Origin: Eledone cirrhosa
Taxonomy: Eukaryota
DNA: 64,000 nt
NCBI GenBank assembly: GCA_964016885.1
Contig: OZ024746.1
Location: 60,636,001-60,700,000 of the forward strand
Direction of reading: 5' to 3'
The stretch's first letter is position 1. Every line of letters starts with the position of its first letter. Shown here one piece after another: positions 1 to 64,000 of this stretch. Both the position numbers and the translations under genes were made by a program. The notes under the pieces are model-generated. The model had not been told where the DNA came from and ran no database searches. It saw only the letters and a list, made by a program, of their open reading frames with translations.

Positions 1-279
1 AGAGTAGACAGGGAGGGACGAGAACAGTTATTGAGAAGGTTACAAGATGTGTGACAAAAGAGCTTTAACAATTAAATAAACATCCAATTACTAAACTAAC
101 TGAGGAATGAATTTGTAATCTAACAAATTATAAATCTGAAGTGAAATTCAACTGGTGTGTGTGTATTTTTGGGGGAAGCACAAAAACCTTTGTTAAGCTA
201 TGTTCCATAGTTGTATAACTAAATCCCCATATAAATTCAAAATTATTTGAAAACCATAGGCAGTTTCTTTTTTTCAAGT

Positions 280-415
280 TGCTCTCATGGAATGACCAAA
301 TGAGGTTTATTTTTCAACATATGAAACAATGAAGAAATTAATGTATGCAAGAATTCACAGCTCTAGCATCATTCCTTCATAGGTAGCCTATGAACTTTTC
401 GGCCCACTCTCATAA
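280..415. mobile_element. Short remnant of the same mariner family
   Basis: ctctcatggaatgaccaaatgaggtttatttttcaacat matches the reverse complement of about 57014-57053; gcctatgaacttttc resembles the TIR. Confidence 0.65.
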
Positions 416-849
416 TGTAATGAAATTGTTAAAATGAATAACTACCAGTCATATCCTGGTTTTGATTCAATCTACTCCACAGTTACACACACCCACCTAT
501 TTATGCTACAAGATTTATGGCCTTTTGCCAATCAATTTAATACATCCTAATTACTTATTAATTAATTGATATCTTTCATTAAATATATTGTAATGAAAGG
601 ATCAAATGTTTTGGTATTTGTTCCAGTTCTCTGTGTTTTCATCATCATCATCATCGTTTAACATCTATCTTCCACGCTAGCATGGGTTTAGTCTTTCATT
701 ATTTCAGGGCTACTAAATGAGGCACTAGTCCAGGGATAGTGGGTTGGCAGAATTGTTAAAGAGATAGACAAGGTGCTTTACAGTATTTGTGCCAGTTCTG
801 AGCATTCTCAGTTCAATTCCTACCTCCTGTTACTGTTGAAGTAATAATA

Positions 850-1205
850 CTGCTGCCAAGATGTGCAACCAACAGATAATACCAACAATGGAAAGACCAA
901 TGGAAGATCAGCTCCTTTCTTCTGCTAGAAGTTGTAACCAACAGATAATGTCAGCAATGGAAAGACAAATGGAAGTATAGTTTCCCACTCCAATCTCACA
1001 ATCAGCTCCTTTCTTCTGCCAAGAATTAAAACTGGTAGAGAGTACCAGCAGTGGAAAGACTAATGGAAACATAATTTCCTTGGTCGAATTTCACAATCAC
1101 CCCTTCCTTCTGCTAGTTATTGTAAGAGTCAGACAGTGTCAGCAATGGAAAGACCAATGGAAAAATAGTTTCCTTGGTCCAATCTAATGATCAGCCCTTT
1201 TTCTT
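850..1205. repeat. ~90-bp degenerate tandem repeat
   Basis: About 4 copies of cagcaatggaaagac(c/t)aatggaa...atcagctcctttcttctgc. Confidence 0.8.
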
Positions 1206-1370
1206 TCCTTGATTCAATAAATCTTTATTCCATGATTATCACCATCACCATCAGCTCCACCATCGTTTTTACATTCTGCCTTCCATGTTGGCATAAATTG
1301 GATGGAAACTTTTGAGACAGTTTTTACAGTCAGATACCCTTCCTCTTGGTAATCTCTTATGATATGCATA

Positions 1371-1530
1371 GGTGGTGAATTGGCAGAGTCATTAAAATGT
1401 CGGATAAGAATGCTTTATGGTATCCATTCCAGCTCTCTACTCTCTGAGTTCAAATACTGCCATGGTCAACTTTGCCTTTCATCCTTTCGAGGTCGATAAA
1501 AAAAGTACCAGTCTAGTACTGGGGGTTGGT
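1371..1530 (+). mobile_element. Second tRNA-derived SINE family (gcctttcatcctttcgaggtcgataaa central domain, MetaSINE-like)
   Basis: tggcagagtcatt A box, gagttcaaatac B box; copies at about 10360-10520, 25750-25960, 35870-36330, 44950-46280, 58830-59030 and 62480-62690. Confidence 0.75.
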
Positions 1531-2140
1531 TCTTCCTCTATTTCTCATTTCCTCTCTCTCACTTTTTATCTTTCTCTGGAAGAAATCTTCTGTACTCGGG
1601 CCAGGAGAGGGATGGGCTCTGCCCAGGAAACGCTGTATGTCAATACAGTGCGCCTATAACTCTATCAGGAGTTATGGGACTATACATACATATATATGAT
1701 ATGCAGGGATAAATTAACTGAGGCTATGGTCAATGACACTTGACCAAGATGCTACACAGTGTGATCAAATCCAGGACCTTATGATTATAAAACAAACCTC
1801 TTAACCATGTTGCATCCACAATCAGTGTTTAGTTGTAAGGTTGTATACTGTCTTTAGTAAATTTCATTTAACTGTTAATTCTGGGAGGGAAGGGCAATAC
1901 TCATTACCATTTTCAGAATCACTAGAAACTGGTGGCAGAGATGGCACATGGCATGAATGCTTGCAAAAGATTTGACTCTGCAAAAGGCACCCAAGGATCA
2001 GACGGTGAAGTTAAAACTAAGCAACAGATTATGTCTACCACACAAGATGACCAATCATAGTAGGATTTGAACTCTAGTCTCAAAGAGCCAGATTAAATAC
2101 TGTAACACATTTCATGCAATGCTCTATCTGGGCAGGCAAC

Positions 2141-2713
2141 TTAACCATTTAGCATTTACATTACTCTATATATACTATTGTATTTTCCCGGTAAAGACTT
2201 TAGCACACATAATATCTCACATAATATTGTATCAATGAGATTTTGATATTATTTATTTTGAGAACAATACCTTAACATCAGTAAGAGTGACCAGTTACAG
2301 CAGGTCTGAACAGAAAGAGGTGAGGGGATTCCAGCCGGATACAGTCGGTTTAAATACTAATGGGTTAATTTTATCAATCCCAAAAGGATGAAAGGAAAAA
2401 GTAAGAACCACTTAAAGAGCAAAGAGCCAGAACAAATACAGCAAGGCAGAGAGGGATTTAATGAAGGCTAAAGTTCTGGGGAGCAAGAATTGAACCCTTT
2501 AGCATTTACATTACTCTATATTTACTATTATATTTTCACAGTAAAGGCTTTAACCTCACATAATTATCTCACATATCGAATCTATGAGATTTTGAAACTA
2601 TTTTGAGAACAATACCTTAACATCAATATGAGCAGCCAGTTACAGCTGGTTTGAACAGAAAGAAGTGAGAGAATTCTGGCTAGATTTGGCTGGCTTCAAT
2701 GCTAAAGGGTTAA
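2141..2713 (+). mobile_element. Two copies of a ~180-230 bp piggyBac-type MITE (2141-2368, 2491-2713)
   Basis: TTAA-CCCTTTAGCATTTA ... TAAATGCTAAAGGG-TTAA termini. Further copies at 21130-21278 (partial), 24728-24845 (partial), 24959-25180, 28251-28431, 33653-33839, 35040-35235, 38169-38396, 40588-40793, 42633-42933 (two), 44593-44809. Confidence 0.88.
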
Positions 2714-3704
2714 TGAAGAGTTGCTGTTGTTTAACACCAGGCCCGCTGATTGGAACAAAGGCATTTCAGCCATGACCAACATGCCTTTTTTGTTTTCAGA
2801 TATAGTGTATCTAGGATTACATTACACAATGTTCTAATTTATTTTTTTTCCAATATATAATCCAGTGGGATTTGAAGGATATTTAGCTACTTTTTCTAGT
2901 AGGGTAAGCAATGACGTAGAGGTTCCCTTATTGGTTCATAGTTGTTGAGATAGTGTGTTAGTGATGGTAGTAATGGTGGTGATAGAGTGGTGGTGTTGAT
3001 GGTGGTAGTGGTGTTGGTTGTAGTAGAGTGATGGTGGTGGTAGAGTGATGGGGTTGGTGGTGGTAGAGTGGTTGTATGTGTTGGTGGTGTTGGTGGTGGT
3101 GGCGGTAGTGGTGTTGGTGTTGGCGATGTTTAACGCCTCTCTAGATTCTTTGTAATTATATAAATCGACTCCATTGTAAAAACATGTTAATTTCCCCGTG
3201 TTAATTTTCACTAATATATATATTTTGATAGATAGATATGCCCTCACACACACATATATATATGTGTGTGTGTGGGTGAATGTCTATACATGCACACTAA
3301 CAAATGCTGCACCTACTTGTTACAGTTTTTTAACCAGATACTCAGTGGCTTATCAATGTTAACCTTTGACCTGACCTATTGTGGGCGGAGCTAGGTCACT
3401 GATGACGCACACTCAGTTGACCTTCTCTTCCTGTCTGACTCGCTTACTTACTCTCTCATTTTCTTTCTCAACACTTCTCTCTTTTTTGACACTCCCCCTC
3501 TTTCTCTCTCCCTTACGCACTATTTTTCAATCTTTCTTTGTCGCTTATCTGTCCATCTATAGATAGATAGATAGGAACTGAATCTTCTGGATTTTTCTAT
3601 CTGAATCACATATCTTCTCTCTCTCTTCTATCAATCGAACTACCAGTCTGTCTTCCTGAACCTGTGGCATATTACACAAACATACATCCATATATATATA
3701 TACA

Positions 3705-4030
3705 CAGTTGTCCCCCGGTTTTCGCGGGGGCTACGTTCCTAAAGCACCCACGAAGAGTGAAAAACCGCGAATATTGGACGTGGTCCATGAAAATGTCTAT
3801 AAACGTCAAAACATAACGTAAAATATAGACAGCCAAACACGGTATATTGTTATTACTAATTTGCGTTAAAAAGTGTGAAAAAAATATATTTCCACGAAAA
3901 AAGCCATTAAAAATCGCGGAAGATATTTACGATTCCGGGAATATGCGGTGGTTTCCACGAACAATTATTAGTTAGGTTTTGAGGAAAATTCCGCGAATAA
4001 CCGGGACTGCGAATACCGGAGGGTACACTA
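3705..4030. mobile_element. Tigger/pogo-type MITE
   Basis: cagttgtcccccggttttcgcg ... gcgaataccggagggtacact in TA context; repeated ccgcgaata subterminal motifs. Confidence 0.75.
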
Positions 4031-4286
4031 TATATATTCGTGTGGAAAGTAGTTTTATTGCAGCGAGTGAGATCTGGTCTTGATCAACAAAAGAACTTTA
4101 CATTAAAACATTCTAATCTCTTCACCCCACTCTTTATTTAACTTTGTCTCTCTCTTTTTTCTGTCTTTCTTACTGTTTCTCTCTCCCTTTCTCTGTGTAT
4201 GTTTCTTCCTGTTTTTCTTACTGTTTGTTTGTCACACTTTCTATGTTACTCTCGTTTCTGTCTTTCACTTTCTATATGTTAATTTC

Positions 4287-4322
<36 letters not shown>

Positions 4323-5407
4323 TTCTTATCTCTCCCTCCCCTCCACCTCTCTCTCACACACACTCTTTCTCTCTCCCGACATGACAGTAACGGGCAATCA
4401 ATGGGCGATGACGCGTTACAACTCATGTGAGTCTGCGATAGGCGTGCGGGTTCAATTCGAGCAACGAGATAGTTTGTATACCTGCAATTTCCAATCATTT
4501 GCCCATAGCCTGCTGTACACAGTGTAGCGTAGAGAGTGAAGAATAATATATTTCGTCTACAATAGAAAATATAGATTTATTAGGGAACAAAAGTATACAA
4601 GGGCGGTGCCCCAGCATGGCCTCAGCCGGATAGCTGGAACAGGTAAAAGAATAAAAGAATGATGAAAAATAAATTTTTTTAAAGGATTTTATAAAAAGAA
4701 CAGGGAGAGAAAAAACGGTTGGATTAGTCAATTTTAAATAAGGGGGGGAAACGGGTAGGGAGGGAGCAAATTCTACATTCATGATTGGGCGTTACACCTC
4801 AGCTGTGCCACAGAGAACAGCCAAATTAAGATGACTTTCAGTCATTACATGGAAATAAATTTCTTTAACTGTCAGTCAACGAGCCCTTAAAATATTTCAA
4901 AGCATCTCTTTCTTTTTCGTTTTCTTTCTTTCCAAACACACGCACATACATAAATATATTAATTTAAAAAATACCGAAGTTTCAAGGCATTGTCAAACTG
5001 ACATATGTTTCTGCCGGCTTAAAATCTCCACCCTTGGGCCATAGTATTACAATTCCAAAATTTTATAATTTTATAACTTAATCCACAGGTGTTGGTTCAG
5101 AGTTGGAATCATCAGAGTTTATTTATGCATCATCAATATTTCACATAGGTTAAAAGTTCATTACTTTAAAGTACTCATTTATCGCGGTAACAGATTACAG
5201 GAATAAAAAAAAAACTTTAAAAATTCCAAAAATTTCAAAGAATTTTTTAACAAGCAGTTTCAAAAATAATTTCAAAACAATAACTTCAAAAATCCATTCA
5301 AAAATAGTTCAAGGTTAGCAGTGCTGGAGGGATGAGAAGAGCCCGGAAAAGTTTCCTTGAGCTCATTAAATTACAGGGATTAATGCGAGTTACTCCGTTG
5401 CTTCATT

Positions 5408-5478
<71 letters not shown>

Positions 5479-5979
5479 GGCTGCACCTCAATTTCAAGAA
5501 TTATGATCTCTTGACATTTTTCTCATAAATAGATGGCATGACTTTTTAGTCCCTGTCAAGTACTTAGATTCCTTTATGTATAGGCTGCAGCGAAAAAAAA
5601 GAAAAAAATGAAAAGGCCATCCTCATGCAATACATGTGAAAGTCGTTTAGATCAAGCGATGCCAGTGCTTGAAGTTTTTTTTAGATGAAGAAAGGTCTTG
5701 CACTGGATCAATCAGACTCTCTAGAATGGTGACAGATATCCAAAAAGAAGAACAGGTTAACATCATTGACCGCCACTGAGGTCGCAGGTTTTACAGCAGT
5801 TTTCCTTCTAGAATGATGTCCTAACAAGAACTAGTGGTCTCTCACTACACACACACGCACATATATGCATATACACATACATACACACACACATGATGGG
5901 CTTCTGTACAGTTTCTGTCCACCAAATTTTACTAACAAAGCGTTGGTCAGCTTGAGGCTATAGTAGAATATACTTGCCT

Positions 5980-6640
5980 TCGAGGAACTCACTGTTGAAG
6001 TTGACAGTTACAGGGTCAAAAAAGCAATCAGGAAAGTGAAAAATGAAGGAGCTGCTGGACTATGAGATAGTCGGCGAGGTACTGAAATCATCAGGTGAAG
6101 TAGTAGTTGAGGTAGTCACCTGCATAGTTAATCAGGTAAAACATAGTGTTGTAGCCAATAACTGGCATAGCAGAAGAGAAAAGGTGATGCTCTATAGAAA
6201 TGAGCAGATACAGATGGATCATGTTGTGAATGTGACAGAATTTTAGCATAACTAATTAGGAAGTAAAATTAAATTAGATGCAGTTTGGTTTTGTGCCAGG
6301 AAGGAGTACCACATATGCCATCTGTTTATGCTTTGATGGATACGTAATGTTAATGTGCATGAACAGTGAAATATGAATGAAGAGAGATTGTGTTGGTATG
6401 GTCATGTGATGTGTATGGGTGATGATGATTGCGTGAAAATGTGCAGGAGTTCTCAGTAGAAGGCCAAAGAAAACTTGGGCAGAAGTAGTGAGAATGGATC
6501 TTAAAATGCTGAACTTAATAGAGGAAATGATGAGGGAACACAATGAGTTGCAGGAAGCTGTACTGGAAAAGACCCAGCCAACCCATGCAAGCATGGAGAA
6601 ACAGATGTAAAAAGGACGATGATGTTGAAGAGGATGATAA
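5980..6640 (+). mobile_element. Degenerate, internally deleted RTE LINE fragment
   Basis: MQFGFVPGRSTTYAI, WYGHVM, RPKKTWAEVVRMDLK; same 3' tail as other copies. Confidence 0.8.
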
Positions 6641-6810
6641 TGATATATATATACATTGATATTTACACAATAATATGTAGGTTACTGTCTGGTTTCACAT
6701 CTCAACAGATCATTCTATTGGAGATAATACAGCTCCACCTTTGCTCAGCATTCACCAGGACTTAATGTGTAATATCATAATAATTGTGATATAACACATT
6801 AAGTAACAAC

Positions 6811-6955
6811 CAGTGCTGGATTTAGGACAAATGAAGCCTTGTGCTAGTTAAGTTATGAGGCCCCTTACTTGGGCCCTGAAGGAGGTAAAAAATGTTTACC
6901 TCCTTTAAGGCCCTGTGCTTAAGGACATCTAAGCACAATGGTAAATCCGTCACTG
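6811..6955. mobile_element. hAT-type MITE with perfect 8-bp TSD
   Basis: TIRs cagtgctggattta / taaatccgtcactg; TSD gtaacaac at 6803-6810 and 6956-6963. Confidence 0.9.
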
Positions 6956-8214
6956 GTAACAACATAGCTCTTCTACTGATGTAGATCTCTCTTTCTCTCA
7001 CCACTGGTTGCACATATATTATTTCTAATGATAAAAGCGGACACTCAACTTTACATGCCTACAGTTCCAACTGAAAGCACCAACACCATATTCAAGTAAA
7101 AACAAACCCGGCAAACCCACCAACAATCAGAAGACATATCAATTTCAATAGAACATGCGATGTAATATAACACTGAATCCTCATTATCGTTTAGCGTCTG
7201 TTTTGACTGCTAGCAAGAGTTGGATGGGTATGTGAAAGACAATTAAAGGATATTATGTATTTCAATATGTCTATTGAAAACCATCTCAGAGATTCGACAA
7301 TTATACACACACCCTACACCACACATGGGCACCGACACACATATACTCACACTCACACACACACACATATATATATACACACACACAGACCATAATCGGT
7401 ATGAAGGCTAATCTATTGTATTCTTATTATTGTTCATTAGTGACAGTAAATTAAGAATTAATTTTAAAATTAAAATAATTAATCTGTATTATGAAGATTA
7501 AATGTCTAAATACCAAGGATAATTTGTTATTGATAAAATTGGAAAATTAAAATTTTCAAACAATTAACCTCATTTTCACAGCGTATAATTTACAATATTT
7601 ATATCACGAAAGCGTGTGGCTTAGTGGTCAAGGTGCTTGGTTAATAATCGTAAGGATTTGATGTCTATTATTGGCATCCCATTGTCTCCTTGAGCAGAAC
7701 ATTTTATTTCACGTACCTCATCCATTCAGCAGGGGAAAAAATAGGTTATACCTGTAATTCAAGGGATCAGTTAGTGACACATTGTGCCGTAATATATCTC
7801 CCTGAAAATAACGTTAATGGTACACGTATTTGTGGAATACTCAGCCATTTGTAGGCTGTATCATCATTTAACGTATGGTAGCATAGGGTGGACAGGCCAC
7901 CACAGAGAAGTTAGTCCCTGAAGCCATTATTCTCACAGACGATACAGGGCTGCATCTTGATTACATAAGCTACTATTTTTTAGAGAGTGTACTGGGTGCA
8001 TTTTATCGTAGCATCATTAATAAGGAGGTTGCCTTACCTTTGACACAGCTGAAGAATCATCTCAAACCACTGTTTGGCAAGTTTTCTGTGGCTGGACACC
8101 CCTCTTAATACCAACAACTTTCTCATCTTTACAGTGTATATATATATATACTAGTAACAACAGTGATAGAGTGTATATATTTACAATATATATCTGTCTA
8201 CAATATCAACATCG

Positions 8215-9230
8215 CTACCTAGGTGAATTAATTAACAATGGAAGAGAGAGCTCCGAGAGCATAATAGCTAGAATAAGGATAGGATGGAAGAAGTTTAGAG
8301 AGCTACTTTCACTGTTGACAACAAAAGGTTTCTTCCTACGTACAAAAGGATGGCTGTATGATGCATGTGTGCGAAGTACGATGTTGCATGGTAGTGAGAT
8401 ATGGGTTGTGACTGCAGAAGACATGCATTGGTTGGAGAAAAATGAAGCAACCATGCTTCGTTGGATGTGCAATGTAAATCTGAGAGAAAGGCAGAGCTTG
8501 GATGGAATAAGGAAGAAACTGAGTTTTTAGAGGAACCAGTAGTGGTGTGCAAGAGAGGAGACTGCGTTGGTAAGGACATATGATGCTCATAGATGACGAT
8601 CGCTGAGTGAAGAAGTACCAGGTCATTCCAGTGGAAGGAAGCCCAAGGAAGATATATGGGGAGGTGGTAAAAGATGATCTCAAATCGATGAAACTCACTG
8701 AGGAGATGGCAAAGGAAATGAGACAAGTGGAGAGATGTGCTGAAAAGGACCTGTCCAACCCATGTAAGCATGGAAAATAGATGTTAAACGTAGATGATGA
8801 TGATGAAGAGGATAATATTTGTACCTTATGTTTAGAGTATATATTTACAATATCTCTAACAGCGTGTGAAGTTGCATAGTAATGAGACATGTAGTGAATG
8901 CAGAAGATATGCGAAGGCTATTGAGAAATGAATCGACCATACTCTATTGGATGTGTAATGTTAGTGTTCATTGAGCTGAGAGAAAAACTGAGTATGAGAG
9001 AAATCAGATGTAGTGTGGAAGAGGGAAAATTGCGCTGGTATGGACATGTAACGCAAATGCTTGATGATCGTTGGATGAAGAGATCTCAGTGGAAAGTAAC
9101 TGCAGGAACGATGAGAGCTGATCTTGGAATCCTGAATGTCATAAAGGAGTTGAAGAAATACAAATAGAAAGAACCTGCAACCCATGCAAGTATAGAAAAA
9201 CGCATGTAAAATGATGATTGTGGTAGAGGT
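8215..9230 (+). mobile_element. Two RTE LINE 3'-end fragments with (GAT)n tails
   Basis: ARIRIGWKKFRELL...LYDACVRSTMLHGSEIW...MLRWMCNV; LRWYGHV; tail catgtaagcatggaaaatagatgttaaac+gatgatgat. Confidence 0.88.
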
Positions 9231-9578
9231 GGTGCTGGTGGTGATGGCGATGATGTTTCGTTTCTAAAATCTAGAAATTAATTTGCTTCTAAATTAAAAT
9301 GTGTATAATGACTTGCCGACAATGGTTGCATGTGTGGATGAATGGATAGATAGACAAACAAATGGAATAATGAATGAATGGACGGAGGGATAAGTGGGTA
9401 GATGCACAGAGATCCATAGTTGTATGGAGAAAACTGAAGACTTCTTGGTAAATACTTCTATGGTGGCATCTCTTGTGAGATTGTGTATGTGTAGTAGGTA
9501 ACAACAGTGTGTGTGTTGCCGGTGATAAATAACATTGAGTGTGTGTGATCAGATGGGCTGTTTCAAGTGACCGTAGAG

Positions 9579-9650
<72 letters not shown>

Positions 9651-10831
9651 CTGGTAGAAACAGAGAGAGTGAGAGACAGAGAAACAAATGTTTATCTCTC
9701 TCCTGTCTCTTCCATACCATTTCATCAACTACAGGAATTCTTCCAGAAAAATCGGTCAAGTGCAACTGAACAATAGATTTACTGCACACATGTGTGTGTT
9801 TTAATCCATTACACTTTCTATCTCCCTCTCTCTGTATACTTTCTTTGTCTTTTACTCTATTACATTTCTCTTTCTTACTATCTTATGTGTATACATGTAT
9901 ATATAAATATATATATGTGTGTGTGTAGACATAATCCGTCTGATGATTTAGCTCTGATTCCTAACATCAATCCTATCTACAAAACTGACAGACATTAAGT
10001 AGCTTTCAACTGTCTCACATATCACAGCCCACCATTCCACGCTACAAGTTATCTCCCTTCTCTACATTCTTCTCCGTTTCTGTCTCACCATCGCTCTTTC
10101 TCCTGTCCCAATCTTACTTTCTCACACGCTCTTCTCTCCATCGCTCTCTTTCTCTATTTCTTGTCTCACTATCGCTTGACCCCCCCCTCTCTTTCTTCTG
10201 AACGTCTATCTCTCTATCACACTCTTTTTTCTTCTCTCTTCTTAAGCATTACTGGATGGGTCTGGTTGGAAAGTCTTTGAATCAAAAGTCTGCTTGGTCT
10301 GGGTTGTCACAGGAGCTAAACAACAACAATAATATAATTTCTGATAGAGATACAAGGCCAAACGTTTTCGTGTGGTTGGAGGTCGAGTAGATTGATACCA
10401 GTGTTTAACTGGAGTCATTTTATTGGACTTCGAAGAACGAAAGATCAAAGTCGACCTTGGTGGGATTTGAACCAACAACTTAGAGTAATGAAACACTTGT
10501 AAAACGTGCTCCACCGCTTTTCTATTCAATTGACGGAAACTGTGGAAGCCCATCGGATGAATTGTACCTGCAATTAAAAAGCCCAGCCTTGTCACATATT
10601 GTGTCACGCTAATCTGGCTTGGAAAATTACGTTAATGGGTACACGTGTCTGTGGAATACTCAATCACTTACACATACATTTACGAGCTGGACATTCAGAT
10701 GATCGAACGACTGAATGTTCATCGTTAAAACCAACGGGGATCCCATCATAACATAGAAACACGGTCTTATATTTCGAGAAGGGCATCCAGTCAGTTATAT
10801 CAACTGTAGTTGACGGAATGATGAAACGAAT

Positions 10832-11095
10832 AGGCTATGTAGCCGGTAAACCCTAAAGGGATGCAACACACATCGCTATAGTGTTTCACCAGTCCCTTCC
10901 TTCTGTTGTATATCTGTTTATGTATTTACGTGTAGATGTGTGTGTATGTAATTAAAGCGTAACGTACGTGACGAATGGATAACTAAATGATTTTAACTTG
11001 TTTTTTTTTAACAATTGATGGTGGAAAAGATTTCAAATTGTCTTAACTCGAGCCGCAACTCATGGTGTCTGACATTCTTACCGGCTACATAGCCT
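10832..11095. mobile_element. Unclassified MITE-like element with perfect 18-bp TIRs
   Basis: aggctatgtagccggtaa (10832-10849) / ttaccggctacatagcct (11078-11095). Confidence 0.7.
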
Positions 11096-11451
11096 CTTCC
11101 ATGATGAAAGGCAAACTGGATCTCGACCGAACTGAACTAAGAACCTACACTACAATACTCTTACTATTCAGCCGCCCTTGTTTGTATTATAATGGATTCT
11201 ATTGATTAGACGGACGGGGCATACTGACATACATATATATATACTTATTTATATTTACTCACAGACATACGTGTGTATGTATGAATATAGACACGGTTCG
11301 ATTCCTGTAGACAGTTCTGCCAATTCCACCCACCTCCGTTATGTTTCGCATATATTAATTGACGAAATCATTAGGTAAGCTTATTCTAAAAAATCTTAAC
11401 CATATTATGTGTGTGTGTATATATACACACACATACGTGTTTCGTAAATTA

Positions 11452-11509
<58 letters not shown>

Positions 11510-11523
11510 AAAATCTCGACATA

Positions 11524-11744
11524 TACGAGGGGATACTGAAAAGTTCCTGGCTTTCGGTAAAAGAAAATACCGGAGGATCAGTTAATTATGATTTTATTCT
11601 ACATATTCCCCTCTCAGATTCACACACTTATTACAGCGGTCCTTCAGATTTTTTAAGTCCTGCAAAAAGAACTCGGAAGGTTGGGCCTCCAGTCAAGCCT
11701 CTGTAGTAGCAATCAAGCCAGGAGCTTTTCAGCATCTCCTCGTA
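11524..11744. mobile_element. Mariner-type MITE
   Basis: TA-flanked TIRs tacgaggggatactgaaaagttcctggctt / aagccaggagcttttcagcatctcctcgta. Confidence 0.88.
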
Positions 11745-11782
11745 TTGAATACCCTTTTTAACTGTAGTTACACCCCCACCCC

Positions 11783-11814
<32 letters not shown>

Positions 11815-12829
11815 CCCCATGGGGGTGGGGGTGTAACTACAGTTAAAAAGGGTATTCAATACGTTGGTAGAGTATAGGCATCTTTGTATAATAAAAAATT
11901 ACTTTTACAGGACCAAAACTGTTTCATGAAATCATCAGGAATTTCCTGATGTTCATACAAACGAAACAGTTTTAGTCCTGTAGAAGTCATTATATATATG
12001 TATATATATACATATATATATATATTGAAGTGGGTGTTTTAAGTACTAGTGTACTTAAACATTCAAGCAGTAACTGAATGAGCACTCAATATATGTGAGC
12101 AGTGTAAGATTTATTTTCTGAAGAGAGAGGTAGCAATTAAATATAAATATATATATTCACACACATGTATATATATATATATATATAGTGTGTGTATGTG
12201 AACAACACATAGATCTCCAGAAGACGTATTCACATACATAGAAGCGGGCAACTAGTAGTGTTTCGGTCACATCAGACAAAGAACGGAACGAAGAAGGCAG
12301 GGTTTGTCAATGAGCCAAGGGCTCGTCCTTGACTCCACATATATCGTCGCCATAATGGTAGACAACTGACAGTGTAAGGCTCAGCAGCTATTGCTACACA
12401 TGCGCACACACCCTCACACGTATCTACGTCAGAGATGACATGACCTAGTAACCATGACAACTGCGGAGTGAGGCAGGACGAGAGTGATGGCGGTAGTGTG
12501 AGAATCTGTGGAGTGTAGAGTATAGAGTATGAGTGGCGACAAAGTATTTTATATGCTGCAACAGTTTGGAGTGGAGTTTGCTGTTGCTATGGAGATGTAG
12601 ACAGAATGTTCTCGTGTTGAGTTATAGTCATGACTTGTAGTTGATGTTGTTTAGATCTCTGGTCCTCCTGTCCCTTTTTAACACAGTGTATCTAGAACCA
12701 CATTATCTAATGTGTCCTTACTTTTTAACACCATGGTAGAGTATGATTTGAGGGAGATTTTGTTGGTATTTCTAGCATGACGAACGACTGCACATGAGCC
12801 TCTTCCCGTTTGTTATGAAGTGGGGGTGT

Positions 12830-15800
12830 TTTGTGTAGTGCGGTGTGGTGGTGTAGCATGTGATTTGCAGTGTTGTGTTGTGAAGTGGAGTGCTATCGTG
12901 TAATGTGGTGTGCAGTATGATGCAGTGTAGTGTGGTATCTAGTATGATGCAGTGTGTTGTGAGGTGTGGTGTGTAGTATGATGCAGTGTGTTGCGAAGTG
13001 TAGTATTATGCAGTGTGTTGTGGGGTGGAGTGTGGTATGTAGTATGATGCAGTGTGTTGCGATGTGTAGTGTGATGCAGTGTGTTGTGAGATGCAGTGTG
13101 TTGTGGGTGTAGTGTGGTGTGTAGTATGATGCAGTGAGTTGCGATATGTAGTATGATGCAGTGTGTTGTGGGGTGTAGTATGATGCAGTGTTGTGGGGTG
13201 TAGTATGATGCAGTGTGTTGTGAGATGTAGTGTGTTGTGGGGGTGTAGTATGGTATGTAAGATGATGCAGTGTGTAGTGTGGTATATATAGTATAATGCA
13301 GTGTGTTGTGAAGTGCAGTGTGTCGTGGGGTGTAGTGTGGTATGTAGTATGATGCAGTGTGTTTTGGGGTGTAGTGTGGTATGTAGGATGATACAGTGTA
13401 GTGTGGTGTATAGTATGATGAAGTGTGGTGTGTGGTGTGATGTGTAGTATGATACAGTGTGTTGTGAGTTGTAGTATGGTGCAGTGTGTTGTGTGATGTG
13501 TAGTATGGTGCAGTGTGCAGGGCCTCCAAGAGAAATTTTACAAGGCGGTACAAGACCCCTTTGGGGTCCGAAGCAGGCAAAGATTTTTCTCAAAATGGAT
13601 GTTGCATGGTTGCTGTGGGGCCTTCTTAGCTCTTGGGCTCCGGAACAGAGTACCGGCTGGACGCCCTCTCATAGGCCCTAGCAATGTGTTGTTGGGTGTT
13701 AGGGTTAGTGGTGTAGTATTTTGTAGTGTGGTGTGCTGTGTTGCTGTTGTTGGGGGCACTGATGTATGGTGCTTTGCGGATGTATGTATGGTGCTATGCA
13801 GATACAGCATTCCGACTGTGACCATCCTGTCTTTCACTGTTAGGCCAAGTGTATGCATTTATGTATGTATGTACGTACGTGAGAGATCTGTTTTTCTTAT
13901 AAGACAGTGCGGTGTGAATTGAGGTATATTTGACTGCTATTTTTAGCATGTCAAGTGACCACTTAGAGGCTTCCTGATTAGCTCACGTGATTATGCGGTA
14001 TTGTGTTGTGTGTGAGTTGTATGTTGTGTGTGTGTGTGTGGTATGTTGTATGTGAGTGAGTGGTATGTTGTGTGTGTGTGTGGTATGTTGTATGTGAGTG
14101 AGTGGTATGTTGTGTGTGTGTGTGTGGTATGTTGTATGTGAGTGAGTGGTATGTTGTGTGTGTGTGTGGTATGTTGTATGTGAGTGAGTGGTATGTTGTG
14201 TGTGTGTGTGGTATGTTGTATGTGAGTGAGTGGTATGTTAGTGAGTGGTATATTGTGTGTGTGTGTATGTAGTATATTGTATCTGAATGAGTGGTATCTT
14301 GTGTGTATGTGGTATGTTGTATGTTGTGTGTGTGTGTGTGGTATGTGTGTGGTATGTTGTATCTGAATGAGTAGTATGTTGTATGTGTGTGTTTGTGTGT
14401 GTGTGGTATGTCGTGTGTATCTGAATGAATGGTATGTCGTGTGTGTGTGTGAGTAAGTGGTACGTTGTGTCTGAGTGGTATGTGGTATGTTGTGTGTGTG
14501 AGTGAGTGGTATGTTGCATGTGTGTGTGGTGTATGTTTTGTTTATATATAGTGTAGTGGTGTAGTTTGATATAGTGAGGTATGTTGTAGTGTGTTAGGTT
14601 GTGTTGTGGGGTAGTATGTGATGTGTGTTATGATATAAGATAGTATTGTGTTGTATCATATATGTTATGGGGTAGTGTGATATTGTGTGGTGTGTTGTGG
14701 TGTAGTGTGATATTGTGTGGTGTGTTGTGGTGTAGTGGGATATTGTGTGGTATGTTGTGGTGTAGTGGGATATTGTGTGGTGTGTTGTGTAGTGGGATAT
14801 TGTGTGGTGTGTTGTGGTGTAGTGGAATATTGTGTGGTGTGTTGTGGTGTAGTGGGATATTGTGTGGTGTTGTGGTGTAGTGGGATATTGTGTGGTATGT
14901 TGTGGTGTAGTGGGATATTGTGTGGTGTAGTGGTGATATTGTGTGGTATGTTGTGGTGTAGTGGGATATTGTGTGATGTTGTGGTGTAGTGTGATATTGT
15001 GTGGTGTGTTGTGGTGTAGTGTGATATTGTGTGGTGTGTTGTGGTGTAGTGGGATATTGTGTGGTGTTGTGGTGTAGTGGTGATATTGTGTGGAGTGTTG
15101 TGGTGTAGTGGGATATTGTGTGGTGTTGTGGTGTAGTGTGATATTGTGTGGAGTGTTGTGGTGTAGTGGTGATATTGTGTGGAGTGTTGTGGGGTAGTGT
15201 GATATTGTGTGATATGTTGTGGGTGTAGTGTGATATTGTGGGGTAATGTGATATTGTGTGGTGTGTTGTGGTGTAGTGTGATATTGTGTGGTGTGTGGTG
15301 GTGTAGTGTGATATTGTGGGGTAATGTGATATTGTGTGGTGTGTTGTGGTGTAGTGTGATATTGTGTGGTGTGTTGTGGTGTAGTGGGATATTGTGTGGT
15401 GTGTTGTAGTGTGATATTGTGGGGTAGTGTGATATTGTATTGTGTGTTGTGGTGTAGTGGGATATTGTGTGGTGTGTTGTGATATTGTGTGGTGTGTTGT
15501 GGTGTAGTGTGATATTGTATTGTGTGTTGTGGTGTAGTGGGATATTGTGTGGTGTGTTGTGGTGTAGTGTGATATTGTGGTGTGTTGTGGTGTAGTGGTG
15601 ATATTGTGTGGTGTGTTGTGGTGTAGTGGTGATATTGTGTGGTGTGCTGTGGGGTAGTGTGATATTGTATGGTGTGTTGTGGTGTAGTGTGATATTGTGT
15701 GATGTGTTGTGGTGTAGTGGGATATTGTGTGGTGTGTTGTGGTGTAGTATGATATTGTGTGGTGTGTTGTGGTGTAGTGGGATATTGTGTCGTGTGTTGT

Positions 15801-16960
15801 GGTGTAGTGGGATATTGTGTGGTGTTGTGGTGTAGTGGGATATTGTGTGGTGTTGTGGTGTAGTGGGATATTGTGTGGTGTTGTGGTGTAGTGTGATATT
15901 GTGTGGTGTGTTGTGGTGTAGTGGGATATTGTGTCGTGTGTTGTGGTGTAGTGGGATATTGTGTGGTGTTGTGGTGATATTGTGTGGTGTGTTGTGGTGT
16001 AGTGTGATATTGTGTGATGTGTTGTGGGTGTAGTGTGATATTGTGGGGTAATGTGATATTGTGTGGTGTGTTGTGATATTGTGTGGTGTGTTGTGGTGTA
16101 GTGGGATATTGTGTGGTGTGTTGTGGTGTAGTGGGATATTGTGTGGTGTGTTGTGGTGTAGTGGGATATTGTGTGGTGTGTGGTGTGTTGTGGTGTAGTG
16201 GGATATTGTGTGGTGTGCTGTGGTATAGTGTGATGTGTTGTGGGTGTAGTGTGATATTGTGGGGTAATGTGATATTGTGTGGTGTGCTGTGGTATAGTGT
16301 GATATTGTGTGGTGTGTTGTGGTGTAGTGGGATATTGTGGGGTAGTGTGATATTGTGTGGTGTGCTGTGGTATAGTGTGATATTGTGTGGTGTGTTGTGG
16401 TGTAGTGGGATATTGTGGGGTGTGCTGTGGTATAGTGTGATATTGTGTGGTGTGTTGTGTTGTAGTGTGATATTGTGGGGTAGTGTGATATTGTGTGGTG
16501 TGCTGTGGTATAGTGTGATATTGTGTGGTGTGTTGTGTTGTAGTGTGATATTGTGGGGTAGTGTGATATTGTGTGGTGTGCTGTGGTATAGTGTGATATT
16601 GTGTGGTGTGTTGTGGTGTAGTGTGATATTGTGTGGTGTGTTGTGGGTGTAGTGTGATATTGTGTGATGTGTTGTGGGTGTAGTGTGATATTGTGGGGTA
16701 ATGTGATATTGTGTGGTGTGTTGTGGTGTAGTGGGATATTGTGTGGTGTGTTGTGGGTGTAGTGTGATATTGTGTGATGTGTTGTGGGTGTAGTGTGATA
16801 TTGTGGGGTAATGTGATATTGTGTGGTGTGTTGTGGTGTAGTGGGATATTGTGTCGTGTGTTGTGGTGTAGTGGGATATTGTGTGGTGTGTTATGGTGTA
16901 GTGTGATATTGTGTGGTGTGCTGTGGGGTACTGTAGTATTGTGTGTTGTGTGGTAATATG
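12830..16960. repeat. Compound GT-rich minisatellite block (tagtatgatgcagtg units; gagtgagtggtatgttg units; ~25-bp gatattgtgtggtgtgttgtggtgtagtg units)
   Basis: Directly visible; explains the spurious His/Thr-rich and Cys/Val-rich ORFs. Confidence 0.95.
13518..13680. mobile_element. hAT-type MITE inserted in a GT-rich minisatellite
   Basis: Ends cagggcc / ggcccta; 8-bp TSD gcagtgtg / gcaatgtg (1 mismatch). Confidence 0.75.
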
Positions 16961-17169
16961 TGGTGTGTTTTGTGGGGTAGTGTTGTCTTGTAGGGTAGTG
17001 TGGTTATTGTGTGGTGTCATGTGATGCCAAGGTAGAAATGGTATTGTGTGGGGTGGGAGGTCATGTGTAATGTTATTAGAGGTGGTAGCAAAAAGTATGA
17101 GATTGCATAGAGCAGGTCCTGGTCTTACAATGGGGGTAGATGATTGTTGTTGCAGTGATGGGTCAGATG

Positions 17170-18585
17170 GGAGAGAGAGAGAGACAATGTGAGAGAGAGA
17201 ATGTGTGTGTGAAAGAGAGAGAGCAACAGATAGACAATGTGTGTGAGAAAGAGAGAGCGAGAGAGAGAAAGAGACAATGTGTGTGTGAGAGAGAAAGACA
17301 ATATGTGTGTGGAAAAGAGAGAGAGAGACAATGTGTGTGTGAAAGAGATATAGACAATGTGTGTGTGTGAGAAAGAGAGACAATGTGTGTGTGAGAAAGA
17401 GAAACAATGTGTGTGTGAGAGAGAGAGATAGACAATGTGTGTGTGAGAGAGATAGAGACAATGTGTGTATGTGTGAGAGAGAGAGAGATAGACAATGTGT
17501 GTGTGAGAGAGAGACAATGTGTGTGTGTGAGAGAGAGACAATGTGTGTGTGTGAGAGAGAGACAATGTGTGTGAGAGAGAGAGATAGACAATGTGTGTGT
17601 GAGAAAGAGAGACAATGTGTGTGTGTGTGAGAGAGAGATAGACAATGTGTGTGTGTGTGTGTGAAAGAGAGAGATATAAAATGTGTGTGTGAAAGAGAGA
17701 GATATAAAATGTGTGTGTGAGAGAGAGAGAGAGAAACAATGTGTGTGTGTGTGAGAGAGAGAGAGAGATAGAGAGATAGACAATGTGTGTGAGAGAGAGA
17801 CAATGTGTGAGAGAGAGAGAGATAGACAATGTATGTGTGTGAGAGAGAGAGAGACAATGTGTGTGTGAGAGAGAGACAATGTGTGTGTGTGAGAGAGAGA
17901 GAGAGAGATAGACAATGTGTGTGTGAGAGAGAGACAATGTGTGTGTAGAAAAGAGAGAGAGAGAGACAATGTGTGTGTGTGTGAGAGAGAGAGAGATAGA
18001 CAATGTGTGAGTGTGTGAGAGAGAGACAATGTGTGTGTGTGAGAGAGAGACAATGTGTGTGTGAGAAAGAGAGACAATGTGTGTGTGTGAGAGAGAGAGA
18101 GAGATAGACAATGTGTGTGTGAGAAAGAGAGACAATGTGTGTGTGTGTGAGAGAGAGATAGACAATGTGTGTGTGTGTGTGAAAGAGAGAGATATAAAAT
18201 GTGTGTGAGAGATAGACAATGTGTGTGTGAGAGAGAAACAATGTGTGTGTGTGTGAGAGAGAGAGATAGACAATGTGTGTGAGAGAGAGACAATGTGTGA
18301 GAGAGAGAGAGATAGACAATGTATGTGTGTGAGAGAGAGAGAAAGAGAGACAATGTGTGTGTGGAAAAGAGAGAGAGAGAGAGAGAGACAATGTGTGTGT
18401 GTGAGAGAGAGATAGACAATGTGTGTGAGAGAGATAGAGAGATAGACAATGTGTGTGTGTGAAAGAGAGAGAGAGATAGACAATGTGTGTGTGTGTGTGT
18501 GAGAGAGAGGGAGAGAGAGAGAGAGAGAGAGAGAGAATGTGTGTGTGTGTGAGAGAGAGAGATAGACAATGTGTGTGTGAGAGAG
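17170..18585. repeat. (GA)n-gacaat-(GT)n compound minisatellite
   Basis: Directly visible repeating gacaatgtgtgtgagagagaga units. Confidence 0.95.
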
Positions 18586-18924
18586 ATTGTTGAAGAGAGG
18601 TGGATATACTGATGATAAACTACAAGTAGTAGATATGATGGATATCGACACTGATAACGATGATGATGTCACCATGGAGACAGGAAACAACAACACCATC
18701 ATCATCATCACAGCTGAATGAATGTTCTCAGACAAAATAGATGATGACATAGCTGCTATGTGGTTAACAATAATGGTTTCTTATTTTGGCACAAAGACAA
18801 ACATTTCTAGATGAACACTATAGACAACTGAAATGACACCAGTATATAACTGGTATAATTTTATGGTTGCTTCACCTGTTAGAAATAGCAACCAGATATC
18901 TCTCAGATTTCACATTTTCATCTT

Positions 18925-19113
18925 AATAATTTTGATGTCAAGCTGTCCCTGGTTCTATGATACAAAAACTTTATTTTTAGATGTTTATATTTATCTAAAA
19001 AGTCTTCCATAGTAATTTTATGAATCTCTGTTAACACCAACTTTATAATAAAAAAGTTAGTTATATTACTAAATCCCTCAAAATTCATAATAAATATGGT
19101 AACAAAAGGGTTA
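18925..19113. mobile_element. Second TTAA-bounded MITE family (ttaacccttttg/gataccaaactgc ends)
   Basis: Related segments at about 36510-36720, 37827-38000, 46786-46880, 47640-47757 and 61405-61567 share ggttctatgatacaaaa and tttatctaaaaactt. Confidence 0.6.
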
Positions 19114-20185
19114 AGAAAGAGAAGATATATATTAACGCAGGCCGAGCTGTGTACCAAATAAGAAGTTTGCTTTACTGCCACATGGTCATAGATTCTGTCT
19201 CACTGTGTGACAACAAGGGCAAGTGCTTTCTATTATAGCCACAGGCTGACCAATGCCTTGTCAGTGAAATTTGGAAGATGAAAACTGTATGGAACCACAT
19301 CCAGCACATAAGAAATAGATTCTCTCAAATGCTTTGGCAGCTACCTAGAGATAGTTGACAGCTTTTGTTACCTGGGCAACCTAATTAGCAGTGGAGGTGA
19401 GTGTTCTGAAAGCATAGAGTAAAAACCGGTTGACCAGTTGAAAGAAGATCAAGGAACTATTGACTCTGCTGGCAACAAAAGGTTTCTCTCTCGGAATTAA
19501 GAGCAGATTGCATAATGTGCAATGCTGTATGATAGTGAAACCTAGGCCTTGGCTACAAACCTCTTTACTCCAATTCATTCTGTCTCTTCCATACTGTTAT
19601 TTCTTCTGTCATGCCTTCTCTTTTATTCACCTACCCTGGTCACAGGCTTGAATGAATGGAGATAACATTAGTGACTACTTTCTCAGTCTCCTAAGATTCA
19701 AAGCAACCTCACTAGGTGCCATGATATAATACATCCACTATATAAAGGGGTAGTGTACATATATATACATGTACACATAACACAAGAAACAATAAATTCC
19801 AAGGGTTTTTTCTTCTCCTATTTAATCCTTTTGTAATCAACCAGGCAAAAACCAACTCTGGTGCTATGAAACAAAAGCTTAATGAAATATAGTAAATTCC
19901 TGAAAATTCTTTAATTAATTGAAATAGAATGTATTTCATTAGAAATATGGTTACAAAATAGTTAAAGCCTTACAGCCTGTGATTGAAAAGTGGCCTGGAA
20001 TGGATTTAAGACATTATTTCCAGGAATGTAGCACAAGAAAACTCTCCTGGAATCCATTTTGGTGGTATGTTAGTAGATTAACGATATATTAGTAGTTTGG
20101 TGGTATATTAGTAAATGAATGATACATTAGCAGTTTGGCGGTATGTTAGTAGATGAATGGCATATTAGTAGTTTGGTGGTATGTA

Positions 20186-20803
20186 AACGAGAGAAATAAA
20201 TGTTTATTCTAAATACATGTGTTCCACTCACAAAGTTGGCTTAAAAACCATTGATAACTACATAAATATGAAAAGAAAGATAAAAACAAAATTAAGTAAT
20301 GTGAAAAAGGGGGAAGGGCTAAAGAAGGGCAGATCTGGTTGTATGGGAAAGTAGAGGAAAGGACTATAAATGCCATAAATGAGGAAAAGGGGGGTAAAAG
20401 TAAGAACTCTAGGGTCACAGAAGAAAAGGAAGGGGAAAGGGTGATGGGCTCTGGGTTTAGGGTGGGGCAGTGTTTGGGCTGCGCCTCGTGGACAAAACTG
20501 CAAAGGTATTTCTGTGGACAATGGCCAGCGACACCTACTGTAAGAGCCACCCCCACCACGCGGGGCTCCTTTCTCAGATGGGCTGCTGACATTCTGATTT
20601 TGTGGAGGAGCTCAGCAGTATGGGGTTTGAGGATGCCTGAGGTCTCAACAGCAACTGGTGTGAAGAGGAAGAGGCCAGACAAGCCCTGGTGTTTGTTTGT
20701 CTTCTTGTCCTCTGGATTGTGGGCTGTGGTAGTGGCCGAAGCGACTAAGTTGGAGGTAGAAAACGTGTGGTGTTCCAGATGAAGGATATACCTCCTTCGA
20801 ATT
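20186..20803 (-). mobile_element. CRE-clade non-LTR retrotransposon 3' end (restriction-like endonuclease)
   Basis: EDKKTNKHQGLSGLFLFTPVAVETSG...KEPR, then frameshifted WLLQ*VSLAIVHRNTFAVL; downstream AATAAA. Confidence 0.75.
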
Positions 20804-22084
20804 AGATTAATGTTATATTAGTAGTTTGGTGGTACATTAATAGATTAATGGTATATTAGTAGTTTGGTAGTATGTTAGTAGATTTTGACAGCTATGGTAG
20901 TGATGAGTCAAATGTGCGTATTACTAATAGAGAAGTAAAACAGGTTTAAGATGGAGACCACTGCTACCACTACCACTAACAGATAAATTGATGTGTCATC
21001 GGTCTTACTGTTGATATATGAATCTGAACAACCATTGCAGTATATTCCTTCTATCACAACCATGTGTCAATTCATATGGAAAGCATACATTTTATTTCAC
21101 CTCCTCACCACTCTTCATTTACCGTGATCACCTGTTAGCATCTATTATACCTATATTAAGGTATTGTTCTCAAAATAAATAGCATCAATATCTCGTAGAT
21201 TCGATATTATGTAAGATCAAGCCTTTACTGTGAAAATACAATAGTAAATATAGAGTAATGTAAATGCTGTAGGGTTAAAATATGACTAATGAAACACTGC
21301 CTTTGGTTTTCTGATAATTTTGAAAATAATCAATAATTTGAAGAGATTTTGTAAAATAATTTTCTCATTATTAAGCTGATGTTTGGAACGTAACTAATAA
21401 AATGTTCTTACGTATGTAGTATAAATACATATAATCAGGAATTAGATTTAGTAAAACGACTTTCTCACGATCAAGTTAGTGCTTGGAACATAAATTAGGC
21501 AAGGGAGGTAACTCCACATCTTGATAATGTCCGTCATCGGTTTATATTTCAGAAGCGGACATTGACAGTTTCGTATCAAAAGTGGTTAAAGGGACCCACC
21601 ACTATAACTTAAGCCTGTCCATCTAAACTTTCTTTAGATAATAGAAGCTAAATTCAGCATTCTGGGAATGCTGAATTTAGCTTCTATTATCTGAGCGACT
21701 TATGTAAGGTAGACACTGCCACTGTCAACTCATATCTCTCTAATTTGTTAAACCAGTTCGTCTCAGCTTTCAGCACTAGGAATTGTGAGTTCAGCCACAA
21801 GTAGCTAGGTCTTATGGAAGGTAGGTAGACTGAGACAATTATGAATTAATGGTCTGTTTAGTTAACTAGCAGAAGCTGACTATCCAGAGAAAATCTCCAT
21901 CTAATTGAGCTAAGCGGAATACAATAATGAATGTTTTGGCGAGCTACACAATAAATGCACCCAGTACACTCTGCAAAGTGGTTGATGATAGGAAAGGCAT
22001 CCAGCTGTAGAAAACTTGCTAAAGGAGCATGAGGACTCTTCAGTTGAGTCAAATACATGACAACTTCCCTAATGCTAGTGATTC

Positions 22085-22760
22085 ATCATCATCGTTTTAC
22101 GTTTGTTTTTCCATACTAGCACTCAGCCATCATCATTCATGCACATCATGTTCGTATTAACACAGTCTTCTCTCTTGCACACCACTTCTGATTCCTCTTA
22201 AACCATGTTTTTTCCTCAGTCCATCCAAGCTCTGCCTTTCTCTCAGATTTACATTGCACATCTAACGAAACATGGCTGCTTCATTTCTCTTCAACCAATC
22301 CATGTCCTCTGCAGTCACTGCCCATGCAACACAGCACTTTGCACACAGGCATCATACATCCTTTTGTACATAGGGGGAAACCTTTTATTGTCAATAGTGG
22401 GAGTAGCTCTCCACTTCTTCTAGCCTATCCCTATTCTAGCTATTATACTCTCAGAGCATCCTCTGCTGCTTATTAAGTCATCTAGGTAACAGAAGCTATC
22501 AACTATTTCTATGGCTCCTTCATGTAATTTGAAAAGGTTTATATCACTGACACTTCCTGTTGATTGCCCCTGTGCATCTATTACATGCTTTCCCTGTTAG
22601 TCTACCTAATATCCCACTACATCTCTGGTGTATCCAAGATTTACATTGTGTACATCATATAGAGTTTATTCCTACTCCTTTACATATTGAACAGAGCCAC
22701 TTCCCTGAAGGAATCAGGGTCCTATCTTTTTCCTATTTATTAGCACTTTAGTTTTGGCTA
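22085..22760 (-). mobile_element. RTE LINE 3' fragment
   Basis: Reverse complement of the 8215-8800 and 34700-35430 family (gatagcttctgttacctag, gagagtataatagctagaatagg). Confidence 0.82.
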
Positions 22761-22996
22761 AGTTTACTTTCAGCTAGTTTGAACAGAAAGGTGACCGGAT
22801 ACGGCCAGTTTAAATCAATACCAACACGTGTTTGGTATTTCATTTTATTGACCCTAGAAGAACGAACGGTAATGTTGACATTGATGGCATTTCAACTCAG
22901 AAAAGGTTGGAACTATAAATATATAAGACATTCCATGCAATGCTCTAACAATTCTGTCAAATAATAATTACAACAAGAACAACATAAAAAATTAGT

Positions 22997-23246
22997 TTAT
23001 TTACTCTTTTTTTTCCCCTTTCCCGCCTTACCTCCTTTGCCTGCCTTACTTCCTTTGCCCGCTTTCCCCCCTTTTTTCTTGTGAACGTTCTTTGCTTTCA
23101 GTGAGCGTTTGTCCTTCTTCAATCGTTTGTCAACCACCTTGTATGGTCCCTTTGGTCTTGAACCCTTCGTTCCACCTCCTTTCTTAGATATCACATATGA
23201 AACCTCCTTCTTCTGCTTTGAGAGTAAACCAGCTTTCTTGTAGATT
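22997..23246 (-). CDS. FTSJ3: FTSJ3 exon 18 (stop codon)
   Basis: [24 protein letters not shown]...[16 protein letters not shown]...KGKKKSK*; Spb1 C-terminal GxYKVVDxRxKKD motif. Confidence 0.95.
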
Positions 23247-23364
23247 CTGTAGGCACAAAGACGAGAACAAAGGGGAAAAAATATATTGAAAAAACATCGT
23301 AGATAGATTCTTGCCAACATGTATATGCACATCTGGAAACAATAGTGTAGAAGGGACTCTTCAA

Positions 23365-23980
23365 TCTAGCTGACCACACAACAGCCACCCTCTAGTGATA
23401 AGGCCATCATAAAATACACTCCATGGTTGTACCGGTCATCTAACTGACCACACAACAACCACCCTCTAGTAATAGTGCTATCATAAAATACACTCCATGG
23501 TTGTACTGGTCATCTAGCTGACCACGCAACAACCATTCTCTAGTGATATAGTGAAATTTTGTTATAATGAAATTCACGGGGCATAAAAAAAGTTGAAGTA
23601 ACAAAAAAATTCTCTATAATGAGATCGACCGAAACACATCGGGGATGTGGCCAGGGATTGGGAAACATTTTGTTACACTGAAAAATTTGTTATAATGGTA
23701 TTTCTTATAATGGGATGCCACCACAAAAGGTACTCAGTGACTGTACTGATGATCTAGTTGACCACACAACAACCACTCTCTAGTGATAGTGGTTTTGTAA
23801 AATGTACTGTGGCTGTACTGGTTATCTGACTGATCACACAACAACCACTCTCTAGTGAAAGAACCATCATAAAATACACTCCGTGGTTGTGCTGGTCAGC
23901 TAATTGACCACACAACAAACACTATCTAGAGATAGTACCATCATAAAATACACAAAAAAACAGTGTTTGTGTTGGTCATC
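23365..23980. repeat. ~75-bp tandem repeat in FTSJ3 intron 17, interrupted by a Tigger-like MITE (about 23547-23720)
   Basis: Repeating tgaccacacaacaaccactctctagtgatag...catcataaaatacactcc; insert has gttataatg subterminal motifs. Confidence 0.8.
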
Positions 23981-24432
23981 GTCATTTTCTGTCCATTTTT
24001 TAAAGGAAATGTCTTGCAGTAAGATTGGAACTGTTTCAACCACAACCCTTTCGTGACCATACATCCAATAAAATACTCTATTTCAACAAATTCATGAAGT
24101 ATTTTGAGGGATTTGCTGAAATTATTTATTATTTCATTACTAAGATAGTAACATAAGGTTCTTACATAAATGTATGTTGGAAGATTTAAATTTAAATAAG
24201 AATTTTTTTAAATGGATGGTTTTGTTTCATAGAAACAGAACCAAAAGGGTTAATATAAGACATTTTCATCAACATCACCAACACATGTGTATATATATAT
24301 ATATATACAAACACACACCAACACATCTACATATATACAAACACACACCAACACATCTACATATATACAAACACAAACACACACACACACACAGTCAGAT
24401 GTAGATAGAAATAGTATCTCTAATGTACTTAC

Positions 24433-24527
24433 TCTTTTATCTTCAACCATTTCTCCCGTTCTGAAGTGTCAACACTATCTGTTATTGTTTCAGCCTTCTT
24501 CCTTACCTTCAGTAGCTTCTTTGTCAT
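24433..24527 (-). CDS. FTSJ3: FTSJ3 exon 17
   Basis: MTKKLLKVRKKAETITDSVDTSEREKWLKIKE; CAG acceptor, GTAAG donor. Confidence 0.93.
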
Positions 24528-25632
24528 CTGTATAACAATAACAACAACAATATGATTCAAGCAAACATTAGACATGTGGATATGATAGATTTGTAGATCA
24601 CCTCCACTGATCCAACAACAGATTAGTGAAGGTGATCTACCAAGGTATCAGCTGGATTAAACACTAAATAGTAATTCCACCATTGCTAATAGAGGAAAAT
24701 TAATGTAAAATAGAAAAAAAATTATCTTTACCCCTTTAGCATTTAAACCGGATGTATCCAGCCAGAATTCTCTTACCTCTTTCTGTTCAAACTGGCTGTA
24801 ACCAGATGCTCATACTTATGTTAAGGTATTGTTCTCAAAATAATGGTGGGATTTGAACTGTAGAGAGTGTAGAGAGCCAAAACAAACACTGCAAGGCATT
24901 TTGACCTCTGCTCTAACTGACAATTTACCACTTACGTCAATTAAAACTACTAAAACTCTTAACCCTTTAGCATTTACATTACTCTATATATACTATTGTA
25001 TTTTTGTGGTAAAGGCTTTATCTTACATAATTCTCTCACATCGAATCTATGAGATTTTAATGTTATTTATTTTGAGAACAATATCTTAACATTACTATGA
25101 GCAGCCAGTTATAGCCAGTTTGAACACAGAGGTGAGGGAATTCTGGCTGGATACAGCTGGTTTAAATGCTAAAGGGTTAAACAATGAGGAAACCTTATAT
25201 GGACCAACTTAAGTTTGGCCCAATTACAGTGAGGCGAGGCGTTATGAAGCGAAAAGAAATAGTTAAAGTCTATTCCAACTCTGGAGGTTCAGGAAGCTGG
25301 ACTTTATCCCGGTTTGTTAAGTGACTGAGAGTACAGGGCGCCCGGCCATTGCAGGGTTAACTCACTGCAGTTGCTGGTACTCATTTTCAGCTGAGTTGAC
25401 TGGAGCAATATGACCTGAAATGTCTTGTTCAAGGACACACCATGCTGCCTGGTCCAGGAATTGAACCCACAACATTATGATCATGAGCCTTCCCCCTCTC
25501 GAATTATGGGAACAAAAACAACTTATATATAGTTTATCTTAGGGTTAACCAGATGAAGTAAAGAGGGGTGGGATAAGAAGTGAGAGGGTAATAGAGTAAG
25601 AAATAAAAGTATACAGCAGCATATTTATTTAC

Positions 25633-25725
25633 CCTCAGCTTTTTCCTGATTTTAGCTTCAGCAATCTTCTTGATGGGACGGGCATCAACTTCTTTCATCT
25701 GCTTCTTGTATTCTTCTACTTCAGC
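25633..25725 (-). CDS. FTSJ3: FTSJ3 exon 16
   Basis: AEVEEYKKQMKEVDARPIKKIAEAKIRKKLR (ARPIKKxAEAK motif); TAG acceptor, GTAAA donor. Confidence 0.95.
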
Positions 25726-39667: not shown

Positions 39668-39724
39668 TTTGGTGTGTCAGCTTCTCTCTGTTTCAAGATT
39701 TGTTTCCTCCAACTAATCAGACGT
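39668..39724 (-). CDS. FTSJ3: FTSJ3 exon 8
   Basis: RLISWRKQILKQREADTPK; CAG acceptor, GTAAG donor, phase 2/2. Confidence 0.9.
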
Positions 39725-40029
39725 CTGGAAAGAAAAGAAAATAAAACCTTTATTTATTTATTTTTATGTTGTATTGATTCAGCATTAGTAGCTACAAGTT
39801 TCCCATGGGGTCAATCATTGGACCAACACATCTCTGAAGATGAGAATGACATGGGATTGCCTGTGTAACTTGGGCTGAACAACTATCACCCAAGGAATTT
39901 TTTTTATCGAAAACATCATCAGCGTGTCACATTTACCATAATATATATATATATATACACACATACATATACCTGTGTGTGTGCGCGTCAGCAAAGGGTA
40001 GCAGGGAAAATGCCAAAAGGGCAAGATAC

Positions 40030-40400
40030 GCACTGTAACAGGGTACAAGGTTCCCACTACAACAGCGTAAAATAAAGTACCTACTACACCAAGGTACAAC
40101 TAAGTACCCACTATAACAGGGCCCAACTCAGAGTACCTACTATAACAGTACAATAAGTGACCCACTATACCAAGGTACAAGGTATCCACTATACCTAAGT
40201 ACAAGATACCCACTATAACGGCACCTGCTACAACATGGTACAAAGTACTCACTATACCAAGGTACAACAAAGTACCCACTATAAGAGAGTACAATAAGTG
40301 ACCCACTATAACAAGGAACAAAAAGGTACCAACCAGAACAGAGTACAATGTACCCACCAGGGTAAGTCACAATGTTTCTGCTATAACAAGGTACCTGCTG
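40030..40400. repeat. Degenerate ~20-bp minisatellite in FTSJ3 intron 7
   Basis: Repeating gtacccactataacaaggtacaa-like units. Confidence 0.8.
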
Positions 40401-40422
40401 TACCAGTGTACATATTACTCAC

Positions 40423-40523
40423 TTGATATCTTTTTTCCCCAACACTCTAATGTCCTTACAGCACATCTTTATTTCCTCTGTGGTCAGTGGGTCTTCAGAT
40501 ATGGACTGGTCATCAAATAATAA
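40423..40523 (-). CDS. FTSJ3: FTSJ3 exon 7
   Basis: LLFDDQSISEDPLTTEEIKMCCKDIRVLGKKDIK (DUF3381-type TTxEIKxCCxDIRVLG); CAG acceptor, GTGAG donor. Confidence 0.94.
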
Positions 40524-41097
40524 CTGAAAAAAAAAAAACGATGAATGGATTAAATAACAAACAAATATGTCAGAACACTGCATATATTTAACCATTTAGC
40601 ATTTACATAACTCTATATTTATTATTGTATTTTCATGGTAAACACTTTATCTCACATAATATAGTATCTATGAGATTTTTATATTATTTATTTTGAGAAC
40701 AATACCTTAACGTTGATATGAGCTGTCGGTTTGAACTGAAAGAGGTGAGAGAATTCTGGCCAGATACGGCTGGTTTAAATACTAAAGGGCTAAAGGTTTA
40801 GAATAGATATAACTACCATTTTCTTAATTAGAAGCCTTAGTTGTGAAAAGAATGAACTACGAAGTGTAAACACTTTCAACTATTCCTCTGTAGACAGAAA
40901 AACAGAAGAGATTTTTATGCCTACATTTCAGAGATTTTTTGGAGCTTCATGAAAGAATAACTATGGATTGTGCTTTTTCTAATATATTTTTATCAGAACA
41001 TTAGATTTATAGTCAAGCACAGACAGTGTCATGGTCAAGTAAAAGGTGTTTTATCGAAGATTAGCTGTTACACATGCATATCAGTCTCTCTTCTCCA

Positions 41098-41178
41098 TAC
41101 AGGGTGTCCCCAAAAAATGTGTACATACATTTATTAGAATACTGTTGAAGTTTGTATACTTTTTGGGGACAACCTGTG
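41098..41178. mobile_element. ~80-bp Tc1/mariner-type MITE
   Basis: tacagggtgtccccaaaaa ... tttttggggacaacctgtg TIRs. Confidence 0.8.
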
Positions 41179-41353
41179 TATGTGTCTATATATATATATA
41201 TGTGTGTGTGTGTATATAAACACATACATACATTCATATAGGTAGCAGGACTTCCTAAGCGGACAATGATGTCTGTGTCTGTAAAAACTATTTCAGAGAA
41301 AGGTTAGTAAGAAATATCCAAAACACAAATGATGATGATGATGATGAAATTAC

Positions 41354-41462
41354 CTCAGTACATGAAGCAAGAATCTTCAAATGCTCTTGGCTGTTGATGA
41401 ACTCTGAGACATTTTTGGGGAAGTATAAATTAGTGAGTCCATCGGCATAACCTTCTCGGTTT
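41354..41462 (-). CDS. FTSJ3: FTSJ3 exon 6
   Basis: RNREGYADGLTNLYFPKNVSEFINSQEHLKILASCTE; CAG acceptor, GTAAT donor. Confidence 0.93.
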
Positions 41463-42297
41463 CTGTAAAGAAAATTATAAAGAATTAAGAAAAGACTAGA
41501 AACAACGGAAACGAGAATGGTTTTGTGGTTGAGGAAGGGACAACTGAGGATGATGGAAATAAAGCCAGTGATGGCTGTTGTGGAGAGAAACACAATGACA
41601 TGGTTGGATCATGTGTTGAGGAAATATGAAAGGGACTGAGTGAGAGGTATGATGGAAATAGAGGTAGTGATGGATGTTGTGAAGAGAAATGGGGTAAGAT
41701 AGTTGGGTAATATATTGAGGAAAGATGAAAGGGATTGAGTGAGAGGTATGATGGAAATTTGAAGAGCCATGATAGACATTACCATTTAGAGTGGTTGTAT
41801 ATTCTCTGAAGTGGTTCAATTTTCTACAGTAATGTTTTGTTTTGTGGAGGTGAATATTTTCATAGAGAGCATCACAATTTTATTGATAGGGAACATGTTA
41901 TTCTGAATTTATTATAAACACATCATAACAAGCCATATTTTTGCTCTGTTATCCGTCCTTTTATAATCCAGATAGGTTTATTGAAAATATTTCTACAGAT
42001 TATTTTATCCTTTGCGTTATATATATACGATATACGTTTAAAAAAAAAACGACGATATATTTTATTTATGAAATGCTATATATAATATTTAGGTTTGTGA
42101 GTGAGGAGGATAAAATGTAACATTAACAAATGCATTCTGTTATGATAACTCCTAAAAAAGAAGTAGTGATGGCTGTTGTGAAGAGAAATGGGTATTATAT
42201 TGAGGAATGATGAAAGGGATTGAGTGAGAGGTGTGATAAATATTGTGAAGAGATGGCTGGGCGCCCTGCAATAAGACCAGAACCCACGGTCACTTAC

Positions 42298-42607
42298 CTC
42301 TGTTTCTGTTCTGGTTTAAATGTGTTTAGGAGAGATTTGGTTTCCTCGACTTCTTTAAACACGTGTCTCGGATCAAAAAACTTTGGGTCCAGTTTATCTG
42401 GTGCCAAATAGCTCTCACACACAACAAAGATCTCAGCAGACTCGGTTCTTGACGCCTGAGGTTTCGTGGCATGTACCTTCTTGAAGAGTTGGTTGAATAC
42501 CCAGAGGACTGAGTTGTAGTCTTTAGAACGGAACAACTTTGTCACAAAATAACCGCCCTTGCGGAGCACTCCTGCTGCCAACCTCAAGGCAGAGAGGGTT
42601 AACTGGG
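42298..42607 (-). CDS. FTSJ3: FTSJ3 exon 5
   Basis: [11 protein letters not shown]...[11 protein letters not shown]...[18 protein letters not shown]...[11 protein letters not shown]; also in ORF track 42294..42617. Confidence 0.97.
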
Positions 42608-42934
42608 CTGTAAACAATAAAACAAGGAATCATTAACTCTTTAGCATTTATATTACTCTATATTTACTATTGTATTTTCACAGTAAAAGCTTTCCCGCAC
42701 AAAATATTGAATCAATGATATTTTGATATTTATTTTGAGACCAATACCTTAACATCAGTATGTTGATTACAGCCAATTTGAATAGAAAGAGGTGAGAGAT
42801 TGCTGGCCGGTTTAACCCTTTAGCATTTAAACTGGCTGTATCCAGCCAGAATTCTCTCACCTCTTTCTGTTCAAACCGGCTGCTCATATTGATGTTAAAG
42901 TATTGTTCTCAAAATAAATTATATCAAAATCTCA

Positions 42935-43410
42935 ATCGGATACCCCACTCAGCCAAATGTGACCAAGTAGGGTAGCTGGTTGGATGCCTGCAATTACTAT
43001 GCTAAAAACCTTGTAGAGACTTTTGAGGATGAAGGCATTTTGGTGCAGAGAGTGAATGAAGCTGTGTGGAATCCTGAGATCAGGACTAACCTCGCCAAAT
43101 CTGTTCAAATTATCTGCAGTTGAAAGAGTTGATTTTGAAAACCAATTCAACAGCCATCACCAACTACGATGCTTACAAGTGCCTTAAAGAATTGAAATTC
43201 AATGAAGACCCGTGTTGCACCATGAATTACATTGATTTTAGATGCAATAAAAACCAAATCAATTTGATAATTCAATTAATGAACACCAAAGTTTCACCCG
43301 CGGAATATGAGACAATGGCAAACAACATCAGTTGCGGTAACTTGCAGTTTTTCGAGGCTGAAAAAAAATCCTTGCAAAAGACAGGAATTTTTTGCCTACA
43401 GATATAAAGC
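42935..43410 (+). pseudogene. hAT-like DNA transposase remnant in FTSJ3 intron 4
   Basis: PTQPNVTK*GSWLDACNYYAKNL resembles the PxxTRWGxWLxAxxYY hAT-type motif, with W changed to stop; partly open downstream frame. Confidence 0.55.
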
Positions 43411-43698
43411 ATTATATTATATTGTACTATAACAAATTTTTACTATAGTTATTTTTTTAAAAACTGTTTTGATAATATATCATAAAGTAATCTAAACTAG
43501 AGTGAACTCCCTAATTTTTATGGATTTATCAATAATAATAAAATCAAAATGAGGTTAAAATCTGTCAATAAAGTTAAAAAAACTGCCCTATTTATGTCAC
43601 AATGTAAACCAGCTTAAACCAATGTGACATAGAGAAGTAAAGAAGAAAGTAATATACAGTGATGACACAATAGGGGAAGGATGAGTGTTAATACTAAC

Positions 43699-43798
43699 CT
43701 TGCTGAAATGCATCATGTATCCAGGATTTACCCACGTTGGGTGCCCCATCATTAAGGACGGTGTCAGCCTTCCATTCCTTAAGTTCTTTTTTGATTGC
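43699..43798 (-). CDS. FTSJ3: FTSJ3 exon 4
   Basis: [33 protein letters not shown] with the catalytic DGAPNVG motif; CAG acceptor, GTTAG donor. Confidence 0.96.
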
Positions 43799-44147
43799 CT
43801 GTATACACAGATATAAAAAATGACAGTGTTCTAGAATCAACGTTAGAGGGAGTGGCTGTTCTTGAAAAAGGTTTATGAGAGAGAGTGAAGAGAAGAAGAG
43901 AGTGTGAAGATGGATGAGGAGAGTGTAGGGAAAGAGAGATGAAATAGAGATGTGTAATAAATAGAGATATAAAATAAAAATCAGGTCAATATGGAGATTG
44001 AACCAATGGCATCTGTGTCATTAGAACACTGCTCTAATCAATTGAGCTCAGAGAATTTTCATAATTTTGACTTTAGACAATACACAGATGGGATCAGACA
44101 GACAAACAAACATTTAGAAATCTATAACTGATAAAAGATAAACTTAC

Positions 44148-44227
44148 TACTCGACAACTGTCAGTCGTGATGTCATTTTGTAGACATATGGTCCGAGGGA
44201 TTGGTCTGATTGGCACAAGATCCACAC
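44148..44227 (-). CDS. FTSJ3: FTSJ3 exon 3
   Basis: GVDLVPIRPIPRTICLQNDITTDSCRV; TAG acceptor, GTAAG donor. Confidence 0.95.
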
Positions 44228-44949
44228 CTATAAATATAAACAGACATTAACACAGGATACACACATACACGATCCATATAAATGCACACACATAATAATA
44301 ATATCATATACATATAAAAATGAGAAAACTCATCGCTAGAACTGTTGTTAAAACAGCTAAATGCTGTCAAAGACAGTGATGGGCAAAAACGCCTCAGAGG
44401 ACAAAGACCAGCGGCCAGTGGTCAACAGAGAGACAATCCACAAGATGGGTGACAGGCAGATGAAATATAGAAAAAAATGAAAGAGGGGGAGGAAAGAAGT
44501 GTGTTGGCACACAGAAGTGACCGGAAGAGGAAATAAAGGAAGGTGGTGTACAAGACAAGTTTACACACACACATCTTCACCCTCACCAGCTCTTAACTTT
44601 TTAGCATTTACATTGCTCTATATAAACTATTGTATTTTTGTGGTAAAGGCTTTATTTTACATAATTATCTCATAATATCGAATCTATGAGATTTTGATGT
44701 TATTTATTTTGAGAACAATACCTTAACATTAGCATGAGCAGCCAGTTACAGCCAGTTTAAACAGAAAGAAGTGAGAGAATTCTGGCCGGTTTAAATGCTA
44801 AAGGGTTAAACCAGCAAAATGGTTTCACACGATTTAATAGAGAATATCATTTTAAAATACTGAGGGAATTTGATCTCAGAAATGTAAAAAGCTGGAACAA
44901 ATACCACAAAGCATTTTGTCTGCTGCTCTAACAGTTCTATCAAGATGAT

Positions 44950-46280
44950 AATAATTGTTTCTACTTTTGGCACAAGGCCAATAATTACCCAGTGTATTAC
45001 TGGTACTTTATTTTATCGACCCCATAAGGATGAAAGGCAAAGTTAACCTCGGCAAGATTTGGACTCAGAATGGCAAGGGCCATAACTCTATGCGTCAAAG
45101 CATGGCGTCCGACCCTCTACCAATACTGCCAATCCACTGCCCTTTATCAAGATGATAATAATAACAATGGCACAAAGCCACCAATTTGGGGGAAGGAGAA
45201 TATGAATTACAGAGGCTAAGTTGTTGTGGCACCAACATGACCATTTTATACTGTTGACTGGGTGTTTTTTTCTTGCTCTACATATATACATAATAATTTG
45301 TGAGCATAGCTGTATTAAGGCTTGGTCAAGAAACCAAATATTCTTTATTCTGTTCCTAAAACAATGGGTTATGCATTAAAAATGGTTCTAGGCACAAAAG
45401 CCAATAATTTTTTTGTAAAGGTAAAGTCAATTAAATCAATGCCAATGTTCCAATGTATTACTGGTACTTTGTTTTATCGACCCCGTAAGGATGAAAGGCA
45501 AAGTTAACCTCGGTAGGATTTGAACTCAGATCGTAAAGAGCCAGAACAAATAATGCTAAGCTTTTTGTCCAATGCTCTAATGATTCTGCTAATCCACTAC
45601 CATAGGGGTGCAAGGAGTATGTATTAATAATAATAATTGTTTCTACTTTTGGCACAAGGCCAGCAATTAACCAGTGTATTACTGGTACTTTATTTTATCG
45701 ACCCCGTAAGGATGAAAGGCAAAGTTGACCTTGGCGGGATAATAATAACTATTTCTACTTTTGGCACAAGGCCAGTAATTATCCCAGTGCATTACTGGTA
45801 CTTTATTTTATCGACCCCGTAAGGATGAAAGGCAAAGTTAACCCTGGCGGGATTTGAACTCAGATCATAAAGGGCCGTAACTCTTGCTGCAAAGCATGGC
45901 GTCCGACCCTCTACCAATACTGCCAATTAATGGTTGCTAATTTGGTGAGAGTAGGAAGTTGATTCTATTGACCTCCGTACTTGACTGGTAATTTATTTTA
46001 TTGACCCTACAAGGATGAAAGGTAAAGTTGACTTCAGCGGGATTTAAACTCAGAAAATAAAGGAACTGAAACAAACACTGCTAATAATAATAATTGTTTC
46101 TACTTTTGGCACAAGGCCAGTAATAACCCAGTGCATTACTGGTACTTTATTTTATCAAACCCGTAAGGATGAAAGGCAAAGTTACCCTCGGCGGGATTTG
46201 AACTCCGAACGTAAAGAGCCATCACTTTATGCTGCAAAGCATGGTGTCCGACCCTCTACCGATACTGCCAATCCACCGAT
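44950..46280 (-). repeat. Head-to-tail array of about 6 SINE copies in FTSJ3 intron 2
   Basis: Recurring ttctacttttggcacaaggcc...ggatgaaaggcaaagtt...gatttgaactcag units, all in the same orientation. Confidence 0.85.
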
Positions 46281-46299
46281 AATAATAATAACAACATAC

Positions 46300-46452
46300 C
46301 AATAACGAGAGCAGACACTGGAGTATTTTCCACAGAAACTTGAAGCCATCCACCCGGAGCTGCACACAGATCGACCACAACACGGGACTTCTGTAAAAAC
46401 TCAAACTTTCTATTCAACTGTATCAGTTTGAACGCTGACCGAGCTCTGTAAC
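46300..46452 (-). CDS. FTSJ3: FTSJ3 exon 2 (SAM-binding motif)
   Basis: [39 protein letters not shown]..., including the Fts[10 protein letters not shown] motif; CAG acceptor, GTATG donor, phases match. Confidence 0.97.
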
Positions 46453-47983
46453 CTGGAAAACAATGGAAATTTATTAAAACAGATGCAAGATTTTGATGTT
46501 AGGAAAGGCATAGAAACCATGCCAAAATACAGAATGTATGAGCAGGACATTGTTCTCTGACCCATCCAAACCAACCTTGACATAGAAAGCAGACATGATA
46601 ATGACAACACTAAACGTTTTCCTACGAAATCTTTTCGTAGTTATGGAAACATGTGCAGACATGGTTGTGTAATAGTTAAGTTTACTTTGCAGCTTGTGGT
46701 TACAGGTTCAGATAAATGTAAACATTTTTGAGATACAGATTCAATATAAGCTTTTAGCAACTGGAATGACTGATACCAAGGAATTTAACCACTTTTGATA
46801 CCAAACTGCATGAACCTTCGTCTAATTCTATGATATAAAACTGTTTTTAAGTGCTTATTTTTATCTAAAAACTTTACACACACATTTACATATATAAATA
46901 TAGATTGATCCAAGCTTCTGTTCATTCCATAAAAACCAATGTTCTGTTTTGGTCTTTTATTTTATTTTTTTCAGCATAGAGGTAGTCAGAACCACAACAG
47001 GCTGATATTCCATTGAACGGGGAGATCGACCTGCTCAAAACAACAGTCAAATATTCTTAAAATAATTCACTATCATCTTAAATATTGACAGGACACATTC
47101 GTTAATGTAATCCTTAATATACCATAGTCATTGATCACACGTCTACTCAATCAGAGCTGACCTAGAGCCAAACAACAGAATATTAGTAATTAGCGGGGGG
47201 AACCTCTGCATGGTCGCACTAACTGCTAGATATGATAGCCATATTTCTTTAAATCACACACAAATCCCATTAAAAGAGATAAAGTCTACGTTAAAACTTT
47301 CGTTACTATATTTCTAATAAATGACACTGCTATGATTTTCAACTATTTTTGAAATAATCAAGAATTTACAGGCATTTAGTAATATAAATAACTTCTGATT
47401 ATTAAGTTGGTTTTTGAAGTACAACTTACTAAAGACTCTTACATAACATTATAACTGCTTCAACTCTTTCATTACCTACCATATTTCTAATGAAAGGCAC
47501 TGCACAAGCTTCCTCGATAAAGTGCGTAGCTCGGCGATCAGAGTCACTCTAGGTTGAGCCGCTACTCCTCAGAATTGAGATATCACAGCTCCGATAATAT
47601 GGGCATGTGGCTAGAATGTCTCAGGAAAGAATCGCATAACTTAACAAAGGTTCTTACATAAAATTATGATGGAAAGTTTTTAGATAAATATAAACATGTC
47701 AAAACAAGGTTTTGTAGCATAGAACCAGAGGCTGTTTCTTTATATCAAAAGAGTTAAATATAAGTAACAGATGCACGATATCTGGCGGAAGGATCATCAT
47801 GGATGGAAGTTTTTTTAATTTTTATTATTATTATAATTCAGCTTAATCTGGCCCGACCAGGAATTCAGTAATAACATAAGACCATATTACGATATGTTAT
47901 TAAAGCTAGGAGATTAAATACATCAAAATATTAATATATCGAAAAATAAATACAAAAGTTTGGTAACAGTAATGTAAGCATGC

Positions 47984-47989
47984 CACGTG
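47984..47989. promoter_or_regulatory. CACGTG E-box about 110 nt into FTSJ3 intron 1
   Basis: gccacgtgc near the first exon of a ribosome-biogenesis gene, a typical Myc/Max target configuration; function untested. Confidence 0.4.
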
Positions 47990-48099
47990 CTTTCTGCTTC
48001 CGTTCAAACCTATACACGTTCATAAAACTATATCTAGTATTTAAAACACAACGAGTTCTGCATGTAGAATAATAGATAATATTGAAATAATTCTCTCAC

Positions 48100-48166
48100 C
48101 TGTTTCTTTGGCTAAATGATAAAATCGATCTTTACGGGCCTTTCCAACCTTCGCCTTTTTTCCCAT
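48100..48166 (-). CDS. FTSJ3: FTSJ3/Spb1 rRNA methyltransferase, coding exon 1 (start codon)
   Basis: Minus strand reads [25 protein letters not shown](G), the conserved Spb1/FTSJ3 N-terminus; donor G|GTGAG. Confidence 0.96.
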
Positions 48167-48744
48167 CTTGAATGTATTTAAGTGAAATAATTTACTTCAC
48201 TATGTCATAGCAATAAGCGGTGTCAGCTAAAGCAACGTGTCGCACAGAAAAATATTCCGGATGTTGATTGAAAAGTTTAAATTTGTAACATCTGAAAATG
48301 CTTATAAAATGTTATTCTAATTAAATTATATAATCTTTATGTTTTGTAAAAGGAAAAGTATATAAAAAGCAGTAAAAGGAAGAGAAGACGTTCACATTCA
48401 ATTAACACACAACAGAAGTGTAGGTGTTGCCTTCTAAAAAAAAAAAAAAGGTATTATAGAAATAATACTCGCAATTGACTTCTTTTTTTTTTTTACAGGT
48501 AAACGAAAGTGGTGGAGCTGGGGACTGATCCTCGGCATTTTCCCTATGATTTTTTTCTGTGTTATCAACAGATACCATCTCCAAACCAGTCGGAAACGAC
48601 TAGCTTTGTAAAAAAAAAAAAACAGACGGAAATTGGACGGCGGGTGAAGAGGCTAGATTATTTGATAGCACACGAAAAAGCCCAACAAGAAAGATGTTTT
48701 CCCCACGGAAATCGGAGGGTGGGGTGTTCTATAAATTTCTTCTT

Positions 48745-50450
48745 CTTCTTCTTCTTCTTCTTCTTCTTCTCCCACTTATTCCTGTGAGGGTTGTGAGAGC
48801 AGAGTCCTCAAACACTCCTTCCAGCGGGTCCTGTCAGAAGCAACAGTCTCCAACTGATCCTGCTGGATCCCATGCAGGACCAGCCAAGTTCATGGATGTT
48901 ATCCAACCCCATCTTGCTCAGAGTCTACCCATTGGTCTCCTACCATTTGTTTTTGCCCATAAAATCTGCCCAGTGATTTTTTTTACTGAGACATTCTAAC
49001 CACTTGCCCATAGTATCAGAGCTGTGATCTCTCAATTTGGAGAAGTAGCGGCTTACCTTGAGTGAGTCTCTGATCTTTGAGCTACATACTGTATCAAGTA
49101 ATGTTTCTCCAAAGAACCTTCGGAGGAACCCCATTTTGACTGCTTGTATCGCAATTGTATTTTTCCGGTCATTAGCGAAGATTCATGACCATAGGTAACG
49201 GTTGGCACAAATACTGAATTGAAGATAGCGAGTTTGGCTTTTACATCCCTCTGTACTTGGAACAATCTCTCTTGCCTCCTTTTTTGAAAATTTGGATTAT
49301 CACTCCCAATTGCCATGGTTTAGGTACCTTTCCAGAGAATACCTTCTCTATTTAAGGCTTTTAATATCTTGGGCTGGATTTCATCTTCCCCAGCAGCCTT
49401 GCCATATTTGAGCTCTTTTACTGCTCTTGTGACTTCAGCCTCTGAGAGATTAGTCACCGCTCCCAGAGCAGAGGCACTTTGTGTACATCAGAAGATGCTG
49501 TTGTGATCGGGTTTAGGAGATCAGCAAAGTAGTCACTCCACCTCATGATGATGCACCTCTCTGAAGAGAACCACAGACACATTCCTGATAACAGGTGTGG
49601 TGGAGGACTTCTTATTATGAAGCCAGTGGATGGTCTGCCAGAACACTTTATTTGCCGATCTGAAGTTGGATTCCAGCTTAACCACAAAGTCCTCTCATGT
49701 CTTAACTTTGGATGCCTTTATTGTCTCTGCTGCGATTCTTTCAGTCTGCTTGTACTGCAAGTGCAAGGAGGACTTATTTCCAGGCCAAGCTTTGTAGGCC
49801 TCATTCTTTGCTTGGATGGCATCTTTGATGTCTTGATTGAACTAAGAGGTTCTCCTGCCATACGGTGACTGACCAAACCTCTTTCACCCACAACATTTAA
49901 CAGCTGAAGCAGGAACTGCTGCACTGAACAATCTCAACTCTATCTCAACATCCTCAGTATTCTCAGGGAGTTCTCTGAATTTGGATGCTATAGTATCTGC
50001 ATACTTGGTCCTAACTTCCTTATACACCAATGCTTCCCACTTTATCCTGTAGGTTACCTTGGACTTGCCAGTTTTGTGAGCTTCTTTGGCTTTAGGTAGT
50101 TTCAAGTTGCAGATAATTAGATGGTGATCAGTTGACAGCTCAGCTCCTCTCTTAACATGAACATCCAGCACAGAATTGAAGAGATCAGAGACAATATCAA
50201 AATCAATTATTGACCTCTGTTCCTGATTCCCCTTATATCTTGTTTATTTATGGATGTCTCTATGCTGGAAGGTGTTTATAATAGAAAGTCCGTTACTTCC
50301 AATCACTAGTTTCCATGCCAGGTGGTCAGTGTCAACATGTGCATTGAAGTCTCCAAACAGGATATATGTCTCACTGTTATCTACATCTAACACTGCAGTG
50401 ACTTCGTCAAGGGAGGATCTGTATTCGGACTCTTTCTTTGGTGTATAAGG
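48745..50450 (-). mobile_element. RTE-clade (Expander/Rex3-like) LINE, internally deleted and degenerate
   Basis: GDFNAHV, SIIDF, DVHVKRGAELSTDHHLIICNL, KAAGEDEI, AKLAIFNSVFVPTVTYGHES, MGFLRR; (GAA)n tail at about 48736-48770. Confidence 0.88.
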
Positions 50451-50959
50451 TTAGTGTTGACAATTAATAACTAAACTCTAAGAATGCTACTCGTCGTAAC
50501 AATATCCGAATGTCTGAAACATACTTCTCAGTGAGATGAACAAATTCATGTCCAAAGACAGAACAACTCCACATCTCTGTCATGTTTTATCTGGAGATTA
50601 TGGGACAAAGTATTCCCCATCCAGTATAACCTGAAATATCCTTGACAGGGCTCTTCCTTATGTTTCTGGCTGGGCCAATAAAAGTCATTTTGCATTCTGC
50701 AAGAAGCTGCATATATTACAGCAGCCAGCTGTATCTTTTAATAACAGTTCTCAGCTGTCTTTCTGTTACTATAAGCGGAGGTCTTTACTTCAAACAATTA
50801 CCTGTTAATAATGTCTTCTATATCACACGTTTCCATTGTAATGAAATTTGGTATCCCACTAATGGTACTAATTGTAAGTCTTAAAATATAATACTACCCA
50901 ATAAACATTTACCTTTATTTTCATATAACACAGGGATTCCTAACTGGTATATTAGTTAA

Positions 50960-51400
50960 TTAGTTAAGTCCTCACATTCCATGTGGAACATTGGGTAGCA
51001 ACAAAAGATTCCCATCCTCTGCGGTCTTCTGCAAAAGATTTGGCATCCTCCCAGCTCAGCTCTTCCACATCTAGATCCTTCCTGACTGTCCTCTTTCATG
51101 TTGTTAATGGGCATCTACATTTCTTTTTTCCACCTTCTGGCTTCTAGCCAAGGGAGAGTCATATGTGTCTTGATGGCATTCTAAAGACATATCCAAGAAA
51201 TCTCAGATGACAATCTTTCACTGTGAAGCTTAGTGGTTTCTGGGTTTCTGCTTGGTTCTCCCATTAACTTCTTCATTGGTTATTTTGTCTTGCCAAGAGA
51301 TATTAAGAATTTTTCTGAGGCACTTCTGGTGGAATACATCTATCTTGTAGGCAACTCCAGCTGTCATCTTCCATGTTTCACTGGCATAGATGGCAACTGA
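50960..51400 (-). mobile_element. RTE-type LINE 3' fragment
   Basis: IYASETWKMT...IDVFHQKCLRKILNISWQDKITNEEV. Confidence 0.8.
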
Positions 51401-52448
51401 TATATGGGAGATTAATTTTACCCAATGCACTAGAGCTCCTACAAACCAATTTATCCAACAGCAGTCAGTAGTCGTTCTCCTAGCAGCTGTCATCATCCAT
51501 TGATCTTCACATTTACTACCTTTAGATGTTGCCATTCAAGAATTCTTTCTTTGTGTGTTTTCCTGACTGTCGTTGCCTTGCAACTCTTCAAAATGAATGC
51601 TAACTCCATGGATTTTACTGGTTTCACAGATCATGCAAAGGCTATAGGCAAGACCTTTCTTCCAGATCAAACCAATGACTCTCAATGCATCTGGCTAGTG
51701 GTAAGGGTGTTGGACTTATGATTGTAATGTCGTGGGTTCAATTCCTGGGCTGGGTTGCGTGTTATGTTCTTGAGCAAAATACTTCCTTTCATGTTGCGCC
51801 AGTATACTCAGCTGAAAATGAATACTAGCAATTGCTGGTTGGTTTAACCTTGTGATGGACTGGCGTCCTGCCCGGGGCAGTAGTCTTGTACTCTCAGTCG
51901 CTTCGTGCCATGAAACCTGGATAAGCACCAGCTCAACACACTGTTTGCAGCGCACGAGGGCAGGCATACATGTATGCAATGCAATTCTCTCTTTCTCAAT
52001 GTTCACCTTTGATTACAGTCTAAAAATCAATATGAAGAAATTTTTCACACTAATTTGTACAAAAATAAACAATCTAAAATAAATTGACAAATATTATATT
52101 TAAATTAGAAAGCTGTATAAGCAAGTTGTATTTTATGGTAACATTTTATTTTCATTTCTTATACAAATGTCGGGTTTGGGCCCAAAACTCTCATAGATTC
52201 TTGGCAATCGATATCGACCAATTTGGGGAGCCTTGCGTTAGACGTTTTTAACCAGCGAAAATTGAAAACAAAGTTGATCGATTAGGCTGCAATTGTCAAT
52301 AATTGCAATTTCAGCCAATGAAATGGTTCGGTTGTTCTGTATGAATTACACCGGATACAATCACTCCGCTTATAGTCACCATGTTTATAGTCACCATGTT
52401 TATAGTCACATACTTGGAGCGTTGAAGTTTTACACAGATTATTCACTG

Positions 52449-53984
52449 ATGGCAGAGAGTAAACAAAAACGAACCCAGCTATCAATGGGACATAAAATTG
52501 AAATTCTCGACTGTATAGAATCCGGGAAAAAACTAGCAGACATCGCAGCCCTATTTACATGTGACAGATCAACTATTTCTAAAATTAAGAAAAACGCCAA
52601 GAAGCTCCGGGCCGAAAATATCAACAACAGGAACTCAAAGAAGTTTCGAAATCGGAAAAGTAACTTTAATGACGTCGAGGAAGCTCTCCTTAAATGGTTT
52701 ACACAAATGCGATCGTTGAATGCTACGGTAAACGGCCCTTTAATGCTGGAAAAAGCAGCTCAGTTCGCGGCATCTCTGGGGATAGAAAACTTTTCTGCTT
52801 CCAGCGGCTGGTTGGTGCGTTTCAAAAAGCGACACAATATTAGATTTTCCAGATCTCAGAACGAACAGCCGGCAGTTGAGGAATTCGTGGAAGCAGTCAA
52901 GTGGTCTGTAGACGAACTCAGGGAAAAAATTAAAAGATATATGCCTAGAGATATTTTTACTGCTGACGAAACATGTCTACTATATAAAGTACTGCAACCG
53001 GGAATAATTACATTTCAAGGTGAAAAAACAGGTGTAAATAATGTATCGAAAGAACAAATTACCGTCGTAGTTTGTGTTAATTCGGATGGCTCAGATAAAG
53101 ATCTTCATATCATCGGAAAACACCCAAAACCTGCGTGTTTCGCTCGAGTGCACAACTTGCCCCTCTCCTATTATAGCAACCAGAAATCTTGGATGACGAA
53201 CGATATTTGGAAGACGATTTTGTGGAAAATGAACCGAAAGTTCCAGTCCCAGAACCGCAAGGTAATCTTGTTTGTTGACAGTGCTGCATCTCATCGGTAT
53301 GTTGACAACAATACCACACCCTTCATCAGAGTTATTTATCTACCAAACAATACACACTCCATCCAGCCATGTCGACAGGGAATTATCAAATCTCTAAAAA
53401 CACATTATCGACGCCAAATTAACAGAAAAATGCTAACTGCATTCGAGAACGGTGTAGCGACCCAGGAATTTACCAGGTCCATCTCCCTACTGGATGCTAT
53501 GTTTATGTTGAAACGGGCCATGTTTTTAGTAACACCTCGGACAATCCGAAACAGTTTTCTGATATCGGGATTTCCCTTGGAGGACACCGAAGCCACCTGC
53601 CCAGAGCAGGACGAGGGAGAAGATGAAGAAGACGGAGATAGCGAAACATTTAATAGGTATGTCACTATCGACGACGAATTACCGGCATGTGGTGAGCTGA
53701 CGGACGTGGATATCTGCCAACAAATAGCAGCTTCGTGTAGTAATCACAATGATGATTGTGATGTAGATAGCAAAGAGATGGTGGAGCAAGAGAGACAGTT
53801 GACCAGAGCAGAAGGTTTAGCGGCTATGTACACATTCAGGACTTATCTAGAACAGAGATTTCAAAATTTTGATGGTTTACCTTTTGTCAGATTAGAAGAA
53901 TTGGTTGAACGTGATGCTTCCAAAGCACGGAATCAAATTTTAATTAAAAACTCTTACAGAAAGGAACGACAAAATATATTTTAA
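52449..53984 (+). CDS. Tigger/pogo transposase-derived protein (TIGD4/TIGD6/CENP-B-like: CENP-B_N HTH, HTH_Tnp_Tc5, DDE_1), 511 aa
   Basis: Uninterrupted ORF from ATG 52449 (MAESKQKRTQLSMGHKIEIL); VEEALLKWF, FSASSGWLVRFKKRHNI, FTADET, FVDSA, IQPCRQGII; acidic linker; third catalytic D replaced by R. Confidence 0.9.
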   Translation: MAESKQKRTQLSMGHKIEILDCIESGKKLADIAALFTCDRSTISKIKKNAKKLRAENINNRNSKKFRNRKSNFNDVEEALLKWFTQMRSLNATVNGPLMLEKAAQFAASLGIENFSASSGWLVRFKKRHNIRFSRSQNEQPAVEEFVEAVKWSVDELREKIKRYMPRDIFTADETCLLYKVLQPGIITFQGEKTGVNNVSKEQITVVVCVNSDGSDKDLHIIGKHPKPACFARVHNLPLSYYSNQKSWMTNDIWKTILWKMNRKFQSQNRKVILFVDSAASHRYVDNNTTPFIRVIYLPNNTHSIQPCRQGIIKSLKTHYRRQINRKMLTAFENGVATQEFTRSISLLDAMFMLKRAMFLVTPRTIRNSFLISGFPLEDTEATCPEQDEGEDEEDGDSETFNRYVTIDDELPACGELTDVDICQQIAASCSNHNDDCDVDSKEMVEQERQLTRAEGLAAMYTFRTYLEQRFQNFDGLPFVRLEELVERDASKARNQILIKNSYRKERQNIF

Positions 53985-54715
53985 TAATGATTTTAACATT
54001 CTCTAAGTTTTGTTTACAAAACCTAAAATAAGACGAGGAAAAGAAAAATCCAACTGGGGAAAAATTTTAAATCAATATTTTTTGGTTTGAATTTAAAATC
54101 GGTAAGTTTATAGAAAAGCCCCCGTTGGGGGTTTGTTACCCCCCCCCCCCTTCTCCAGCGTTTTTTAAAACTAATCTGTCTTCCTATATGCTCGTTTGTT
54201 GTTTGTTTTTTGTTTTCGGAAAAAAGTCGATTGCAAGCATGTCAAAGGTTAGATGAGTTGAAAACACATGAACAAACCTAGGGAAAAAAATTTTCTTAGC
54301 GATGCCTAGCGGGTGCTTTTCTATAAATTTACCGATTTTAAATTCAAACTCCAAAATTGATTAAATTTTTTTCATCAGTTGGATTTTTATTTTTCTTGTT
54401 CTGTTTTAGGTTTTCGTAAAAAAGGAGCCGTTGGTGAGTGAGTCGGATGTCAGAGAGGTCGAAAACTCGAAAAAGCCTAAGAAAAATCTCCCACCGAAGA
54501 AATCTCTGAGGATGGGAAAAACTGAGGGTCCCTCATCTTCCCCATTCTGTTTCGGAAAAAAAGTCGATTGCGAGCACGTCAGAAGTCAAATTATTTGAAA
54601 ACACACGGAAAAAAAAACTAGAAAAAGAAAATGTCCTTAGCGAACCCCAGAGGGTGCTTTTTATAAATCTACCTTAAAATCTTATATAAGTTCAAATTTC
54701 AGCTTGCATAGCTCG

Positions 54716-54945
54716 AGAGGCTAGCAACGAAGTTCTTGTGATTGTTGGCAGCTCGCTTTACCGATGTATTAGGTGATGCTCCTGGTGAGGGTACTTAGTT
54801 ATTTCAGAGCCTTAGACTCGCTATCACTCGCGGCAATACTGCTAGTATATTGGCTTGTCTCAAAATTTATTAGAGGCCAACTCCAGCGTCACTTGGAGCG
54901 TGCAATTGAGTATGTGTCTTCTACTTGAAAAATAAATAAAAATAA
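54716..54945 (+). mobile_element. CRE-clade non-LTR retrotransposon extreme 3' end
   Basis: LFQSLRLAITRGNTASILA matches the CRE-type LxQRLSxAxQRGNAASIL motif; A-rich tail with AATAAA. Confidence 0.65.
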
Positions 54946-55829
54946 ATTGTGTTTATATAATGATTATAAATAATTCTTTCAATGGAATAAACTTTAAAGG
55001 TTTCATACACAAGTAATTATCGTCTGCTGAGACAAAGTAAATTTTTACAATTACACTCATCTCATGTTGGATGTATGAAATTTATGTTTTTTCTATTGTT
55101 TTTGGAGTGTTTTGAACAAATCTGACCTTCAAAACTATCGGAAATTATTCGTTTTTTTTTTTTTAGTTTCATCTGAAAACTAAAAAAACCTTAGAGTGTC
55201 ACTCCCCACTCCAGTTAACTAATGAATTCCGACGGTTTGGGAGATTAGATTTATTCAGAACACATAAAAAGCCATAGAAAAACAAATTTGGCCTCGAAAG
55301 TGAGACGGGTGTAATTGTAAAAAGAATACTAATGGTGTCCCATCCCCTCCTCCGTATTAACTGAAAAACTAATAATTTCCAACAGTTTTGAAGGTCAGAT
55401 TCCTTCAAGTTGAAGATTCCTTCATTAGTGAAGTAGTTGAGCAAACATCTAGAACAAATGGTGGTTTGCACTGAAAAGGGCCATTAGTGTAGAATCCATA
55501 GAATTTAACAAAAGATTACCAGTAGAAAAAATAGAGTAGAGTGAGAGATAGTCAGAAAGTTAGATATGGCATTTAGGAAAAGCATTGTGGCAGACATACT
55601 CATGATGAGATTGGTCTTTGACCAATTCTTTAATGTGAAACATGAAGGCTGCGTTGTCAGAGCTAGGGCATGTGTTCTAAGATATGAAGGGATATAAAAG
55701 CTGGTAAATGGGCCTGAGTAGCAAAGATTCAGCATGGAAACAATGTCGTGATTTAGACTGGCTGATCACAATGAATGCAGGCTACTCAGTTCCGAGTAGT
55801 GGCTCTTTGCTCAGCTGTTCAAGCTGAGC

Positions 55830-55940
55830 AGCGGGTGCCCCTTTCCTTTTACATCAACCAGAAATCTTGGATGATGAATGATATTTGGAAGATGATTTTG
55901 TGGAAAATGAAACAAAAGTTCCAGTCCCAGAACCACAAGG
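55830..55940 (+). pseudogene. Diverged fragment of the same pogo/TIGD DDE region
   Basis: PLSFYINQKSWMMNDIWKMILWKMKQKFQSQNHK versus PLSYYSNQKSWMTNDIWKTILWKMNRKFQSQNRK at about 53158-53262. Confidence 0.85.
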
Positions 55941-55944
55941 ATGG

Positions 55945-57093
55945 AGTTCAGTACTGACCTAGACAGTCTGCTGCAAGTTTCAGCGACAGAGATGCAGTAG
56001 TACAAATGGAAAAGATTTGGCATTGGGGTGTTATCAACTATCTGCAGAAAAAGTTTAGTCCCCAAGGACACTCATTTTAACATGGTTGCTACATTAGGGG
56101 ATGACACTCCAGACTTTCAGCAGTGCAAAAGTGGGCAGCTGAATTTAGGAAAAGTGAGAGAATTGAAGATGACCCAAGGTCCGGATGTCCTGCAACTGCC
56201 ACCACTGAGGAAAACATTGATCGTGTTCACCATATGGTGATAGATGATAAATGATTGACTATAAATCAAATAACCAATGCTATTAGCATATCCCGTTGGA
56301 GAGTTGAGCATATTTTGCACTATGAACTTGGCATGACAAAGGTTTTTGCTCAGTGGGTGCCACGTCTTCTAATACCTAATCAAAAGTGCACCTGCTGATC
56401 ACATCACAGGAAAATCTGACATTGAGGAAGATTCAGCTAGTTTCCTTGAACATTTCCTAACCCAGGATGAGTGTTGGGTTCATCAATTTGAGCCTGAGAC
56501 AAAAAGACAATCCATGCAGTAGAAAAACCCCTTCTCATCTGCTCCAAAGAAGGCCAAAGTCGTTTCATCTGCAGGAAGGTGATGGCCTCAGTTTTTTTTT
56601 TGGTGCAATAGGCATTATGTTTATTGACTATCTTCAAAAGGGCCACATCATCAAGGGAGAGTACTTTGTCAACTTGTTGAGGCAGTTATGAACACTCAGG
56701 AAAACTGACAAAAAGGGTCTTGTTTCATCAGGACAATGCTCCAGTACACAAGTCGTTGGTTTCAATGGCTGCTGTGCATGACTGTGGCTTTGAATTGCTT
56801 GATCACCCCCTTTATTCTCCTGATTTGGCTCCATCTGATTATTATTTGTTCCTCAACATGAAAAAAACACTTGGCTGGGAACCAGTATCACAGTAATGAT
56901 GACATCATATCTGCTGTTGACTTTTTTTAGCAACAGGATGAAAGCTTCTTCACCAATGGGCTCCAAGCACTGCAACACTGATGGAAGAAGTGTGTGGACC
57001 GGAAAGGGGACTATGTTGAAAAATAAACCTCATTTGGTTACATTCCATGAGAGTATCTTGGTCAGCCTTTGAACTTTTCATCTGATCCGCGTA
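55945..57093 (+). mobile_element. Decayed mariner element; transposase about 56006-57026 with frameshifts and stops; 3' TIR retained
   Basis: EDDPRSGCP, WVPRLL, TQDECWVH, HQDNAPVH, PYSPDLAPSDYYLF, WKKCVDRKGDYVEK*; ends gaacttttcatctgatccgcgTA. Confidence 0.92.
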
Positions 57094-57599
57094 ATTGTGT
57101 GTGTGTATTATAGGCTATGACCAACAAGATGAAAAATATGGTGTGTATGCATTATAGGCTATGGTTAACAAGGTTAAACATATAGTGTGTATTATAGAAT
57201 ATGGCTAACAAGATTAAAGATATGGTGTATATATGTGTATTAGAGTCTATGACTAACAAGGTTAAACACAAGGTGTGTATATGTGTGTATTATACTATAT
57301 GACTAACAAGGTTAAACATATGCATATCTGAATCAGTGGTCATCAGCTATTCTCAGCTATCACTGTAATACTGAATCAATGTTTTAATTTTCTACCTCAT
57401 ACTGTCTCTCTCTCTCTCTTTATCTCATACTATCAGCACTTCTCTACCTCCTACTGTCACTGTCTCTCTCTTTATCTCATAGTCTCAGCACTTCTCTACC
57501 CCCTACTGCCATTCTCTCTCTCTTTATCTAATACAATTAGCACTTCTTTACTTCATTCTCTCTCTCTACCTCATATTATTGGCATTTCTCTACCTTTTA

Positions 57600-58745
57600 T
57601 TGTCACTCACTCTCTCTATCACACTATTAGTACTTCTCAACCTCATACTGTCACTCTCTCTCTCTATCACATACTATTAGTACTTCTCAACCTCATACTG
57701 TCACTCTCTCTCTCTATCACATACTATTAGTACTTCTCAACCTCGTACTGTCACTCTCTCTCTCTCTCTATCACATACTATTAGTACTTCTCAACCTCAT
57801 AGTCTCTCTCTCTCTCTATCACACTATTAGTACTTCTCAACCTCATACTGTCACTCTCTCTCTCTCTCTCTATCACACTATTAGTACTTCTCAACCTCAT
57901 ACTGTCACTCCCTCTCTCTCTCTATCACATACTATTAGTACTTCTCAACCTCATACTGTCACTCTCTCTCTATCACATACTATTAGTACTTCTCAACCTC
58001 ATACTGTCACTCTCTCTCTCTCTCTCTCTATCACACTATTAGTACTTCTCAACCTCATACTGTCACTCCCTCTCTCTCTCTATCACATACTATTAGTACT
58101 TCTCAACCTCATACTGTCACTCTCTCTATCACACTATTAGTACTTCTCAACCTCATACTGTCACTCTCTCTCTCTCTATCACACTATTAGTACTTCTCAA
58201 CCTCATACTGTCACTCTCTCTCTCTCTATCACATACTATTAGTACTTCTCAACCTCATACTGTCACTCTCTCTCTCTCTCTCTCTATCACATGCTATTAG
58301 TACTTCTCAACCTCATACTGTCACTCTCTCTCTCTATTAGTACTTCTCAACCTCATACTGTCACTCTCTCTCTCTCTCTCTATCACATACTATTAGTACT
58401 TCTCAACCTCATACTGTCACTCTCTCTCTCTCTCTCTCTATCACATACTATTAGTACTTCTCAACCTCATACTGTCACTCTCTCTCTCTCTCTATCACAT
58501 ACTATTAGTACTTCTCAACCTCATACTGTCACTCTCTCTCTCTCTCTCTCTATTAGTACTTCTCAACCTCATACTGTCACTCTCTCTCTCTCTCTATTAG
58601 TACTTCTCAACCTCATACTGTCACTCTCTCTCTATTAGTACTTCTCAACCTCATACTGTCACTCTCTCTCTCTCTATCACATACTATTAGTACTTCTCAA
58701 CCTCATACTGTCACTCTCTCTCTCTCTCTCTCATACTATTAGCAC
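57600..58745. repeat. ~45-50-bp minisatellite with variable (CT)n
   Basis: Unit tattagtacttctcaacctcatactgtcac(tc)ntatcacatac. Confidence 0.95.
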
Positions 58746-59129
58746 TTCTTACTTCCACCCACTTGGCTTTTCTCTTTTCTTTCTTTTTAACTTAAAATTA
58801 TATTTTTATTATTTGTTACAGTAGAATAGCAGTGGATTGGCAGCAGAGCCATGAGAGCATTGGTAAAATGTTTATGAATATTTGTTCTCGTTCTTTACAT
58901 TCTGAGTTCAAATTCTACAAAGATAAACTTTGATTTTCATCCTTTTGAAGATGATAAAATAAAGTGCCAGTTTTTCTGAGTTTTTCCTATCCCAAAATTG
59001 TTGGGCTGTGCCTGAATTAGAAACCATTACATGTTACTGAACAAGTTTTGCTCTTTGTTTTCTAAGTTCAAATAACGCTAAGATCTACTTGGTTGGTAAA
59101 TTTAATATGTTAGCTGATTTAACACCATC

Positions 59130-60050
59130 ACTTTGGTAATGTTACCAATTATAGATCATGTCAACTATAGACACCACATCTAGTAATGTTACTAGATATA
59201 GACCACGTTGTCAACTATAGACACCACATCTGGTAATATTACCAGATATAGACCATGTTGTCAACTATAGACACCACAGCTGGTAATAATACTAGATATA
59301 GACCATGTCAACTATAGACACCACATCTGGTAATGTTACCAGATATAGACCATGTTGTCAACTATAGACACATCTGGTAATGTTACCTGATATAGACCAT
59401 GTCAACTATAGACACCACTACATCTAGTAATGTTACCAGATATAAACCATGTCAACTATAGACACCACCACATCTGGTAATGTTACCAGATATAGACCAT
59501 GTTGTCAACTATAGACACCACTACATCTAGTAATGTTACCAGATATAAACCATGTCAACTATAGACACCACATCTAGTAATGTTACTAGATATAGACCAT
59601 GTCAACTATAGACACCACATCTAGTAATGTTACTAGATATAGACCATGTCAACTATAGACACCACCACATCTGGTAATGTTACCAGATATAGACCATGTC
59701 AACTATAGACAATACTACATCTGGTAATGTTACCAGATATAGACCATGTCAACTATAGACACCACTACATCTGGTAATGTTACCAGATATAGACCATGTC
59801 AACTATAGACACCACATCTAGTAATGTTACTAGATATAGACCATGTTGTCAACTATAGACACCACTACATCTAGTAATGTTACCAGATATAAACCATGTC
59901 AACTATAGACACCACCACATCTGGTAATGTTACCAGATATAGACCATGTCAACTATAGACACCACTACATCTGGTAATGTTACCAGATATAGACCATGTC
60001 AACTATAGAACCACTACAGCTGGTAATGTTACCAGTTATGGACCATGTGT
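59130..60050. repeat. 39-45-bp minisatellite
   Basis: Unit tggtaatgttaccagatatagaccatgtcaactatagacaccacatc with 3-bp indel variants. Confidence 0.95.
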
Positions 60051-60489
60051 CTTATTCAAGGGAAATATCAATACCTTGAAACTGGAGTCAATAACTCAGT
60101 CACTCTTGACTTTGGCCAACTCAGGCACTCTTGGCCGTGGTCAATTCAGTCACTAATGGCTGTGGTCAACAGTCATTCTTGGTTGTAGGTCAGTGAGAAT
60201 GTGTATCTTTTACTCTCTCACTATGATGTGTATCTTTATCTCTCATTCTCTTTTTCATGCTTACATGGCTTCCAACACATGCCATCAGTTTAGTCTATTC
60301 AATATTTTATACTAGTTATCTACACACAAACCTCTTATTCATAATATCTGCTTTATTTAACTTATGATTAGTCTTTAGTTATTCTTATGCGATTTTCACA
60401 AAGAATACTCAAGAAATGAAATAAATTATAAAATATAGCATTTATTTAATATTTACAAAAGGGAAGCATGACAGCTTCCTAAATCATTG

Positions 60490-60531
60490 TCAGGATTCTG
60501 TGAATTGTTTCTCAAAGTCTGCTTCAGAAAT
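60490..60531 (-). CDS. DDX55: DDX55/Spb4 last coding exon
   Basis: ttttaacag|ISEADFEKQFTES*; continues the DDX55 KKGK-IxExxFEK motif; AATAAA on the minus strand at about 60441-60446. Confidence 0.82.
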   Translation of the reverse strand: MSEADFEKQFTES

Positions 60532-61618
60532 CTGTTAAAAAGACAAAATTAATAAAGAGAATGTGAGTGATTAAAGTATTGATGATTAACTGATATTGAC
60601 AGTATTTATAGATTTGAAGTATGGAACAAAGTTTAAAGCAAATATCTTTATATAGTTTTTTTTTTTTAAACTTTCTCCTATCAGATTGTTTGTTTTACAA
60701 TTTTTGAGGTTTTAGAGACATTACTGAAAATATTGTTATCCATGTAGCATATCTCATACAAATGAAGCTAGTAGAAACTATTTATTTTAAAGTAAAACTC
60801 TACACTGCAAACAATGAAATGTTCATCAATTTGACAGTGCTCTAGTTTGAACTGTAACCACTCAGTTATATGGTAATTTAGCCCTAGCTTAGCTATGACC
60901 AAGCTATTGACTATATAGTCTATTTTTATATATCTAGGATCACATAGTCCAATGCATTGTTTCATATAACAATAAGGTTCAATTCAAGGGAAATTTGGCT
61001 GCTATTTCAAGAAGGTCAACTGACTGAATAGCGGTAGCTTCATTATGCAGTTGATATAAATTTAGTATCTATATAAACAGGGAGACACAAAGCAGGCTTT
61101 GTTTACAAACAGCTATCGAATTTAAAAATTAGGTAGTAACATGTGCTTATTTCACTAAATAGAATTAATCTGTTAGTTGGGATTTTTAAACAAACCCTCT
61201 GAATGGAAAAAAGGATGAGTATTGATGTACATGGGACACGAACCAACATCTTTGGTTTGCTGAACCAATATTTTACCATTACACCAACACGCCACCCATG
61301 CTTCCTTCCATTCAATTAGAAGCTATATAACCATAGCAGGTATATATATATGTGTATATAAATAGGGAGACACAAAGCAGGGAAGTAAGCATTCGTAATA
61401 TAACTAACTTCCTCATCATTAAGCTGGGGTTTGGAACATAACTTAACAAAGGTTTTTACATAAACTTATGATGTAAAGTTTTTAGATAAATATAAATGCT
61501 TTAAAACAAAAAGTTTTGTATTGGAGAACCAGAGGCAGTTTCAGGTAGTTTGGCATTGAAAGGGTTAATTAACTGACATAAATTAATATAAATTTGAATA
61601 TGTTTTATGATTCCTTAC

Positions 61619-61813
61619 TTTGCCTTTCTTTTGTTTCTTTAGTAAGCGGTAATCATCTTGTAGATTCTTTATCTCTTCTAGTTTTGACATTTCTGCTTCC
61701 TCAATTTTTCTCTTTTGTACATCCCCTTTCTTTTTGTTTTTCTTTAGATTTCTTGTCTCCTGGCGTTTTTTCTTTACCTCTTTCTTCTCCTTCTTTTTAG
61801 ACCATGCTACTGT
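61619..61813 (-). CDS. DDX55: DEAD-box RNA helicase DDX55/Spb4, penultimate coding exon
   Basis: TVAWSKKKEKKEVKKKRQ...EIKNLQDDYRLLKKQKKGK; matches the DDX55/Spb4 C-terminal pattern AWSK...DxRLLKKxKKGK; TAG acceptor, GTAAG donor, 195 nt phase 0. Confidence 0.85.
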
Positions 61814-61916
61814 CTATTGGGAATTGAAAAACAGATTACAAATGAATTGAGAGACAAGAAAAACAATGTATTTTTTTTTTTTTTTTTACATTAGCAGCTC
61901 GATAAAAATTTAAATG

Positions 61917-62260
61917 GAGGCACATGGCTTAGTGGTTAGAGCATTAGCCTTGCAATCGAAAGGTTGTGAGTTCAATTCTCAGACCAGGTGATGTGTTGTT
62001 TCCTTGAGCAAGACACTTTATTTCACATTGCTCCAGTTTACTCAGCTGTAGAAATGAGATGATAGGGACTGGGGTCCCTATCATTCCACTGCAAAGTGGT
62101 CGTGGAGGTGCCATGCAAAAAAAGCACCCAGCACTCACTGTAAATGAGGTTGGTGTTAGGAAGGACATCCAGCTGTAGAAATCAAGCCAGAATTAGTTCC
62201 CGTCTCACCCTTGCAAGCAGGGAAAAAGCGGACGTAAAATGAAATGATGATGAAATGATG
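61917..62260 (+). mobile_element. tRNA-derived SINE (CORE-like centre, RTE-derived tail)
   Basis: A box tggcttagtgg, B box gagttcaattct, ccttgagcaagacacttta, RTE-like tail with (gat)n; relatives at about 7610-7860, 19140-19300, 25300-25490 (minus) and 51690-51960. Confidence 0.8.
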
Positions 62261-62949
62261 AGTGGAGTCAATTAATTTGACCCACCAATCTATTACTGGA
62301 ACTTATTTTATTAATTACAGAAGGATGGCATGCCAAGTCGACTCTAGTGTCAATTGAAATCACAATATAAAGCAACATATCAAAATACCACCAGGCATTT
62401 AATCAATTGCTCTGCTATTCACCAGCTTTAATATTTAGTTAAGGGCCGAAACACTTGCTTGAGGAGGAGTTTCTTACCACTAATAATGGTTTGATTTAAG
62501 CATAAGGTCGACAATTTTTGGGGAGGGGAAAGTCGATTAAATTGAGCCCACTGCATTACTGGTACTTTATTGTATCAACCCCGTAAGGACGAAAGGCAAA
62601 GCTAACCTCAGCAGGATTTGAACTTAGATCATAAAGACCCTATGCCATGAAGCATATTGTCCGACGCTCTACCAATACTGCCACCACTAATAATGATAAC
62701 AATTAACACAATTTTATGTCTACTTTCCATGTTTGCATGAGTTGGACAAGTCGTTACAATGCAAGTTAGTTCTGATTCAAATTCAAAGTTACTGCCTTTC
62801 TAGACAAGTCATATAAACATATCCCCTTCCTAATAATAACCACTTTAATAAAACATTGCCTAAAATAGGGACCCCACGAGTAAGATGCCTAACATACAGC
62901 TTTACAAGGCTAACTCCTGCTTTAGCATGGAAAATAAACATAAAACACA

Positions 62950-64000
62950 TTGTTGTGTATATATGAGACAATCACTTGATCACCTATAGATCAGGGGAAC
63001 ACGCCAGTCAGATAGATTATATCCTTACCAGAAGACGTGATAGAGTGTCTGTTCTAAACACTAAATCCCTCCCCCATGAAGAATACACCTCCCAACATAG
63101 ACTCATAGTCAGGACAAGACGTACTCGACAACAGAGGAGGACTATCCTCAGGAGAAAAATATGGAAGCTAAAGAACTTCACAACCAGTAATAAATTTAAA
63201 AGCATATTACTTGATGCTTTCGACAGTAAGGAAGAGCAATTAGAGTCGTACAATATAGAGGAACAGTGGGAATTCCTGAAAGCTAACCTGCTGAAGGCGG
63301 CAGATGAAGTCTGTGGCTGGAGCAGGCCTATGGGCAGGAGGAGAGTAATGTGGTGGTGGAACAGTAATGTGGAGAAGTGAATTAAGGCCAAAAAGCAGGC
63401 TTGGAAAGTTTGGCGGGATGGGGGAAGTAGAGAAGACTATCAAGTGGCCAGGAGGGAAGCTAGGAGACAAGTGTACTTCGCAAGAAGGGAAGCAGAGGAA
63501 AGAAAGTTCAAGCATGTTCTACAACGCGAGGACCAAAAACATGAGGTGTTCAGGATTGCTAGGCAATGTGTCAAGGAAAACAGTGATATTGTCGGGGAGA
63601 AGTGTGTCCTTAATGATGATGGTGTACTTGCCATCACTGACGCTGATAAGAAGGTAGCTTGGAAGTGTCACTACGAAAGGCTACTAAATGAGGAGAATAA
63701 ACTCCCCCACATCGATCCAATAGAGGGACCAGCAGTGCTAGTTGAAGGTAGTATAATAAGTAAGGCAATCAAAGATATGAAGACGGGTAAAGCGGCTGGG
63801 CCTTCAGAAACAGTTGCTGAAATGCTGAAAGCATCTGGAACGGTGGGACACACTATGGTCACCCGGATAGTAAACCAAGTCATACAGAATGGGGCCGTTC
63901 CGAAGGATTGGCGTAGCAGCATCATCATTAACTGCTACAAGGGTAAAGGAGATGCCCTAGATAGGGGTAACTATAGAGGCATTAAATTAATCGACCAGGT
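62950..64000 (+). mobile_element. RTE-clade LINE ORF (end of APE domain to start of RT), degenerate, runs off the window
   Basis: ITYRSGEHASQIDYILTRR, SQHRLIV, WWWNSNVE, MKTGKAAGPS, PKDWRSSIIINCYKGKGDALDRGNYRGIKLIDQ; in-frame stop at about 63378. Confidence 0.92.

What the first reader, a model, noticed from the sequence alone, without database searches (positions are those of the whole stretch)
52356..53984. Intact but apparently catalytically dead pogo/Tigger ORF: candidate domesticated CENP-B/TIGD-like gene
Seen: every other transposon coding sequence in the window is fragmentary or broken, but this 511-aa ORF is intact with both HTH domains. Its triad reads FTADET / FVDSA / QPCRQG, so the third Asp (canonical QPxDQG, 31 residues after D2) is Arg (CGA at 53373-53375). 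A TIR-like end (TAcaatcactccgcttatagtcac, 52356-52379) plus two 15-bp catgtttatagtcac repeats lies only about 90 bp upstream. I saw no matching 3' TIR. A splice-acceptor-like ttgcaatttcag ends at about 52313. Known: pogo transposases were repeatedly domesticated (CENP-B, JRK, TIGD1-7, fission yeast Abp1/Cbh) as single-exon DNA-binding proteins that often lose the DDD triad. Inference: a lineage-specific domesticated DNA-binding factor that might bind its own upstream repeats or Tigger-type MITEs. Caveat: CGA differs from GAC by the shift of one C, so a consensus error must be excluded.
Basis: partly seen in the sequence, partly recalled or inferred. Interest (0 to 1): 0.72.

Follow-up and report, generated by a model that had tools for sequence, protein, structure and literature searches.

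The report
Octopus gene tamed from pogo transposon
A single-copy gene descended from a pogo jumping gene has lost a key cutting residue, has an intact counterpart with the same loss in another octopus species, and likely now works as a DNA-binding regulator, a new case of a well-known kind of taming.

Summary
The 511-aa ORF (52449-53984, +) has both HTH domains, a DDE_1 domain and a D173/D277/R309 triad. R309 is not an assembly error: short-read contigs match it, and Octopus sinensis XP_029637971.1 (78% identical) has the same R and has also lost D1.

The gene is single-copy by DNA search. A related multicopy pogo family in the same genome keeps DDD but is broken in 10 of 10 copies checked. 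The two octopod proteins differ at 113 of 503 sites with no stop or frameshift, far from neutral expectation (about 6 stops, about 19 frameshifts), and the changes avoid conserved sites. An apparently RNA-derived run covers most of the ORF and shows a spliced 3' UTR.

Best reading: a domesticated, non-cutting DNA-binding protein of the CENP-B/TIGD kind, recruited independently in octopods.

Against: that one RNA contig carries an extra A that would truncate the protein at 161 aa; a left TIR remains; synteny and DNA-level dN/dS could not be tested; no ortholog turned up in other Octopus species.

The MITE-binding and 5' splice-acceptor ideas found no support. Pogo domestication in Octopus is already reported in general; this gene was not found described.

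The parts
52449..53984 (+). Single-exon ORF, 511 aa, pogo-derived: CENP-B_N, HTH_Tnp_Tc5, dead DDE_1 domain, acidic linker, two C-terminal helices
52461..52850 (+). Bipartite HTH DNA-binding domain (aa 5-134); the 11-residue stretch CDRSTISKIKK (model helix 40-48) is identical in both octopod proteins and in the closest intact transposase P0201
53373..53375 (+). Third catalytic position, Arg instead of Asp (R309); shared with O. sinensis XP_029637971.1
52356..52379 (+). Remnant left TIR, starting with TA, 93 bp upstream of the ATG; no right partner found
52380..52409 (+). Two 15-bp tandem repeats ending in the TIR core, like the subterminal repeats of the resident pogo family
52200..52325 (+). 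Candidate promoter (inferred): CCAAT-box match at 52313, second CCAAT at 52218, DRE-like match at about 52206, inside a CpG-rich stretch
   Evidence: motif definitions recalled
52924..52929 (+). Run of six A; the X4 contig has seven, which would end the frame after 161 aa and leave only the two HTH domains
54102..54409 (+). GT..AG intron in the 3' UTR, 117 nt after the stop codon, lying in a region with inverted repeats
54410..54950 (+). Last 3' UTR exon, made from an old dispersed repeat (other copies 65-84% alike); AATAAA at 54931 and 54941; the X4 contig ends at 54877
55836..55940 (+). 105-bp local copy of ORF codons 237-271, 90% identical, decayed

Best explanation
This is a single-copy gene derived from a pogo-superfamily transposase that has lost its third catalytic aspartate, is intact in a second octopus species, and likely serves the host as a non-cutting, sequence-specific DNA-binding regulator. 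Shown: single copy, intact in two octopods, shared loss of active-site residues, protein-level purifying selection, and coverage by spliced contigs. Inferred history: a pogo element landed 4.3 kb from the start of an FtsJ-family (FTSJ3-like) gene, lost its right end, gained a 3' UTR intron and poly(A) signals from another old repeat, and lost cutting before the two species split. Inferred mechanism: the two HTH domains still read a TIR-like sequence, since the first recognition helix is unchanged from the nearest intact transposase. The dead DDE domain, as conserved as the HTH region, likely acts as a fold for pairing or for recruiting chromatin factors, as in CENP-B, JRK/TIGD and fission yeast Abp1. 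The retained TIR and its two repeats just upstream of the ATG are the most obvious binding site, so the protein may damp its own expression (untested, about 0.3).
For: Copy number: DNA search of the 3.0-Gb genome gives the locus and one 105-bp piece beside it (2 of 2 candidates scored); of 73 protein matches (84 of 515 candidates scored) the next best is 38% identical. Counterpart: O. sinensis XP_029637971.1, 77-78%, full length, sister with support 100; stem branch 0.46 against tips 0.14 and 0.13 (quick tree). Catalytic loss: 135 of 153 homologs keep full DDD; of 62 positions at least 85% conserved, 12 are changed in both octopod proteins, 8 of them where P0201 keeps the family residue, including R203, R229, N278, D309; O. 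sinensis also has D173A. A C-terminal QxxI/L/M/VxxFF-type motif (PCNA-box pattern recalled) is in 65 of 100 homologs and in neither octopod protein. Selection: 113 differences in 503 aligned sites; neutral simulation gives about 6 stops (no stop in 0.1-0.15% of 2000 runs per setting), milder changes than neutral (1 of 2000 runs), 15 hits at 138 conserved sites against 30 expected (0 of 2000); about 19 frameshifts expected from the indel rate of the resident family, 0 seen; folded parts 81% identical against 62% in low-confidence parts (p 1.3e-4); HTH 84%, DDE 83%. Control: the resident family keeps DDD in most copies but 10 of 10 copies examined carry stops. Transcription: X4 contigs splice the FtsJ gene, cover 52434-53636 and 53756-54877, and skip a GT..AG intron. 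Fold: Mos1, CENP-B and SETMAR are the top matches.
Against: The only apparent RNA contig over the middle of the ORF has an extra A after 52923 (depth 6, one contig), which would truncate the protein at 161 aa; allele, slippage and error cannot be told apart here. X4 is not on record as RNA; that is inferred from its spliced contigs. A left TIR remains, and PMC7386202 counts a sequence with even one TIR and TSD as a transposon. Only one other species was found: the O. sinensis cluster has 1 member, no other Octopus protein is among 35 hits, the shorter and longer searches gave none, and it is not among the O. bimaculoides CENPB rows seen in PMC10027918. Synteny and DNA-level dN/dS were not testable. 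An intron 117 nt after the stop could mark the mRNA for decay (recalled rule, from mammals). The exact TIR core is rare in the genome, so targets are not evident. No binding was measured.
Confidence: 0.8

Rival explanations
1. A once-domesticated gene that is now decaying or dispensable in this species, or in which only the HTH half matters. It would be functional in the octopod ancestor, with null or HTH-only alleles now segregating.
For: Extra A in the X4 contig gives an HTH-only product; no counterpart found in other Octopus protein sets; 3' UTR intron 117 nt after the stop.
Against: The DDE domain is as conserved as the HTH region (83% against 84%); both terminal branches are about equal (0.14, 0.13); DNA contigs of sample S1 have the intact frame.
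Confidence: 0.12
2. A neutral transposon fossil that stayed open by chance and is transcribed passively from a CpG-rich promoter-like stretch.
For: A left TIR and TA remain; low depth in the one apparent RNA run; sits among old repeats.
Against: Neutral survival of the frame is about 1e-3 for stops and about 5e-9 for indels; changes avoid conserved and folded positions; the neighbouring 105-bp copy and 10 of 10 family copies have decayed.
Confidence: 0.03
3. A still-active transposase or nuclease with an unusual DD31R site, whose two octopod copies are separate insertions kept in shape by transposition or horizontal transfer.
For: D173 and D277 are kept in this species; the DDE fold is kept; synteny is untested.
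Against: Single copy, no right TIR, D1 also lost in O. sinensis, and further invariant residues lost in both. A positively charged Arg cannot bind the metal ion (established DDE chemistry, recalled).
Confidence: 0.03
4. An old ortholog of vertebrate TIGD4, as the RefSeq label 'TIGD4-like' might suggest.
For: Database name of P0002; the Atlas's first cluster is named TIGD4.
Against: Its sister is an intact DDD transposase at about 51% (support 99), nested among intact transposases and the resident mobile family; PMC7386202 places TIGD4's origin in lobe-finned fish and tetrapods; the TIR remnant shows an insertion in place.
Confidence: 0.02

Closest known systems
Vertebrate pogoR-derived genes TIGD3, TIGD4, TIGD6 and Tigger-derived JRK/JRKL/TIGD2/TIGD7 (PMC7386202; passages and section 9 with Table 1 read)
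   Same: About 510 aa, whole transposase kept, CENP-B_N + HTH_Tnp_Tc5 + DDE_1, triad damaged at the third position (DD30N, DD34S, DD32G there; DD31R here), 74-93% identity among orthologs there and 78% here.
   Different: Independent recruitment in octopods; a left TIR and its repeats are still in place; known from two species only; no Ka/Ks from DNA.
Mammalian CENP-B (PDB 1HLV; PMC4231638, passages read)
   Same: HTH region aligns at E 3.1e-15; dead DDE domain; acidic stretch before C-terminal helices.
   Different: No CENP-B dimerisation Pfam match in the C-terminus; no centromere or CENP-B box evidence was tested or seen.
Octopus bimaculoides 'CENPB' transcription factors (PMC10027918; abstract, passages, supplement searches and part 9 of 71 of Table1.XLSX read)
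   Same: Same kind of event, pogo domestication in the Octopus lineage.
   Different: This gene's motifs were not found in that table (0 hits for 5 motifs, 0 for DRSTI; long cells are cut at 400 characters); 10 O. bimaculoides rows were seen and none is this gene.
Unnamed intact pogo transposase P0201 (cluster of 5 from JGI, Logan and ENA contigs)
   Same: 50-52% identical over the full length; same first recognition helix; sister in the tree.
   Different: Keeps DDD and the other catalytic-motif residues; host unknown; no closer copy of it was found in this genome (86 of 977 candidates scored).

Membership tests
pogo superfamily transposase descent | CENP-B_N + HTH_Tnp_Tc5 + DDE_1 architecture | tested here: met
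   fold matches
Active autonomous pogo transposon | Intact DDD triad | tested here: not met
   R309; confirmed by contigs and by the O. sinensis protein
Active autonomous pogo transposon | Paired TIRs with TA duplication | tested here: not met
   left end only; best right-end score 18 of 48 in 53984-60500
Active autonomous pogo transposon | Several near-identical dispersed copies | tested here: not met
   (counts are lower bounds)
Domesticated pogo gene (CENP-B/TIGD kind) | Single copy with an intact ORF | tested here: met
   one apparent RNA contig shows a frameshift
Domesticated pogo gene (CENP-B/TIGD kind) | Intact counterpart in another species | tested here: met
   O. sinensis XP_029637971.1, 78%; one species only
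Domesticated pogo gene (CENP-B/TIGD kind) | Same flanking genes in the other species | not testable with these tools
   no O. sinensis DNA was available
Domesticated pogo gene (CENP-B/TIGD kind) | Purifying selection | tested here: met
   protein-level tests only; Ka/Ks needs the second coding sequence
Domesticated pogo gene (CENP-B/TIGD kind) | Expressed as mRNA | tested here: inconclusive
   spliced contigs of X4 cover most of it, but the run is not on record as RNA, depth is about 6 and the contig has a frameshift
Domesticated pogo gene (CENP-B/TIGD kind) | No TIR or TSD on either side (screening rule of PMC7386202 and PMC13548663) | tested here: not met
   a left TIR remnant is present; the rule is; mobility is nonetheless lost
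TIGD4 / TIGD6 / CENP-B orthology | Groups with the vertebrate genes rather than with mobile transposases | tested here: inconclusive
   nested among intact transposases, which argues against it, but true TIGD4, TIGD6 and CENP-B were not in the tree
CENP-B (centromere protein) | C-terminal CENP-B dimerisation domain | tested here: not met
   no PF09026 match at E up to 5
CENP-B (centromere protein) | Binds centromeric repeats and localises to centromeres | not testable with these tools
   needs ChIP or imaging

The most novel reading that the evidence does not exclude
An octopod-specific transposon-control gene built entirely from transposon parts: a dead pogo transposase that keeps its ancestral DNA-reading helix, represses itself through its own retained TIR, and jams the related pogo family in this genome whose TIR shares the CCGCTTA core, with slippage at an A-run and a decay-prone 3' UTR intron tuning a short HTH-only form against the full-length one.
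Probability: 0.1. Interest if true: 0.72.

Novelty: new member of a known kind. Interest (0 to 1): 0.42.

Why it matters
It adds a well-supported, independent case of pogo taming in octopods, where earlier work listed candidates mainly by domain content. The case is unusually easy to read: the left transposon end is still in place, a close intact transposase exists for comparison, and a decayed sister family in the same genome serves as a neutral control. The dead catalytic domain is conserved as strongly as the DNA-binding part, which bears on the open question of what such domains do in TIGD-type proteins. The kind of event is well known, and unchecked notes from this scan point to several other tamed transposases in the same genome, so a specialist would find it useful rather than surprising.

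Tried and rejected
Assembly error at R309: rejected.

Young multicopy transposon: rejected.

MITE family carrying this TIR core: the 16-mer occurs once (control 0); the 15-letter pattern with one N occurs 5 times (control 2); the three hits outside the window show no pogo coding or DNA likeness. Degenerate sites were not searched.

Spliced 5' UTR or fusion into 52314: no joint seen; the X4 contig begins at 52434. Lack of cover is no proof of absence.

Shared promoter with the FtsJ gene: no + strand contig seen between 48219 and 52434 apart from repeats; not evidence either way.

Run search: no RNA holder listed on record.

Homodimer of residues 448-511: no answer (score 0.02, mark 0.32); neither for nor against.

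CpG richness as a sign of function: ORF o/e 1.0 against 0.05-0.35 in 49000-51500, but the transposon copies elsewhere are also 0.67-1.19, so it does not discriminate.

Local 105-bp copy as a selection test: 6 of 7 amino-acid differences fall on the copy when O. sinensis is the outgroup; too few, and confounded by CpG decay.

Shorter and longer protein searches found no other octopus counterpart; P0046 and P0047 are N-terminal fragments, 56-66% alike, from unnamed records.

The careful tree did not finish; the quick tree of 40 rows was used (36 stored proteins chosen from the top hits and 4 own-genome rows).

Literature searches found no paper on this gene; subscription journals are not covered, and bioRxiv supplements were not seen. 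PMC7325037, PMC8101967, PMC5371812 and the S. osmophilus preprint were seen as search listings only. Earlier-finding look-ups by place and by sequence were empty.

Full report
Observation. The ORF at 52449-53984 (+) encodes 511 aa without a stop. Pfam finds CENP-B_N, HTH_Tnp_Tc5 and DDE_1. The triad is D173, D277 and R309, 31 residues after D2, with CGA at 53373-53375. Short-read contigs from runs X1 and X2 (one sample, perhaps the source of the assembly) span 52101-54448 without a difference, and an X4 contig from a second sample has no substitution over 52563-53636. The upstream TA-started end and two 15-bp repeats are present. The end matches 15 of 18 letters of the TIR of a multicopy pogo family in this genome, whose ends also carry subterminal repeats of the TIR core. 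The likeness is modest by score (22 against 20 for the next places in the window), so position and layout carry the claim. No right TIR was found.

Setting. The genome is 3.0 Gb and, by the protein match below, an octopod's (inferred). The ORF lies head to head with an FtsJ-family gene whose ATG is at 48166 on the minus strand (the name FTSJ3 is recalled), and tail to tail with a gene ending near 60480 whose last exons resemble DDX55 (recalled likeness, not tested).

Copy number. A DNA search gives the locus and one 105-bp, 90% copy 2.7 kb downstream (2 of 2 candidates scored). A protein search gives 73 matches (84 of 515 candidates scored); the next best is 38% identical. Many of the closest belong to one dispersed family whose longer pairwise matches are mostly 85-97% alike, keep DDD where covered and carry stops in 10 of 10 copies examined. 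This family is the internal picture of an ordinary transposon left to decay.

Counterpart. The best hit among 5.8 billion proteins is O. sinensis XP_029637971.1, 508 aa, 77-78% identical; the search of 1.84 billion representatives agrees. It has the same QPCRQG and has also lost D1. The next relative is P0201, an intact DDD transposase from unnamed contigs at 50-52%. In a quick ML tree of 40 rows the two octopod proteins are sisters (100), P0201 is their sister (99), and the group sits among intact transposases with the resident family (99); the stem is 0.46 and the tips 0.14 and 0.13. So the gene arose from a mobile element and changed most before the two species split. The 'TIGD4-like' label reflects likeness, not shown orthology.

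Loss of catalysis. Of 153 homologs, 135 keep full DDD. Of 62 positions at least 85% conserved, 12 are changed in both octopod proteins; at 8 of these P0201 keeps the family residue (G138, N171, G196, R203, R229, N278, D309, C369). A C-terminal motif of the PCNA-box type (pattern recalled; pogo's PCNA-binding end is described in PMC4231638) is in 65 of 100 homologs and in neither octopod protein. The AlphaFold model (mean pLDDT 71.5, pTM 0.56) keeps both HTH units and the DDE core; top fold matches are Mos1, CENP-B and SETMAR.

Selection. Without the O. sinensis DNA I tested at protein level. The two differ at 113 of 503 aligned sites. Neutral evolution of the window's coding sequence to that distance gives about 6 stops (none in 0.1-0.15% of 2000 runs per setting), harsher changes than observed (1 of 2000 runs as mild), and about 30 hits at 138 conserved sites against 15 observed (0 of 2000). 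The indel rate between 9 resident copies (149 frameshifting indels per 1349 substitutions over all pairs; not independent events) predicts about 19 frameshifts; none is seen. Folded regions are 81% identical, low-confidence regions 62% (p 1.3e-4); the HTH region (84%) and the dead DDE domain (83%) are equally kept. Because both proteins share the catalytic loss, selection for transposition cannot explain this (inference).

Transcript. No run is on record as RNA, but X4 contigs join exons of the FtsJ gene, cover 52434-53636 and 53756-54877, and skip 54102-54409, GT..AG on the + strand. Poly(A) signals follow at 54931 and 54941. The 3' UTR comes from an old dispersed repeat. No splice was seen at 52314; that spot matches a CCAAT box (8 such matches in the window), so a promoter just upstream of the TIR is the simpler guess.

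Results against. The X4 contig has seven A where the genome has six (after 52923; depth 6, one contig), which would end the protein at 161 aa with only the HTH domains. Contigs drop rare variants, so a heterozygous null, an individual's allele and slippage cannot be separated. The intron lies 117 nt after the stop, a decay signal in mammals (recalled). The left TIR fails the no-TIR screen of PMC7386202 and PMC13548663. No counterpart was found in other Octopus protein sets or in the CENPB table of PMC10027918; transposon-like genes are often left unannotated, but loss is possible. Synteny was not testable.

Mechanism. The first recognition helix region is identical in P0001, P0002 and P0201 over 11 residues, so the protein likely still reads a TIR-like site; pogo transposase recognises a 12-bp TIR sequence (title seen in the reference list of PMC4231638). 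It likely cannot cut. The conserved dead DDE domain likely serves as a scaffold, as proposed for CENP-B-related proteins. The retained TIR and repeats upstream of the ATG are candidate self-binding sites, and a second TIR-like end lies at 50765-50793. The exact core is rare genome-wide (5 against 2 control), so there is no sign of a large MITE target family. All binding steps are inferred.

Known and new. Pogo transposases were tamed at least 12 times in vertebrates (PMC7386202), and pogo domestication in the Octopus lineage is reported in PMC10027918. This gene was not found described in seven searches, though RefSeq annotates its counterpart. It works like a TIGD/CENP-B-type protein and is an independent member of that kind, not CENP-B itself. 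Unchecked notes from this scan describe other tamed transposases in the same genome, which lowers the surprise.

Verdict. Real, very likely domesticated (0.8), new member of a known kind, interest 0.42.

Noticed in passing
L007 1414-2937 (-), G000:C3:70738361-70739791 match: A second intact pogo-type ORF (507 aa) with full DDD; by eye the ortholog of O. bimaculoides LOC106881326 listed in PMC10027918 Table1. Likely another domesticated gene, one that keeps the triad.
   Followed up: partly
window 50765-50793 (-): A second TIR-like end with 15 of 16 letters of the same core, back to back with the 52356 end and 1.6 kb away; no partner found. Possibly a relic of a local hop.
   Followed up: partly
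window 55836-55940: 105-bp copy of the ORF's middle, with 10 differences of which 4 are CpG-type, just upstream of a broken mariner.
   Followed up: yes
window 56000-57090 (+): Broken mariner transposase with stops and frameshifts (family recognised from recalled motifs).
   Followed up: partly
L004, L005, L006, L008-L014, L016, L018: Dispersed pogo family of about 2.6 kb with paired 24-bp TIRs, TA ends and subterminal repeats; all copies examined are broken.
   Followed up: partly
window 54010-54423 and 55042-55408: Old repeats with long inverted arms; the first holds the 3' UTR intron, so both splice sites lie in or beside the arms.
   Followed up: partly
L037 (G000:C13:17600218-17600309): The TIR core occurs twice, 77 bp apart, in a short tandem duplication without pogo coding likeness.
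   Followed up: partly
window 57400-58740 and 59150-60050: Two minisatellite arrays between the ORF and the DDX55-like gene end.
   Followed up: no
L021 and other matches: Several more distant pogo-like frames of 400-600 aa without stops in the matched part (for example C4:34926046, C3:41986980, C12:44607913); some may be further tamed genes.
   Followed up: no
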